NCBI GenBank assembly: GCA_043803405.1
Contig: JAZDKB010000019.1
Span: forward strand, 288,001 to 352,000
From: Spirochaetota bacterium
Lineage (GTDB): Bacteria > Spirochaetota > UBA4802 > JAFGDQ01
Direction of reading: 5' to 3'
DNA: 64,000 nucleotides
The notes beneath the pieces are model-generated. The model had not been told where the DNA came from and ran no database searches. It saw nothing but the letters and a program-made list of their open reading frames with translations. The position numbers were made by a program, and so were the translations under genes. Of the stretch, positions 1 through 64,000 are shown piece by piece. Positions within the stretch are counted from its first letter, which is position 1; each line of letters opens with the position of its first letter.

Positions 1-1470
1 GCGTTAAGGGAAGAGGGGATCGATTCCATAATGGTCAACTCGAATCCGGAAACAGTATCCACGGATTACGATACTTCCGACAGGCTGTATTTTGAGCCTC
101 TTACACTGGAAGATATCCTGCATATTTATGATAGGGAAAAACCAAACGGAGTAATAGTGCAATTCGGGGGGCAAACCCCGCTCCGCCTTGCGAAAGAACT
201 CGAAGCCAATGGAGTAATTATTATCGGCACGTCGCCGGACTCTATTGACAGGGCGGAGGATAGAGAGAGATTTTCTAAAGTAGTCAGCGATCTTAAGCTG
301 CTTCAGCCCGAAAACGGAATGGCGTTCACCAGGGATGATGCTGTCGGGATCGCGGAAAGGATCGGGTATCCTGTGCTTGTAAGACCGTCATACGTGCTGG
401 GCGGCCGGGCAATGTCGATTGTGTACGACGAGAACAGTCTGAACGAATACATAAAGAGCGCTGTGCATCTTTCTCCTGAACATCCTATTTTAATAGATAA
501 ATTCCTGGATGATGCAATTGAAGTCGATGTGGATGCTATATGCGATGGTCGGGATGTCTTCGTTGGTGCGGTAATGGAACACATTGAGCAGGCGGGTATT
601 CATTCCGGCGATTCGGCATGTATCATCCCGCCTATGACATTAAAAGGAAAAATTTACGACGATATTATAGATGCTACAAAAAAGCTTGCAATGGAACTGA
701 ACGTAATAGGGCTTTTAAATATACAGTTTGCAGTTAAGGATAATGAACTGTATGTAATAGAAGTAAATCCGCGCGCATCAAGGACAGTGCCGTTTGTGTC
801 AAAGACAACAGGAGTACCGCTGGCAAAAATAGCGGTAAAAATAATGCTCGGCAAAAAACTGAAAGACCTTAATTTGATTGAAATGAAAAAGATACCGTAT
901 GTCAGCGTTAAAGAAGCCGTGCTTCCATTCAGTAAATTTCCGGGCGTTGATACGATCCTTTCCCCTGAGATGAAATCTACAGGCGAGGTAATGGGAATTT
1001 CAGAAAATTTCGGGGAATCGTATTACAAGGCCGAATTGGGCGCCGGTGATATGCTGCCGAAAAAAGGCACGATATTTTTAAGCGTAAACAGAAAATCCAA
1101 ATATGATCTTCTGGATGAGATGAGGCTTCTTTCCCAGAACGGATTTCATTTAATCGCAACAGAAGGTACGGCGGAGTTCCTGAATAATAACGGGATCCCA
1201 TGCGACAGGATATTTAAGGTAAGCGAAGGGAGACCGAATATAATTGATCTTGTAAAAAATAAAGGCATTGATCTGATTGTGAACACACCGACAGGCAAAA
1301 TTCCAAGGTATGATGCATACACAATCAGGCAGGCTGCCGTAAGGTATCATATTCCTATTATGACGACTATCGCAGCTGCAAAGGCTGCGGTTCGCGGGCT
1401 GTTGGAAGTAAAGGCCAAGGGGGAACTTACCGTAAAGTCGATTCAGGAATATCACGCGGAGGTAACATAG
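1..1470 (+). CDS. carB: Carbamoyl-phosphate synthase large subunit, C-terminal half (5' truncated by window)
   Basis: NSNPETVSTDYD, QFGGQTPL, GIHSGDS, EVNPRASRT, EMKSTGEVMG motifs and C-terminal MGS domain; frame open from base 1. Confidence 0.98.
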   Translation, partial: ALREEGIDSIMVNSNPETVSTDYDTSDRLYFEPLTLEDILHIYDREKPNGVIVQFGGQTPLRLAKELEANGVIIIGTSPDSIDRAEDRERFSKVVSDLKLLQPENGMAFTRDDAVGIAERIGYPVLVRPSYVLGGRAMSIVYDENSLNEYIKSAVHLSPEHPILIDKFLDDAIEVDVDAICDGRDVFVGAVMEHIEQAGIHSGDSACIIPPMTLKGKIYDDIIDATKKLAMELNVIGLLNIQFAVKDNELYVIEVNPRASRTVPFVSKTTGVPLAKIAVKIMLGKKLKDLNLIEMKKIPYVSVKEAVLPFSKFPGVDTILSPEMKSTGEVMGISENFGESYYKAELGAGDMLPKKGTIFLSVNRKSKYDLLDEMRLLSQNGFHLIATEGTAEFLNNNGIPCDRIFKVSEGRPNIIDLVKNKGIDLIVNTPTGKIPRYDAYTIRQAAVRYHIPIMTTIAAAKAAVRGLLEVKAKGELTVKSIQEYHAEVT

Positions 1471-1474
1471 ATTC

Positions 1475-2014
1475 ATGACTAAAAAACTGATATTGGATAA
1501 TAAAGCGATAAACAAAATAATTGAAAACACAGCGCATGATATGTTTGACAGTTTAAAGTTAAAAGGTGAATTTGCGATTGTAGGTATACAGACCAGAGGT
1601 GTTGAGCTCGCAAACAGATTAAGGAAAAAACTGGAAGTGCTTACAGGCAGGGAAATTAAAAACGGCATTCTTGATATCACATTTTACAGGGATGACCTTG
1701 CCACCAGAGGATACCTGCCGGCCATTAAAGAAACGCGTATTGAATTTGATATAAACGGTATAACAGTTATTATTGTCGACGATGTGCTTTTTACAGGAAG
1801 GACAGTAAAAGCCGCGCTGGAAACATTGACCGGATTCGGCCGGCCTAAAGCGATAAAGCTTTTCACGCTTGTTGACAGAGGCAACAGGGAACTTCCAATA
1901 CAACCGGATTACTGCGGTTTTACAATTGAAACAGATTTGAAAGATGAAGTGCAGGTGCGACTTAACGGTACCGACAAAGTAGAAGATTCCGTATATCTGA
2001 TCAAAGGGCATTAG
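1475..2014 (+). CDS. pyrR: Bifunctional pyr operon regulator / uracil phosphoribosyltransferase
   Basis: GIQTRG, LDITFYRDDL, VDDVLFTGRT, DRGNRELPIQPDY motifs. Confidence 0.95.
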   Translation: MTKKLILDNKAINKIIENTAHDMFDSLKLKGEFAIVGIQTRGVELANRLRKKLEVLTGREIKNGILDITFYRDDLATRGYLPAIKETRIEFDINGITVIIVDDVLFTGRTVKAALETLTGFGRPKAIKLFTLVDRGNRELPIQPDYCGFTIETDLKDEVQVRLNGTDKVEDSVYLIKGH

Positions 2015-2043
2015 TTTCAGGTTATTCTCAGGATAAATATTAT

Positions 2044-2412
2044 ATGTATCGTTTAAAAGTATTTGATCATTTTTCTTCAGCTCATTTTCTAAACGGATAC
2101 AAGGGCAAGTGCGAATCCCTGCACGGGCATAACTGGAAGGTGGAGGCAGAAGTTGAAGGCGAAAAGCTTGACAATTTGGGCATGTTGATTGATTTTAAGA
2201 TATTGCGAAAACTTCTTGGGGAAATTCTAAAAGAAATGGATCATCGGCTTCTTAATGATATGGATGTTTTTAAAAACAGCAATCCCAGCGCTGAGCTTAT
2301 TGCGGAGTATATATATAATAAATTCCGGCAAATGCTGCCCGAAGGAGTAACCGTATCAAGTATCTCCGTATGGGAAACTGAACGGTCACAAGCAATTTAT
2401 TTCAAGGCGTAA
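2044..2412 (+). CDS. queD: 6-carboxytetrahydropterin synthase
   Basis: FSSAHFL, KCESLHGHNW, NPSAE, VWET motifs. Confidence 0.95.
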   Translation: MYRLKVFDHFSSAHFLNGYKGKCESLHGHNWKVEAEVEGEKLDNLGMLIDFKILRKLLGEILKEMDHRLLNDMDVFKNSNPSAELIAEYIYNKFRQMLPEGVTVSSISVWETERSQAIYFKA

Positions 2413-2453
2413 TACTTCGGCCCTTGCGTTGAGGATTAAAACATACTACCTAA

Positions 2454-3008
2454 ATGAATAAAGAAAAAATAAAAAAAGCAATATACGATTTATTAATCGC
2501 AATAGGTGATGATCCGGAACGCCCCGGCATTAAAGACACGCCGGAGAGAATGGCGGAGATGTATTCGGAACTGCTGTCGGGAACCGAAGAGCAGGCAGCG
2601 CGGGTAATTCAGGAGACACACGAGCTTAACCACGATGGAATGGTGCTCTTAAAGGATATTCCGTTTTATTCGATATGTGAACATCATTTATTGCCTTTTT
2701 TTGGCAAGTGCCATATCGCATATATACCGGACGATAACAAGGTTGTCGGAATAAGCAAACTTGCAAAAGTTGTAGATATTCTCAGCAGGGGTCTTCAGAT
2801 ACAGGAAAGGCTTACAACGCAGATAGTTGAAACAATAATGAAGAGCTTAAAGCCAAAAGGTGTGGGAGTTGTAATGGAAGCGAGACATCTTTGCATGGAG
2901 ATGAGAGGAATACAGAAACAAAATGCTTTCACAATAACTTCCGATGTTAGAGGAGTATTCCGCGCGGACATTAGAACACGGGAAGAATTTTTAAAATTAA
3001 TAAAATAA
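2454..3008 (+). CDS. folE: GTP cyclohydrolase I
   Basis: DTPER, SICEHHLLPF, GISKL, QIQERLT, HLCMEMRG motifs. Confidence 0.97.
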   Translation: MNKEKIKKAIYDLLIAIGDDPERPGIKDTPERMAEMYSELLSGTEEQAARVIQETHELNHDGMVLLKDIPFYSICEHHLLPFFGKCHIAYIPDDNKVVGISKLAKVVDILSRGLQIQERLTTQIVETIMKSLKPKGVGVVMEARHLCMEMRGIQKQNAFTITSDVRGVFRADIRTREEFLKLIK

Positions 3009-3036
3009 TTACGTGAATTTATATTTTAAAGGGTAA

Positions 3037-3981
3037 ATGGTTATGAGCGATAAGATGAAAATTTTTTCAGGGACTTCCAATCCTAAACTGGCTAAAGGCA
3101 TTACAGATCATCTTGGTATGACTCTGTCGGATATTGAATTAAAAAAATTCAGCGATGGAGAAATATCTGTAAAGATCAAGGAAAATGTCCGGGGCGCTGA
3201 GATTTTTGTAGTCCAATCTACATGCGGTCCTGTTAACGATAACATAATTGAGTTATTGCTGATAATTGATGCAGCGCGACGGGCATCGGCGAATAGTATT
3301 ACTGCCGTAATCCCGTATTTCGGCTATGCGCGCCAGGACAGGAAAGTGGAACCCCGTGTACCGATCTCCTCAAAAGTAATGGCCAATATACTTCAGACCT
3401 CCGGAATAAAAAGAGTTCTCACAATGGATCTGCATGCCGACCAGATTCAGGGTTTTTTCGATATTCCGGTCGATAATTTGTTCGGTTCTCTTATGTGCGT
3501 TGATCATATACTGAAAATGAAGATAAAAGATCTGGTAGTTGTTTCTCCTGATGCAGGCGGTGTCGACAGGGCGAGATTCTATGCAAGAAAAGTCAATGCC
3601 GGTCTGGCTATTATAGATAAACGCAGGGAAATGGCAAATGTCTCCGAAGTAATGAATATACTTGGGGATGTCAGGGGAAAGAACTGCATTTTAATTGATG
3701 ATATTATTGATACAGCCGGTTCTATTTCGGGCGCTGCAAGAGCATTAAGGGAAAATGGGGCAGATAAAGTGTTCTGTTATGCCGCTCACGGGGTTTTCTC
3801 GGGCAAGGCATACGAAAAGCTGAAAGAGGCGCCATTTGAAGAAATTATTTTTACTGATACAATCCCTGTCGATGAAACCAAGAAACTCAATAATATGCGT
3901 ATATTGTCTGTAGCCAGTTTGTTCGGAGAAGCCATAAAGAGAATATATAAAGGAGAATCCATCAGTTCTCTTTTTGTTTGA
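3037..3981 (+). CDS. prs: Ribose-phosphate pyrophosphokinase
   Basis: FSDGE, PYFGYARQDRK, DLHADQIQGFF, VSPDAGG, DDIIDTAGS motifs. Confidence 0.98.
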   Translation: MVMSDKMKIFSGTSNPKLAKGITDHLGMTLSDIELKKFSDGEISVKIKENVRGAEIFVVQSTCGPVNDNIIELLLIIDAARRASANSITAVIPYFGYARQDRKVEPRVPISSKVMANILQTSGIKRVLTMDLHADQIQGFFDIPVDNLFGSLMCVDHILKMKIKDLVVVSPDAGGVDRARFYARKVNAGLAIIDKRREMANVSEVMNILGDVRGKNCILIDDIIDTAGSISGAARALRENGADKVFCYAAHGVFSGKAYEKLKEAPFEEIIFTDTIPVDETKKLNNMRILSVASLFGEAIKRIYKGESISSLFV

Positions 3982-4025
3982 GATTCAAAATTTTAAAAAT
4001 ATATCTGAGCAATAATAAATACTTA

Positions 4026-5111
4026 ATGAAAGTTAACGGAAAAGATTACAGAACGATCTGGATGGAAGGTCAGGTTATACGCATAATAAATCAGGTTCTT
4101 CTTCCTCATTCATTTGAAATTATCAATATTAATAATCTTGAAGAGTTAAAGAAATCGATCAATGATATGAATATACGCGGGGCCGGAGCAATCGGAGCTG
4201 CTGCCGGATACGGACTCGCGCAGGCCGGGCTTTCTGCAAATAACGCTGACTTTTTTCAGAAAGTCGGACTGGCTGCCGATGAATTAAAACGCACGCGCCC
4301 GACAGCGCAGAATTTGTTTACTATAGTTAACGGTATTTTAAAAAAAGTCAACAATTACACCGATCCGGATAAGGCGAGGGATGCGCTTGTAAAAGAAGCA
4401 CAGTATTATGCGGACCTGGATGCCGAAGCGTGCAGAAAGATCGGAATGTACGGCTCAGGTTTAATCAAGGACGGAGCGCAGATATCGACACACTGTAATG
4501 CAGGCTGGCTTGCATTTGTCGACTGGGGTAGCGCACTTTCGCCTGTCTATTATGCGGTGAAAGAACAAAAAAAGAATGTTTTTGTTTACGTGGATGAGAC
4601 AAGGCCAAGATGTCAGGGTGCAAACCTGACAGCCTGGGAACTTCTTCAGGAAAATATTCCTCATTCAATAATAGCGGATAATGTTACGGGCGCTCTTATG
4701 TGGAGAGGAAAAATTGACATAGTAATCGTAGGAGCAGACAGGATTGCACGTAATGGAGATGTTGCCAATAAAATCGGCACTTATTCATCTGCCGTTGTTG
4801 CGAAGGAAAACAAAATTCCATTTTATGTGGCTGCGCCTATAACAACAATAGATCCGAATTGCGAATCAGGCAGATCAATACCAATCGAAGAGAGGGATCA
4901 GGATGAAACTCTTTTTATGTCGGGGCTAGATGCAAAAGGGAATCTGTCAAAAGTCAGAATAGCTCCCAAGGGATGCACGGCGTTAAACATAGGATTCGAT
5001 GTTACCCCTGCTGAATATATAAAAGGAATAATCACCGAAAACGGTATTTTCCCGGCAAGTAAAAAAGGGATTGAAGAAATATTAAAGGGCAGTTCAAATG
5101 TATACAAATAA
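4026..5111 (+). CDS. mtnA: S-methyl-5-thioribose-1-phosphate isomerase
   Basis: IRGAGAIG, TRPTAQNL, THCNAGWLA, ETRPRCQGA, GADRI, NKIGT, FDVTP motifs; ATG at 4026 preferred over TTG at 3978. Confidence 0.93.
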   Translation: MKVNGKDYRTIWMEGQVIRIINQVLLPHSFEIININNLEELKKSINDMNIRGAGAIGAAAGYGLAQAGLSANNADFFQKVGLAADELKRTRPTAQNLFTIVNGILKKVNNYTDPDKARDALVKEAQYYADLDAEACRKIGMYGSGLIKDGAQISTHCNAGWLAFVDWGSALSPVYYAVKEQKKNVFVYVDETRPRCQGANLTAWELLQENIPHSIIADNVTGALMWRGKIDIVIVGADRIARNGDVANKIGTYSSAVVAKENKIPFYVAAPITTIDPNCESGRSIPIEERDQDETLFMSGLDAKGNLSKVRIAPKGCTALNIGFDVTPAEYIKGIITENGIFPASKKGIEEILKGSSNVYK

Positions 5112-5532
5112 AAAAATAATTGTCGGGTCCGATCATGGGGGATTCGAGTTAAAAAGTATAATTCTAAGGCACTTAAGGGATTCCGGTTTAGATGTTGAAG
5201 ATGCCGGATGCCACTCGCAGGATTCATGCGATTATCCTGTTTACGGGAAGATAGTTGCCGATAAGGTTATTGAAGCAAAATGCCGGGGGATCCTTTTATG
5301 CGGCACAGGCATTGGAATGAGCATTGTTGCCAACCGTATTCCGGGCATAAGAGCTGCTCTTTGCCATAACGAATATACAGCCAGGATGTCGAGAATGCAT
5401 AATGATGCAAATATTCTTATTCTCGGCGCAAGGGTCATCGGGTCAGGGCTGGCAATTGATATTGTGAATATATGGCTTAATACGGAATTCGAAGGCGGCC
5501 GCCATCAGAAAAGACTGGATTTAATAAAATAA
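5098..5532 (+). CDS. rpiB: Ribose-5-phosphate isomerase B
   Basis: GSDHGG, DYP, CGTGIGM, HNDAN, FEGGRH motifs. Confidence 0.96.
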   Translation: MYTNKKIIVGSDHGGFELKSIILRHLRDSGLDVEDAGCHSQDSCDYPVYGKIVADKVIEAKCRGILLCGTGIGMSIVANRIPGIRAALCHNEYTARMSRMHNDANILILGARVIGSGLAIDIVNIWLNTEFEGGRHQKRLDLIK

Positions 5533-5732
5533 TTTACTCATGTTGGCTGATTTTTTCCGTAATATTATTGTTAAATTATGAATAAATGTCATAGTAATCA
5601 TCAATTTTGAGGCGGCAGGACGCCGCCGCGAGCCGCTTCTTACAGGATGTATGCATTAGCGGCGAGAAAAATGATGATTACTATGACATTTATCTTGTAT
5701 GCATAATAAAAAAGTCAGTAAAGTTGAGTTAA
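5533..5732. mobile_element. ~200 bp palindromic MITE/REPIN-like element, copy 1
   Basis: Perfect 22 bp inverted repeat 5582-5603/5672-5693 around a GC-rich core; imperfect outer inverted repeats; near-identical copy at 29303-29498. Confidence 0.8.
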
Positions 5733-5838
5733 TTACAAAAAGATGCAAGTAAATTTAACTTTATAGATCATAATAGCAAAAATTGAGTTAAAGATAATTA
5801 AAATTTCTTTAAAAATTTAAAACGGAGAGTAATAAATC

Positions 5839-6987
5839 ATGAAAGATTTTCTTTTTACATCCGAGTCGGTTTCAGAAGGCCATCCGGATAAAGTTGCAGA
5901 TCAGATATCGGACGCGGTTGTTGACGCATATATAGCGAAGGATCCTAAATCCAGGGTTGCCTGCGAAACTCTGGTTACAACCAATCTGATAGTGATGTCG
6001 GGCGAGATAACTTCAAAGGGAGAGGTTGACTTTGAAAAGATAGCCAGGAAGGTTGTTGCAGATATCGGGTATAATGACCCGGAAGTAGGGTTCGATGCAA
6101 ATTCATGCAAGGTTGAACTTTATATGCATCCGCAGTCGCCGGATATATCCCAGGGAGTAACAGAAGGAGAAGGACTTTTTAAAGAACAGGGTGCCGGGGA
6201 CCAGGGCATGATGTTCGGATACGCAATAAACGAAACCGACGTTTTAATGCCTATGCCGATTCTGTACGCCCACAGGCTGGTTGAATATTTAGCTAAAATT
6301 CGCAAAGAAAAAAAGCTTTCATTTCTAAGACCCGATTCCAAATCACAGGTTACAATAGAATACAGGGATAATAAACCGTACAGGGTCGATACTATCGTAA
6401 TATCAACCCAGCATTCTCCCGAAGCAACACACAAACAGATCACGGAAGGCGTAATCGAGGAAGTAATAAAGAAAATCATCCCGGATAAATTATTAAGCAA
6501 GGATACAAAAATCTATGTGAATCCTACCGGAAGATTTGAAATAGGCGGGCCTCATGGAGATACAGGATTAACAGGCAGAAAAATAATTGTAGATACATAC
6601 GGCGGATGGGGGAGACACGGCGGCGGAGCTTTTTCCGGCAAAGATCCGTCAAAAGTAGACAGGTCTGCGGCATATATGGGACGCTATGTTGCAAAAAATA
6701 TAGTTGCAGCAGGATTGGCGGAAAGATGCGAAGTGCAGATTGCTTATGCAATAGGCGTTGCCGAACCAGTGTCCGTATTGATCGATACATTCGGGACAAA
6801 TAAAATAGATGAAAAGCAAATCAGCGAGCGCGTGCGTAAAGTGTTCGGATTAAAACCAGCTGAAATAATCAGTACGTTGAATTTACTGCGGCCGGTATTT
6901 TTGCCTACAGCATCTTATGGGCATTTCGGCAGGACTGGAGACGGATTTACGTGGGAGAAAACCGATAAAGCCGATAAACTAAAATAA
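5839..6987 (+). CDS. metK: S-adenosylmethionine synthetase
   Basis: [49 protein letters not shown] motifs. Confidence 0.99.
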
Positions 6988-6998
6988 AGGTATAATCT

Positions 6999-7520
6999 AT
7001 GAACATACTTGATATTAAAAAGATTATTCGCGATGTGCATGATTTCCCCAAAAAAGGAATAATCTTTAAAGATATAACGACGCATCTAAAGCACCCACTG
7101 GCCTTTAAAACATCAATTGATCTATTGGCTAAAGAATGTAAGAAATATTCTGTGCAAAAGGTGCTCGGTATTGAGTCCAGAGGATTTATCTTTGCCGTAC
7201 CAATTGCGATGGAACTTAACGTTGGTTTTGTACCTATAAGAAAACCTGGCAAATTACCCGCAGATACAATTTCAGAAACATACGACCTGGAATATGGTAC
7301 AGACTCCATCGAAATACATAAAGACGCAATAAATCCGGGTGAGAATGTAGTAATCATTGATGATTTGCTTGCTACCGGAGGGACTGCGGCAGCAGCATGT
7401 AAATTGGTTGAAAAATGCGGCGGTAATCCGGTACTTATTGCATTTTTAATAGAGCTTACATTTTTGGACGGACGTGAAAAACTTAAAGGCCGAAATGTGT
7501 TTGCGTTGCTGGATTTTTAA
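6999..7520 (+). CDS. apt: Adenine phosphoribosyltransferase
   Basis: DFPKKGIIFKDIT, ESRGF, RKPGKLP, YDLEYG, DDLLATGGT motifs. Confidence 0.97.
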   Translation: MNILDIKKIIRDVHDFPKKGIIFKDITTHLKHPLAFKTSIDLLAKECKKYSVQKVLGIESRGFIFAVPIAMELNVGFVPIRKPGKLPADTISETYDLEYGTDSIEIHKDAINPGENVVIIDDLLATGGTAAAACKLVEKCGGNPVLIAFLIELTFLDGREKLKGRNVFALLDF

Positions 7521-7544
7521 AGTTTTTGTGGTATTTTTACATCA

Positions 7545-7586
7545 CACAGAGATTGTAGTCAGTAATTACTTTCTATGATCTCTGTG
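7545..7586. terminator. Stem-loop between convergent genes, possible bidirectional terminator
   Basis: cacagagattgtag ... ctatgatctctgtg inverted repeat after the apt stop. Confidence 0.55.
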
Positions 7587-7618
7587 GATTTTATTAGGAA
7601 TGATTTTGTTTTAACTAT

Positions 7619-8464
7619 TTAACTTATTAAATTTTCCAGAGTTTTCCTGCCATGTTTTGTTAATTCAACCATAACCGGATCATTGATATTGCCTTTACAG
7701 TAATTAAGCATATTAAAATGGCTTAACCATGTAAAAATGCTGAAGTCAAGAAAAGATGAAAGTAATAAATCGCCGGTGCAGTAGAATTTTATCTTTTTAA
7801 AAAAGGTATTGGATATTTTATCTATCCGGAATTGGCCATGTTTGGAAAGCATTAGATCAATTAGTAAGTTTTTGTTTTTTTGTAAAACATCGGCAGCTTC
7901 CGGCATTGAAGGAAACAGCTCCCTCCACTTACTTTTATTCCAGAATGAATTTAGCAGCATAAAAAATAATTGAATATTCATATACGCAAGATCTTTGACT
8001 GTTATGAATTCGTTTAGAAGATTAGTAGTATCGGTATTCTTTAAAATTAGTATAAATTGTTTAATATATAATAAAATTAATTCCTCATCATTATATTTAT
8101 TAAATAAAAAAGCGCTCAAAGAATGATTCAAACAGCAATGACAGAATTCCTCGTTTAAAATATATTTTAAATTCTTGTTGCTGGAATTTTTATCAACGTT
8201 TTGCAGCGCAATTCGTGAAAATCGCATTATAATTGAATTATTAATTGCCCCATGAAAATCGCGATCAATTTTATTGATAAGTAAGTGCCGCGAATCACAG
8301 ACTGCCGCATTGCATTTTTTCCGGCCTAATGTCAGGCTGAGAGGATTAATCGCTAACCTATGATTAATTTTATCTGTACTTCTGTTCGGATTTAGATATA
8401 GAGCATCCTTGATCTTGCTGTTCTTTTCACTGATACTGCTGATCTCAAAATTGCTTTTTTTCAT
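7619..8464 (-). CDS. Hypothetical protein
   Basis: 281 aa ORF in AT-rich DNA with no competing ORF; no family recognised; start uncertain. Confidence 0.7.
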   Translation of the reverse strand: MKKSNFEISSISEKNSKIKDALYLNPNRSTDKINHRLAINPLSLTLGRKKCNAAVCDSRHLLINKIDRDFHGAINNSIIMRFSRIALQNVDKNSSNKNLKYILNEEFCHCCLNHSLSAFLFNKYNDEELILLYIKQFILILKNTDTTNLLNEFITVKDLAYMNIQLFFMLLNSFWNKSKWRELFPSMPEAADVLQKNKNLLIDLMLSKHGQFRIDKISNTFFKKIKFYCTGDLLLSSFLDFSIFTWLSHFNMLNYCKGNINDPVMVELTKHGRKTLENLIS

Positions 8465-8942
8465 TAATTTTACTCTTGCTCCATGAATAATTAATGTTAA
8501 ATTTAAAATTGAATAATGAAAAAAATATTCTTTTTTGTATAAAATAAAAAATTTGCAGATGTTAAAGCTCTAAATCAGATGATTTTTTAATATATCGAGA
8601 ATTAGAAGTCAACGATTATTGTAATTAATTGGCAAATTAATCCGATTTTTTAAAAAAAATTAAAAAATTTTTTATATTGTATTATTTGCATTGGTTGTAA
8701 TTTTTTTTATTAAAACATTTTGTTGATAATATAGTAATAAGTGTTGATAATATAGTAGATTATTTGTTAATATATGTCGGTATACTAGATGCGGATTTTA
8801 TGTGACCTGGTTTTTAATATTTTTAAAAAAAATGGAAAAGTTTTTTTTATTTATGGGAATATACCCGGACATACTTATAAAACTCATAGTGTGACAATTA
8901 TTTTAGGACTGGAATTAATCTTTCAGCATTAATCCCTGGTTA

Positions 8943-9860
8943 TTAACTTTTTTTGGATAAATATTTCAGGGGGTCTTCCGGTTTCCCCGAATGGCCTATC
9001 TGAAAATGGAGTTTATTTCCTTCGGTTTTGCCAATACTTTTACCTGCAGAAATTTTTTCACCTTCGCATACTTTTATATCTTTTAAATTAGAATAAATAG
9101 TTAAATATTTATTATTATGCGTTAAAATTATATAATTCCCGAATCCGCGCATATAGCCTACTTTTTTTACGATACCGTCTGCTGATGAAAATACAGTCGT
9201 ATCCGGCTCACTTAAAATAAGTATTCCTATTGACTTTACTCCGTCCAGCCCATCCCTCTTTGTACCATATACATGTTTAATCGGCCAGCAAAAATCAGGA
9301 TTTTTTAATTGAACCTGATTATTTGGTGTGTAACTCGTTTGTTGTTTATCCTCCGGAAATTTTAAAATCATTCCTTCATGAATTTTATCATTATTTTTGA
9401 TATTATTAATTCTGGTTATTTCATTAATATTAGTATTAAATTTTTTAGATAATTTTAATAAACTATCTCCTTTCTTTACTTTATAAAGTATTTTATTGGT
9501 TTTACCCGGTTTATTGGAAATTACAGGTTCTGAAGGGAAGTTTTGTATTTTATCGGAATGAAAAACGTTTTTCAAATTTTCCCTCTTACTGTTGGTTCGA
9601 ATTAAATTTTCTTTATTTAAAGAATTTCTTGAGGGTTTATTTGTTTGTTTCTTATGGGGAAAGTCATCCCTACTAATCATTATTTCCGGAATATCATTAT
9701 CTTCTTCATCTTTATCGGATGACCAGTTATAAAATGAATAATCTGATGATAGATTTGTTTTTTTATTATAATTGTTTTGCTGGCGAATATATTTATCGGG
9801 CGTACATTTTAGCATAATAAATAAAAATATTAATATGAATATATGTTTTTGTCTCGACAT
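8943..9860 (-). CDS. LysM + M23 family peptidoglycan-associated protein (NlpD-like), probable lipoprotein
   Basis: YKVKKGDSL LysM; WP..., GYMRGFGNYIILTH, YSNL, LHFQI M23-like domain with degenerate Zn ligands; hydrophobic N-terminus ending in Cys. Confidence 0.85.
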   Translation of the reverse strand: MSRQKHIFILIFLFIMLKCTPDKYIRQQNNYNKKTNLSSDYSFYNWSSDKDEEDNDIPEIMISRDDFPHKKQTNKPSRNSLNKENLIRTNSKRENLKNVFHSDKIQNFPSEPVISNKPGKTNKILYKVKKGDSLLKLSKKFNTNINEITRINNIKNNDKIHEGMILKFPEDKQQTSYTPNNQVQLKNPDFCWPIKHVYGTKRDGLDGVKSIGILILSEPDTTVFSSADGIVKKVGYMRGFGNYIILTHNNKYLTIYSNLKDIKVCEGEKISAGKSIGKTEGNKLHFQIGHSGKPEDPLKYLSKKS

Positions 9861-9991
9861 CCGTATTGTCCGTAGAGGATCATATCCGTATGATCCTGAA
9901 TGAAATATAATTTATCAGAAGGAATTATAGAAATATTTCACCTTATCATGTATTTCGGTGTAATCTGGCCGGTAATTGAGCAATTTTTTGC

Positions 9992-10093
9992 TTCAAGGCC
10001 TTGAAACATAATATCTTTGCTTTTGCGTCGGCCGATACCGAAGGTGGCGGCTGGTACATCGGTACCGGGGGGCTACACCGGGGAATTTTATTT
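9992..10093. repeat. ~100 bp hairpin element with conserved ends, copy 1
   Basis: Begins ttcaaggccttgaaacataatatc, ends gggggct...gggaattttattt; same ends at 52403-52502. Confidence 0.7.
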
Positions 10094-10190
10094 TCTTTTG
10101 ATTTCAGACAGTGACATTTTTTAAGTAATATTTGTTGCTTTTTAAAATAATATGTAATAGATTACGTTTAAAGCATTCCAGAGTAAAAAA

Positions 10191-11318
10191 ATGAAAAGCG
10201 TTAAATTGATAAATAGTAATATTTTTTCCGTTATTACAATATTTTTTGTTTTATTTTCAGCCGGCTTTATTTCGCAGGTAAAGACACTGCATGCGGAAAT
10301 TGCCGCAGAATACTGGACCAGCGATATTCATAAAAATTATATTAGCATAAAAACGACAAAAGGAAAGTTTTATGCATATATTGTTCTTCTGTTTAATGAA
10401 AATCCGCATTTTATTAATTTAATACAGGAAGACAGCATTACTCCCGAAACGCTGCAGAAAGATGGCTTCCATGTAAAGGAATATATTAATTATTTGGACT
10501 CAATAAAAAATACAGATCAAAAAAAGCTCGCGGAGCAAATGCTTAATATTTATCTACATCCGAATAAATTTAAAGAAAAAGCCCTGGAGTCAATACAGGA
10601 AGAACTGACAAAGCATAATGTAATTTTGCGATTTTCGAAAATCAAGACGGCCAGTTCTGAAAAAATAGTTCTGGATTACTGTATTTATGGAAGAAAAGAA
10701 CCAATCAATATTTCCCACCCGCTTTTTGAGACACAGGAAAAATTGTTCAACATACAGCCTTTCATTTATTATGACGAATTTTCCACCAGTAATTCGACCT
10801 TCTATTTCGATATGGTTTATATAAATCCGGATGAAGTAAATAACGATTATCTCATTGCTCAAAATATTATAAGCGGGAAAAATGTCGAGTCGATGTTTTT
10901 TGTCGGCGCAAAAATAAATGACAATATAAAATATTGTATAATACATGCTTTTAATAAATCGGGAAATATTAAAAGCGAAATATTGCATATGTTTATTATT
11001 CATGAAATTACACATAAAATATTGAACAATCATTATAATTATTTTGATCAAATAACGGGCGAGGAACTGGCTCTGCTGAGTACAATTTATCAAAATCCTT
11101 ATCTGGGCTTGTCGGTATTATACAGTTATCTTGATTATAACCGGATAAACTCGCATAGAATCGCCGCGACAAATATTATAAGGTTTATTGCGAACAAAAC
11201 TGCCAAACCCGGATTGGTTGACGATCCTTCCGACCTTAGATTGCTTGGAATAAACGAGGTTAAACGTCTTACCAGGGAACATTTCAATTCAATAATGAGA
11301 AATGTTAAGAATAATTAA
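10191..11318 (+). CDS. Exported hypothetical protein with HExxH motif (possible zinc metallopeptidase)
   Basis: Signal peptide-like N-terminus ending LHA; HEITH followed by a downstream GEELA. Confidence 0.7.
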   Translation: MKSVKLINSNIFSVITIFFVLFSAGFISQVKTLHAEIAAEYWTSDIHKNYISIKTTKGKFYAYIVLLFNENPHFINLIQEDSITPETLQKDGFHVKEYINYLDSIKNTDQKKLAEQMLNIYLHPNKFKEKALESIQEELTKHNVILRFSKIKTASSEKIVLDYCIYGRKEPINISHPLFETQEKLFNIQPFIYYDEFSTSNSTFYFDMVYINPDEVNNDYLIAQNIISGKNVESMFFVGAKINDNIKYCIIHAFNKSGNIKSEILHMFIIHEITHKILNNHYNYFDQITGEELALLSTIYQNPYLGLSVLYSYLDYNRINSHRIAATNIIRFIANKTAKPGLVDDPSDLRLLGINEVKRLTREHFNSIMRNVKNN

Positions 11319-12415
11319 AAATGCAGGTGGATCGGATTTTGAAGATTCATACTGTTGAAATCTTTTTCAAATACTCCTGTAATAGCATTGATCTTTAGCT
11401 CATTCTCAATTTTTGATGTATCCCCGGACTTGCTAAAAAGAATCTCTTCAATTTTTTTCCATATATCAGCTATCCGTTCACAGGAGATAAACAGCAAGTC
11501 TTTCACGGATTCATAGTGTAGTCCGCTTGAACCGGTAGGGTGGAACCATCTCTCTTTATGAAGATTCAATACGTGAGTATTCAATTTGCCCGACGGCGGA
11601 TACTTTATTAGATAGTCAGAATAAAATAGTTTTTTCTTTTTTATGTAGTTAATTATTTTAATAAGCTGTGGATTCCTGCTATTTTTTATTTTAAAAGAAA
11701 ATTTAATAAAAATCGGTATTAAATTCATAATAAAAATTGCAGGCAATATTTCATTATCTTTTTGTTTGATTATTATTAACTTGTTGTAAGTTTCGGGGTG
11801 AGCTTCTTTTATTGAATTTAAAAGAAAAGTTTTAATCGGATGTTCCACCTGCTGCAGACCGTATTTTTCCCATTCCGGAAGCATGTCGTCTAAATTAAAA
11901 TCGTATGGATTTTTATTATAATCGCCGTCAAACGGCTGGCTGAAAAAAACATCCAGATTATTTTCCAATAAAAGATGCTGTTCCCTGAAATATTTCTGTT
12001 CAGCTTTATTACCTGAAGTGGTAAAGCCGGACCAGTAATAAATGTAAGGATTAAAGAATGAATCCGAGATTAAATGCGATATCAGCCCGTATAGATATGC
12101 ACGTTGATTGGATGCCCATTCATTATTCTGATCTTTGTAGGATATCAATGTAAATAGCATTGATTTTAATAATTTTTCATTTTGATTGGAGTGAAGCTCG
12201 TATGAAATTTCACTTCCGCTGATATAATTATTTTTTTTGAATGGCAGATAAGCGAAAATATTGGGGCCAAGAGCTCCGAAAAGGCCGGCTTTTTTGAAAT
12301 TTTTAGATTTGAAAAGAATCTCAATGGATTTTGAGTAAATATTACTATGTTTTTCTTTTTTTAGAAAATTAATTGATTCATAAAACACTCTGCTGTGAGT
12401 AATAATTCCAGGCAT
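11315..12415 (-). CDS. Zinc-dependent phospholipase C family protein
   Basis: N-terminal MPGIITH, GALGPNIF, GLISHLISD, H...E pattern typical of the family. Confidence 0.75.
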   Translation of the reverse strand: MPGIITHSRVFYESINFLKKEKHSNIYSKSIEILFKSKNFKKAGLFGALGPNIFAYLPFKKNNYISGSEISYELHSNQNEKLLKSMLFTLISYKDQNNEWASNQRAYLYGLISHLISDSFFNPYIYYWSGFTTSGNKAEQKYFREQHLLLENNLDVFFSQPFDGDYNKNPYDFNLDDMLPEWEKYGLQQVEHPIKTFLLNSIKEAHPETYNKLIIIKQKDNEILPAIFIMNLIPIFIKFSFKIKNSRNPQLIKIINYIKKKKLFYSDYLIKYPPSGKLNTHVLNLHKERWFHPTGSSGLHYESVKDLLFISCERIADIWKKIEEILFSKSGDTSKIENELKINAITGVFEKDFNSMNLQNPIHLHF

Positions 12416-12606
12416 TGTTTACCTTGTAATGCTAGTATTAATGAATAATTAATACTATTGTATTTCTTCGGATTGTCAACAAAATATCAATTTAAACATT
12501 TTTTTCAGAAACTGAAAAAAATTCAAAAGCAGACTATTCATATCAAAAATTATCCATATTTTTAAATAATCATATATAATCATCTATAATTGTTAATATT
12601 TGCCCT

Positions 12607-12633
12607 TAATTCGTTCACCAAAGGGGACGAAAA
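12607..12633 (+). promoter_or_regulatory. Putative sigma-28 (FliA) promoter of the flagellin gene
   Basis: TAAT-N15-GACGAAAA versus consensus TAAA-N15-GCCGATAA, ~250 bp upstream of flaB. Confidence 0.55.
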
Positions 12634-12667
12634 GACGTATATGGAAGAGTGTTTCCATGTCTTAAAG

Positions 12668-12680
12668 GTTCTTTGAAAAC
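12668..12680 (+). promoter_or_regulatory. boxA-like motif in first flagellin leader
   Basis: GTTCTTTGAAAAC, identical at 13758; matches the Firmicutes-type rrn boxA. Confidence 0.55.
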
Positions 12681-12849
12681 GCTGGGGTAATGATTTGCCT
12701 GTTTAAGCAACATGTACTTTTGTTATTTCTATTCCAGTCTTGTATTGCCCATAAATAAGCCTGGAAGGGCTGACATATTCCGGCTGTTTGTAAACAGTCG
12801 TTATGTTGGTAAAGACGACCGGTTCTTTCCTGCCCTTGAGAGTCCGGTT

Positions 12850-12882
12850 GGCAAGGAAGCCTTCAAATAACAAAGGAGTGTA
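12850..12882 (+). promoter_or_regulatory. Putative CsrA binding sites overlapping the flaB ribosome binding site
   Basis: ggc-aaggaa-gcc hairpin and aca-aaggag-tgt at the Shine-Dalgarno; CsrA control of flagellin is known in Bacillus and spirochaetes. Confidence 0.6.
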
Positions 12883-12884
12883 AA

Positions 12885-13733
12885 ATGATAATAAATCACA
12901 ACATGAGTGCAGTAAATGCAAACAGGGCGTTAAAGTTCACGCACTGGGAAGTTAACAAAAGCATGGAGAAGCTTGCATCAGGTGAACGCATCAATAAAGC
13001 CGGCGACGATGCTTCCGGATTAGCTGTTTCGGAGAAAATGAGAACCCAGATTCAGGGTTTAAGGCAGGCTGAAAGAAATACGGAAGACGGTATGTCTTTT
13101 GTACAGACTGCGGAAGGTTATTTGAATCAATCTGCTCAGATTATTCAACGAATCCGCGTTCTCTCTGTTCAGGCTGCAAACGGGATTTATTCTCCTGAAG
13201 ACAGACAGATAATCCAGGTGGAAGTATCTGCGCTGGTAGATGAAGTTGACCGGATTGCTTCACAGGCCGAGTTTAACAGGTTTAAAGTCCTAACCGGTGA
13301 ATTCTCAAGGATCAATGCCAAGGCTAGCATGTGGTTCCATCTTGGTCCCAATATGAATCAGCGCGAGCGGGTTTATATCGGCACTATGACTGCCCAGGCA
13401 TTCAGATTCAGGGATGTTTCGGGTAGAATAGCTATATCACTGTCGACTCCTGACGGCGCTAACAAATCTATTGGGATAATGGATGCAAGTCTGCAAAAGC
13501 TTGCTAAACAAAGAGCCGACCTTGGAGCTTACTATAATAGGCTTGAGATGACATCAAAAGGACTAATGACCGCCTATGAAAATACTCAGGCAGCTGAGTC
13601 CAGGATTAGGGATGCCGATATGGCAGAGACAATGGTTGATTTTACAAGAAGTAATGTTCTTGTAAATACAGGTACTGCCATGCTGGCCCAGGCAAATTTA
13701 CAACCCCAGTCAGTATTAAGATTATTAGGATAA
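12885..13733 (+). CDS. flaB: Periplasmic flagellar filament core protein
   Basis: [44 protein letters not shown]; 282 aa spirochaete type. Confidence 0.98.
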
Positions 13734-13757
13734 AATAATTTTAATACCAGCTTATTT

Positions 13758-13770
13758 GTTCTTTGAAAAC
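13758..13770 (+). promoter_or_regulatory. boxA-like motif in second flagellin leader
   Basis: GTTCTTTGAAAAC 25 nt after the stop of the first flaB. Confidence 0.55.
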
Positions 13771-13798
13771 TATTTTAGGTTCTCACTTTCCTTCCTGT

Positions 13799-13917
13799 TC
13801 GCCGGGGAAACCCGGCGATCACCGGCTGTTCCGGCAGTTGGTGATGTCGGAGGGCATCACTGGCTGCCGGAACAATCCGGCGCCGGTGTTGTCTGAATAA
13901 TGGGCAGTTCGGACTGC
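13799..13917 (+). ncRNA. Structured GC-rich RNA element in the flaB-flaB intergenic region (candidate cis-regulatory RNA)
   Basis: GAAA-tetraloop hairpin 13799-13818; 22 bp stem 13827-13874 with GGAG loop whose four non-canonical pairs are all G:U. Confidence 0.55.
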
Positions 13918-14057
13918 ACCATAAGGAGTAAACCTTTGATCTGTTTAATATGGATCCGGTTTCTGCGCAAGCGGAAGCCAGAAAAATCCTGAACCGTTTA
14001 TACAAACTAAAAAGAAACGGTTTTGCATTAAACAACCACAGGGAGGGAAAGTTTAAT

Positions 14058-14903
14058 ATGAGAATCAATCATAATATGAGTGCCATATTCGCAAATCGGC
14101 AGCTTAAATTTATTGCTGTGAATCTGGGTAAGTCAATTGAGAAGCTGGCATCCGGTGAAAGGATAAATACGGCTGGTGACGATGCTTCTGGTCTGGCTGT
14201 ATCTGAAAAGATGCGGACTCAGATAAACGGCCTGTTCCAGGCTGAAAAGAACGCTCAGAACGGGCTTTCTTTTGTACAGGTCGCAGAAGGATCACTTCAT
14301 CAGCTTAATGATATCCTTCAGAGAGTGCGGATGCTTTCGGTCCAGGCTGCTAATGGAATTTATTCTAATGCCGACAGACAGCAGCTTCAGGTGGAAGTCT
14401 CGCAGTTGATAGATGAGGTTGACAGGATTTCAACCTCGTCGGAATTCAACAGATTGAAAATGCTTACCGGGCGCTATTCCAGAGGGAGTAAAATCGGCAG
14501 TATGTTCTTTCACGTGGGGCCAAACCAGGATCAGCGGATCAAAGCTTTTATTGCAACAATGAGCGCAAAGTCCCTTAATCTTATTGAGGCGGGAGACCGT
14601 AAGCGTTCTATTTCAACTGTCGGAAATGCAAACGCCATGATTGGATATGTCGATGTAGCTTTAAACAAGCTTAATCGGCAAAGGGCAGATCTGGGCGCGT
14701 ATTACAACAGGATGGAGAATACAATAATGGCGCTTACCAGGAATTACGAAAATATGGTAGCGGCCGATTCCCGCATAAGGGATACGGATATGGCTTCAGA
14801 GTTGATTGAGTTTACAAAGAACCAGATTCTTTTGCAGAGTAGTACTTCGATGTTGGCACAGGCTAATTTAATGCCTAAAACAGTCCTGGAACTACTTAAA
14901 TAA
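14058..14903 (+). CDS. flaB: Second periplasmic flagellar filament core protein
   Basis: MRINHNMSA start with gggaggg RBS; flagellin N- and C-terminal motifs; 281 aa. Confidence 0.97.
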   Translation: MRINHNMSAIFANRQLKFIAVNLGKSIEKLASGERINTAGDDASGLAVSEKMRTQINGLFQAEKNAQNGLSFVQVAEGSLHQLNDILQRVRMLSVQAANGIYSNADRQQLQVEVSQLIDEVDRISTSSEFNRLKMLTGRYSRGSKIGSMFFHVGPNQDQRIKAFIATMSAKSLNLIEAGDRKRSISTVGNANAMIGYVDVALNKLNRQRADLGAYYNRMENTIMALTRNYENMVAADSRIRDTDMASELIEFTKNQILLQSSTSMLAQANLMPKTVLELLK

Positions 14904-14943
14904 GAATCTTTAGGATGCAGATCAACTCTGCAGCGGAGTTGAT

Positions 14944-14987
14944 TTTCTCCTCTCTGGGATTTTTTTAGAGAGGAGAAACTTTTTTTT
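14944..14987 (+). terminator. Intrinsic terminator after second flaB
   Basis: tttctcctctct / agagaggagaaa stem followed by a T run; another hairpin at 14921-14943 just upstream. Confidence 0.8.
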
Positions 14988-15056
14988 AAAGAAGGAGGTT
15001 ATATATGCGGTTATTTGGAATTTTATTTTCAATTGCCGCTTACATGGAGGTAGTTT

Positions 15057-15407
15057 ATGGACATTAATAATGTAATTGCAAACAAAATTGACAACATTTC
15101 ACAATCAAGAATTGGGAATGTTAAAAACCAGACAGAACACATTTCATCGGAAAATGTAAAGCTGGGAAGAGATCTAAAATTGACTAAGGAAAATACTGAC
15201 AATTTAATTGATACTCTTAACTCGGCGGCTAAATCCGTCAATCAGAGGGTGAGCTTCAGCTTTAGTGATAAAACCAACAGGGTTATTATGAAATTCCTTG
15301 ATGGCGATACAAATGAAGTTGTAAGGGAGATTCCTCAAAAAGAAATGATCAGACTGTTGGAACATATGCACGAGTTAATCGGCATGTTTGTTGATGAATC
15401 CCGTTAG
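15057..15407 (+). CDS. flaG: Flagellar protein FlaG
   Basis: VSFSFSDKTNRVIMK, EVVREIP, GMFVDE motifs; located between flagellin and fliD. Confidence 0.92.
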   Translation: MDINNVIANKIDNISQSRIGNVKNQTEHISSENVKLGRDLKLTKENTDNLIDTLNSAAKSVNQRVSFSFSDKTNRVIMKFLDGDTNEVVREIPQKEMIRLLEHMHELIGMFVDESR

Positions 15408-15488
15408 GGATCATCCGGATAAGGATTTATTATAGATCTTATTTATTCTATCGTGGACAAAATAGCCTTTTGTTTTGACGTGACAGCT

Positions 15489-15541
15489 ATATACTCATCC
15501 TGAATGCATTTTAAAATAAAAGTCAATCAGGGTGAGTATAT
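15489..15541. other. 15 bp inverted repeat between flaG and fliD
   Basis: atatactcatcctga ... tcagggtgagtatat with 23 nt spacer. Confidence 0.5.
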
Positions 15542-15763
15542 TAATATGATAAAAACTTCCTTAAATATCCTGCCATTCTTCTCAATCGAATCTAAAAAAA
15601 ACATATTATGTCATATTTTTTTGTATTTTTGCTCAGTAATTTTATTATCTAATTCTGCTATTTTACCGATAATATATTGAAATATTTTGTGATTTAATTT
15701 ATATTAAAATGAACTTATTGAAGCCTTGTTGTAATTAAAATAACAAATAATTGGGATAAAATT

Positions 15764-17788
15764 ATGCCGGTCACTATGGGCGGTTTGGCCTCCGGGCTGG
15801 ATACGGATAATATAATTCAGAAACTTGTTGAAGTTGAGGCAAGACCCATACATCAATGGACTGGTGAAAGAGAGAATTCCAGGAAAAGAAAAGATGCATT
15901 AGGAGATTTAAAAACCAACCTGGTAAAACTGAATGAGTCTGCAAAAGATCTTTACGGATACAGGGCTTCTTTTAATGATAAGAAGGCCATTTCTTCCAAT
16001 CAAAGCATTGTTGAAGCTTCGGCGAATAAAATTGCCGAAAAAGGCATCAAAGAATTAAAAGTAAAAGAGCTTGCTTCGAATAATAAAATTTCAACTGATA
16101 AAATCGGTAAAGATGAAAAGCTTCCTGCCGGTAAATTTAAAATTACTGTTAACGGCGAATCGCAGTCAGTAAATTTTAAAGGCGGAACGCTGGAAAAGCT
16201 TCGCGACAGAATTACAGAAGTTGCTGCTGAAATTATATCTCCAACCTACGTTAAAACAGACAGTAATAATTACATCATGACTATAGAATCGAAAACACCT
16301 GGTAAAAAAGGTGAAATTATTCTGACCGGCGATAAGGATTTACTAAAAAAGATCGGTTTGGTAACCGGCGAGAAAGGAGAGAATCAGGAAAAGACAAAGC
16401 TGATTTTCGATAGAAAATTTTTTAAAACATACAGCGGCATCAAAGAAATACCAAAGGAAGACGGCAGTATGGAAGTAGCTCAGGACGGCAATTCAATTAA
16501 GATTGAGGGAATTCTTTGGAGAGAATATGAACTTCCAATAGCCGCACCAATAAAAAAAGATACGGTACTTGAATTAAATATCGATTATCAGAAGGAAGTT
16601 GTTGAAGAGGATACCACTCCGTATCGCGTGGAAATCGGGCCGGCTGAGGAAGTAACCATTAAAGGTATAAAGCTGAAAGGTTATAATGTTTCCAGGATCA
16701 GGCAGATTGAGAAATCGGATGATAAAAAGAAAACTCCTGATGTGCTTGGTATCGGTGTTGTCGTAATGGAGAATGATAAACGAACGGAAAAAATATATGA
16801 ACGCGGGCCGGACGTTAAAGGGAAGCAGATTCTTCCTGTAGGCAATGATTTTGACGGTAAGACAATATCAAAAATTATTTTTTACTGCAACGAGGGAGCT
16901 GCTAAATTTTCGGCCGCAAATATTCTGACTCCTCTAAAAGGAACAGGAATTCTGGAAGCAAAGAACGTGATTAAAAATGCTGCGGATGCAAAAATTGAGA
17001 TCGATGGCGTTGAAATAGTCAGGGATAAAAATAATAATTTGAATGATGTTATTAAAGGCGTTGATTTAAATTTAAAGAGAAGTTCTGCTGATCCTGTAAC
17101 AATAACAATTGAGCCCGATATCGATAAAGCCATTGATAAGATAAAAAAATTCGTAAAAGCTTATAATGACTATCTGGATTTAAATATAAAACTAACAAAA
17201 ACAGCTAAGATTTTGAAACCGGATAATTTTGCAAAGTCAAAAGATGAAATGGGTCTATTTATCGGGGATATGACGATTTTAAGGCTGGAAAATTCTTTAA
17301 AGACCGCTGTCGGCGAATCTTATCCGTCAAGACTTGATAATCCGATCAGGATACTTGTGCAAACCGGAGTGTCTACAGGCGCAATTAATTCTGAGTGGGA
17401 ATCAATTAAAGAAGGCAAACTTGTAGTTGACGAGACAAAACTGCGGACCACAATTGACGCAAATCCTGAGGGCATAACAGAATTCTTCGGATCAGATACG
17501 GACGGTGATAACAGAATAGATAACGGCATGGCCTTCAGGGTTGAGAGCCTGCTAAAACCGTACATAATGTCGGGCAGAAGCGTCATTGCCGCCAAGGTCG
17601 ATCAGGAAAATGAATCGATAAAAAGCGTGGATAGCAGAATAGACAGACATAAAGAGCACTTAAAAAAATACGAGGAAAAGCTTAGAACTAAATTTGCTTC
17701 TATGGAAAAATCCGTTTCGGATTCCAAAGCACAGGGCAGTTGGATGAAGATGAACCTGGGCATTCAGGATTCTGACGGTAAAAAATAA
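15764..17788 (+). CDS. fliD: Flagellar filament capping protein
   Basis: GGLASGLDT N-terminus, NDVIKGV, KFVKAYND, KFASME C-terminus; large central insertion. Confidence 0.95.
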   Translation: MPVTMGGLASGLDTDNIIQKLVEVEARPIHQWTGERENSRKRKDALGDLKTNLVKLNESAKDLYGYRASFNDKKAISSNQSIVEASANKIAEKGIKELKVKELASNNKISTDKIGKDEKLPAGKFKITVNGESQSVNFKGGTLEKLRDRITEVAAEIISPTYVKTDSNNYIMTIESKTPGKKGEIILTGDKDLLKKIGLVTGEKGENQEKTKLIFDRKFFKTYSGIKEIPKEDGSMEVAQDGNSIKIEGILWREYELPIAAPIKKDTVLELNIDYQKEVVEEDTTPYRVEIGPAEEVTIKGIKLKGYNVSRIRQIEKSDDKKKTPDVLGIGVVVMENDKRTEKIYERGPDVKGKQILPVGNDFDGKTISKIIFYCNEGAAKFSAANILTPLKGTGILEAKNVIKNAADAKIEIDGVEIVRDKNNNLNDVIKGVDLNLKRSSADPVTITIEPDIDKAIDKIKKFVKAYNDYLDLNIKLTKTAKILKPDNFAKSKDEMGLFIGDMTILRLENSLKTAVGESYPSRLDNPIRILVQTGVSTGAINSEWESIKEGKLVVDETKLRTTIDANPEGITEFFGSDTDGDNRIDNGMAFRVESLLKPYIMSGRSVIAAKVDQENESIKSVDSRIDRHKEHLKKYEEKLRTKFASMEKSVSDSKAQGSWMKMNLGIQDSDGKK

Positions 17789-17910
17789 TTGATTACTATT
17801 GTCCCGTATTACGATCTCACAGCAGGTTTTGGGACACACTCTTGAATAAATGACACATCGTAAAAGTTGTAGTTGTATTTTTGATAAATTTAAATTTGCA
17901 GCGAGGTAAT

Positions 17911-18915
17911 ATGGAAATTCTAATAAATGGATGTCCATTGAATATTGAATTAAATGATGATTGGACCCTTCACGATGTAATTTCTTTCGTCGCAGACTGG
18001 TCTTATCAAAGAGACCTGATATTTACGGAAGCTGCGGTTAACAATAAGAGTTATGCGATTGATACTTTACCTAATTTCTCGATCCCGGAAGTTAAAACAT
18101 TAAATTGTTTTCTTCAGTCGAAATCCGATGTTGTAATCGATTCTCTTCATATCGGTGTTGATTATTGCACCAGGATACAAAAATTCTTTAAAGAATCAAT
18201 TGCCGCCGGAAAGGTAAATGTTGATGAAATAAAACATATTGTCGGTGGTATTAACTGGATTATTGAAGTAATTACTAAAATATCGGAAATGCTGGGAGTT
18301 GATATATATGAGATCAAGTATAAAGATAATTCGATAGCATTTTATTTTGAAAAGCTTAACGGATTCAAGAAGGATATAACAGATAATAATAATTCTGACT
18401 GGTTAGTTGATTATTTTAAAAAAAACGATGAAATATTTTCCGCTATTAGCGGTGTTTTAAAAATGCTATTAATGAGCGAAAACATGAAAACGCTTGTTAT
18501 CCAAAGCATAGATTCCCCCGATGTTTTATTAAAATCAATTAAGAACATTAAAGGTGAAGTCCCTGCCCAAATAAAAAATCTTGAGGAGATTGCTATCTCA
18601 TATCAGACAAAGAGGGATGATGAAGCTTCCAAAAAGCTTGAAAATTTTATAGATTTTATTTTTGATTACGGCAGGACATGTTATCAGATTGCTCCTGTTT
18701 TTAATATCGATCTGGAATCTATTATTGTGAATGATGTTCCGTTAAGCAAAAGGAATATTGAGCTTCAGGGATTTTTGTTTAATGTAATAAATGCAATGGA
18801 AAATAACGATATCATCAGTCTGTCGGATGTCCTGGAATATGAAATTAAATCCTTACTTGAAAATCTGGGCGGCTATATTGATATTTTAATTGATAATATC
18901 GAGAAAAAAAGTTAA
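17911..18915 (+). CDS. Hypothetical protein downstream of fliD
   Basis: ATG with gaggt RBS; helical protein ending in LSDVLEYEI, a motif seen in flagellar-locus hypothetical proteins. Confidence 0.75.
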   Translation: MEILINGCPLNIELNDDWTLHDVISFVADWSYQRDLIFTEAAVNNKSYAIDTLPNFSIPEVKTLNCFLQSKSDVVIDSLHIGVDYCTRIQKFFKESIAAGKVNVDEIKHIVGGINWIIEVITKISEMLGVDIYEIKYKDNSIAFYFEKLNGFKKDITDNNNSDWLVDYFKKNDEIFSAISGVLKMLLMSENMKTLVIQSIDSPDVLLKSIKNIKGEVPAQIKNLEEIAISYQTKRDDEASKKLENFIDFIFDYGRTCYQIAPVFNIDLESIIVNDVPLSKRNIELQGFLFNVINAMENNDIISLSDVLEYEIKSLLENLGGYIDILIDNIEKKS

Positions 18916-19056
18916 TTGATTTAACCGCTTTTATTGCAACACCCTGGCTTTCTTCTGAAAAAAAGAAATTATAAATATATTATTAATATTTTAAGATATG
19001 ATTTATGCAAAAAAGAACCTGTCTTGATTATGTGATTAGATCCGTGAAAATAATAT

Positions 19057-20454
19057 ATGAATCAAAATAAAAAATTATGGGGCGGCAGATTCAGCGAGCC
19101 AACATCAAATATAACAGAGAATATTTCTTCTTCTATACATTTTGATGTAAGATTATATAAACAGGATATTGCCGGTTCCATTGCTCACGCAAAAATGCTG
19201 AACAGGATTGGCGTATTATCTGAGAGCGAACTTCTTGGCATTATTAGCGGACTCAAACAAATATTAAATGAGATCGAATCGGGTTCATTTGAATTTAAAG
19301 CATCTCTTGAAGATATTCACATGAATATCGAATCAAAGTTGACGGAACGGATAGGGGAAGCCGGTAAAAAGCTTCATACCGCAAGGTCGCGAAATGATCA
19401 GATAGCACTTGATCTGCGTTTGTATATACTGGACGAATCTCTTGAAATAGAAAATAAGCTGAAAAGTCTTATAGAGCTTTTAACCGATATTGCTGAAAAG
19501 AATATCGGGGTTATTCTCCCCGGCTATACGCATCTCCAGGTTGCCCAGCCTGTGAGGTTAAGCCATCACATCCTCGTTTATGCATGGCAATTGCTGCGGG
19601 ACATGAGAAGGCTTAAGTATGCTGCCGAAGCCTGCGATGCTATGCCGCTAGGCACAGGCGCGCTTGCCGGAGTGAACTATAAAAACGACCGGGAATTTTT
19701 AAAAAGCGAGCTTGGTTTTTCGGAAATTACCCAAAACTCCATGGATACGGTCAGCGACAGGGACTTTGTTCTTGACTTTTTATATTTTGCTGCTGTTTTA
19801 GGTACGCATTTTTCGCGGCTTTGCGAGGAGCTTGTTCTATGGTCGACTTCCGAGTTTGCTTTTATACGGCTTTCGGATAAAGTTACCACAGGCTCATCAA
19901 TTATGCCTCAGAAAAGAAATCCGGATGTTGCTGAGCTTGTCAGAGGCAAAAGCGGCAGGCTATACGGCAATTTGATGAGTCTGCTTACAACGCTAAAGGG
20001 ATTGCCTTTGACATATAACAGGGATTTGCAGGAAGATAAAGAGCCGTTATTCGATTCCGTTGATACAATTAAGCTCTGTATAGAGGGCGTTTACGAAATG
20101 CTGTCTTCAGTAAAGATAAACGATGAGCGTATGAAGGATGCGCTTTACAGCAATTTCTCCACTGCAACGGACGCTGCCGATTATCTTGTGAAGAAGGGTG
20201 TGCCCTTTAGGGAATCGCATGAAATTGTCGGCAATATTGTGAATTATTGTGAAAAGAACAAGACCGGATTTTTTAATATTCCCGCTGAAATTTTAAAGAA
20301 TTTTTCGCCGCAATTTAGCGAAGATATTAAAGAAATTCTGAATCCGGTGACTTCTACTGAGAGAAAAGAGTCGGCAGGCGGAACATCGACAAAAGAAATA
20401 CAGAAGCAAATCGGACTAATAAAAAAACTTCTCCGGGAGAATTTATTTGGATGA
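19057..20454 (+). CDS. argH: Argininosuccinate lyase
   Basis: LWGGRF, HTARSRNDQ, PGYTHLQ, GSSIMPQKRNPD, YNRDLQEDKE motifs. Confidence 0.98.
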   Translation: MNQNKKLWGGRFSEPTSNITENISSSIHFDVRLYKQDIAGSIAHAKMLNRIGVLSESELLGIISGLKQILNEIESGSFEFKASLEDIHMNIESKLTERIGEAGKKLHTARSRNDQIALDLRLYILDESLEIENKLKSLIELLTDIAEKNIGVILPGYTHLQVAQPVRLSHHILVYAWQLLRDMRRLKYAAEACDAMPLGTGALAGVNYKNDREFLKSELGFSEITQNSMDTVSDRDFVLDFLYFAAVLGTHFSRLCEELVLWSTSEFAFIRLSDKVTTGSSIMPQKRNPDVAELVRGKSGRLYGNLMSLLTTLKGLPLTYNRDLQEDKEPLFDSVDTIKLCIEGVYEMLSSVKINDERMKDALYSNFSTATDAADYLVKKGVPFRESHEIVGNIVNYCEKNKTGFFNIPAEILKNFSPQFSEDIKEILNPVTSTERKESAGGTSTKEIQKQIGLIKKLLRENLFG

Positions 20455-21142
20455 GTTATTAAAAGAATTTAGTATTTTTTCGCCATTGATAGTTCTGGTA
20501 AGGCTTCTTTTCGCAACCTTTGCAGGATTTTTAATTGGCCTTGACAGGGAAAGGCACAGTCAGCCTGCTGGGTTGCGTACTCATATGGTTATTTCTCTGG
20601 GCGCCTGCCTGCTGATGATAATTTCTATTTACATCCCTATCGAATATAATCAGAAAGGATTCAATTCGGATCCAACAAGGCTTGCTGCGCAGGTCATCAG
20701 CGGAATCGGATTTCTGGGAGCAGGAGCGATTTTTAAGTTCGGGTTTAATGTAAAGGGGCTAACAACAGCAGCTTCTATATGGACTACTTCGGGTATAGGG
20801 CTTTGCTTCGGAGCAGGGTATTATTTACTTGGAGGCATATCCACAGCTTTTCTTATTATTATTTTATATGTATTCGATAAACTTGAAGATTTAATCATTG
20901 AACGCCGTAACTGGCGTGTAATTACAGTGGATTTTAATTCAAAAATATTATCTGGCTCGGATATTTTTTCCGTTATAAGAGATTTCGGGATCAGTGTTAA
21001 ACAGCCTTCAATAATAGAAAATCTGGAAACCAAATCTACCGAAGTAATAATTAACTGCAGGATAGAGGAAGATTTCCAGATCAAGGCATTATTTGACAGA
21101 ATAAAATCCTTAGGAAATATTAAAACAGTTAAAATTGATTAA
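20447..21142 (+). CDS. MgtC/SapB family membrane protein
   Basis: AGLRTH, DPTRLAAQVISGIGFLGAG, GLTTAASIW motifs; TTG start overlapping argH stop. Confidence 0.93.
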   Translation: MDELLKEFSIFSPLIVLVRLLFATFAGFLIGLDRERHSQPAGLRTHMVISLGACLLMIISIYIPIEYNQKGFNSDPTRLAAQVISGIGFLGAGAIFKFGFNVKGLTTAASIWTTSGIGLCFGAGYYLLGGISTAFLIIILYVFDKLEDLIIERRNWRVITVDFNSKILSGSDIFSVIRDFGISVKQPSIIENLETKSTEVIINCRIEEDFQIKALFDRIKSLGNIKTVKID

Positions 21143-21169
21143 AAATAAATTCCTGCTTGTTGAATCCGG

Positions 21170-22804
21170 TTATTCCTTTATCTTATAAATTTTTATTTTC
21201 TGTATCTCATCCGTAAAATAATAATTATCTTTAATATATTTTTCAATTTTCGGAGTTGGTTTATAATGAAACGTTGAAAGACCGTTTCCAGAAGTGTCTG
21301 CAAAAAGCACAGGCTTTTTTAAGCGCATATTATTAATAAAATCATTTTCCATTGCTTCTGCATTTTTTATTGAATCATTGTCTGCTTTATCGTAAAGACT
21401 GCTGATAACAAATATAGTCGTCTTTGGCCACAAATGGTTGATTCCCATTCTCCTCCCGGAAAAGTAATATAAATATGGTCCGTCGCCCCATACGAAAATT
21501 CTGTCTCCGGGCTTTGTAATAGTGCGGATGTATGCGCAGGCGTCTTTGTAGGATGCTTCCGGAAGAAGATAATCGTTGAATGTGCCGATGAGCGCAGCAC
21601 GCATCCAGTACATCGTTCTCCCTTCGTTGTAAAATGCCTGCTGAAAATAATGTTTAATGAGAATATCTTTTGTGTTCCATGCGATAAAAAAAACTGTCGG
21701 AATTAAAATTAGTATTGTGATTTTATCTTTAATTTTTTTTATTGCAGGAAAATTCACTTCATTAAGCGAATAAGCGCCTGTAATGCACAGGGCAGGGTAG
21801 ACTGATATAAAGTAATGAAAATATAATCTTGATCCGCCTGCGAATATCAGTAAATAGGTAATTATAAATAATACTGCGGAAGCAGAAACAAGGAGGGATT
21901 CATTTCTAAATTTATTTTTAATGAACAGAAATAGAAATACGAATGCCGATATCCACACCGCGAAGTGCCATAATGAAAGCATGAGCTGCCTGTGGATATA
22001 TTTTGCAGAAAAGACAAGCGGACTAAAGCCCTGTACCGAGCTGTATGTTAACTTGCCTGCGGCATCTGTTAAAAGTCTTTGCGCAAAGATGTGCGTTACG
22101 AAATAATCCAGAACTGAAAGTGAGATAAGTGCTGCAATGACCGATAACAATGCAGAGAAATATTTTAGCGTAAATTTCTTTTTATAATACGGCACGTAAA
22201 TTATAAGCATAAATGCCATGAAAATAAAAAATATAAGGCCGTGGAATTTTACATAAGCAGCGCAAACGCCCATTACCGTACTTAGACAAAGAAATATAAA
22301 TCGTTTCCCTGTTTTATATTGTTCATCAAGAAACAGAATAAAGAAATAGAATCCTGCTGAAACCGGAAGATTGTAAACGATTTCGCCGTTTGTAGCCATG
22401 AAATGCCGGTTGAATGAAGAGATTAAGACAGCATAAAGCAGGGAAGCCAGCGCTCCTGTTTTAAAGCCGTTTATTTTATCGCCTGTTGAATAAATAAAAA
22501 TTGCTGTTAAGAAGATAATGAAAACAGTAAACACGTGCACAAGCACCCAGCCGTTTTGCGGCATTAAAAAATAAGCTGCTTTAAAGATCGCGTGGTAAAG
22601 CGGGAGTTTGCTCTCGGTAAAATCTTTTCCAGGGACATCGCCTGCCATGTATTCGTGGGTCTGTACAATAGCTGCCAGCTCGTCTACGTCATAGAAGTCG
22701 TTAAATAGTGTGGGCAGACGGCATAACAAGGTTGCTGCAAAAAGAATCAGCAGAAATAGATATTTTTTCTGCTCGAGCTTATTGATGAATGTTAACAGAT
22801 GCAT
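21170..22804 (-). CDS. GT-C fold membrane glycosyltransferase (ArnT/GT39-like)
   Basis: DVDE after first TM, KLPLY, many TM segments, YFHYF, IFVWG motifs. Confidence 0.8.
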   Translation of the reverse strand: MHLLTFINKLEQKKYLFLLILFAATLLCRLPTLFNDFYDVDELAAIVQTHEYMAGDVPGKDFTESKLPLYHAIFKAAYFLMPQNGWVLVHVFTVFIIFLTAIFIYSTGDKINGFKTGALASLLYAVLISSFNRHFMATNGEIVYNLPVSAGFYFFILFLDEQYKTGKRFIFLCLSTVMGVCAAYVKFHGLIFFIFMAFMLIIYVPYYKKKFTLKYFSALLSVIAALISLSVLDYFVTHIFAQRLLTDAAGKLTYSSVQGFSPLVFSAKYIHRQLMLSLWHFAVWISAFVFLFLFIKNKFRNESLLVSASAVLFIITYLLIFAGGSRLYFHYFISVYPALCITGAYSLNEVNFPAIKKIKDKITILILIPTVFFIAWNTKDILIKHYFQQAFYNEGRTMYWMRAALIGTFNDYLLPEASYKDACAYIRTITKPGDRIFVWGDGPYLYYFSGRRMGINHLWPKTTIFVISSLYDKADNDSIKNAEAMENDFINNMRLKKPVLFADTSGNGLSTFHYKPTPKIEKYIKDNYYFTDEIQKIKIYKIKE

Positions 22805-22925
22805 ATTTATTTGTGCCTTTTTGCTGATCTTTGCATTGTTTGTGGCCTTTATGTTAATTTGAAATAAAGAATAAAAAGTATATTTGTTTGCCGGAGCTGA
22901 ATTATAAGCCTGTTACACTGTGCTT

Positions 22926-23615
22926 CTATATTGCTTTTCCCGCGATAAATTCCGCCAGCTCAAGATCGAATGCATTTGTAATTTTAATATTGCGTGAATC
23001 GCCTTCAACGATCTTAACTTTAAATCCGGCGTTCAGGACAAGCTGCACATCATCGGTCGGATTGTGAAGGCCGTTAGAAATCGCGAGTTCATGAGCTTTT
23101 TTAATAATGTTGTAACGAAAGGCCTGCGGTGTCTGCGTATAGTATAGTTTATCGCGGTCTGGAATATACCGAACAAAGCCTTCGTTTATCTTAGCAATTG
23201 TATCGGTTGCTTTCAGATAAACACCAGAAGCGCCGTGTGCATCGGCTTCTTTAATGCATAGTTCTATTGTTTGTGTTTCGATAAAAGGCCTTGCTGCATC
23301 ATGAAAGACAAGGATGTCGTCATTATGAAAGTCCATGCATGTAATTGCGTTGTACGAAGAGCCCTGTCTTGTTTCTCCGCCCTTGATTATTTTTATGATA
23401 TTTTGAACCGCAAATTCTTTAATTAACTTGCCGGTATAATCGATAAAATCTTCCGGCACTGTAATTATTATACCCGTTATTTGCGGCAGAACAAATCTTT
23501 CGATAGTACGAATAATGACGGGTTTATTTTTTATTTTTATAAATTGCTTTGGAGTATCCTGCCCCATGCGTTTCCCGATGCCGCCCGCCAGGATTATTGC
23601 ATAAATATTTGACAT
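22926..23615 (-). CDS. ispD: 2-C-methyl-D-erythritol 4-phosphate cytidylyltransferase (IspD/TarI family)
   Basis: LAGGIGKRMG, PKQF, GGETRQ, HDAARPF, QTPQAF, TDD, NIKIT motifs. Confidence 0.88.
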   Translation of the reverse strand: MSNIYAIILAGGIGKRMGQDTPKQFIKIKNKPVIIRTIERFVLPQITGIIITVPEDFIDYTGKLIKEFAVQNIIKIIKGGETRQGSSYNAITCMDFHNDDILVFHDAARPFIETQTIELCIKEADAHGASGVYLKATDTIAKINEGFVRYIPDRDKLYYTQTPQAFRYNIIKKAHELAISNGLHNPTDDVQLVLNAGFKVKIVEGDSRNIKITNAFDLELAEFIAGKAI

Positions 23616-23673
23616 TTACTTAACCATGAACTTTTATATCATAATTAAATACAGATAATATATTTGCAGTTTT

Positions 23674-24504
23674 TTATTTCCAGGTGATCCTGGGTTTTCT
23701 GCGCTGAGGCAAACGATAGTAACGTGGGACAGGGTATCCCAGCATCATCGGGTAATGATGTATGCGGTCTTCTGCAAGCCCGAGCGATTTGAAAGCAGAC
23801 GGCCAGTTCTTAAGAGCATTCTCAAGCAGGCCTGCCCAGCATGTGCCCAGTCCGAACAATGGAGCCGATAACTCCAGATAAGATAAAGCAAGCGATATAT
23901 CCACCATTCCGTAGACTACATCTTTCGGCGCTGATATTATAATCAGAGCAGGTGCATCCCTGAGAATCATGTCTTTCCCTGCTTCCCATGCTTCAACGAT
24001 GAGAGGATAATATGGCGCGCTCGGCACCCCGTTATGTTTTTTTATGTCGTCGCGTATCCAGTCTACTGCAAATCCGGACAAAGCCTTCATTTCGGCCTTA
24101 TCCGTGTAAACCAGCCATTCCAGGCGCTGCGCATTCCTTGCTGTCGGTGCGTATTTTGCAATCTCGATCAGCTGCTCTATTTTTTCTTTCTCCACAGCTT
24201 TGTCTTTAAAACGTCTAATGGAGCGTCTTGACCTTAGGAATTGTATTGCCTGATCTTTGTTTATAGCAAGTTTATCGTCGATTAAAGGAGACTCTTCTAT
24301 AGGGACATTCGTATGGCTGATTGCATCATGGGGACACACTGCGACGCAATGTCCGCATGAATTGCATATTTTTTCAGCATTGGGTATCAGCTTCGGATAA
24401 CCGTTCTCCTTATCCGTTTCAATCAAGTTGAATGGGCATTCGTCAATGCAAAGCATGTCTTTTTTACATTTTGTCCGGTCAATGATCAGATAATCTTCTT
24501 TCAT
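23674..24504 (-). CDS. Nitroreductase family protein with N-terminal 4Fe-4S domain
   Basis: CKKDMLCIDECP and CNSCGHCVAVCP; RRSIRRF, APTARN, GLGTCWAG motifs. Confidence 0.92.
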   Translation of the reverse strand: MKEDYLIIDRTKCKKDMLCIDECPFNLIETDKENGYPKLIPNAEKICNSCGHCVAVCPHDAISHTNVPIEESPLIDDKLAINKDQAIQFLRSRRSIRRFKDKAVEKEKIEQLIEIAKYAPTARNAQRLEWLVYTDKAEMKALSGFAVDWIRDDIKKHNGVPSAPYYPLIVEAWEAGKDMILRDAPALIIISAPKDVVYGMVDISLALSYLELSAPLFGLGTCWAGLLENALKNWPSAFKSLGLAEDRIHHYPMMLGYPVPRYYRLPQRRKPRITWK

Positions 24505-24636
24505 TTTGTTAATAGCATATAAAGTGAACTGGAAATAATAAAAAATTAAACAGACTAAATACTAATTCAATATTAAAATATTATTGTGAATTATATTAAA
24601 ACTAGTCAAGGAGTAATTAAACGCAATTGAAATATT

Positions 24637-24842
24637 TAGAACTCATCTCGAAAATATATTCCTACACAAGATAGCTGATTTTAAATTGAAATACATAACA
24701 AAATTTTCTGCGGAATCAGGCCTTCAAAGAAAATTTTTCAAGTTTTTAAGGGTTATTGCTTCAGGCCTGAAAGGCGTCCTCAAAAATTTGGTTATGTATT
24801 TCAATATATCATATATAAAACTTAATTTTGAGATGAATTCTA
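24637..24842. repeat. ~205 bp nested palindromic element
   Basis: Three nested inverted repeat pairs: tagaactcatctc/gagatgaattcta, ttgaaatacataacaaaattt/aaatttggttatgtatttcaa, tcaggcct/aggcctga. Confidence 0.7.
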
Positions 24843-24983
24843 ATCCATTAAGTCTATAAATATTATTACTGCAGGTTTGCATAGCGGATAATTTCTTCTA
24901 AAAAATCGCTTTACTATTGAACATGTATAAATAATTTATAACAATACATTATTAAACAAAATATTTTCAAGGAAAATTAAATT

Positions 24984-25856
24984 ATGAAGGGAATAATTCT
25001 GGCCGGGGGCGCAGGCACAAGGCTTTATCCGATAACACATGTTGTCTGCAAACAGCTTCTTCCTGTGTATGATAAACCTATGATATATTATCCGCTGTCG
25101 ACTCTTATGCTGGCAGGCATCAGGGATATACTTATTATTTCAACTCCTGAAGACCTTCCGAAGATAAAAAATCTGCTGGGGAACGGGAGCAATCTTGGAC
25201 TTTCTCTGCATTATAAGGTTCAGGAAGTCCCGCGCGGTCTTGCGGACGCGTTTATTGTAGGCGAGGAATTTGCCGGCAATGACAAAATTTGCCTTATACT
25301 CGGCGATAACATATTCTACGGCCACGGCCTGCCGGAGATTATGAAGGAAGCGGGTTCGCACGAAAAAGGAGCAACTGTTTTCGGGTATTATGTGAGCGAC
25401 CCTGAGAGATACGGAGTTGTGGATTTTGATGACAAGGGCAATGTGCTTTCGCTTGAAGAGAAGCCTGCGACACCGAAATCCAATTATGCTGTTGTTGGTT
25501 TATATTTTTACGACAATACTGTTGTCCGGAAAGCGAAAGCTTTAAAGCCTTCAAAAAGAGGGGAGATTGAGATAACGGATTTAAACAATGTGTATTTGAA
25601 GGAAAATCAGCTTCGCGTAAAACTTATGGGACGCGGATTTGCCTGGCTCGATACTGGCACTCATTCATCCATGATAGATGCTGCTTTATATGTTAAGACA
25701 ATCGAGGACAGGCAGGGACTTAAGATTTCGTGTATTGAAGAGATCGCGTATACTATGGGATTTATTGATGCCGACCAGCTGAGAAAAATAGCGGAACCTT
25801 TAAGAAAGTCCGGATACGGCGAATATCTTTTGAAAATACTGGAGATGAAAAAGTAA
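24984..25856 (+). CDS. rfbA: Glucose-1-phosphate thymidylyltransferase
   Basis: [52 protein letters not shown] motifs. Confidence 0.98.
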
Positions 25857-26405
25857 ATGCCGTTTAATTTTATTAAACAGAATATTAGCGGCCTTGTGCT
25901 GGTTGAGCCTAAAGTGTTTGCCGATGAGAGGGGCTTTTTTGTTGAGTCGTACAAAAGGTCCGAGTTTGCAGCCAACGGTATAGACAGCAGCTTTTTACAG
26001 GATAATCATTCGCTTTCAAAAAAGAATGTGTTACGCGGTCTGCATTATCAGCACAGCCCGCATGCGCAAGGCAAGCTTGTTAAGGTTATTAAGGGTGCTG
26101 TGTGGGATGTTGCCGTAGATATTCGCAGGAGTTCGCCGACATTCTTAAAGTGGCTGGCTTATGAGCTTTCGGAGGATAACAGGAGCATGCTTTACATTCC
26201 CCCGGGCTTTGCGCACGGCTTCCTGGCGCTCACGGACGATGTGCATCTTACATATAAATGCACAGAGGAATACGATATGAAGCTCGACGCTGGCATCCGC
26301 TGGGATGATCCGGACATTGCAGTAAAATGGCCGGTTGCCAGACCGGTCGTTTCTGCAAAGGACGCGGTTCTGCCTTTGCTTAAGGATGCAAAGGTTTTTG
26401 ACTGA
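25857..26405 (+). CDS. rfbC: dTDP-4-dehydrorhamnose 3,5-epimerase
   Basis: DERGFF, QDNHS, RGLHYQ, DVAVDIR, GFAHGF motifs. Confidence 0.97.
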   Translation: MPFNFIKQNISGLVLVEPKVFADERGFFVESYKRSEFAANGIDSSFLQDNHSLSKKNVLRGLHYQHSPHAQGKLVKVIKGAVWDVAVDIRRSSPTFLKWLAYELSEDNRSMLYIPPGFAHGFLALTDDVHLTYKCTEEYDMKLDAGIRWDDPDIAVKWPVARPVVSAKDAVLPLLKDAKVFD

Positions 26406-26427
26406 AGGCAGGGGATTTATAAAATCC

Positions 26428-26456
26428 TTGCGTTATATTTAAATATGTTATATAAT
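26428..26456 (+). promoter_or_regulatory. Sigma-70 type promoter
   Basis: TTGCGT-N17-TATAAT upstream of the small ORF at 26543. Confidence 0.6.
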
Positions 26457-26542
26457 CCGGTCAACATGCCTGCTACACTATTTAAAGAATATGTATAATC
26501 ACAACACATTATTTTAATCAATAGAGCCAAGGGGTTATACTC

Positions 26543-26704
26543 ATGAGAGCAATAAAAAAAGTTACGTACGTTCAAAACAGCACTCTTATAATTGACGGCC
26601 TGGATTCGCTAAATTATAAAGAAGTTGAAGTTATAATAGTGCCTTTAACTGATAAAGAACCCGTAATAAATACGGGAAACAGTTTTCCTTCTCGCAGAAA
26701 ATAA
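26543..26704 (+). CDS. Small hypothetical protein (53 aa), not in the ORF track
   Basis: MRAIKKVTYVQNSTLIIDGLDSLNYKEVEVIIVPLTDK...; aagggg RBS and upstream promoter. Confidence 0.55.
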   Translation: MRAIKKVTYVQNSTLIIDGLDSLNYKEVEVIIVPLTDKEPVINTGNSFPSRRK

Positions 26705-26867
26705 TATGTTTAAATCTTTTTCTCTATCTTCCTGAAATTAGATTTTTTTAAAAAAAACATATAAAATTCAATTGACTTTTTAAATGCCTTTTACCGAAGC
26801 TAGTATTTATCGTCCTCCATGCTAATTGATGGAGAATTATATATAATTAATAAGAGAGGGAATAATA

Positions 26868-28025
26868 ATGGATTTTTCATTAACAGAAGAACAACAAATG
26901 CTGCAAGACATGGCGCGTAAATTCGCAAAAAACGAAATCGCTCCATTTGTCGAAGAGGATGAAGAGAATCATTTCTATCGCAGGGAAATCCTTACCAAGA
27001 TGGGGGAACTTGGACTATTGGGATTCAACATTCCTGAAGAATACGGCGGAAACGGAATGGGATGGATGGAAGGAGTTATAGCCCTTTACGAAATCTCCAA
27101 AGTTCACACATCATGGAGACTCAGTGTCAGCGGCAATACATGGGGACCGGCTCTCACCATTAATCAGTATGGCACCAAAGAGCAGAAAGAAAAATATATT
27201 CCAAAACTAGTAAGCGGCGAAGCAGTTGGAAGTTTTGCAATTACCGAAGCCGACACTGGTTCAGACGTTGCCAGCATGAAGACTTTCGCAGAAGATAAAG
27301 GCGACCACTTTGTAATAAACGGCTCCAAAATGTGGATATCCGGCGGTCACACATGCGATTACGGACTGCTTTATGCTGTAACAACAAAAGGCGCTGGAGT
27401 TAAAGGTTTATCCGCTTTTGTAATTGATTACAACAATACTAAGGGCATTACTAGGATTCCGATCACTAAAAAAGTAGGCATGTGGCCGGCTCCAACTTCA
27501 GAATTAGTTTTTGAAAATGCCATAGTTCCCAAAGAAAACCTATTGGGACCCCTGAACCAGGGTTTCTTTGTATGCATGTGGCAGTTAAACAACACCCGTA
27601 TGGGCTGCGCAACCGGCGGAGCCTCACTCTCAGCAGCAGCTCTTGAAGGCGCGGTTCAGTACGCAAACGATCGTAAGCAATTCGGTCAGCCTATTGGCAA
27701 ATTCCAGATGGTTCAGGCACAGATAGCTGAAATGAAACTGGAAGATGAAGCAGCTAAATTCATGCTTTATCACGCAGCATGGCTGAAAGATAATAAACTG
27801 CCGAGCCAGCAGGCCACTTCGATGTCAAAGCTGTTCAGTTGCCAGGCCGCTGTTCATGGTGCCAATCTGGCCATGAAGATTTACGGTTCTTACGGCTATT
27901 CAACTGAATATCCCTGCGGAAGATGGCTGCGCGATGCAAAACAGTTTGAAACCCTTGAAGGGACATCAAACATCCATATGGGAATTGTTGCTAATATTGA
28001 ACTTGGATTTCAGCCTAATCGTTAG
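26868..28025 (+). CDS. Acyl-CoA dehydrogenase, resembling non-decarboxylating glutaryl-CoA dehydrogenase
   Basis: IPEEYGG, FAITEADTGSD, NGSKMWIS, RKQFGQPIG, GSYGYSTEYP, EGTSNI motifs. Confidence 0.92.
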   Translation: MDFSLTEEQQMLQDMARKFAKNEIAPFVEEDEENHFYRREILTKMGELGLLGFNIPEEYGGNGMGWMEGVIALYEISKVHTSWRLSVSGNTWGPALTINQYGTKEQKEKYIPKLVSGEAVGSFAITEADTGSDVASMKTFAEDKGDHFVINGSKMWISGGHTCDYGLLYAVTTKGAGVKGLSAFVIDYNNTKGITRIPITKKVGMWPAPTSELVFENAIVPKENLLGPLNQGFFVCMWQLNNTRMGCATGGASLSAAALEGAVQYANDRKQFGQPIGKFQMVQAQIAEMKLEDEAAKFMLYHAAWLKDNKLPSQQATSMSKLFSCQAAVHGANLAMKIYGSYGYSTEYPCGRWLRDAKQFETLEGTSNIHMGIVANIELGFQPNR

Positions 28026-28097
28026 TATAAGCAGTCTTTATGCTGCGTTTTTATAATTCAGCATATTGCAATATAATCAGGTAAGTTTTTGCTTCGG

Positions 28098-28133
28098 ATA
28101 CCCCGACAATGCTGTCGGGGTATTTTGTTTTTT
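28098..28133 (+). terminator. Intrinsic terminator after acyl-CoA dehydrogenase
   Basis: ataccccgaca / tgtcggggtat stem followed by T-rich tail. Confidence 0.8.
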
Positions 28134-28188
28134 ATGCATGATATGCTTTTTTTACTTGCTGATTTTTCCACAAAGTCAATGTTATGCT

Positions 28189-29190
28189 ATGCTGCCTGCT
28201 TCTTTCCCATATTGTTTTGCGCCAATGGATAATCTGAGCAACCCTGTGCTCAGAAATTTGATTGCCGCTACACTGCCGACCGGAACGCAGATGGCCTTTT
28301 TTAGCCCTGCAATTAATCCCAATTCAGTCCTGAGCAAAAGACCCAATTTGAAAGAAAATCTGCCGATTAATCCGGGTGAAATTCTATATTACAACATGAT
28401 GCACGGCGACCCGGATATTATACTTGCCGGAATGGAAAAAATGCTCGAGCTAAATCCCGCTGGATTTAACCTGAACTGCGGCTGTCCAAGGTCAAAAATC
28501 CAGAAAAAAGGGAAGTGTCCCATAGGCGTTGCACTGATGGATCATCCTGCGCAGGTCGCAGCTATTGTAAAGGCAGCGAAAAAGACATTCCCGTCTGTTC
28601 ATTTCAGCATCAAGATCAGGGCCGGCGTGCGGCACAACCTGCCGGCGCTCTATGACTTTTGCAGGCAGGCTGAAGATGCCGGATGCGACGCAATTATTTT
28701 TCATGCCCGTTCCGCTGAAGACCAGTTCAAAAGGCCTGCACGGCACACCATGTTCGGCGAGTTGAAGCAGCGTCTGGGCGTTCCGCTGATAGGTAACGGA
28801 GATATTATTACGGATGAACAGGCTGTTGCTGTGAAAGAGAAATACGGGCTTGATGGCGTAATGATAGGCAGGGGCGCTCTGCTTACTCCAGGCATATTCC
28901 GGGCAATTGCATACAGGCTGGCCGGAAAACCGCTTAGCCATCCTGTCATGTCGTGGACAGAAAAAAGGGATTTCCTGATGTGGTTTGTTCAGGCTACGGA
29001 AATTAAATTCGGAACAGCCGTTATGCTTCGCAGAACCAGGCTGTTTGCCCGCTGGCTGTGTCAGGGCCTGGAATCCGGGCTAGCGCTTGACGGCAATCTC
29101 CACAAAGCAAAAACTTTGGAAGATACGCTTGCAACAATTAATAAATTTTTTGAAAAGCCCAGAAGGCAGTACACAGATGTGATTTTATAA
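28189..29190 (+). CDS. tRNA-dihydrouridine synthase family protein
   Basis: FAPM, NLNCGCP, KIRAG, HAR, IGNGDI, VMIGRGA motifs; ATG 28189 preferred over upstream TTG. Confidence 0.9.
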   Translation: MLPASFPYCFAPMDNLSNPVLRNLIAATLPTGTQMAFFSPAINPNSVLSKRPNLKENLPINPGEILYYNMMHGDPDIILAGMEKMLELNPAGFNLNCGCPRSKIQKKGKCPIGVALMDHPAQVAAIVKAAKKTFPSVHFSIKIRAGVRHNLPALYDFCRQAEDAGCDAIIFHARSAEDQFKRPARHTMFGELKQRLGVPLIGNGDIITDEQAVAVKEKYGLDGVMIGRGALLTPGIFRAIAYRLAGKPLSHPVMSWTEKRDFLMWFVQATEIKFGTAVMLRRTRLFARWLCQGLESGLALDGNLHKAKTLEDTLATINKFFEKPRRQYTDVIL

Positions 29191-29302
29191 TCCTTCCATA
29201 ATTATTTTTCAGCAGGATTGTTTTTTTGCTATAATAAAAATATTAATCTGTGCATTCTTTCCGGACATTGCATGCAGAACTTCATCAAAATATATAATAT
29301 AC

Positions 29303-29498
29303 TTATTCAATTTGACTGATTTTTTTTACTTTCAAGATAAATGTCATAGTAATTATCAATTTTAAGGCGGCAGGATGCCGCCGCTAGCCGCTTCTTACAG
29401 GATGTATGCATTAGCGGCGAGAAAATTGATGATTACTATGACATTTATCCATAAGTTAACTTTAATATTACATAAAAAAAGTCAGCCAAGATGAGTTA
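29303..29498. mobile_element. ~200 bp palindromic MITE/REPIN-like element, copy 2
   Basis: Core nearly identical to 5582-5693 in the same orientation, outer arms swapped and inverted. Confidence 0.8.
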
Positions 29499-29526
29499 TT
29501 TAATAATAATATTCGATAATATTAAT

Positions 29527-30528
29527 ATGTTTGCCGACTATCAAATACATAATTTCATAAAAAGTTCAACCGGCGAATCCTATGAGGTCTCAAAGCTAAA
29601 GGGAGACGCGTCTGCCAGAGAATATTACAGGATCAATTCCGGCAATAAAAGTTATATGCTCTGCATAGATAATAATTTGAAGGGAATTACCCCGGAACAA
29701 TACGCGTTCTGCATTGTGCATAATTTATTAAGGAAGAACGGGATTCCTGTCCCGGATATTTACTCTATTGATGAAAAAGCAGGATTGCTTCTCATCCAGG
29801 ACCTGGGTGATTCTCTCATTGAGCAGAACTTTGAGAGCATGAGCAAAAGCGAACGCGCCGGGTTATACGGCGATCTTATCGACACAGTTGCAAAAATTCA
29901 ATTCATTAGCGGCGATGAAAAAACTGTTCCATTCAGTTTGTCTTTCGACGTTCCAAAGCTAATGTACGAGTTTAATTTTTTTATTGATAACGCCCTTATC
30001 GGTTATTTTAAATCCGGTATATCGGGTGATCTTCTTGAAGAGCTTCGCAGCGAATTTAATAAGATATCCGTGATCCTGTATAAGCCCGAACTTTTTGTTC
30101 TGAATCACAGGGATCTTCATAGCAGAAATATAATGATACGCGACAGCAAACCATACCTGATTGACTTTCAGGACGCGAGGATGGGACTGCCGCAGTATGA
30201 TGTGGTTTCTCTTTTGCGCGATTCATACCTGCGGATTGAAGACGGCCTTGTCGACAGTCTTAAAAAAAAGCATTTTAATATCCTGAAAGCGAGAGGTTAC
30301 AGCCGTATGGAGTACGACGAATACGAATATTATTTTGATATCATGGCCTTTCAGAGAAATGTAAAGGCACTCGGAACCTTCGGTTACCAGGTTACAACAT
30401 TGGGAAAGAATCTTTATCAAAGATATATTATGCCAACTATGGCGTATTTGAAGGATTATATTAAAAGAAGAAGCGACCTATCCGGGGCCGCAGGAATTCT
30501 AAAAAGATTTATAGAGGTGGACTGGTGA
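29527..30528 (+). CDS. Aminoglycoside-phosphotransferase-family kinase, AmgK-like MurNAc/GlcNAc kinase
   Basis: GDASAREYYR, QDLGD, HRDLHSRNIM, IDFQDARMG, YDVVSLLRD, QRNVKALGTF; upstream of a MurU-like gene. Confidence 0.88.
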   Translation: MFADYQIHNFIKSSTGESYEVSKLKGDASAREYYRINSGNKSYMLCIDNNLKGITPEQYAFCIVHNLLRKNGIPVPDIYSIDEKAGLLLIQDLGDSLIEQNFESMSKSERAGLYGDLIDTVAKIQFISGDEKTVPFSLSFDVPKLMYEFNFFIDNALIGYFKSGISGDLLEELRSEFNKISVILYKPELFVLNHRDLHSRNIMIRDSKPYLIDFQDARMGLPQYDVVSLLRDSYLRIEDGLVDSLKKKHFNILKARGYSRMEYDEYEYYFDIMAFQRNVKALGTFGYQVTTLGKNLYQRYIMPTMAYLKDYIKRRSDLSGAAGILKRFIEVDW

Positions 30529-31457
30529 AGGGTTTTATTTTCGCGGCAGGCTTTGGGGAAAGGCTGCGGCCTCTTACAAACGAGATGCCAAAGTCACTTC
30601 TTCCTGTTCTAAATCTGCCGTCCATCTGCTATGCTGTTTTCCTTCTAAAGGAAGCCGGTATTGATCAGATAATATGCAATCTTCATTACAGGTATCAGGA
30701 TATAATTTATTTTTTCAGATTAAATAATAATTTTGGCCTTGATATTAAATTTTCCATAGAAGAGACGATACTTGGAACCGGCGGCGGTCTGAAGAAATGC
30801 GCGGATATGATAGGAGATTCGGATGTTCTGCTTTTAAACAGCGATGTTATTATTGATCTTGATCTGATATCGCTGATTATCTGCCACAGGGAGAATAAGT
30901 CGCCCGCTACTCTTGTTTTAAAAAAAACTGATGAAGCGCAGATCATTGGTCCGGTTAGCGTTGACAGGAACAGAATTACAGATTTTAAAAACTTTCTGGG
31001 GACAAATAGAATTTCCGAATATATATATACAGGGGCTGGAATTGTATCGCCTGTTATATTTGATTACCTTGTCAGCGACTTTTCCAGCGTAGTGTACACA
31101 GGTTACGTTGAGTTGATAAAGAAGCACTTTATAAGCTTTTATGAACACACGGGATACTGGCAGGATATCGGGACAATTGACTCGTACTGGAAAGCCAATA
31201 TTGATCTGATGAATAAATTCGGGAGCCTTGAGCAAAGAATGTTGCCTGTGCTCGGCATAGGCCCGAGTATTGTATTTCCTGACCGGGAAATAAAGAATGA
31301 AATAAACATCAGGGATTCTGTGATAGGGAAGGGCGCAACAATCGGGGACGGAGCTGTTATTGAGACATCGGTTTTGCTGCCAGGTTCGGTAGTAAAAAAG
31401 GGCGCATTGATCAGGGATTCGGTTGTTTTCAGGGATCGGATTTTCAAAGTAAAATAA
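30525..31457 (+). CDS. Nucleotidyltransferase, MurU-like (NDP-sugar synthase family)
   Basis: AAGFGERLRPLT, PK, ILGTGGG, WQDIGT; GTG start overlapping the kinase stop. Confidence 0.85.
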   Translation: MKGFIFAAGFGERLRPLTNEMPKSLLPVLNLPSICYAVFLLKEAGIDQIICNLHYRYQDIIYFFRLNNNFGLDIKFSIEETILGTGGGLKKCADMIGDSDVLLLNSDVIIDLDLISLIICHRENKSPATLVLKKTDEAQIIGPVSVDRNRITDFKNFLGTNRISEYIYTGAGIVSPVIFDYLVSDFSSVVYTGYVELIKKHFISFYEHTGYWQDIGTIDSYWKANIDLMNKFGSLEQRMLPVLGIGPSIVFPDREIKNEINIRDSVIGKGATIGDGAVIETSVLLPGSVVKKGALIRDSVVFRDRIFKVK

Positions 31458-31622
31458 GCTTATTATGCAAATAGCATGATCCTTCATGCACAGTTCTGCT
31501 TTAACGTGGTAAGGTGACAGGAAAGCTAATTGCAATGGGGAAGAATCCCCAGGCTCTACGTGTCAGCAAAGGAAACCATTAATTTACACCAATAAACACG
31601 TCAAAAATCAACCGGTGAATAT

Positions 31623-33059
31623 ATGAACATAGATATCGCAATATTGTTTATTTATCTTATTGCAATAAACCTTATTGGAATTAAGTTTTCCGGGTTTAAA
31701 AACATAAACGAGTATTTTCTGGGAGGTAAATCGATACCGTGGATATTGATCTGTATATCGATAGTTGCTACTGAAACCAGTTCGCTTACATTTATATCTA
31801 TACCAGGGGTTTCGTATACAACAGACATGGGTTTTCTGCAGGTAGCATTCGGGCTATTAATCGGCAGAATACTTGTTGCCGTTATTCTGATCCCGAAGTA
31901 TTTCGAAGGTAATTTTGAGACAGTATACCAGTTTATCCAGGCCAGGTTCGGTATATCATCCAGAAAAGTAATTGCAATTGTGTTCCATGTGACCAGGCTT
32001 TTAGCAGACAGCACCCGGCTTTTTGTTACTGCTATACCCCTTACTCTTTTAATCGGCTGGGATTACAAGCTGTCAATATGCGTAATCGGTATTGCCACGT
32101 TTATTTATACATATTACGGCGGGCTGAAGGCAATAGTAGTTACGGATGCTGTTCAGTTTTTCCTGTATATCGTTTGTGTATTTATCGGTATTTATGTTAT
32201 CTCCGATGTGCTGTCACTGTCTGTGCTTTCTGTTTTTGCGAAAATACCGGATAACAGTCTAAGCATTTTCCATTCCGGTTTGCAAAACGGTTTTTCTAGC
32301 CTGTTCGGGTCATATAATATCGTATCCGGCATCATCGGAGGCGCCTTCTTTTCTTTCGCATCGCACGGCACAGATCACCTGATAGTGCAAAGGATATTAT
32401 CATGCAGGGATTTGGGGTCTGCAAAGAAAGCAATGATCACAAGCGGTATAATAATTATCGTACAATTTGCTCTTTTCCTTTTACTTGGCCTTTTTATAAA
32501 AGTGCTAATGGCAGATAAGCACTTTGACAAGTCCGATATGATAGTTCCGTATTTTATTATTAATTACCTGCCCGCAGGTTTTAAGGGTATAATGCTTGCC
32601 GGCATATTTGCCGCCGCCATGTCTACTCTCAGTTCCTCAATAAATTCCCTTTCTTCATCTACATCTGCGGATCTTTTAGGTTTAAGTAAAAAAGATATTT
32701 CGGATGCTGAAAAAGTGAAAATATCGAGGCTTATTTCACTAATATGGACAATCGTGATAATTGCAATTTCCATATTGTTTAATTATTCCAGCAAACCTCT
32801 GGTTGTAGTGGCGCTTTCCATTGCTTCCGTGACGTACGGCGGCATGATGGGAATATTTCTGCTGGGCAGATTCTTTGCGGGCTTCTCGGAGTGGGCTGCG
32901 ATAGCAGGAATGCTCACAAGTATCTTTGCTAATCTTTTCATTTTGTTTGCAACGGATATATTCTGGCTTTGGTATGTCACGATCGGCTTTGCAATTTCAT
33001 TCGGCTCCGGATTCCTTTTCAGCAGGATTATCAATATCAGGAAAAATTCATGTATTTGA
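31623..33059 (+). CDS. Sodium:solute symporter family transporter
   Basis: EYFLGG, SIVATETS, GGLKAIVVTD, VQR, AAAMSTLSSSINSL; ~13 TM segments. Confidence 0.93.
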   Translation: MNIDIAILFIYLIAINLIGIKFSGFKNINEYFLGGKSIPWILICISIVATETSSLTFISIPGVSYTTDMGFLQVAFGLLIGRILVAVILIPKYFEGNFETVYQFIQARFGISSRKVIAIVFHVTRLLADSTRLFVTAIPLTLLIGWDYKLSICVIGIATFIYTYYGGLKAIVVTDAVQFFLYIVCVFIGIYVISDVLSLSVLSVFAKIPDNSLSIFHSGLQNGFSSLFGSYNIVSGIIGGAFFSFASHGTDHLIVQRILSCRDLGSAKKAMITSGIIIIVQFALFLLLGLFIKVLMADKHFDKSDMIVPYFIINYLPAGFKGIMLAGIFAAAMSTLSSSINSLSSSTSADLLGLSKKDISDAEKVKISRLISLIWTIVIIAISILFNYSSKPLVVVALSIASVTYGGMMGIFLLGRFFAGFSEWAAIAGMLTSIFANLFILFATDIFWLWYVTIGFAISFGSGFLFSRIINIRKNSCI

Positions 33060-33234
33060 TTTTCCGGGATTTATGAAACGAAATAATCACTCAACGCTGG
33101 CCGGAATATCCTGCTGAAAATTTTTTAATAAAGTGTTATTAATAAATTCACAATTACTCGATAATAAATATGAGGATACTCTCTAGGATATCCTTACCTT
33201 TATTTATTAATAAAAAAATTATCGAGACAATTGT

Positions 33235-34182
33235 ATGTTAATTAAGAAAACAAAAATTAGTCTTTTAGTTATTGTTGCATGCGTATTTTTATTTGTATCA
33301 AATAATATTTATTCCGCAGGCCAGGCAGATAATAAATTATCTTCGTATATTCCATATAAACCAATAGAAATATCCGCATTAAGCCGGTACTTTGAGGACA
33401 GGATTGTTTTTCAGCATATTCAGCTTCCAGGATTTTCCTTAAATGCGGATAATTCCATCGCCAGTTTATTGGTTATAAAAAACGATGAAATATATCTTTT
33501 CCACGATGGATTTGATGATGTAAAAAAGATTTCATTCCAAAACTATTTGCGGGTAATCAATAACGATGAACCGGTAGATTTATGGGTCAATAAAATTAAT
33601 TCCAGGCCGGACTATTTAAGGATTGCGAACAGAAAAGTGGAAAAACTATTAAACAGTAATGAGAATTATGCGGAAAAAAATTCCGGGGATATCTACAGAA
33701 GCATAAGGAATTCTTTCCTGCATAATCATGTTAAAATATTTAAAGGATTGATGATGAACAGAGTTGAGTCCGATTTTAAACTGGACAGAAAGCCTATTTT
33801 TCCGCCTGCCTTTAAAGAAATGAATGCCCCGATAAAATTTTCCTCAGTAATTAAAGCAAAGGCACATAATGACTATCGATATTATGCTGAAGATAAAGAC
33901 GGCGATGAGATTACCGAGACATTCTATGTTACAATGAATGATAGCTTTAACTGGGGTTTTAAATCAGGGCCTAATGTTATTTTTATTTATAATAACAAGG
34001 AAGACGATATAAAGCAATTTATAGGCAAGCTGTGTTATGAAGCATATTTCGGGACATCAGCAGAAGAAACGGAATTATCGAAGTTACTCCCGAAAGATAC
34101 GGATATACTGAAAACATTCAATCTTGAAAAGCTGACATTGCAAACGCCTCCGCCGGAAAAGCAGGCTGAGCCGAAAAAATAA
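33235..34182 (+). CDS. Exported hypothetical protein
   Basis: Signal peptide-like N-terminus; DKDGDEITE EF-hand-like motif. Confidence 0.75.
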   Translation: MLIKKTKISLLVIVACVFLFVSNNIYSAGQADNKLSSYIPYKPIEISALSRYFEDRIVFQHIQLPGFSLNADNSIASLLVIKNDEIYLFHDGFDDVKKISFQNYLRVINNDEPVDLWVNKINSRPDYLRIANRKVEKLLNSNENYAEKNSGDIYRSIRNSFLHNHVKIFKGLMMNRVESDFKLDRKPIFPPAFKEMNAPIKFSSVIKAKAHNDYRYYAEDKDGDEITETFYVTMNDSFNWGFKSGPNVIFIYNNKEDDIKQFIGKLCYEAYFGTSAEETELSKLLPKDTDILKTFNLEKLTLQTPPPEKQAEPKK

Positions 34183-34334
34183 AATTACAGCTTAATTCGC
34201 CGGCGAGCCGGACAATTAAGCGTATCAAAGTCCGTTCACTTGCGGGAAGATACTGCCATTATAAATGCCGCTGCTTTTGCAAATATTGAACTGAATCGCA
34301 TTCAAGTAATAATAACACCGACTCTATTATACGG

Positions 34335-35078
34335 TCATTTTTCTTTTTTATAATATTTGGGATACAGCCGTTCCGCACATTCAGGGCAGAGGCCGTGGGA
34401 GAACTCCGCCTCCGAATGGTCTCCTATGTATATTTCCATCACTTCCCAGTTACCCTGCTCGTCGCGTATCTTTTTACAGGAAGAACAAATCGGGAGCAGT
34501 CCGCTTAGTGCTTTAACTTGCGAAAGAGCTTCCCTGAGTTCAAGGATAAGCCTTTCCCGTTCCTCCTCTGCCAGCTTTTGCTCAATAATGTCCTGATTTG
34601 CTCCATACAACCTGACAAGAGAACCCGAATGATCATTAATAACCATTGTTCGTACAAGAATATGGCGCACATCACCATCGCGGCGGATAATACGGTGTTT
34701 TGCTAAGATAATGAATTCGGGTTCTTTTCTCGGAGCGTTTTCCTCTACAACCTTATAAAAAATATGCAGATCGTCAGGATGAATGAACCGTTTCGCGTAT
34801 TCTTCCATTGTCATCCGGTATCCTCCTTCCTGAAGGGCTGTTGTGCCGTAAAAAGTATAGAAAGGATCATTGAAAATATATGTTTGTGCTGCAGGATCAT
34901 ATTCCCAGTATACAATATGCGCGAGTTCCATTGCATCAGACAGCCGAAGCTGACTTATCCGCAGGGCTTCTTCTGTCTGCTTACGGGTTGTTTCGCATTG
35001 TTCAAGTTCCTGAATTCTTTGTTTTAAGGCTGTTATCTCTTCAGTTGTTTCCTTTTTTATCTTTGATGGACCTTCCAT
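34335..35078 (-). CDS. PAS domain protein with C-terminal Cys/His zinc-ribbon-like domain
   Basis: IHPDD PAS/PAC; LPICSSCKKIRD...SHGLCPECA. Confidence 0.88.
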   Translation of the reverse strand: MEGPSKIKKETTEEITALKQRIQELEQCETTRKQTEEALRISQLRLSDAMELAHIVYWEYDPAAQTYIFNDPFYTFYGTTALQEGGYRMTMEEYAKRFIHPDDLHIFYKVVEENAPRKEPEFIILAKHRIIRRDGDVRHILVRTMVINDHSGSLVRLYGANQDIIEQKLAEEERERLILELREALSQVKALSGLLPICSSCKKIRDEQGNWEVMEIYIGDHSEAEFSHGLCPECAERLYPKYYKKEK

Positions 35079-35263
35079 CGGGCTCTCCTTATTCCTTTAA
35101 ATGTCGATGTTATGGATCAAATTATGCCTGATGCCCACAGTTATATAGAATATCAATTATATCATCAACAGTATAATTAATCAAATGTTTAAGTATTGAC
35201 ATAGAATTTCTTTCATGCAAATTTTTTTAAATTTATTGTGCCGAATGTTGTTGTTGAAGAAAT

Positions 35264-35431
35264 GCCGGGATTGCAACACTTGCGGGAATTGCTACCATCG
35301 CAGGTTTGATCTGCTATGTGCTTTTTTATCGTCTGGACGAAAGGGCGGGTTACCGGATCGGCATGGTACCTCTGGCAACGGATGCATTCGTTGAGGCGGT
35401 TTTCCTTATTGCGATGGCGCTGACATCTTAA
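35264..35431 (+). pseudogene. Possible gene remnant encoding a hydrophobic fragment
   Basis: GC-richer 55-codon open stretch AGIATLAGIATIAGLICYVLFY...AVFLIAMALTS* lacking a start codon near its 5' end. Confidence 0.3.
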
Positions 35432-35518
35432 AAAATAAAACAGCTGGCATCTTTACGGAAATTCTATTATGCTCAGAGCATGGGCTGTATCCTGTTTAAA
35501 GTCCCGGAGCATCGGCAT

Positions 35519-35848
35519 TTACGAATGCTTCATTTTATAAAAAAGATAATTGTAATCAGTAATTACGAATGATCCTTTTTGCAAAAGAGATATTGTAATA
35601 TTCCTATCAGGGATTGCTTCTTTATTTTTAATTAAATCAATCTGGCCGTTCTTCCATCGGCTTAATAAATCATCTTTAAGCGATTCAATATTTTTATCAT
35701 TTTCTATTCCGGCAAATTTTTTTCTGCATCCATCTTCATATTTCTCAATATTATCATAAGGATTAAATTCCAGATATATTTCATTGAGAAGATCGAAAAT
35801 TCTAAATCCATCCAATGAATGCTGTTCTTTAGAATCGTCTATTAGCAT
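35519..35848 (-). CDS. Hypothetical protein (possibly a fragment)
   Basis: 109 aa ORF directly downstream of the PqiA-like gene; no family recognised. Confidence 0.5.
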   Translation of the reverse strand: MLIDDSKEQHSLDGFRIFDLLNEIYLEFNPYDNIEKYEDGCRKKFAGIENDKNIESLKDDLLSRWKNGQIDLIKNKEAIPDRNITISLLQKGSFVITDYNYLFYKMKHS

Positions 35849-35875
35849 TTGCTTTTATTAAAATTAATATCAAAT

Positions 35876-37141
35876 TTAATTCTCGGATGTCTTAGGTTTT
35901 CTGGCCAGGAATACTGCTAAAAACAATGCCAGAAGGGTGTATGACAAAAAAAGATAAAATCCGGGCTGAAGGGAACTGCCATTAAAAGTTAATATATCCT
36001 GTTTCTGCGCGACCAGGTTCATATAACTGAGCTGATTTTTTATCATCCCGTTAAATCCTATATAGGACATGGAAATAGCAACAGCCATAACATCTGCCAT
36101 GGACCATTTGCCGGATTTAAAGACAAAAAATTTAATAAACGGATTATCACTTGCTTTGAAAAAATTATAATAATATATCATTGATGATATCATTTTAAGT
36201 ATAGGAAATACAACGCTGAAAGTCATCATCAGAAATCCGACAAATTTCATCATAAAATCCTTATCATTGATCATAATCCGGAATACATCTATAATGCTTT
36301 TGCTCTGAAAATATAATATCTGGTCTACAAAATGGATGGGGTGCCCCATAACCATAAAAGTAATTCTGGAAATTTTTGCTTCAATATTCATCATCGGCAT
36401 AGTTACACCGGCTATAAGCAGGGGAATAAGGGAGATAATAAGAATTATATATCTGGAGGGAGTTAAGGGCTTCATTCTGAAACCGGACATACAAAAAAGG
36501 ATGACTGAAAGTATGATCATCGTAAGTGACTCACGGAAAATCAGATTATTTGTATACTCGATTCTATTGTTGACCCTGATCCTAGCCGTTTCAATATCGC
36601 TGGAATTAGTATCGGACAGGATATTTTTCAACTGAGATCCATCCTGTATGTCGTAGGTTTTTTTTGAAAATTTAAGAACCTCGTTGTTCAGAATAAGTTT
36701 TATCTGATCCTTTGTTTTGGCTGTGATCATTTCATGATAGATTGCATCGGCGTATTCGGGAATCCCTTTTTTAATAGCATCCATGCTGACAAAAATTTCC
36801 ATAATGGATAGTTTAGCCTTGCCCCATGCAGAACCGGAATAATCATCCCTGATTCTTATTTCTACTTTATCAATAAGCGTATTCAGCAGATCCCTGATTT
36901 TATTTTTAAGATCCTGTTCGTTCTTTTCCGTGAGATCTAACGTATTTATCTCAGTTATAAGAATTCCGGCAACATGCTGTTTCCACTTTCCAAGATTTAA
37001 AATACCATATTTAACGTTATTGACTTCGGCGTAATCGTCTCTGTTCTTCTGATTGATAATTGAATTTGAAATAATCTGCTGACATAAAACAGCAGATACC
37101 AGTAAAATTATTATGGATAAGATAAAATTGAACCGCTTCAT
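35876..37141 (-). CDS. Paraquat-inducible protein A (PqiA) domain membrane protein
   Basis: FSVVFPILK, GKWSMADV, LQPGFYLF motifs in the C-terminal half. Confidence 0.85.
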   Translation of the reverse strand: MKRFNFILSIIILLVSAVLCQQIISNSIINQKNRDDYAEVNNVKYGILNLGKWKQHVAGILITEINTLDLTEKNEQDLKNKIRDLLNTLIDKVEIRIRDDYSGSAWGKAKLSIMEIFVSMDAIKKGIPEYADAIYHEMITAKTKDQIKLILNNEVLKFSKKTYDIQDGSQLKNILSDTNSSDIETARIRVNNRIEYTNNLIFRESLTMIILSVILFCMSGFRMKPLTPSRYIILIISLIPLLIAGVTMPMMNIEAKISRITFMVMGHPIHFVDQILYFQSKSIIDVFRIMINDKDFMMKFVGFLMMTFSVVFPILKMISSMIYYYNFFKASDNPFIKFFVFKSGKWSMADVMAVAISMSYIGFNGMIKNQLSYMNLVAQKQDILTFNGSSLQPGFYLFLSYTLLALFLAVFLARKPKTSEN

Positions 37142-37469
37142 TGTAAAATGCTCTTTATCCGTTTAGACATCTCAGAGAAAAGGATGTATCAATACTCTGG
37201 CTGACCATTTCGATTATTTTGCCACAATACACAATACAGCAATTAAAAAGTTTCAGGACGCACTCTTAAATAATATTTTGCTATTTATAAAAAGGATCAT
37301 ATTCTTTGGCAAGAAAGATAAATTTTTATCAACCTTCATTTATCTTTTTTGGTAATATGTCAGCGGAGCATGATCCGGTAAGAAGATGCCCCACGCGTTT
37401 AAAGCTTTTATGATCGGAAGCTGGTAAAAAAATAGTCAATGTGTGGAAGGGCTGCCGTTATGCCATTTA

Positions 37470-38066
37470 TTAGAAATTCTTTTTTGACGCAAAGGCATAT
37501 TCTTCCCTTGAATAACAAAATACGTTTCCTTCACGGCTGCACAGTAATTCCGCATGGATAGTCAGCGCGTCAACCAATGCCTGTTTGAATGACTTATCGC
37601 CATTATGGAATCCCTTTTCATGGAGTTGAACGATTATATCAACCGAAGCCAATGGGTCGATTATGGCAATGGTGTAAACATACCAGTCGTCAAGATTGTC
37701 GATCAGAATTTTTTTTGTTTCAGGACTTAAGAGTTCATGGGCAGGGCACAGATATCTTCTGCAGGTATCGGCACCGAAGAGTCCCTTGTCACGCTGGTCC
37801 GCGCCGGCAACGTTCGGATGCACAAGGCATCCGGGAATCCCGTCGGCAATGAATCCATGGAAGGGACAGATATGCGAAGATGCATCCCTGCACGATGCCG
37901 TCTGCTCAGGGTAGCTTCCGTCTATCTGATAACGCCAGTAGTTCGCGGTGCGAAAGGTACCTGCATTTAAAAAATCCGTCAGATTCTCCCGCGAGATATC
38001 GGTGTGATTCATCAGGCCGCAGCAGGCTGCGCAGGATTTGGTTTTATCGGGCATGCATAGATTCAT
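37470..38066 (-). CDS. Cys-rich hypothetical protein (possible Zn/Fe-S binding)
   Basis: ATG 38066 with aaggtg RBS; SCAACCG, CPFHGF, GCLVHP, CRRYLCP. Confidence 0.75.
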   Translation of the reverse strand: MNLCMPDKTKSCAACCGLMNHTDISRENLTDFLNAGTFRTANYWRYQIDGSYPEQTASCRDASSHICPFHGFIADGIPGCLVHPNVAGADQRDKGLFGADTCRRYLCPAHELLSPETKKILIDNLDDWYVYTIAIIDPLASVDIIVQLHEKGFHNGDKSFKQALVDALTIHAELLCSREGNVFCYSREEYAFASKKNF

Positions 38067-38294
38067 AGTCAGCACCTTATTGAATATCCGTACACCGGGG
38101 GCGGCTAATTCAGGCTGATGTGCCGGCTTGAGGATGCCACCATGACGGCGCAAATCTCCCCGTCGGATTTTTTGGCAAATCATTGTCACCCGAAAATAGA
38201 GATCCGGTTTTTCCGGGAAATATATAATGCTGGATGTGTACGAGATGCGAAAAATCCCAGCTGTCAACACTTTTTATTTCAAGGCCTTAAACTA

Positions 38295-39797
38295 TTAAAG
38301 AGAGAAGAAGCCAAGATCCTCCTGAGTTTTCTCTGACTGGCTGTACAGGTTTTCCGAAGTAGCGACAAGTTCTTCAGATGATGATGCTGTGCTTTGACTG
38401 ATGCTGTTCAGTTGATTCATGGCAACATTGATCTGGGTAACCCCTGCATTTTGCTCTTCCGCCGCCGTAGCAATATCCTGAATCAATTGAGCTGTCTTTG
38501 TAATTTCAGGTATAATTCTGTTGATAAGACCGCTTGCGTTCTCAGAAATCTCCATACTGTCGCCTGAGAGCTTGTTTATTTCCTGTGATAATTGCTGGCT
38601 TTTTTCCGCGAGCTTTCTTACCTCAACAGCGACCACCGCAAAACCTTTGCCGTAATTACCGGCACGGGCCGCTTCAATGGCCGCGTTGAGCGCTAAAAGA
38701 TTTGTCTGATAGGCAATGTCTTCAATACTTTTTATTTTCGTTGATATTATTTGCATGACACCTACTGTTTTATTGACTGCTTCATTTCCCTCCTGTGCCA
38801 GCGACGCAGTTTGCTGCGCAATTTCATCGGTATGCCTGGCGCTTAAGGATATCTGGGTAATGCTGGCTCCCATCTGCTCAAGAGATGATGATATCTCCTC
38901 AATATTTGCCGCCTGATCATTAGCCGCGGTACTGAGAACCTGGGCCGCAGAGCTGAGTTCTCCTGAAGCCTGCGCTGTGGAATCGTTTCCATCATTTATG
39001 GAAGTGATAATCGATCTTAATTTATCAATTAAATGGCTGAAATGAGTCATGAGCTGTCCTAATTCGTCTTCTGATTCAACGAAGCTCCAGGACTTGAAAT
39101 CACCCTCCGCAAGACGGCCTGTGATGGCAACCATATTGCTGATTGGCCTGGTTATGCTCCAGATAATCAGGATGCTGATGATGATCCCGAAGAATATGGC
39201 TGTAATGGAAACAACTATGATAAGGGAATTAATTTTATAAGAGTATTGCTTTGAGTGGGAATATGTTTCTGTCATCTGGTCTTTAAGTTTTGTATTAATA
39301 CTGTTAAGGTATTCGCGGACTATCCCGAGACTTGGCTGGGTTTTTGTATCGAACTCACGTACCGCCAGTTGTTTTGACATATAGTTCTTTATATCGATAT
39401 ATTTTTTTATATTTAGTGCTGATTCATGGAGCCGGTTATGAGGTTCTTCAATTTTTTTGAAATCATTGATCAAATACGGGAAAAATTTTTCGACTTCCTC
39501 CCGTGCCTTGCTGTAATACCATTTACCGAAGTTGCATTGATGAGGGTCTGCTTGAATGTCGTTAATATTTTTATCGAGAATGATATTTTGCTGGAGTTTC
39601 AAAACCCAGTCGACATGGTCGATTTCCCTATTTTCCATGCTTGAGACGATATCGTTACTTATTTTTATTTTTTCGGAATTGGCATTGATGATATTCATTC
39701 CCCGGATTGAAAAGGAAGAAACACCAATGATAAAAATGAGCAATACCCCAGAAGCGAACCCAAGCTTTTTCCACAGTTTCAGGTTTTTCCACCTCAT
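38295..39797 (-). CDS. Methyl-accepting chemotaxis protein with CZB and HAMP domains
   Basis: [47 protein letters not shown] motifs; two TM segments. Confidence 0.95.
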
Positions 39798-39997
39798 ATC
39801 TACCTCCGTGCATCGAATAACAGATATTATTTGAAAATGATAATTATTATTCTACTAAACAATAAAAACAATTACATCTTTTTTTTTATAAAAAACAAAA
39901 AAATACTTTCTGTAGCAAACTATCCTGCAGCTGAAGCAAGAGCACATGTAATTTTTTCTATGCAAGCTCCTCGTAATCTGTATTTAACAGTATTACT

Positions 39998-40420
39998 TCA
40001 ATCAATGTAAACAGGAACATAATTCATTCCCATTGAATCCTTTTTCATTTTACTTGAAAAATCTTCAGGGCCCATCGGATTCCCGTAAAAACCTATTTTT
40101 TGCCCATGTTTCAATTTTTTGCGGCTGTCATATACTGCAATTAAGGTAGCCGACTTTTTATCGGAATTTACTTTAAGATAATAAAATTCCACAACTTTAG
40201 CGTCGTTAGTGCCCCATTCTTCCAGATATACCGGCAAATAATCCATCCCCATTGAATCTTTTTTTGCTTTGGGAGACCAATCTTTCAGACCCATAGGTGC
40301 AACATAAAACACAATTTGTTTTCCTGTTTTATGTTTCATGGATTCAGAATAAACCTGTGCGCTGAAAACTGCTCCTAATAAAACCGTTATAAACAGTGAT
40401 GCAAAAATTTTTTTGTTCAT
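39998..40420 (-). CDS. Exported Met-rich heavy-metal-binding protein
   Basis: ATG 40420 with aggag RBS; signal peptide; two PMG...KKDSMGM(D/N)Y.PVY repeats. Confidence 0.8.
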   Translation of the reverse strand: MNKKIFASLFITVLLGAVFSAQVYSESMKHKTGKQIVFYVAPMGLKDWSPKAKKDSMGMDYLPVYLEEWGTNDAKVVEFYYLKVNSDKKSATLIAVYDSRKKLKHGQKIGFYGNPMGPEDFSSKMKKDSMGMNYVPVYID

Positions 40421-40473
40421 ACTGGTTTTTCTCCTTTTATCAAATTTATAAAATGTGCTTAAATTAAAAAGCC

Positions 40474-43400
40474 TTATTTTAGTTCCCGTTTCTTCCACAG
40501 AAGGTAAATTGCCGGATACACAAGCAATTCCATAATAAATGATGTAAAAAGCCCTCCGACCATAGGCGCCGCGATGCGTTTCATTACGTCTGCGCCTGTG
40601 CCCATTGACCACATGATCGGCATAAGACCCATGGTTGCAGCCATAACTGTCATGATCTTAGGGCGGATACGTTTAACAGCACCGTGAACAATAGCCTCTT
40701 TAAGATCTACGAGGGTATGAAGCCTGCCTTTCTTTTTGGCTTCATCATGCGAGAGATCAAGGAATAACAGCATAAAAACACCGGTTTCTGCATCGAGTCC
40801 CATAAGAGCTATCATCCCTACCCACGCGGCTATGGATGTATGATATCCAAGACCGAACATGAGCCATATTGCACCCACAACCGAAAAAGGCACAGCCAGC
40901 ATTACCACTGCCGCTTTGAAAGCTGATTTCGTGTTCATATAAAGAAGAACGAATATAAGAAGTATTGTTATAGGCAGCACTATTTTAAGACGTTCGGCAA
41001 CGCGCTGCATATTTTCGTACTGCCCGCTCCAGGTAAGCGTATACCCCTGCGGCATCTTTACGCCGCTTTTAACCATCTGTTTTGCTTCTTCAACGTATGA
41101 ACCGACATCGCGGTCTGCGATATCGACATACACATAGCCTGCCAGGCGGCCATTTTCATCACGGATCATTGAAGGGCCATATGTCAGTTTAATATCCGCG
41201 ACTTCCCTCATAGGCACCTGTGCTCCGTTCATGGCTGTAATGTATACCCGCTCCAGGTCGTCCACCTGCGTCCTTAAACTGCGGGGATACCTGACATTAA
41301 TTGAATATCGTTCCCTGCCTTCGATGGTCGTGGATACAGTGTCGCCGCCGATAGCGCTCATGACGACTTCCTGAAAATCATCGATATTTAATCCATATCG
41401 TGCAAGTGCTTCACGTTTTGGTATAAGATCAACGTAAAAGCCGCCTCCTACGCGTTCGGAAAACACACTGCGTGTACCGGGTACGGATTTAATAACGCGT
41501 TCAATTTCGCTTCCAAGCCTCTGTATTTCCATGAGATCAGAACCGAATATTTTGATGCCCACAGGAGTCCTGACGCCTGTGGTCAACATATCGATGCGTC
41601 CTTTGATCGGCATGGTCCAGGCATTCGAATTTCCCGGGATCTGAAGGGACTGATCCATGAGAGCTATGAGCTCGTCATATGAAATTTTATCCGGCCAGAC
41701 ATGACGGAACAGCCAGGCGAGCGGAGCCGGCGCCCATGCCGAATACCAGCGCTTCTTCTCCCGCCATTCGCTCTGCGGTTTCAGATGTATTGTCGTTTCC
41801 ATCATGGAAAACGGCGCCGGGTCCGTTGATGTATCCGCCCTTCCCGCTTTGCCAAACACAGTATCTACTTCTGGAAAGGATTTTAATATTTTATCCTGGA
41901 TTATAAGCAGGTTCCGCGCTTCGGTCACTGAAATCCCAGGCAGCGTGGTCGGCATATAGAGTACCGTACCTTCGTTTAGCGGTGGCATGAATTCAGAACC
42001 GAGTTTAAAATATACGGGGATCGATATCATTACTATCAGTACAGCTCCTGCAATAACCCTTTTAGGATGTTCCAATACCCAGCGGCAGGGAGCATCATAT
42101 AACCGGAAAAGAATTTTACTGACAGGATGTTTTTCTTCAGAATAATATTTTCCCACAAATAGGTTAGTTGCTACAGATGCGAGCCATTTCGGTTTCAGGC
42201 TAAAAGGCTCCAGCCTTGCAAAAAGCATGCGGACCGCAGGGTCAAGGGTAACGGCAAGTAGCGAGGCTATTGCTATTGTGAGTGTTTTAGTCCATGCCAG
42301 GGGCGTGAAAAGCCGCCCCTCCTGATCCACCAGCGTAAAAACCGGGAGAAATGCTACTGCAATTACCAGGAGAGAAAAGAAAACCGACGGCCCAACCTCC
42401 ATAAGCGCCTCAAGGCGCACTTCATGAAAATCGCCTTTCCGTCCTCCTTCTATCCATAACTCGATTTTCTTGTACGCATTTTCAACTTCAACTATTGCGC
42501 CATCCACCAGCACACCAATGGAAATGGCAATGCCCGCAAGGCTCATAATATTTGACGAGATCCCGAAGAAGTACATTGGAATAAATGCCAGTGCTACAGA
42601 TATGGGTATGGTGATGATCGGTACCAGAGCAGAAGGAAAGTGCCACAGGAACAGGAGAATGACAAGACTCACGATTACCATTTCCACGATAAGTTCTTCC
42701 TTCAGATTATCGATGGATCTCTGTATCAGGTCTGAACGGTCATAAACGGTTTTAATTTCTACTCCTTCCGGAAGCGAAGGTTTCAAATCCTCAATCTTTG
42801 CCTTAATTCGTTCGATGACGTTCAAGGCGTTTTCACCATGCCGTATAACGACTATGCCGCCGGTAACATCTCCGAGGCCGTTTAATTCGGCAAGTCCGCG
42901 ACGTATCTGGGGCCCAATGGTTATAGTAGCTACATTCTCCAGGAGTACCGGTGTCCCCTTGCTCTCTTTCACAGGGACTTTCCTGAGATCATCAACGCTT
43001 TTAACATATCCCTTGGCCCGCACCATGAATTCCTTGCCTGACCATTCAATCAGCCGCCCGCCTGCTTCGTTGTTATTTTTCTTGATAGCTTCAATAACAT
43101 TCATTAGCGAAAGGTTGTACGTATGGAGACGATTGGGATCAACTATTACCTGGTACTGCTTCTCAAAGCCGCCGATGCCGGCGACTTCCGACACGCCCGG
43201 CACACTCTGCAGCGCGTATTTGAGTGTCCAGTCCTGGAACGACCGGAGGCTGGCAAGGTCGTGTTTGCCGGATTTGTCGACAAGGGCGTACTGGAAAACC
43301 CATCCTACGCCTGTGGCATCCGGACCTAGTTCAGACTTAACTCCAGGCGGTAAGTTTCCCTGTATTTTTGACAGGTACTCGAGCACGCGGCTGCGCGCCC

Positions 43401-43710
43401 AGTAAATGTCCGTACCGTCCTGGAAGATAACGTACACATAAGAAAAGCCGAAATCGCTGTACCCGCGAATGGCCTTTACGCGGGGAGCGCCTAAAAGCGC
43501 GGATATAATCGGATAGGTGACCTGATCTTCAAGAATGTCAGGACTTCTGTCCCATTTCGTGTATACGATAACCTGTGTGTCTGAGAGATCCGGTATTGCG
43601 TCAAGGGGGATATTATACATGGAATAGACGGCATATGCAATCGCGGCTGCCATGAGCAATATTATCATTATTCTATTATGGGCGGAAAATGATATTATTT
43701 TTCTTATCAT
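40474..43710 (-). CDS. cusA: Cu(I)/Ag(I) efflux RND permease
   Basis: DAIPDLSDTQV, DIYWARSRVLEYL, GPDATGVGWV, NIMSLAGIAI, RIRPKIMT motifs. Confidence 0.96.
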   Translation of the reverse strand: MIRKIISFSAHNRIMIILLMAAAIAYAVYSMYNIPLDAIPDLSDTQVIVYTKWDRSPDILEDQVTYPIISALLGAPRVKAIRGYSDFGFSYVYVIFQDGTDIYWARSRVLEYLSKIQGNLPPGVKSELGPDATGVGWVFQYALVDKSGKHDLASLRSFQDWTLKYALQSVPGVSEVAGIGGFEKQYQVIVDPNRLHTYNLSLMNVIEAIKKNNNEAGGRLIEWSGKEFMVRAKGYVKSVDDLRKVPVKESKGTPVLLENVATITIGPQIRRGLAELNGLGDVTGGIVVIRHGENALNVIERIKAKIEDLKPSLPEGVEIKTVYDRSDLIQRSIDNLKEELIVEMVIVSLVILLFLWHFPSALVPIITIPISVALAFIPMYFFGISSNIMSLAGIAISIGVLVDGAIVEVENAYKKIELWIEGGRKGDFHEVRLEALMEVGPSVFFSLLVIAVAFLPVFTLVDQEGRLFTPLAWTKTLTIAIASLLAVTLDPAVRMLFARLEPFSLKPKWLASVATNLFVGKYYSEEKHPVSKILFRLYDAPCRWVLEHPKRVIAGAVLIVMISIPVYFKLGSEFMPPLNEGTVLYMPTTLPGISVTEARNLLIIQDKILKSFPEVDTVFGKAGRADTSTDPAPFSMMETTIHLKPQSEWREKKRWYSAWAPAPLAWLFRHVWPDKISYDELIALMDQSLQIPGNSNAWTMPIKGRIDMLTTGVRTPVGIKIFGSDLMEIQRLGSEIERVIKSVPGTRSVFSERVGGGFYVDLIPKREALARYGLNIDDFQEVVMSAIGGDTVSTTIEGRERYSINVRYPRSLRTQVDDLERVYITAMNGAQVPMREVADIKLTYGPSMIRDENGRLAGYVYVDIADRDVGSYVEEAKQMVKSGVKMPQGYTLTWSGQYENMQRVAERLKIVLPITILLIFVLLYMNTKSAFKAAVVMLAVPFSVVGAIWLMFGLGYHTSIAAWVGMIALMGLDAETGVFMLLFLDLSHDEAKKKGRLHTLVDLKEAIVHGAVKRIRPKIMTVMAATMGLMPIMWSMGTGADVMKRIAAPMVGGLFTSFIMELLVYPAIYLLWKKRELK

Positions 43711-43778
43711 TCTGGAAACCTATTTTATATTTATAACATGAATTTTTAACCTAACCACTCTATGTGTCATCTCTATGT

Positions 43779-43978
43779 CATTTGAAGCTTCGAACAAGTT
43801 GTTTGAAGCTTCGCGCAACTCATTTGAAGCTTCGCGAGACTCATTTGAAGCTTCGCGTAACTTATTTGAAGCTTCGCGCAACTTATTTAAAGCTTCGTGC
43901 AACTCGTTTGAAGCTTCGCGAGACTCATTTGAAGCTTCGCGTAGCTCATTTGAAGCTTCGCGTAACTCGTTTGAAGCT
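43779..43978. repeat. Tandem repeat, ~9.5 units of 21 bp
   Basis: Consensus catttgaagcttcgcgnaact, head to tail with no spacers. Confidence 0.95.
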
Positions 43979-44078
43979 ATAAATCCGGCATTTTAAGTAA
44001 TAAATTCAATTATTTGAACAAAACTCCCCTGCAATTGCGTTAAACGTTGAATCGTATGAATACATATGTGCCGCTAAT

Positions 44079-44218
44079 GCCCCCTAACCCCCTGAGGGGG
44101 CATAATGAATTTCAGTCACATTGCTTTTCTGCTTCTGATCACTGTATAATTTAAATTCAACACTATGTCTTCCAGTTAAAACCATCCAAGCCGGTGCCCC
44201 CTCCGGGGGATAGGGGGC
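44079..44218. repeat. REP-like inverted pair (24 bp arms, 22/24 match)
   Basis: gccccctaaccccctgagggggca ... tgccccctccgggggatagggggc. Confidence 0.8.
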
Positions 44219-44221
44219 CAG

Positions 44222-45598
44222 TTAGTTCCCGCCCACAGCTGATTTTAATGCAGCTTTCAACGAAGATTCAGAGTCTATAAGAAAATTCGCTGAAGTGACA
44301 ACCAACTCACCCTTCTTTAATCCGGAGACGATCTCATAATAACCGTCGCTGGACCGGATGCCGAGTTTGACCTCGTAAGGCACGATCAAATCGCCCTTCC
44401 CTTTGATGAAAACATAATTTCGTTCGCCGGTCTGCATAACAGCCTGTTCGGGGACAGCTGTTCTTTTACCAATGTTGTATGACAGTTTCGCATCGCCGTA
44501 CATGTTCGGTTTGAGTACCAACTCAGAATTCGGGATTTCAATCCTGGCCTTAAGAACACGCGTTTCAGCATCCATAAAAGGATTGAGAAAGCTGACATAG
44601 CCTTTGAATGTTTTTCCCTGCCAGTATGACAGTGTCACTTCCACAGGCATCCCGACCCTGACATACGGAAGGTCTGTTTCATGAAGATCTATTTCTCCCC
44701 AGACCCTGGACAGGTCAACGATTACCATAAGCGCGTCGTTCATCATAATCCTCTGGCCCTGGAGTACCATCTTCTCTGTTACATATCCGGAAGACGGAGC
44801 GTAAAGCTTTACTGCACGCTCAATCCTTCCTGTTGTACTGAAATGCTCTATCTGTACGTCGGTTATATCCAGCAGCCTGAGTCTTTCCCGCGCCGCTTTT
44901 TCAATCTCATCCATGCTGTCCGACATATTATCACCGGAATCAGTCTTTAATTTTTGTTTTGCCTTTAATGCGGACAGATACTCCTGCTGCGCAGAAAGTA
45001 GCTCAGGACTGTATACCGATAATAACGGGCTTCCTTTCTTTACAAACTGCCCGGTCTGGTTCACATACAACTCCTCTACCCATCCGGTTACCTTCGTTGT
45101 CACTTTGAACTGCCGCGTTTCATCCGGAACTATCCTGGTCGAAGTGTGTATCTCCCTGCGTATGTTCCTGATTTTTATCTCCTCAAACGACAGCCCGATT
45201 ATTTCCCGCTTTTCCTTTGTTATGATAACCGGCGCCAGGCCGGAAGGCGTTTTAATATCTTCCTCCCTGCCGCCCACCTCAAAGGGAATCATGTCCATCC
45301 CCATAGAGTCTTTTCCCGGTTTGTCACTCACCTCATTCGGGTTCATGGAGGACTTGTACATTATTTTTTTTTCTTTGGATTTCTCCTCTTTTTTGATGGG
45401 TATAAGCTTCATGCCGCAGATAGGGCACTCACCCGGTTCGTCCCTGATAATCTGTGGATGCATGGCACATGTATAAAGCTGTTTTTCTTCTATCCCGGAG
45501 TGGTCTTTATGTGAATGAAATATATATGTGTAACTTAAATATCCGCCAAAAGCTATAAGTATGATAATTATTATAATAAATAGTTTGCGTCTTTTCAT
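44222..45598 (-). CDS. cusB: Heavy metal efflux RND periplasmic adaptor
   Basis: YTCAMHPQI..PGECPICGMKL metal-binding domain, KDSMGMD, YSPELLSAQQEYL, FLIDSES motifs. Confidence 0.93.
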   Translation of the reverse strand: MKRRKLFIIIIIILIAFGGYLSYTYIFHSHKDHSGIEEKQLYTCAMHPQIIRDEPGECPICGMKLIPIKKEEKSKEKKIMYKSSMNPNEVSDKPGKDSMGMDMIPFEVGGREEDIKTPSGLAPVIITKEKREIIGLSFEEIKIRNIRREIHTSTRIVPDETRQFKVTTKVTGWVEELYVNQTGQFVKKGSPLLSVYSPELLSAQQEYLSALKAKQKLKTDSGDNMSDSMDEIEKAARERLRLLDITDVQIEHFSTTGRIERAVKLYAPSSGYVTEKMVLQGQRIMMNDALMVIVDLSRVWGEIDLHETDLPYVRVGMPVEVTLSYWQGKTFKGYVSFLNPFMDAETRVLKARIEIPNSELVLKPNMYGDAKLSYNIGKRTAVPEQAVMQTGERNYVFIKGKGDLIVPYEVKLGIRSSDGYYEIVSGLKKGELVVTSANFLIDSESSLKAALKSAVGGN

Positions 45599-46839
45599 GG
45601 TAAGATCTCCTGCCCCAATAAAGCGTGCAGTTCTGAATATGACACGCTATATTCTTTCTTAGCCATCAGCAGCTCCTTGCGGTATCTGAGGAGCATCCTC
45701 ACGGAATCGATAACAGGCATGAATTCAACCGAACTTGTGCGGTATCTTGATAGTGTTGTTTCAAGTCCAAGCTCAGTCTGCGGAATAAGTTTGTCTTTAT
45801 ATAGTTTGTATAGATCTTTCCATTTAACCAGCTGGCTGATCAGTATTTCTGTACGGGCTTTCATGTCGTTTAATTTATCCTGGTATATGTTCTTTGCCGA
45901 CTCATGTTTTTTCCCCATTTCGTCCACCATGTTCATGTTTTTTTTCCATGACCAGACCGGGATATTGAACGTTATCATTCCGGTCACCATATCATCCCGC
46001 TTCATACCATCGGGACTGTTCTGCCTTTGCATGTATGAAACTCCGATATCCACATCCGGGATATATTCCGATTTTTTAAGGGATATTTCATTCCTGCTTA
46101 TTTCCGTGTCTATCAGCAGCATTTTAAGCTGAGGATTCGAAACTGCGATTTCTTTATTTACTGCTTCAACCGATATATCTTTGAAATCCGGTTCCGGCAG
46201 TTTATCAATATTTATTTCAACTTTTTTCCCTGTAAGATAATTTATTTTCTGTTCGAATTCCTTTCTTTTTTGTATCATTGAGATTATTTCCTCGTCTGCC
46301 ATATCATACTCGGTTTTTGCTTTGATTACATTGGAAAGGCTTCCCATCCCGGATTTGCTCGCTGCGATTTCGCTGTCTACTACAAGTTTGATCTGCTTTT
46401 TAATATCTTCTATGAACTGAATTGACGAGCGTGTATAAATAATTTCATAAATATACATTCGCAGCATATAAAGGGTCTCTACTTTTTCAGCTTTGAGTCT
46501 TGCAGCTGCTTTTTCATATTCTTTTTCTGCTATGCTCTTTCTATAACCTAACTTGCCGAGAGGTATCATCTGGGATATTCCGATTTCCTTGGATGTCATA
46601 TCCTCCTCAGTGAAAGAAAAAGAGCTGACAGGGAGATTGTTGACTCCAAGTTTCAGTTTTGGATCTTCAAGGGCATTGCTCTGCGGGATTCGCTTTCTCA
46701 TCATCTGAGTTTCGGATTCCATTGCTTTAATACGGGGATTTTCAGCAAGAGCTGTCTTTTGAAGCTCTTCAAAAGACAGTGTCTGGCCGTAAGCCGGATA
46801 GGATAGCCCGACTAAAATTATTAAAAATATTTTTTTCAT
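45595..46839 (-). CDS. TolC family outer membrane efflux protein (CusC-like)
   Basis: Signal peptide, NP.IKA, LEDPKL, GISQMIP; first gene of the cus operon. Confidence 0.9.
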   Translation of the reverse strand: MKKIFLIILVGLSYPAYGQTLSFEELQKTALAENPRIKAMESETQMMRKRIPQSNALEDPKLKLGVNNLPVSSFSFTEEDMTSKEIGISQMIPLGKLGYRKSIAEKEYEKAAARLKAEKVETLYMLRMYIYEIIYTRSSIQFIEDIKKQIKLVVDSEIAASKSGMGSLSNVIKAKTEYDMADEEIISMIQKRKEFEQKINYLTGKKVEINIDKLPEPDFKDISVEAVNKEIAVSNPQLKMLLIDTEISRNEISLKKSEYIPDVDIGVSYMQRQNSPDGMKRDDMVTGMITFNIPVWSWKKNMNMVDEMGKKHESAKNIYQDKLNDMKARTEILISQLVKWKDLYKLYKDKLIPQTELGLETTLSRYRTSSVEFMPVIDSVRMLLRYRKELLMAKKEYSVSYSELHALLGQEILP

Positions 46840-47382
46840 AAAATTTTCTGCCCTGAGTACCGGTATATTTCCGGCAAAAAAAATGCCGGTCACTTACTAA
46901 CAAATAATGCAGCGAATGGTAATTTTTACATGAATAAACTGCGCTTAAATTATTTCTACTCGCGTATATTAGATTTATCCATTTTGATTGTATTGTTTGC
47001 AGATATATAAGATTTGGATTTTTATTAAAGCAGGCTTTATTTGTCAGGCTTTCCAAATTCAAAAACTGAATACAGTTACATCCAAAAAAACATAATCAGC
47101 ATTTGAAAAATGAATTATAAAATCTTTTAAACTATATCTATGAAATGTAAAAAAGTCAAATTCGAAATTATTCTTTCGAATAAAATGTTTCTGTTTTTAA
47201 TAAATTAAAATTAAGTTGCTTATGAAACAATTACTTCCCGGTTTATTTTTAAAAAATGCAGGAAATATTAAGTGACTTTTTGAAACCCTCCTATTAATAT
47301 TCTTATCAATCATATTTATTATTTATTCATTTATCACAAATTAATTTCTTTATCTTTAATTTTAAAAATAAATCCCGTCAAA

Positions 47383-48147
47383 ATGGAAAAACAAAAAACA
47401 AAGGAAATCAAAATGTTCTCTTATCAGGTCTGCGGCAAAACAAACAAAGGGCTGGTCAGGAATATAAATGAGGATTACTTTTTGTCGGATGTCGAAACCG
47501 GGGTTTTCATAGTTGCTGACGGAGTCGGAGGCAGCCAGGGCGGGGATGTCGCAAGCCGGGTTGCTGCCGAAAGCATTCTAGGATCCCTTGTTGCCATGCA
47601 TAACAAAGGCGAAAATAATATTGATGATGAATTAATAGACAGCCTGGTTGACAAAGCACAGGAAGAAATATTTAAATTTTCCGCTACGGATCCTTCACTA
47701 AAAGGAATGAGCACTACGGTTGTTTTCGCGGTAACACAGGACTCAGGGATCTGGATTGCCAATATAGGTGATTCGCGTGCTTATCTTGTCCGGCACCATA
47801 AAATAGAATTGCTTACAAAAGATCATTCCGTGGTCGCCAAATGGGTTGAAGAAGGAATTATAACAGAAGAGGAAGCCAGGGTGCATCCCTTACGTAATGT
47901 CATTACGCAATCTATAGGTTTAGACCTGAGAGAAGGCTGTTATAAAAGAAAATATAAGATATATAATAAGGATATATTTATTTTATGTTCTGACGGGTTG
48001 TGGAACATGCTGAAAGACGACCGGATCAAAGATATATGTCTTGGCTCCGACGATGTAGCAACAATATGCGAAAATCTTATTTATTCAGCAAACACAGCCG
48101 GAGGCCATGATAATATAACTGTAATAGTGATAAAAGTTGTTAAATAG
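47383..48147 (+). CDS. PP2C-type Ser/Thr protein phosphatase (Stp1/PrpC family)
   Basis: GLVRNINED, VADGVGG, GMSTT, NIGDSRAY, DHS, CSDGL, GGHDNIT; start may be 47413. Confidence 0.95.
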   Translation: MEKQKTKEIKMFSYQVCGKTNKGLVRNINEDYFLSDVETGVFIVADGVGGSQGGDVASRVAAESILGSLVAMHNKGENNIDDELIDSLVDKAQEEIFKFSATDPSLKGMSTTVVFAVTQDSGIWIANIGDSRAYLVRHHKIELLTKDHSVVAKWVEEGIITEEEARVHPLRNVITQSIGLDLREGCYKRKYKIYNKDIFILCSDGLWNMLKDDRIKDICLGSDDVATICENLIYSANTAGGHDNITVIVIKVVK

Positions 48148-48185
48148 ATTTTATAAATTCAACAGGGAAGTAAATGGATATCGGA

Positions 48186-49991
48186 TTACTCCAGCCCTGA
48201 AATATGCAAATCTTTGTCAAAAGTAACAACAATGTCATATGATATTGTTGTTTTCTGGTTCGGTTTCATTGTAAGAACTATCCTTCTCTGTCCCTGACTG
48301 TAACCTGTGTCTTCAGCATTTTCAGCTGGAAGGAAAGGAGCGGACAGGTTTTTAATTTCCACTTCGATCTTCTCGTTTTGAGATACAGGGATTCTGTCGC
48401 GAAGAAGTACCTTTGTTTCAGTCTTGATATTGTTTTCTACTTTCAGCTGATATGAATAAACAATCCGCCGTTTTCCGCCGAATACTCCGGCAGCGTCCTC
48501 GTATTTTTTTACCAGTTCCTTCTGAGCTGTAATACGCGGTTCCATTCCGAGAACAAGAGTATCCTTTTTACCTGCCGGAATATATGGAAGCGTTACTTTG
48601 CCCATATATTCGTTATCAAGAAATACCTGTGTCTCACCGGTAAGCCACGGGATCTCGGATGTATTGGTGACTTCCGCGGTGATAAATGCTTCGCATGACT
48701 GCCATGAATAAAGTTCGAATTTAAATTCGAGCGATTTACCCGGAACAAAATTATACTCTTTGATAAATTTTTTCTGGCTGCTGTTCGTTGACGAAAGATT
48801 CTGTTTGAGCGGAAGCTCCAGTTCGATGTACGCTCCTTTCTCCGTTATCTGGGTAAGCGGAATCTCTGCCGGCTCCGAATCCTTTGCTTTTTGCGGAGGC
48901 GAGGCCGGTGCGGCTTTCCTTGCAAATTTTTCTTCTTTTATCGAATCAGACATGCTTTCTGCCGCGCCATACGAAGGACTATAAATCGAGAGATACCATG
49001 GAGCGAAATAGGGTGATATAAGCGCATTGGACGGCGCACCGGTGGAGAGAAGCAATTTGATATTTTCCCAGTCTTCTCCTGTTTTCTGAAAGATGCTTCC
49101 ATATACCGAGAGACTCAACTTACCATTTTCCCTGTCTGCACGAACATCATATGCCATGTCCCATCGTGTGTTGGGAATGAGGTAACTGAATTCGATTTTA
49201 GTTTCTACATCGCGTGCTGAAAACATGTTAAGAACGATACGCTTTTCAATATCGGTCCCGGCCGCAGGTTTTTTAAGATACGCGACCTGCTGTGCGTAAA
49301 ATGCGTTTGATTCGGCATATTGCTGTATTTCCATGCCCGATCTGTTCTTAACCTGCGCTTTATTGAGAACCTGGTAGTTCGAGTAGTAACTTTGTCCGGC
49401 AATCTGCGCCAGTTCGAATTCCCATTTCTGGATTTCTTTTCCCAGATCTTCCCTGGCAGTTTCAATCCTTCTTCTCGTTGTGACTATAGAATTATTTTTA
49501 TGTGAACAGTAAGAAAGAGTGTCCTCCCAGACCTTAACCTGGGGAATCCGGGTCGCGAGTTCTTTTGAGATATTTGTTTCAGTGAAACTTAATATCGACT
49601 TAACGAATTTTTCCTGCGTGTTGAGTGAAGAGAGATCATCTATATAATCCTGATCTTTCTGGCGAAGTTTCTTCAGCTTATCTTCAATATCCTGAACTTT
49701 TTTCTGGAACCGTTCAACAAGCATTTTCTGTTCGACTTTAACTGACATTATTTTTCCGTCGTAATCTTTGGGCAAGGAGCTTTTAATCGACCAGTCATGC
49801 AATGTTTTAGGGAGACCGGTCATTACGATCTGGTTATCTCCTTTTTTAACTTTCACAAGTGCAGTCCGGGTTACGAGAGCCTGGTTCTGATATACCTTGA
49901 CTGACTGTATGGTGCTTGAATATTCATTATCGGCTGCAGAACATATCTCTGCAGATAAAATGATCAGTGCAAATATAATAATATATTTCAT
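48186..49991 (-). CDS. Mucoidy inhibitor MuiA family protein (DUF4140/DUF4139)
   Basis: VKVYQNQALVTR, W..AYD, QKTGEDW, LSTGAP, DRIPVSQ motifs. Confidence 0.88.
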   Translation of the reverse strand: MKYIIIFALIILSAEICSAADNEYSSTIQSVKVYQNQALVTRTALVKVKKGDNQIVMTGLPKTLHDWSIKSSLPKDYDGKIMSVKVEQKMLVERFQKKVQDIEDKLKKLRQKDQDYIDDLSSLNTQEKFVKSILSFTETNISKELATRIPQVKVWEDTLSYCSHKNNSIVTTRRRIETAREDLGKEIQKWEFELAQIAGQSYYSNYQVLNKAQVKNRSGMEIQQYAESNAFYAQQVAYLKKPAAGTDIEKRIVLNMFSARDVETKIEFSYLIPNTRWDMAYDVRADRENGKLSLSVYGSIFQKTGEDWENIKLLLSTGAPSNALISPYFAPWYLSIYSPSYGAAESMSDSIKEEKFARKAAPASPPQKAKDSEPAEIPLTQITEKGAYIELELPLKQNLSSTNSSQKKFIKEYNFVPGKSLEFKFELYSWQSCEAFITAEVTNTSEIPWLTGETQVFLDNEYMGKVTLPYIPAGKKDTLVLGMEPRITAQKELVKKYEDAAGVFGGKRRIVYSYQLKVENNIKTETKVLLRDRIPVSQNEKIEVEIKNLSAPFLPAENAEDTGYSQGQRRIVLTMKPNQKTTISYDIVVTFDKDLHISGLE

Positions 49992-50161
49992 GACATGCCT
50001 CTTGGTCTGACCTGGTTACGGGAAATACTATGTGTGATGCAATTTACATAAACGTTTTTTTGTTCAAAGTCAATTGTTTTTTCAGTTGCTCCCTGCTGCT
50101 CCCGGTGTAGAATTATATATTATTCGGACTTTTCAAGTCTTCGTTATTTCGGTTAATGGAA

Positions 50162-50257
50162 TGTCATTTCGAACCCTGCGCATCCCGAACGAAGTCGGAG
50201 GAAAGCAGGGTGAGAAATCTACTTTACTTGAGATTTTTCCCTTCGGTCAGAATGACA
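50162..50257. repeat. GTCATT...AATGAC palindromic repeat, copy 1
   Basis: tgtcatttcgaa...gtgagaaatct...agattttt...cagaatgaca; related copy at 53381. Confidence 0.75.
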
Positions 50258-50473
50258 CTATTTATTATTAATATATCAGTTGTTAATTCGCAGTTCTACT
50301 ATTAGGACATCCCCTTAAAATTGATAATTATTGTCGCGGTATATGCATTTAAACAGGTTTTGAGATGCACTCTATTTAATTTTTTTATAGACATGTAAAA
50401 TAATATATCTATAGTTTTGAAATTCGCCTAAGCATTAGCAGGTTATAATTAAAAATTCCAAGGAGGATCTTAT

Positions 50474-51133
50474 ATGATTTTTAAATTTAAAAGGTCATTT
50501 TTATTTTTAACAGCTCTCTCTCTTTTCGTTTTTTCAATCGGATGTTCAACACTGGAAGTAAGCGTTCAGAAGGCATCACCCAAACTTCAGAAAGATGCAA
50601 AAATAGCATATTTTAAAACCCCGTTTTGCGATATGGATTTACCGATTTTTCCTTTAATTGATGCAGGTATATTAAGAAGCAAAATAAATGATAATATTTC
50701 CAAATTTAAGGAAGCTGATAAAACCTCTGAAGGCAAAATGGCAGATTTTGCCATAAAATGCATTAAGGAAAAAATCGGAAATCAGTCAGTCATTACAGGA
50801 ACCCCTATTGATGCGAATGATTTTAATATTATGGATAATATCAATTCAAAGATCGAAGCAAAAATTGCCGAAGAATGTCAAAAGGCCAATGCTGCGTATG
50901 CCTATATTCCGATTAGTAGAATGAAAGTAAAAAATGTTTATAATTACGTTGGAGGAATAACATACTTTGAGACAAAGATTTATGTCTGCGATAAGAACGG
51001 AAAAATAATCGGCCAGGGATATGTTTCAACTGAGGCTTTATTAATGTATTCTGATGATTTAAATACATATCAGCTCCTCATTAAAAACAGCGAACCGCTT
51101 ATAAAGCAGCTTATAGGCCAGATGTTTCAGTAA
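50474..51133 (+). CDS. Hypothetical lipoprotein
   Basis: aggagg RBS; signal peptide ending SIGC. Confidence 0.8.
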   Translation: MIFKFKRSFLFLTALSLFVFSIGCSTLEVSVQKASPKLQKDAKIAYFKTPFCDMDLPIFPLIDAGILRSKINDNISKFKEADKTSEGKMADFAIKCIKEKIGNQSVITGTPIDANDFNIMDNINSKIEAKIAEECQKANAAYAYIPISRMKVKNVYNYVGGITYFETKIYVCDKNGKIIGQGYVSTEALLMYSDDLNTYQLLIKNSEPLIKQLIGQMFQ

Positions 51134-51166
51134 GATAGTTAACACAAAATTTTAATAAACAAATAA

Positions 51167-51202
51167 GCAAGACCTGCTTTTAATCGGCAGGTCTTGTAAT
51201 TT
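51167..51202 (+). terminator. Probable terminator hairpin
   Basis: caagacctgc / gcaggtcttg stem after the lipoprotein stop; weak T tail. Confidence 0.6.
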
Positions 51203-51233
51203 CAGTGACATCCTTTATATAAAATTGCGGATT

Positions 51234-51674
51234 ATGACAGTTAAACTTATATTTTTATTTATAATAATAGCTTTTTCGTTTTCATTCAATTGCAGTGAAG
51301 ATAAAGAAACGCACAAAGCGGTTGTTTCTTTTCAAATACAGAAAGAGAAGGAAATAAGCGAAAAGGATGCGGCATTGTATGCCGGTGAATATGACAAAAT
51401 ACAAAATTCTATGGAAAATATTATTAAAAATAATTTCAATAGTCCGGATAAAGCGGCAGAACTATTGATAAATCTCACAAAAAAGTCCGTTGTTTTAGGA
51501 AGGGAAATTTCGAATTGTTCTCAAAAAAGCAATAACAGAATACTTAAGCATTTAAAGAAAAAAGCAATCGATGATGATGTGTTGAAGAAAACAATGAAGA
51601 TGTACAATGAAAATAAAAAATTTGCAAAAGCATATAACAGCTTTGTGCAGTCATTCAGCAGAAGCGCCGAGTAG
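51234..51674 (+). CDS. Hypothetical lipoprotein
   Basis: Hydrophobic N-terminus ending FSFNC (spirochaetal lipobox-like). Confidence 0.7.
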   Translation: MTVKLIFLFIIIAFSFSFNCSEDKETHKAVVSFQIQKEKEISEKDAALYAGEYDKIQNSMENIIKNNFNSPDKAAELLINLTKKSVVLGREISNCSQKSNNRILKHLKKKAIDDDVLKKTMKMYNENKKFAKAYNSFVQSFSRSAE

Positions 51675-51694
51675 GTATCTCTTCAGTATCCACG

Positions 51695-52234
51695 TTAGCG
51701 GTGATGGCGATGCCTGTAATACGGGTAACTCCGGTACGGGTAACCCCACCACGGATCATAAAAGGGATATGGCGTATCATAAAAGTATGTGTCTCTCCAC
51801 AGGTAAATCTCTTTGCTTAGAACAACCGGATACCTGTAACCGACCTCTCCGATTTGTCTGATCTCTTCGCCAAGGATCTCACCGCCGACTGTAATTTTTC
51901 TGCCCTTTCTATAAGCGTACGGATCGAGAAATTTATCGGATTTAATCAGGAACCTCCCTTCCGATTCAGATGATAGATCGGGTGCGTCGTTTAAATCGAG
52001 CGGCTTCTGGTATACCTCAAGCAGGCTTGTGCCGTCCTGTTTGTTTACGCATTCAATGATCTCGCCGCCCCATACTACGGTCCGACCCTTGTGGGAACCG
52101 GCATCTCTGGCAATATCAAGAAAAGAAAGGGAAGGATTTGTTCTGGATTTAATTTCCTGCGAAATTACTGTAGCGCATCCGAAAGGAAATGCAAAGATTA
52201 TTATGATAAAGCTATATTTAAGTAAATTCTGCAT
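51695..52234 (-). CDS. Slp family outer membrane lipoprotein
   Basis: FGCA lipobox, VVWGGEI, SEGRF, FLDP..Y.KGR.ITV, YRYPV motifs. Confidence 0.9.
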   Translation of the reverse strand: MQNLLKYSFIIIIFAFPFGCATVISQEIKSRTNPSLSFLDIARDAGSHKGRTVVWGGEIIECVNKQDGTSLLEVYQKPLDLNDAPDLSSESEGRFLIKSDKFLDPYAYRKGRKITVGGEILGEEIRQIGEVGYRYPVVLSKEIYLWRDTYFYDTPYPFYDPWWGYPYRSYPYYRHRHHR

Positions 52235-52296
52235 TACAAATACCCCGGCATGTTAAAGATATATGTATGATAAAAACTTTTTAATAAAATCATATT

Positions 52297-52337
52297 TAAT
52301 CTCTTAGGGTTAAATTCCCCGCAGCTATGCTGTGAGG
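52297..52337. repeat. Short palindromic element related to 55612-55694
   Basis: taatctcttagggttaaattccccgcagct resembles the reverse complement of 55655-55694. Confidence 0.6.
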
Positions 52338-52402
52338 AGGATTCAATATGCGTGTCCTGTAACCTCTATAACGCAACAAACGAATTTAGTACAGCTTTTT
52401 AT

Positions 52403-52502
52403 TTCAACGCCTTGAAACATAATATCCCGCAGATACTGTCAGGGGTATGTCCAATGTCATTACCTTAATGACATTGGGGGCTTGCCACTGGGAATTTTAT
52501 TT
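52403..52502. repeat. ~100 bp hairpin element with conserved ends, copy 2
   Basis: Ends shared with 9992-10093; internal hairpin ccaatgtcatta-cct-taatgacattgg. Confidence 0.7.
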
Positions 52503-52611
52503 GAATTAGATGAGCTTTCTAAAACCGCAAAAAATCCAATTGACTTTTTAAATTCCTTTTATCAATATTTCTCCCAATCAATCTTAATACTTTATTTTAC
52601 AGGAGTATCAC

Positions 52612-53337
52612 ATGTTATTACGCAACCTTAGCCGCTATTTTATTATTTCCGTGTTTGCGCTCTCATTTATATTCACCGGACAACAATTCTCTTTTTCGCA
52701 GGGAACAGCGCCCGCGAAAACGAAGGCAGTGGAAACGCCTGCCGCGGCTGCTGTAAAGACCGCTGCCGTACCCACTGACGCCGACCTTCAGGCGGATGCG
52801 GACGCAAAGGCGAAAGCCGCTGCCGAAGCTAAAGCCGATTACGATGCGAAAGCGAAAATTACTGCGGATTCCAAAGCGGATTACGATGCAAAAGCAAAAG
52901 TAGCTGCTGCTGCGAAAGCGGATTACGAAGCAAAAGCGAAAATTTCCGGCAAGGCAAAAGCCGACTTTAACGCAAAATCAAGATCAGCAGATGATGCTAA
53001 ACTGAAGATTACCGCCAGGGCAAAAGCAAAGACCGCTGCCGAAGCGAAAGAAAAAGCTGCAATCGCTGCAAAGGCAAAAGCCGAAGAGAACGCAAAGAAA
53101 AAAGCGGAGGCCGACGCAAAGAGAAAGGCTGCCGCAGAAGCCAGGAAAAAAGCTGAAGAAGAAGCGAAAGTAAAAGCAGACGCAGCGGCAAAGGCTAAAG
53201 CCGAAGCTAAAAAGAAAGCAGCCGAAGAAGCAAAAGCCAAAGCCGAGGCTGCGGCAAAGGCTAAAGCCGACGCGGATGCAAAGAAGAAAGCGGATGCAGA
53301 CGCAAAGATAAAAACAGAGCCGGAGCCAAAGAAATAA
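52612..53337 (+). CDS. Exported Ala/Lys-rich low-complexity helical protein (TolA-like composition)
   Basis: aggag RBS, signal peptide, KADYDAKAK and AEAKKKA repeats. Confidence 0.85.
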   Translation: MLLRNLSRYFIISVFALSFIFTGQQFSFSQGTAPAKTKAVETPAAAAVKTAAVPTDADLQADADAKAKAAAEAKADYDAKAKITADSKADYDAKAKVAAAAKADYEAKAKISGKAKADFNAKSRSADDAKLKITARAKAKTAAEAKEKAAIAAKAKAEENAKKKAEADAKRKAAAEARKKAEEEAKVKADAAAKAKAEAKKKAAEEAKAKAEAAAKAKADADAKKKADADAKIKTEPEPKK

Positions 53338-53380
53338 CCGGACAAAAAGCATGGGCAGTTTAAGTAATGATTAGTATAGA

Positions 53381-53460
53381 GTCATTTCGAACGAATGTGA
53401 GAAATCTCCTGATTAAGTGTAAAAATAGATTTTTCAGCCCCTATCGTTCCTTCGAAATGC
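53381..53460. repeat. GTCATT...AATG palindromic repeat, copy 2
   Basis: gtcatttcgaacgaatgtgagaaatct...agattttt...ttcgaaatgc. Confidence 0.7.
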
Positions 53461-53537
53461 TAATTCAATCGTAAACTGTCATAGTATCACAATTCAAAAA
53501 ACATAATTTTCAATTTTGAACCAAGAGATCACCTTGT

Positions 53538-55562
53538 ATGCCTAAAAGAAAAATTCAAATTGAAGTATATCCCCTGCGCTTAAATTTAAAAACCGTAATC
53601 CGTCACGCCTCCGCGACAAGACACGAGGGCGAGAGTATCTGGGTTCATGTAACCAGAGACGGGATCGAGGGATTCGGCGAGGGCTGCCCCAGAACTTATT
53701 CTGCGGGGGATGACCTTGAATCAAGTGTTGCCTGGATAAATAACGAATTTATCAATAAACACGAATGCCCTGAATCGCTGGATGAACTGAAAGCATGGAT
53801 AAAAAATAACAGTTCTCAAATAGACATATATCCTTCCGCCTGGTGCGCGCTTGAAATGGCATTGCTTGATCTTTTCGCAAGGGAAAAAAAATGCAGCGTT
53901 GAAGAATGCCTGGGTCTCAAGGATTATAAACGTTCGGGACGCTATTCGGCAGTTATCCCTGACAGTAAAATATGGGAGTACACTGCAATAGCAGATAAAT
54001 CTCTTATTCGCGGAATAACTGACTTTAAAATTAAATTAAAAGGAAAACCGGAAAAAGACCGTCAGAAGCTGGATATTTTATTTGATTTAAGCAGGCAGCA
54101 CGGAATTAAAAATATTAGAATTCGCCTGGATGCGAATAATTTATGGAAAGGAAAAAGCGAAGAAGCAATTGAGTATATTAAAAATTTAGGTACGTCAATT
54201 TTCGCGGTTGAAGAACCTGTCGGCCCCCGCGATATTGAAGACATTAAGAAAGTAAGCATTGAAACCGGCCTGCCGGTCATTTTAGATGAAAGCATCTGCA
54301 CTTTAAATGATCTTTCACAATATAAAAGCCTTTCCGGCAAATATATCGCAAATATAAAAATCTCGCGTGTAGGCGGTATCCTTCGCGCCTTTGAAATGAT
54401 TGATGAATTAAAAGAAATGAACTGGCCTGTCATAATAGGCAGCCATGTCGGCGAAACGTCTTTACTTACGCGGGCGGCACTGATTATTGCTTCATATACA
54501 GGGGAAAGCCTCATTGCTCATGAAGGCGCCTTTGGCGATTATTTAGTCGAATGTGAACCTGCAGAACCAATGCTTAAATTCGGCCGTTACGGATTACTGG
54601 ATTTATCCAATACTTATTTCTTAAAAAATGTTCAGGGATTAAAATCAATACCTCCGGAAAACTGGAATACCGGATTCGGAATGGACTGCCGCGTTCCGGG
54701 AAATATTATCAACGATACTTCTGAGATAAATTACATAATAACCCGGGATAATTACAAAATTCATTATCGTACATGGGGTAAAAAAACAGGAGATGATGTT
54801 ATTTTGATTCTGCACGGCGGCATGAGCCATTCTCTCTGGCAGGCGCCCCTTGCGGATAAAATACTTTTAAAAGCGCCCGGCGTGACTGTTGCCGCGGCCG
54901 ACAGAAGGGGATGCGGCTTGAACGAAGGCCGCGGAGACCTGTATGCCGTACAGACCCTGATTGATGACCTTGTTTTGCAGATCGATCATTTAAAGAAATC
55001 ATTTAAACGTATCCACCTTGCAGGCTGGTGCCAGGGCGCGCAATACGCGTCGGTTGCAGCGGAAAAAAAACATAATGAACTCTCAAGCCTTATATTGCTG
55101 ACACCCGGATTTTTCTGGAACGACAGGTTCCGGTCGGTTCTGAGAATCAGTGAAAAATTTCTAATGGATATGATCGATGAATTCGGATTATCGCCCGAAC
55201 GCGACCGTGCGTGTATTCCCCTGCCTATGGAAGCTGCCGACTTTACGCTCGATATGAAATGGCATGATTTTATTGAATCAGACACCCTTAAAACGAAAAT
55301 GATTACTTTAAAATCAGCCAGTATCATGGACGAAATTCAGGAGCTTTCATGGTATGCAATTCAGAATAACCGGCTGCCCCTGCTCGCAATACTGGCGGAA
55401 AACGACCGTATTGTTGACAATAACAAAGTCATGCAGTTTATCGGCCACAAGTTTTCATCCGATAAACATAACAGGCAGATTTCAGTAAATACCGGCCATG
55501 CAATCCACTTTGAAAAAGCCGATGAAGTTGCCGATGCGATATTAGAATTTATCACGCAGTGA
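53538..55562 (+). CDS. Fusion of enolase-superfamily (muconate lactonising/dipeptide epimerase subgroup) domain and alpha/beta hydrolase
   Basis: GFGE, KIK, DAN, EEP, DES, NIKISRVGG; then LHGG, DRRGCG, GWCQG, ENDRIV, GH. Confidence 0.88.
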   Translation: MPKRKIQIEVYPLRLNLKTVIRHASATRHEGESIWVHVTRDGIEGFGEGCPRTYSAGDDLESSVAWINNEFINKHECPESLDELKAWIKNNSSQIDIYPSAWCALEMALLDLFAREKKCSVEECLGLKDYKRSGRYSAVIPDSKIWEYTAIADKSLIRGITDFKIKLKGKPEKDRQKLDILFDLSRQHGIKNIRIRLDANNLWKGKSEEAIEYIKNLGTSIFAVEEPVGPRDIEDIKKVSIETGLPVILDESICTLNDLSQYKSLSGKYIANIKISRVGGILRAFEMIDELKEMNWPVIIGSHVGETSLLTRAALIIASYTGESLIAHEGAFGDYLVECEPAEPMLKFGRYGLLDLSNTYFLKNVQGLKSIPPENWNTGFGMDCRVPGNIINDTSEINYIITRDNYKIHYRTWGKKTGDDVILILHGGMSHSLWQAPLADKILLKAPGVTVAAADRRGCGLNEGRGDLYAVQTLIDDLVLQIDHLKKSFKRIHLAGWCQGAQYASVAAEKKHNELSSLILLTPGFFWNDRFRSVLRISEKFLMDMIDEFGLSPERDRACIPLPMEAADFTLDMKWHDFIESDTLKTKMITLKSASIMDEIQELSWYAIQNNRLPLLAILAENDRIVDNNKVMQFIGHKFSSDKHNRQISVNTGHAIHFEKADEVADAILEFITQ

Positions 55563-55611
55563 GCCGGTGTTTTCGTTCAATACAAATGCTCCTATTCTGG
55601 ATAAAATGAAC

Positions 55612-55694
55612 TACCCCGCCGCAAGTAGCGGGGTATCAAAAAGTTAGAAAAGTTTTCTGCGGCAAGCCGCGGGGAATTATACTAAAAGTGATTA
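55612..55694. repeat. Double-hairpin REP-like element between convergent genes
   Basis: taccccgccgcaagtagcggggta and ctgcggcaagccgcggggaattatactaaaagtgatta. Confidence 0.7.
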
Positions 55695-57041
55695 AAAGTG
55701 GTCAGGATATTCCCAGTAATAATGAGAATTCCTCCATCCTTTTTTATAACTTTTGTTGTATTTGCAGACAGATACAAAATTGGTCAAATTTTTAAGGCTA
55801 AATAGTGATTTAACCAAACGATACTGATATGTTGGAAAAGAGTAAATGTGTTTTTTTATATAATTGCACCCAATATATATAGTGTCCAGATTTGTTCCTT
55901 TTGGTTGATGAACCACATAAGAAAATCTGTACTTGTCCCAGTCTTCTGGAAAATTTTTGTGGATGAGACGGTCTTCCGCTACCAGTTGATCCATTAACCC
56001 TGTCCCTGGAAGTGGAGTCAACATTGTAATCTGAATAATGTCCACTCCCAAATCGACAAGAAAGTCGGCAAATTCTTTATAATAAAATGACGATTCGTAA
56101 TCGTTTCCGATAATAAATGCCCCTAATACAGCTATTCCGTATTTGTGGAAAGCATCTATAACTCTTTTGTAGTTTTCTATCCCTACCTTAAGATTAATCC
56201 CTTTTCGCATGTTTTTGAGCATTTCAGCCTTCATTGTCTCAAAACCGATAAAAACGAACATGCAGCCGGATTGTGCTGCCAATTCGATTATACGTTCATT
56301 CGTACTGGCATTGATTGAAGTCTGCATCCACCATTTTTTTCTGATATTCCTGCCCAGCATTCCCTCGAGCAGTTTGATGGCTCTCTTGTAATTTTCTTCA
56401 CTATAACCTATAAGATTGTCATCGACAAAAGTAAAGTACTTGCCCTTGATCCCTTCCAACTCATTGAGGACAGAGTCAATGTTTCTCTGGCGAAATTTCT
56501 GTCCAAGATACCTCGATACTGAACAAAAATGGCAGTCAAAGGGGCAACCCCGGGAAGTTTGAACGGAATGCCAGAAATAGGCTGGATGGAGCAGGTCATG
56601 TCTCGGATTGATATTAACTTCGGATAAATTCAGTTGCGGCCCTAAGTATCTGTCTGCCAGTGTATTGTTTTCGAGATCATCTATAACCTGTCCCCAGATG
56701 CCTTCCGCTTCACCAACCAATACACTGTCAGCGTATTGAAGGATTTCATCGGGAAGCATGGAGGCATGAATGCCACCCATGATGACCTTGATATTTCTTG
56801 CACGATATAATCCTGCAATTTCATAGGCACGGGTTATGTTGCTGGTAAAGGCAGTTATGCCAACCAGATCGGCTTCTTCGAATTCAAATTTGTCGAAGTT
56901 TTCATCAATTATTTTTATTTCCCAGTTATCAGGTGTCACAGCCGCAACACAGGCAAGACTCAATGGCGGGAATGTGGCAGATCTGCTGAGAAGAATACCG
57001 CTTCTGCGGCCTACCGGGTTTATCAACAACAGTTTTTTCAT
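55692..57041 (-). CDS. Cobalamin-binding domain radical SAM protein
   Basis: PPLSL, DLVGIT, GGIHAS, GEAE B12 domain; SRGCPFDCHFC; GFE, TPLPGT. Confidence 0.94.
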   Translation of the reverse strand: MKKLLLINPVGRRSGILLSRSATFPPLSLACVAAVTPDNWEIKIIDENFDKFEFEEADLVGITAFTSNITRAYEIAGLYRARNIKVIMGGIHASMLPDEILQYADSVLVGEAEGIWGQVIDDLENNTLADRYLGPQLNLSEVNINPRHDLLHPAYFWHSVQTSRGCPFDCHFCSVSRYLGQKFRQRNIDSVLNELEGIKGKYFTFVDDNLIGYSEENYKRAIKLLEGMLGRNIRKKWWMQTSINASTNERIIELAAQSGCMFVFIGFETMKAEMLKNMRKGINLKVGIENYKRVIDAFHKYGIAVLGAFIIGNDYESSFYYKEFADFLVDLGVDIIQITMLTPLPGTGLMDQLVAEDRLIHKNFPEDWDKYRFSYVVHQPKGTNLDTIYIGCNYIKKHIYSFPTYQYRLVKSLFSLKNLTNFVSVCKYNKSYKKGWRNSHYYWEYPDHF

Positions 57042-60000
57042 TACAATGTAGCTTTTCCCTTTTCCCCTGCTATCTTATTAAGAATGCGGAAAATATTGTC
57101 TGCTTTGAAGGGCTTTTTTAAAAAATCATAAACACCTTTATTCTGGTATTCATTCTCATTTCCGTCAAGTTTCCCGGTCATAAAGACAACAGGTACTTCT
57201 CTGTTTACCTGTTTTAATTCTTCAAATACCTGCTCTCCGTTGATGATTGGCATCAGAATATCGAGAAACACTACATCCGGGCAGAATTCGTTGAAAATCC
57301 GTGCCGCCTTCCTGCCGTCTTTCTCGGCAATAATATTATTAAAGCCACCCTTTTTTAATGTCAGCATCATTAAATTTATTACTTCTTCTTCATCGTCAAT
57401 AATCATAATTTTAATATTTTTTGATATTTCAATATGCATATCTGTCTTATTAAAGGTTTTTTTTACTTTTATTATTTCGTTTCCTTCAGGGAACGGCAGT
57501 TTCATTATGAATGTTGCTCCCTTACCCTCCTCACTCTCAACCGATATTGTAGCATTATGCTGTTTGATAATAGTGTGTGTAACCGATAGGCCAAGCCCTG
57601 TGCCGGTTATACCGAGATCGTCCTTTGCGTACGCGCCCTTGGTTGAAAAGAAAGGATCGAAAATTTTATTCATTGTCTCTCTGCTCATTCCAATGCCGGT
57701 GTCGGAAAATCTGATCTCAAGATGCCTGTCCGTATCCTTTACCGATATGATGATATTTCCACGGCCCTTGGGCTTTATGGCATGAATGGAATTGATCAGT
57801 AAATTTAAAAAGACCTGTCCCATCTGATCCCTGTCGAACAATACATCCGAGTGTTCCCCGAATTCCAGCCTCACATCAATATTTTCCAGCTGTGTCTGCT
57901 TTTTCTGAAGTTTTACGGTCTCCTTTATAACATCAGTTATATCCTGTATCGCAAAGTCGGGATCTTTGGGTGTTGCGAATACAGACAATTTATTAATAAT
58001 GCCGCTTCCCCGCTTTGTGGATTTTTCGATTTGCTGCAGAGATTCTTTAATATCTGCTGCAATGGACTCCTCATCCAGTATAAGCTGCGCGTGGCCAAGT
58101 ATCACATGCAGAATATTATTAAATTCGTGGGCTACACCTGACGCAAGCTGGCCAACGGCCGACAGCTTTGCTGACTGGAATAACTGCTCTTGAAGGGTTT
58201 TGCGCTCCTGTTCAAGTTCGATGTTGTACAGGGCGAACGCGATCTCATCTGCCACTTCTTTTAACAGACGGGGCTCTTCATTATTAGATATAAAATCAGG
58301 TTTTAAGGCAACGGACATTATCCCGTATGTTTTATCATCATACTTCAGCCTGTTTAACATCCTTAATGTTTTACAGTATTTGCTTTTAAACCCGCAATCG
58401 CCGCATTTAATGTCCGGGTTATCAATTACAACCGTATCCGGCTCGGACAACGCCTTTTCGCAGCAGCCCGGCATAACATCATTCCTGAATTTCTCAGTAA
58501 AAACCCGGAAATCTTCCGTAAAGCCGGATTCGAATGCCCGGCTGAATTTGCCCTTTTCATCAAAAAGAACAATCCATGCTTCACCATGGCCGTTGGTTAA
58601 AGCGAGCTTGTCGCAAATATCTTTCATCAGCCTGTCGCTGTCCTTCTCGTGAGTGATAAGGTGGTCTATATTCAGTATGGCAAGAAGGACTTCATTAAGG
58701 TGCTTAATCTTTTCCTCGTGCCTTTTTAGTTCGGCAAACGATCTCGCATTGTTTATGCTTATTCCTATCTGCTGTGCTATGCCGGAGAGGAGGTTCATGT
58801 CGCTTATATTGAGAGGCCTTCTGCTGCCTGCGTTGTCAATAGCCAGAATTCCCAGCGGCTTTTCCTTATATGCAATAGGCACTGTAATAAAGCTTTTTGT
58901 GCCGATTTGATCTACAAATTCTTTGCTGCGCGGCGACATGTCATTAATTATATCATTAATATCGTTGATGAGAAAAGGTTTCTGCTCTTTAAACGTCCTA
59001 ACAAATATTCCTTTTGATTTTGGCCTGTTCAAATGGAACTCAGTATTCTTTAATATCTCTTCCTTTGCCGGGTCATATCCATAACCTGCTTTGTAAACGA
59101 GCTTGCTTGCGTTATCATCTGCAAGCAGAATAATTCCACTGTCAAAATCCGTTCTTTTTTCCAGTATCTCCATTATTGATGCAAACAAATCATCCATGTC
59201 CAGTATTGACGATATGGCCTGGCCTATCTCCTGAATAAGCAGGGCATTATTGAAGCGATTATTAATTTCTTCCAGAAGCTGTTCCGCTGTATTTCCCTGC
59301 GATTCAGAGGCGCGTATAAGTTCTTTATTTTTTTTCCGCTCATAATAATTTGATAAGCCAAGAACAGCGCCTGAACAAAGCAAAAAAGTTATAAAAGAAT
59401 AAAGGACAGGTAAAAATATAAACGAGGTTATTGATAAGAGTACAGCGAAAAGAGATAAATAATTGCGTATCAGCTTCAATTGAAATGACGCAGGCTTATC
59501 CCATGATACTATATATTTGCAATATTCATCGCCTTTATGTATACATAATGGATGTTCAATATTTGAAAATTTATTATTAAACATCGTCGGTACTGCTTCA
59601 AACAAGCCAAGCCGGGCCTCGCATTGATATGGCTTTTCCATGACATCTTTTTCCGGACGCGCACTTATTTCCACTTTATTATGGCCGAGTTTGCGCGTCT
59701 TTACCGTGCCGCCTCGTGTAAGTTTGGAGCTTATATGGCCGGCTGATGAGTAAGCTGCCTCAACTGTAATAAAACCCAACATATACTGACGAATAAGGTT
59801 ATAGGAGCCTGATTTTGATGCAAATCTGCCTGTTTCCCGTGATATATTTACATTCCCTGTCTTTTTCACTAAAATTTCATGAAAAAGATCCGACTGCCTC
59901 TGGGTATACCAGTATCCCAGATCCTCTAATTCATGCAAAGAAATTTCCGCATACTCAAGCAGTGAATTAATATCAACATCGGGATAATGCTTTTTGATAA

Positions 60001-60052
60001 AATTAATATAGGTAATTATCATTCGGATATTATATAAATGAGGGGCATTCAT
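57041..60052 (-). CDS. Hybrid sensor histidine kinase (V4R-like N-terminus, TM, GAF, GAF-like, HisKA, HATPase, REC)
   Basis: EHPLCIHKGDEYC V4R-like; AHEFNN H-box; DTGIGM, FDPFFSTK, GTGLGL; IIDDE, LDILMP, KPF receiver. Confidence 0.92.
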   Translation of the reverse strand: MNAPHLYNIRMIITYINFIKKHYPDVDINSLLEYAEISLHELEDLGYWYTQRQSDLFHEILVKKTGNVNISRETGRFASKSGSYNLIRQYMLGFITVEAAYSSAGHISSKLTRGGTVKTRKLGHNKVEISARPEKDVMEKPYQCEARLGLFEAVPTMFNNKFSNIEHPLCIHKGDEYCKYIVSWDKPASFQLKLIRNYLSLFAVLLSITSFIFLPVLYSFITFLLCSGAVLGLSNYYERKKNKELIRASESQGNTAEQLLEEINNRFNNALLIQEIGQAISSILDMDDLFASIMEILEKRTDFDSGIILLADDNASKLVYKAGYGYDPAKEEILKNTEFHLNRPKSKGIFVRTFKEQKPFLINDINDIINDMSPRSKEFVDQIGTKSFITVPIAYKEKPLGILAIDNAGSRRPLNISDMNLLSGIAQQIGISINNARSFAELKRHEEKIKHLNEVLLAILNIDHLITHEKDSDRLMKDICDKLALTNGHGEAWIVLFDEKGKFSRAFESGFTEDFRVFTEKFRNDVMPGCCEKALSEPDTVVIDNPDIKCGDCGFKSKYCKTLRMLNRLKYDDKTYGIMSVALKPDFISNNEEPRLLKEVADEIAFALYNIELEQERKTLQEQLFQSAKLSAVGQLASGVAHEFNNILHVILGHAQLILDEESIAADIKESLQQIEKSTKRGSGIINKLSVFATPKDPDFAIQDITDVIKETVKLQKKQTQLENIDVRLEFGEHSDVLFDRDQMGQVFLNLLINSIHAIKPKGRGNIIISVKDTDRHLEIRFSDTGIGMSRETMNKIFDPFFSTKGAYAKDDLGITGTGLGLSVTHTIIKQHNATISVESEEGKGATFIMKLPFPEGNEIIKVKKTFNKTDMHIEISKNIKIMIIDDEEEVINLMMLTLKKGGFNNIIAEKDGRKAARIFNEFCPDVVFLDILMPIINGEQVFEELKQVNREVPVVFMTGKLDGNENEYQNKGVYDFLKKPFKADNIFRILNKIAGEKGKATL

Positions 60053-60373
60053 TTTTTATTACTTCTTACCTCTCTAGATTAAAGGCCATGAACCCATGAA
60101 ATTACTTCCAAAACAGTAAGTAATAAATGAATCCTAATTTAAATAAAAAATTCTTACTGTCTACTTTTTTGGAGCAAAGTCAAAATGACTCATAAGTGAG
60201 TGACATTATAACGCAAAGGTTAAAAAATTCAAATAAAAAAACGGGTATTGAAAATTTATGTATATAACGTAGTATAAAATATTCTTAGGAGAAACTGGAT
60301 TCCTAGATATCAATTTTGTTATTAGTTAAATTTCTTCTATCTTTATCCACACAAGTGTGCGCTGTATGTATTA

Positions 60374-62467
60374 CTAATTAAGCAATGATGGCATAGTAGG
60401 ATCAATCCACTGCTTGAGATAATCAATATATTCATGGCCGTACTTTGTATCAATAATCCATAGATTATAATATCTGTCTGTAACTATATAATTCAGGTTC
60501 AGATATTCAACAGGATAAACCATCACAGATATATTATTATAATAATACATTCTCCCAAGCACATTAATTGCGTTATTCAGATTTTCCCATGGAAGATCCA
60601 TATCAACAATAATGATCTTTATGCAATTCAATAATTCCGACATATTAATTCCAATGTCGGACCGGTCAATAATGAATACAGCTTTTAATTCATTATGTTC
60701 TTTTAATGAATATACATTGCATGACCTTGTTAACTGTATCTTTTTATATATTTTTTCAAGAGGTTCTTCGTTAAAGTCCATATCAGGCCTCAGGCTTTTT
60801 ACAAGAAGCCCTCCTCCTGATTGTTCCTGATAAAAGTTATCTAAAGTTTCATAATCCTCACTGTTAATTTCCTCAATTATAAATCCCTTATACAGGGACT
60901 CTGTATTTGAATGCATGGCACATGACAGATAAGCAAATGTATCCAGTGTAACTCTTCCCGGATTATTAGCTTCCTTGTAAACTCCGCCGAAAAAATGTTC
61001 TGAAAACCTGTTATCAGGTTGATAGAAAAACATTAAATAATCTATTTTGAATGCTGGAAGAATAAACATAATATCAAGATAATTTAAAACATGGTCTAGA
61101 ATATGGATTCCTGTCTTATTTGTATTTTCTGTTGATATGGCTGCTAGGTGCTGAACAAGCCATGATCTTTGATAAGCTCTAATTATGGAGCAATGTCCAA
61201 AAATTTTTCCGTTTTCCTGATATGTGATGTATGTGAATATTTCCCGGCCTTTCCGGTATAGCCTGTTGTATATATCCCTGATCTCGCTGCTGCGTGATTC
61301 AATTAATTTATATTTCCTGGGATAAATAAATTTTGATTTAAAGAAAAACTCCCATAAGGAATCAATATCCAGCTCAGGTGATAGGTTTATATGGGGATTA
61401 TCGGCATTGCAGACTATCGCAAAAAGCCGGTTAAATGCATCCATCTCCATATCAAGAATGGAAAATCCATATTTGATATTCTTTTCGTCCACACTCAGCT
61501 GGTATACAACAGAAGCAGTACATTTTAAATTAATACTCCCGTTGATTACAATGTATAGCTCTTTAATGAAAAGTCCCGGCATAAGGGGGGACTCATCAAT
61601 ACGCAACTGCATGGCAAATCCTGCGGATGATATATCCGTCACTTCAAGTTCCATTGTTTTATTCAATAAAGGATGATTAAAAATGATTTTCGGTGCAGGC
61701 ACAAGCTTAAGCCTGGGATTGCGGTTCTCTCTTTTTGTCCGATTCTTTAATGCGTTTTCCTGCGACAGGACAATAGAACAGTCATTCTGAAAAGCAGTCC
61801 TTTTATAACTGCAAAATCCTGAATAGACAATCTCCTCTCCGGTTATTTCTGCAGGCTCAGTGGATCGCAGCTCAACAAAAAACGGTTTGGCTGTATCCAA
61901 TTTGTCAAGTAAAGGCTGGAATTCTTCATCCGGTTTTATGAGGAAATCTGCGGAGCTGAATTCCTTTAAACTGCCGCATATCCTTATATTGTCCTGAATA
62001 ATTTCCGCATTGACATCATCAGTGGCAGGGTATCTCCTGCTTTTTCTTCTGTTCCAGACGTAGCCTTTTACCGGCAGTGCCGCAATTAGCTTATCTTCGG
62101 TAACATCGATAGTTTCAACAGGAACTACTATAATTGATTTGCCGTAATTAATAATAATATTCAGTAAAATATAATCGGCCGGATTATACTGTTCGTGTTT
62201 AATCCAGTGCGCCGTGAGATTCTCATCAACGCATGGCTCGGGAGATGCCATAACAGTAATGTTTTCTTTTGTTTCCGGGTTGTGAACATGTACCCGGATA
62301 GTGCTGCCGGCGAAGTGAATATGATTAATAAGATTGATAATTGCGGCTTTTTTAATTCTTTTTGCTGAAGTTAAAGATCCGGCCGGAGCTCCGCCAAAGC
62401 TTTCCTTCAGCTCCGAAACTTCCAGCTCTTTGGCAATAAGCCCGGTATTTGATAATGTAGCTTTCAT
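60374..62467 (-). CDS. Multi-PilZ domain protein with C-terminal GNAT-like region
   Basis: RKSRR and RENRNPR...DISSAGF PilZ motifs; C-terminal GHCSIIRAYQRSWLVQHLAA segment (GNAT-like assignment is inference). Confidence 0.75.
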   Translation of the reverse strand: MKATLSNTGLIAKELEVSELKESFGGAPAGSLTSAKRIKKAAIINLINHIHFAGSTIRVHVHNPETKENITVMASPEPCVDENLTAHWIKHEQYNPADYILLNIIINYGKSIIVVPVETIDVTEDKLIAALPVKGYVWNRRKSRRYPATDDVNAEIIQDNIRICGSLKEFSSADFLIKPDEEFQPLLDKLDTAKPFFVELRSTEPAEITGEEIVYSGFCSYKRTAFQNDCSIVLSQENALKNRTKRENRNPRLKLVPAPKIIFNHPLLNKTMELEVTDISSAGFAMQLRIDESPLMPGLFIKELYIVINGSINLKCTASVVYQLSVDEKNIKYGFSILDMEMDAFNRLFAIVCNADNPHINLSPELDIDSLWEFFFKSKFIYPRKYKLIESRSSEIRDIYNRLYRKGREIFTYITYQENGKIFGHCSIIRAYQRSWLVQHLAAISTENTNKTGIHILDHVLNYLDIMFILPAFKIDYLMFFYQPDNRFSEHFFGGVYKEANNPGRVTLDTFAYLSCAMHSNTESLYKGFIIEEINSEDYETLDNFYQEQSGGGLLVKSLRPDMDFNEEPLEKIYKKIQLTRSCNVYSLKEHNELKAVFIIDRSDIGINMSELLNCIKIIIVDMDLPWENLNNAINVLGRMYYYNNISVMVYPVEYLNLNYIVTDRYYNLWIIDTKYGHEYIDYLKQWIDPTMPSLLN

Positions 62468-62635
62468 CAGAGACCTCGATTACATAGAATGGAAAAAAGG
62501 AAAGCGACATAATAATATAGTAATTGTTTATATTAATAAAATAATGATAATAAAAATTGCAAGTATCTTTTTTAAATTTTTTCAGGTTTAAAACTTATAT
62601 GGCGATTTAACTAAAAGCAGCTTGGGATCAATTTT

Positions 62636-64000
62636 TTAAAAGCTTCCGCCTGCAAGGAGGGCAAATCCGCCGCTTCCGGGACCTTTGGACAGATCCCACG
62701 CGTAATTGATCTCGATATATGAATGCTTGAATTCTATTGAGCACCTTGCTCCGCCGCCTGTTCTGCTCTTCCATTCGAGCGTTTCATCCTGAAAGTAGCC
62801 TGTGTTCACAAAAGGCCCTGCGTAAATGAATTGCGGGATTATCTCATATTCAATGTCCATAGCTGCCGTGTTTTTCCATTTGGAGGCAGTATAGTCATCG
62901 AAGAATCCAAGCAGCCTTTTGTCGTAAACGTATTGCCAAAAGTAACGTTCATCCATTGTTGTATAATACGAATAGAGCAGGGGAGTGACCCTGAACCGCG
63001 TAACAGGAGTGAACGCGGTCTTTAATTCTCCGGACGAAATAACATATATCTTCTCGCTCAAATCGCTTTTACCCGAAGATGCGGTTAACTTAAGGCCGCT
63101 TGCGTCCTTTCTTGAAAGCAAAGTTGATTTATTGGAGATATTTATTTCCATGGTGATTCTTGTGTCGTAATCGCGGAATGTTTTTTCATCCGTCCTGTAA
63201 TCCTTTATGTCCGATATTATTTCATTCGCGTATAGATCAATAAATAAATATTTATATAATGCCCTGTATCCGAGAACCGGCGATAACGAACTTCTCCTGT
63301 AATCGGAGTCGCGGGATTCCCAGCGCTCAAGGAACGTGGCAATGTTCGTTCCGATATAGAAGCCGCGCGGATCATTGTCCGGAAAAAGAAAATATTTTAC
63401 ATCGAATTCCGCTCTCCTCAGTTTGCCTTCCCTGTAGCCAATCTTTGCGTAAAGATCGGCCGCTGTATCGATAAACGGGTAGTAATAACCGAGATACGGG
63501 GATATGCCGTAAACAGGTTCATAGCCCAGTCCCCCGTAGAAATTTCCTTTTTCTTTTTTATTGAGCTTTATGGACAGGAAGACGTCGCTTGTGTCTCCGT
63601 AATTGACAGGGTAAATCCGGACAGTATCCAGGCTGTAATTATACTTAACTGTTTCCGCTGTTTTTTCTATCTCAAACCTGTTATAGATACTCCCAATGAA
63701 CGGGTTAAATGTTTTTTCAACCTGATCCTTATTTTTGCCTTCGATGCCGCTGATGTTCAGCCCCAGTATCCTGGATTCCTTTACATGTATTTCCAGCACC
63801 CCGTCATCGCGCATCACCAGCTTTTCAACGTAGCTTGTAGTATAACCCTTTTCATGATATTCATCCGTCACTTTTACACCGATTGATTCAATATCTGTCT
63901 TTGATAACCCGCCTTTGATATTCGAAATATATTGCTTTATTTCAAGATCGATTGTGCTGCCAATGATCTCCGTGCGTTTAACCTCGATCGCAAAAAGATT
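62636..64000 (-). CDS. Outer membrane POTRA/beta-barrel protein (Omp85/TpsB-like), 5' end outside window
   Basis: Frame open to window end; YHEKGY POTRA-like motif, alternating aromatic strands, terminal Phe. Confidence 0.7.
   Translation of the reverse strand, partial: NLFAIEVKRTEIIGSTIDLEIKQYISNIKGGLSKTDIESIGVKVTDEYHEKGYTTSYVEKLVMRDDGVLEIHVKESRILGLNISGIEGKNKDQVEKTFNPFIGSIYNRFEIEKTAETVKYNYSLDTVRIYPVNYGDTSDVFLSIKLNKKEKGNFYGGLGYEPVYGISPYLGYYYPFIDTAADLYAKIGYREGKLRRAEFDVKYFLFPDNDPRGFYIGTNIATFLERWESRDSDYRRSSLSPVLGYRALYKYLFIDLYANEIISDIKDYRTDEKTFRDYDTRITMEINISNKSTLLSRKDASGLKLTASSGKSDLSEKIYVISSGELKTAFTPVTRFRVTPLLYSYYTTMDERYFWQYVYDKRLLGFFDDYTASKWKNTAAMDIEYEIIPQFIYAGPFVNTGYFQDETLEWKSRTGGGARCSIEFKHSYIEINYAWDLSKGPGSGGFALLAGGSF

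Follow-up and report, generated by a model that had tools for sequence, protein, structure and literature searches.

The four-gene locus at positions 53,538 to 62,467 of the window (the whole 64,000-nucleotide stretch of Spirochaetota DNA that was analysed) is one version of a widespread cassette of anaerobic bacteria. The conserved core of this cassette is a gene pair encoding a protein with PilZ and GNAT domains and a sensor; the kinase output, the radical SAM enzyme and the enolase-hydrolase are exchangeable. On balance we think it probable that the locus both makes and senses a small acylated (fatty) molecule, a role of the kind put forward in the initial annotation and favoured by the genomic context. 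A search of the open-access literature below full-text level found no description of a PilZ-GNAT/sensor cassette.

Gene arrangement

The predicted layout was borne out, with three co-oriented genes on the minus strand, encoding the PilZ-GNAT protein (60,374-62,467; 697 aa), a hybrid histidine kinase, the predicted sensor (57,041-60,052; 1003 aa) and a B12-binding radical SAM protein (55,692-57,041; 449 aa), and a convergent gene on the plus strand encoding an MLE-subgroup enolase-hydrolase fusion (53,538-55,562; 674 aa). The kinase stop and radical SAM start share the TAATG overlap by which these two genes had been proposed to be coupled. The PilZ-GNAT and kinase genes are set apart by a 321-nt AT-rich gap containing a sigma70-like site (60,205-60,232, minus strand; 10/12 consensus matches, a consensus match only), so that PilZ-GNAT, kinase and radical SAM need not share a single transcript. 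Between the convergent genes lies a GC-rich hairpin (55,612-55,635, no strand assigned), a possible terminator or dispersed palindromic repeat. Pfam assigns MR_MLE_N/C and Hydrolase_4 to the fusion gene, B12-binding and Radical_SAM to the radical SAM gene, GAF/HisKA/HATPase/REC to the kinase, and a single weak PilZ match to the 697-aa protein.

Conservation of the PilZ-GNAT/sensor pair

PilZ-GNAT and sensor genes are adjacent in 70 of 76 related loci with at least 5 kb of downstream sequence. In an even sample of 250 genomes from another phylum (labelled Desulfobacterota at NCBI), PilZ-GNAT occurs in 23 and the sensor in 24, and 20 genomes have both where 2.2 would be expected, with the qualification that kin are not independent; the linkage is therefore above chance. 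The sensor is thus present in 20 of the 23 PilZ-GNAT genomes, and the two genes adjoin in 14 of those 20. The cassette was found again in all four fetched loci of a branch of about 24% identity, and its distribution is patchy (29/251 and 4/201 genomes). At its margins, a stand-alone GNAT homologue lacking PilZ adjoins a methyltransferase in one 17-kb locus (L007), whose ORFs include no recognised sensor, and genomes G111 and G144 gave no GNAT match, though both carry sensor and radical SAM.

The initial annotation had treated the four genes as a unit. They are indeed found together elsewhere, also in another phylum, but what is conserved is the PilZ-GNAT/sensor pair; just 2 of 159 loci have all four. 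This scarcity, together with a fusion gene that lies on the opposite strand and is absent from close kin, would suit an explanation in which only the pair is a unit and the other genes are neighbours by chance. That explanation is very improbable and largely refuted: a radical SAM orthologue of at least 61% identity adjoins a sensor in 6 of 7 sampled genomes that have one, the only close enolase orthologue in the 250 sampled genomes adjoins the pair, and the same set has been reassembled in another phylum and in a different gene order (L054, L134).

The PilZ-GNAT protein

From its predicted folds (a YcgR-N-like barrel, two PilZ domains and a tandem GNAT region), the 697-aa protein is a predicted c-di-GMP-controlled acyltransferase. 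The structure model places beta-barrels at residues ~32-140 (YcgR-N-like), ~141-238 and ~245-359 (both PilZ), in keeping with the multi-PilZ protein annotated earlier. The barrel at residues 245-359 aligns with the PilZ domain of Alg44 (Z 11.1, rmsd 2.4, 106 aligned), and the model also matches YcgR and MrkH. In the first PilZ domain, R141/R145 of the first motif are found in 145/145 family members; the second motif has D in 134/145, S/N in 144/145 and G in 79/145, and is degenerate in this copy, where E169/D174 replace signature residues of DxSxxG. The second PilZ domain has D278-S280-G283 intact, and its arginines are spaced RxxR, without the canonical RxxxR. The host genome has 28 GGDEF matches, and c-di-GMP is therefore likely to be present.

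By sequence, the protein belongs to no NCBIfam family, matches only PilZ in Pfam and has no PDB sequence match, so its C-terminal domain is not assignable by sequence searches alone; no Pfam GNAT match was found in 52 family members. The GNAT-like character proposed for this domain was upheld by fold comparison of the model and refined to two GNAT folds in series (residues 356-697, with the fold at about 356-690; 60,377-61,402, minus strand), an assignment that draws on the model and on conserved residues. Matches to the model include a histidine acetyltransferase (9emd; Z 12.0, rmsd 4.7, 270 aligned), a glucosamine N-acetyltransferase (5kf1; E 2e-8) and GNAT clusters in Atlas (TM 0.55-0.63). 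The conserved residues are F-x-Y-P-x-K, W436, H440, G453 of a short motif A, N486 and G606-x-N608, with H440 a candidate catalytic residue. The CoA-binding motif A (Q/RxxGxG/A) is shortened to K/R-x-G453, the glycine and N486 each occurring in 142/148 members. The suggested relation to LuxI/FeeM-type synthases found no backing, as no kinship was detected and neither is among the 50 listed fold matches, an absence which excludes nothing. There is no Pfam match to FeeM/LuxI, and the end of strand 4, which we take to be the position of the FeeM catalytic Glu, has an invariant His, not Glu. It is a large family, with 632 clusters at 50% identity and, at 90%, 1654 longer proteins; in one genome an NRPS is fused to a degenerate PilZ-GNAT module.

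The sensor kinase

The sensor (minus strand, 57,041-60,052) consists of an input domain, a hydrophobic segment, a GAF domain, a weaker second GAF stretch, HisKA (H642), HATPase and a receiver (D931). The input domain (residues 1-190; 59,483-60,052, minus strand) is assigned an H-NOX/V4R-clan fold from its model and conserved Cys/His residues. The V4R-like N-terminus described at first thus holds at the level of the clan, with the V4R profile PF02830 matching 39 of 63 sensor family members at E<=0.05 (this copy not among them), but the model is closest to H-NOX (S. oneidensis 4u99; TM 0.76, Z 16.4, rmsd 2.8, 175 aligned). On this modelling, its ligand-pocket fold would be that of the H-NOX/VirS/V4R clan. 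C144, H167 and C170 are present in 63/63 members and C178 in 60/63, a predicted zinc site. The hydrophobic segment seen in the sequence at residues ~197-235 (59,348-59,464, minus strand) is likely to be a membrane hairpin which keeps the input domain cytoplasmic.

Sensing of haem/NO by the input domain was rejected on motifs: the haem motif YxS/TxR occurs in 0/63 members, and a His anywhere in residues 96-113 occurs in 16/63, at no conserved position, and no proximal His is conserved. The host genome (94% complete) has no HNOB family match. Four kinds of output are joined to the input domain among 34 scanned proteins: a kinase in 17, an HD-GYP-type output in 11, a cyclase in 5 and an MFS transporter in 1.

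The tailoring enzymes and their exchange

The radical SAM protein is of the B12 class, with a B12-binding domain and CxxxCxxC (C166/C170/C173), and no named subfamily reached its cut-off. The enolase has all the residues of the MLE subgroup, namely K164/K166 (the KxK base), the metal ligands D198/E225/D250, and K274 on strand 6, and the alpha/beta-hydrolase half of the fusion has a Cys nucleophile (C498) with D623 and H654. Menaquinone synthesis (MenC/MenH) was rejected as a function, with scores far under the cut-offs (the best, for menC, being 92 bits vs 200.65).

The combination of a GNAT, an MLE-subgroup enzyme with both Lys bases and a hydrolase matches the gene logic of catabolic or detoxifying pathways which acylate, racemise and hydrolyse, such as those of N-succinylamino-acid racemase or DgcN/DgcA; the locus could be a pathway of this kind, with the sensor detecting the incoming substrate. 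The enolase weakly matches dipeptide epimerases, N-acylamino-acid racemases and DgcA, and the available text of PMC8762209 cites acylation of D-amino acids by a GNAT. However, all of these matches are far under family cut-offs (64 vs 400 for DgcA; OSBS, dipeptide epimerase and NSAR cut-offs are not reached either), the enolase is found in only 19/58 well-flanked loci and the hydrolase in only 14/159 loci, the methyltransferase and radical SAM are left with no role, and an uptake system is not conserved. We regard such a pathway as quite improbable.

A small-molecule enzyme is nearby in 50 of the 58 well-flanked loci. A dedicated methyltransferase and the enolase are almost mutually exclusive in the 58, with the methyltransferase only in 30, the enolase only in 18, both in 1 and neither in 9. 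Exchange between the two forces at least 11 changes on a quick tree of the GNAT, and the convergent downstream position of the fusion gene is the commonest place of the family's methyltransferase. The two closest genomes with the pair (90-93% complete) have neither, so neither step is obligatory. The radical SAM and fusion enzyme are not the fixed partners they had been taken for: both are exchangeable, the methyltransferase usually replacing the enolase. Close radical SAM orthologues follow the sensor. In one near-identical set of loci the sensor input is 62-69% identical where the tailoring enzyme differs, and the PilZ-GNAT protein 89-96% identical. This co-variation of sensor and enzyme rests on pairwise identity values; one pair of loci (L133/L139) runs against it (input 82%, GNAT protein 76%), and no clean diagnostic residue was found among sensor columns co-varying with methyltransferase or enolase.

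Sister cassette and paralogous loci

Among 20 distant enolase relatives, an LpxL-type acyltransferase adjoins 19, a homologous sensor 14 and FadL 12, and in one such locus the radical SAM is 56-59% identical to those of GNAT loci. With this acyltransferase and, in many cases, a FadL channel, the sister cassette suggests a molecule of fatty-acyl type; nothing on the sister cassette was found in the open-access literature below full-text level. Its enolase chemistry may differ, since Arg replaces K274 in 20/20 sister enolases, vs Lys in 27/27 of the GNAT branch. In the host genome, paralogous sensors come after a BioF/Kbl/SPT-like acyltransferase and a FemAB-like GNAT; against the CqsA-type model, the locus with the PLP acyltransferase falls short of the cut-off.

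Enzyme classes that make or modify lipids include GNAT, LpxL-type and SPT-like acyltransferases, as well as methyltransferases and B12 radical SAMs. The enzymes could accordingly make or remodel a cell-retained membrane aminolipid, with the sensor monitoring the lipid or an intermediate, in which case the locus would serve lipid homeostasis and not cell-to-cell signalling. Two features suit this explanation: the predicted location of the input domain in the cytoplasm, next to a membrane anchor, and the lack of any conserved exporter or FadL in the GNAT branch, where 159 loci gave 1 FadL-like match. Yet FadL in 12/20 sister loci implies exchange with the medium, the frequent tailoring swaps, once together with the sensor input, fit signal diversification better than housekeeping, and the patchy distribution also argues against it. 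We consider a retained lipid unlikely.

The PilZ-GNAT protein might instead acylate or bind a protein, possibly the sensor, as a c-di-GMP effector, as proposed for PixB, with the other enzymes acting on that protein or on a separate metabolite. Fold matches of the tandem GNAT include protein acyltransferases such as N-myristoyltransferases, some family members carry Ser/Thr kinase fusions, and the GNAT domain of PixB alone restores motility according to the available text of PMC8316039. This leaves unexplained why the enolase, a small-molecule enzyme acting on carboxylates, should have replaced the methyltransferase at least 11 times, and why a homologous sensor accompanies unrelated acyltransferases and FadL. 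A protein substrate therefore seems rather improbable to us.

Proposed function

In the synthesis-and-sensing cassette that we favour, binding of c-di-GMP to the PilZ domains is predicted to let the tandem GNAT acylate a small acceptor, perhaps with acyl-CoA or acyl-ACP as donor. The acylated product would be modified by the enolase and by the B12 radical SAM, which might add a carbon methyl, and would be bound by the kinase in its haem-less H-NOX-fold pocket. The product may carry a carboxylate, since the reactions of MLE-subgroup enolases take place beside a carboxylate bound to the metal. Methyltransferase or enolase might then make alternative versions of it (a methyl ester, or an epimerised or cyclised form), and the Cys hydrolase could be an optional reset step. 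In relatives with HD-GYP sensors, detection of the molecule would bring c-di-GMP down, and its synthesis would thereby come under feedback. Several observations tell against this reading: the non-canonical PilZ motifs of this copy, L007 and genomes G111 and G144 as departures from the pairing, the two closest genomes with neither methyltransferase nor enolase, the lack of a conserved exporter or FadL in the GNAT branch, the Arg of the sister enolases, the L133/L139 pair, and PixB, whose substrate may be a protein. The exchange of methyltransferase for enolase offers a handle on the product, as both should act on the same molecule, and the cassette is suited to heterologous expression because its genes are few and all products but the sensor are predicted to be soluble.

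More tentatively, and with well under an even chance in our estimate, anaerobic Desulfobacterota and some spirochaetes may share an unrecognised class of chemical communication. Haem-less H-NOX-fold receptors would read fatty-acyl signals from interchangeable acyltransferases (c-di-GMP-gated tandem GNAT, LpxL-type or PLP-type), and swapped tailoring enzymes (methyltransferase vs enolase, B12 radical SAMs, PP-loop ATPase) would form dialects which change with the receptor pocket. If the proposed function is right, the cassette would offer syntrophic and sulfate-reducer-type anaerobes a candidate signal chemistry together with a candidate class of receptor. It would also assign a kind of ligand to haem-less H-NOX/V4R domains, a large family of orphans, and tie c-di-GMP directly to signal synthesis.

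Comparison with known systems

The input domain shares its fold with H-NOX haem sensors (4u99), V4R sensors (PoxR, DmpR, MopR) and VirS, and its Cys/His pattern is like that of the H-NOX zinc site. Unlike H-NOX, it lacks YxSxR (0/63) and a conserved proximal His, is followed by a hydrophobic segment and GAF, and is joined to four output types. The hydrolase of the N-succinylamino-acid racemase and DgcN/DgcA pathways is a metallohydrolase. These pathways resemble the locus in combining a GNAT, an MLE-subgroup enolase and a hydrolase (PMC8762209, available text). The locus differs in its Cys alpha/beta-hydrolase, its methyltransferase-replaceable enolase and its coupling to PilZ domains and a sensor.

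In CqsA/CqsS and LqsA/LqsS alpha-hydroxyketone signalling, the gene for an acyl-condensing synthase adjoins that for its cognate hybrid kinase. CqsA/LqsA is a PLP enzyme and CqsS/LqsS a six-helix membrane receptor, whereas the locus has a GNAT and a soluble H-NOX-fold pocket. To our knowledge, PhcB/PhcS of Ralstonia involves no acyltransferase, PilZ, enolase or radical SAM. By description only, it is alike in that a methyltransferase makes the signal, a fatty acid methyl ester, and a histidine kinase senses it (PMC8578825, available text).

Nas343/Nas354 are FeeM-type N-acyl amino acid synthases with PilZ, for which c-di-GMP control and a messenger role have been proposed; like the protein described here, they fuse PilZ to a GNAT-fold acyltransferase, and theirs makes an acylated small molecule (PMC4897644, available text). 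They have one FeeM domain N-terminal to one PilZ, and a catalytic Glu, whereas the protein described here has PilZ ahead of GNAT, two GNAT folds in series and an invariant His; the same text describes no cognate sensor.

By architecture, the closest characterised protein appears to be PixB (MXAN_2604) of Myxococcus xanthus, although there is no Myxococcus record among the matches listed (120 of 1654), nor a plasmid match. Its mutated arginines R121 and R331 are 210 residues apart, vs 108 between R141 and R249 here, and the available text of PMC8316039 makes no mention of a tandem GNAT, a partner sensor or tailoring enzymes. According to that text, PixB resembles the 697-aa protein in having a GNAT acetyltransferase after two PilZ domains; it binds c-di-GMP in vitro, needs its GNAT domain for function and acts on motility via a substrate that may be a protein (PMC8316039).

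Reading frames and surroundings

The gene for the 697-residue PilZ-GNAT protein (60374-62467, minus strand), the hybrid kinase gene (57041-60052, minus) and the B12 radical SAM gene (55692-57041, minus) converge on an enolase-hydrolase fusion gene (53538-55562, plus), and the window sequence confirmed all four reading frames and the TAATG overlap of the kinase stop with the radical SAM start. Between the PilZ gene and the kinase lie 321 AT-rich bases with a sigma70-like site, and the space where the convergent genes meet contains a GC-rich hairpin. The GC content of the genes is 0.37-0.43, against 0.39 for the genome. The two nearest related loci among the matches listed are labelled uncultured Leptospirales, and within the window's own phylum no more than 4 of 201 genomes gave a match to the GNAT profile.

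Just upstream of the fusion gene is encoded an exported-looking Ala/Lys repeat protein of 241 residues (52612-53337), which has no Pfam match and was not seen in related loci. A DUF4139/DUF4140 protein (48186-49991) and a PP2C phosphatase (47383-48147) are also encoded in the window, and neither gene was seen in related loci.

The PilZ-GNAT protein

Sequence libraries returned nothing beyond weak PilZ for the 697-residue protein. In an AlphaFold2 model (52 sequences, pLDDT 85.9, pTM 0.80), residues 32-140 resemble YcgR-N (Z 9.3) and residues 245-359 the PilZ domain of Alg44 (Z 11.1, rmsd 2.4). The C-terminal domain, proposed earlier to be GNAT-like, was borne out by the comparison as a tandem GNAT fold: residues ~354-683 of the model matched a histidine acetyltransferase (Z 12.0, rmsd 4.7, 270 residues aligned) and a glucosamine N-acetyltransferase (E 2e-8), and the Atlas model agrees with the fold assignment. 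A GNAT of this kind might instead acylate protein, which we consider quite unlikely.

R141 and R145 of the first PilZ are invariant in 145 family members, across which D278-S/T280-G283 of the second is also kept; the window copy is atypical in the first PilZ, whose second motif has E169 and D174. F-x-Y-P, W436, H440 and G606 of the GNAT region do not vary among 19 sequences, distant branches included, and H425 is kept in the near family only. We infer that H440 is a candidate catalytic residue.

Variants of this architecture were also seen. Fetched locus L007 (5664-8739) encodes a stand-alone tandem GNAT homologue of 342 residues without PilZ, overlapping the family methyltransferase gene and adjoined by a PF03547 transporter that also flanks several full cassettes. 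At L180:3189-9353, from a genome in the window's phylum, an NRPS with condensation, adenylation, carrier and condensation-family domains begins with a fused, degenerate PilZ-tandem-GNAT module; a second NRPS, ending in a reductase-type domain, comes after it. Family proteins P0134 and P0164 carry NERD nuclease-related and Ser/Thr kinase domains ahead of PilZ-GNAT.

The kinase input domain

Kinase residues 1-190 were modelled as a high-confidence fold (pLDDT 90.8), followed by a hydrophobic segment (residues ~197-235) and GAF, kinase and receiver domains. The N-terminus had been described as V4R-like, and the V4R sensors PoxR and DmpR were indeed matched (Z 8.4-8.5), as was VirS (Z 12.9), but the H-NOX of S. 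oneidensis is closer (TM 0.76, Z 16.4, rmsd 2.8). Among 63 input-domain members, C144, H167 and C170 are invariant and C178 is kept in 60, while none has the haem motif YxSxR and no proximal His is conserved. The modelled domain is thus built like a ligand pocket of the H-NOX fold, yet does not qualify as an H-NOX itself.

A conserved pair

The neighbourhood survey covered 159 flanked loci, some of them redundant: 80 came from genomes, as the best of 558 matches listed, and 79 from metagenomes, where the best 80 of 513 listed matches were taken. A sensor with this input domain is present in 124 of the 159; of the 76 loci whose downstream flank reaches 5 kb or more, 70 have it within 6 kb of the GNAT gene. 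Its outputs vary: the 34 scanned of 58 full-length sensors comprised 17 hybrid kinases, 11 HD-GYP-type proteins, five class III cyclases and one MFS transporter. At L016:14661-17018 an MFS transporter domain replaces the signalling output after the input module, in a gene possibly cut or misassembled.

Among 250 genomes sampled evenly from the phylum to which one Syntrophaceae-labelled locus belongs (threshold E<=1e-30), the GNAT protein was found in 23 and the sensor in 24, with both in 20 against 2.2 expected; coordinates place the pair adjacent in 14 of these 20. That the four genes are neighbours merely by chance is extremely improbable.

The tailoring genes recur less often: of the 159 loci, 19 have a close enolase orthologue (58-65%), 14 the hydrolase and 12 a close orthologue of the radical SAM (63-67%). 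In the even sample a radical SAM orthologue (at least 61%) occurs in seven genomes, beside a sensor in six, two of which show no GNAT match. The four genes had been proposed as one locus, and all four do stand together at L054 and L134 among the 159, but the core consists of the PilZ-GNAT/sensor pair only, while the tailoring genes differ from locus to locus and none of them is indispensable.

Exchangeable tailoring genes

Besides the pair, the gene found most often encodes a class I methyltransferase, and 19 of 21 sampled genomes with this family also have a GNAT match. It had no match in the window's genome, which has the enolase. At 58 well-flanked loci, the other 101 being too short for this count, 30 have the methyltransferase alone, 18 the enolase alone, one both and nine neither; the figures for all 159 are 57, 28, 2 and 72. 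A quick tree built from 86 GNAT domains requires the enolase label to change 13 times, and well-supported branches force at least 11 of these changes. A natural swap separates L053 and L097 (methyltransferase) from L056 (enolase): the GNAT protein is 89-96% shared and flanking genes 80-95%, with only 62-69% for the sensor input domain (90% between L053 and L097), although this is a single event and L133/L139 shows the opposite trend. The two closest loci among the matches listed carry different tailoring genes, another radical SAM subfamily (L008) and a PP-loop ATPase (L009), and genomes of the same genus and the same family that have the pair show neither the fusion nor the methyltransferase.

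In the fusion enzyme the catalytic residues of the MLE subgroup are all present, and the nucleophile elbow of its hydrolase part carries Cys; of 11 fused relatives, 10 read GWCQG and one has Ser. The radical SAM combines a B12-binding domain with CxxxCxxC, and neither protein reached the cut-off of any named family. A pathway that acylates, racemises and hydrolyses could draw on these enzymes; we hold it to be very unlikely.

We favour instead, with slightly better than even confidence and inferring every step of the chemistry, a pathway in which the GNAT, controlled by c-di-GMP, would acylate a small acceptor; either the methyltransferase or the enolase, plus the radical SAM, would set the exact product structure, and the sensor's H-NOX-fold pocket would read the finished product. 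The original proposal of signal synthesis and sensing is supported in part, by the predicted GNAT fold, the predicted ligand-pocket fold and co-occurrence, but its tailoring genes are exchangeable and the pair alone is the core.

Related cassettes

In a branch at ~24% identity with more PilZ repeats, all four loci fetched combine the GNAT with a related sensor, the methyltransferase and a B12 radical SAM. Away from the GNAT gene, all 20 distant enolase relatives in the even sample were examined: an LpxL-type acyltransferase adjoins 19 (L186-L190, L192, L195-L207), a sensor 14 and a FadL channel 12. The contig breaks on the sensor side in all five LpxL loci without a sensor. The twentieth relative (L191:7326-11307) is divergent from a GH3 amide synthetase gene. 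For the one member compared, the sensor input domain of this sister cassette proved homologous, with a probability of 96.9% and E 1.4e-10. One sister locus has a B12 radical SAM 56-59% identical to those of GNAT loci. Sister enolases have Arg on strand 6 where GNAT-linked enolases have Lys274, and judging from this substitution their reaction may therefore differ. Searches for the sister cassette found no description.

The window's genome has a second candidate synthase-sensor locus (L167:6255-12463, contig C33), where genes for a BioF/Kbl/SPT-like PLP acyltransferase and for a FemAB-like GNAT stand immediately before those of two 550-residue kinases, paralogous sensors with the same H-NOX/V4R-fold input. 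A third paralogous kinase (L168:8602-10233, contig C10) lies upstream of a REC-PAS-kinase-REC gene, and no synthase was seen near it. Acyl-transfer enzymes of three unrelated kinds (LpxL-type, PLP and GNAT) are therefore found paired with this sensor fold, which is our main reason to expect a fatty-acyl ligand. The product might be a cell-bound lipid, which we regard as unlikely.

Comparison with known systems

No description of a GNAT/sensor/tailoring cassette was found in the open-access library searched. PixB of M. xanthus, which binds c-di-GMP and has no known substrate, shares two PilZ domains and a GNAT with the 697-residue protein, the likeness being one of architecture as described there (PMC8316039). 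Nas343/Nas354 are an example of a PilZ-fused GNAT able to make an N-acyl amino acid (PMC4897644), and PhcB/PhcS of a fatty signal made by a methyltransferase and received by a kinase (PMC8578825). The cassette would follow a known arrangement, in which a synthase lies beside its cognate sensor.
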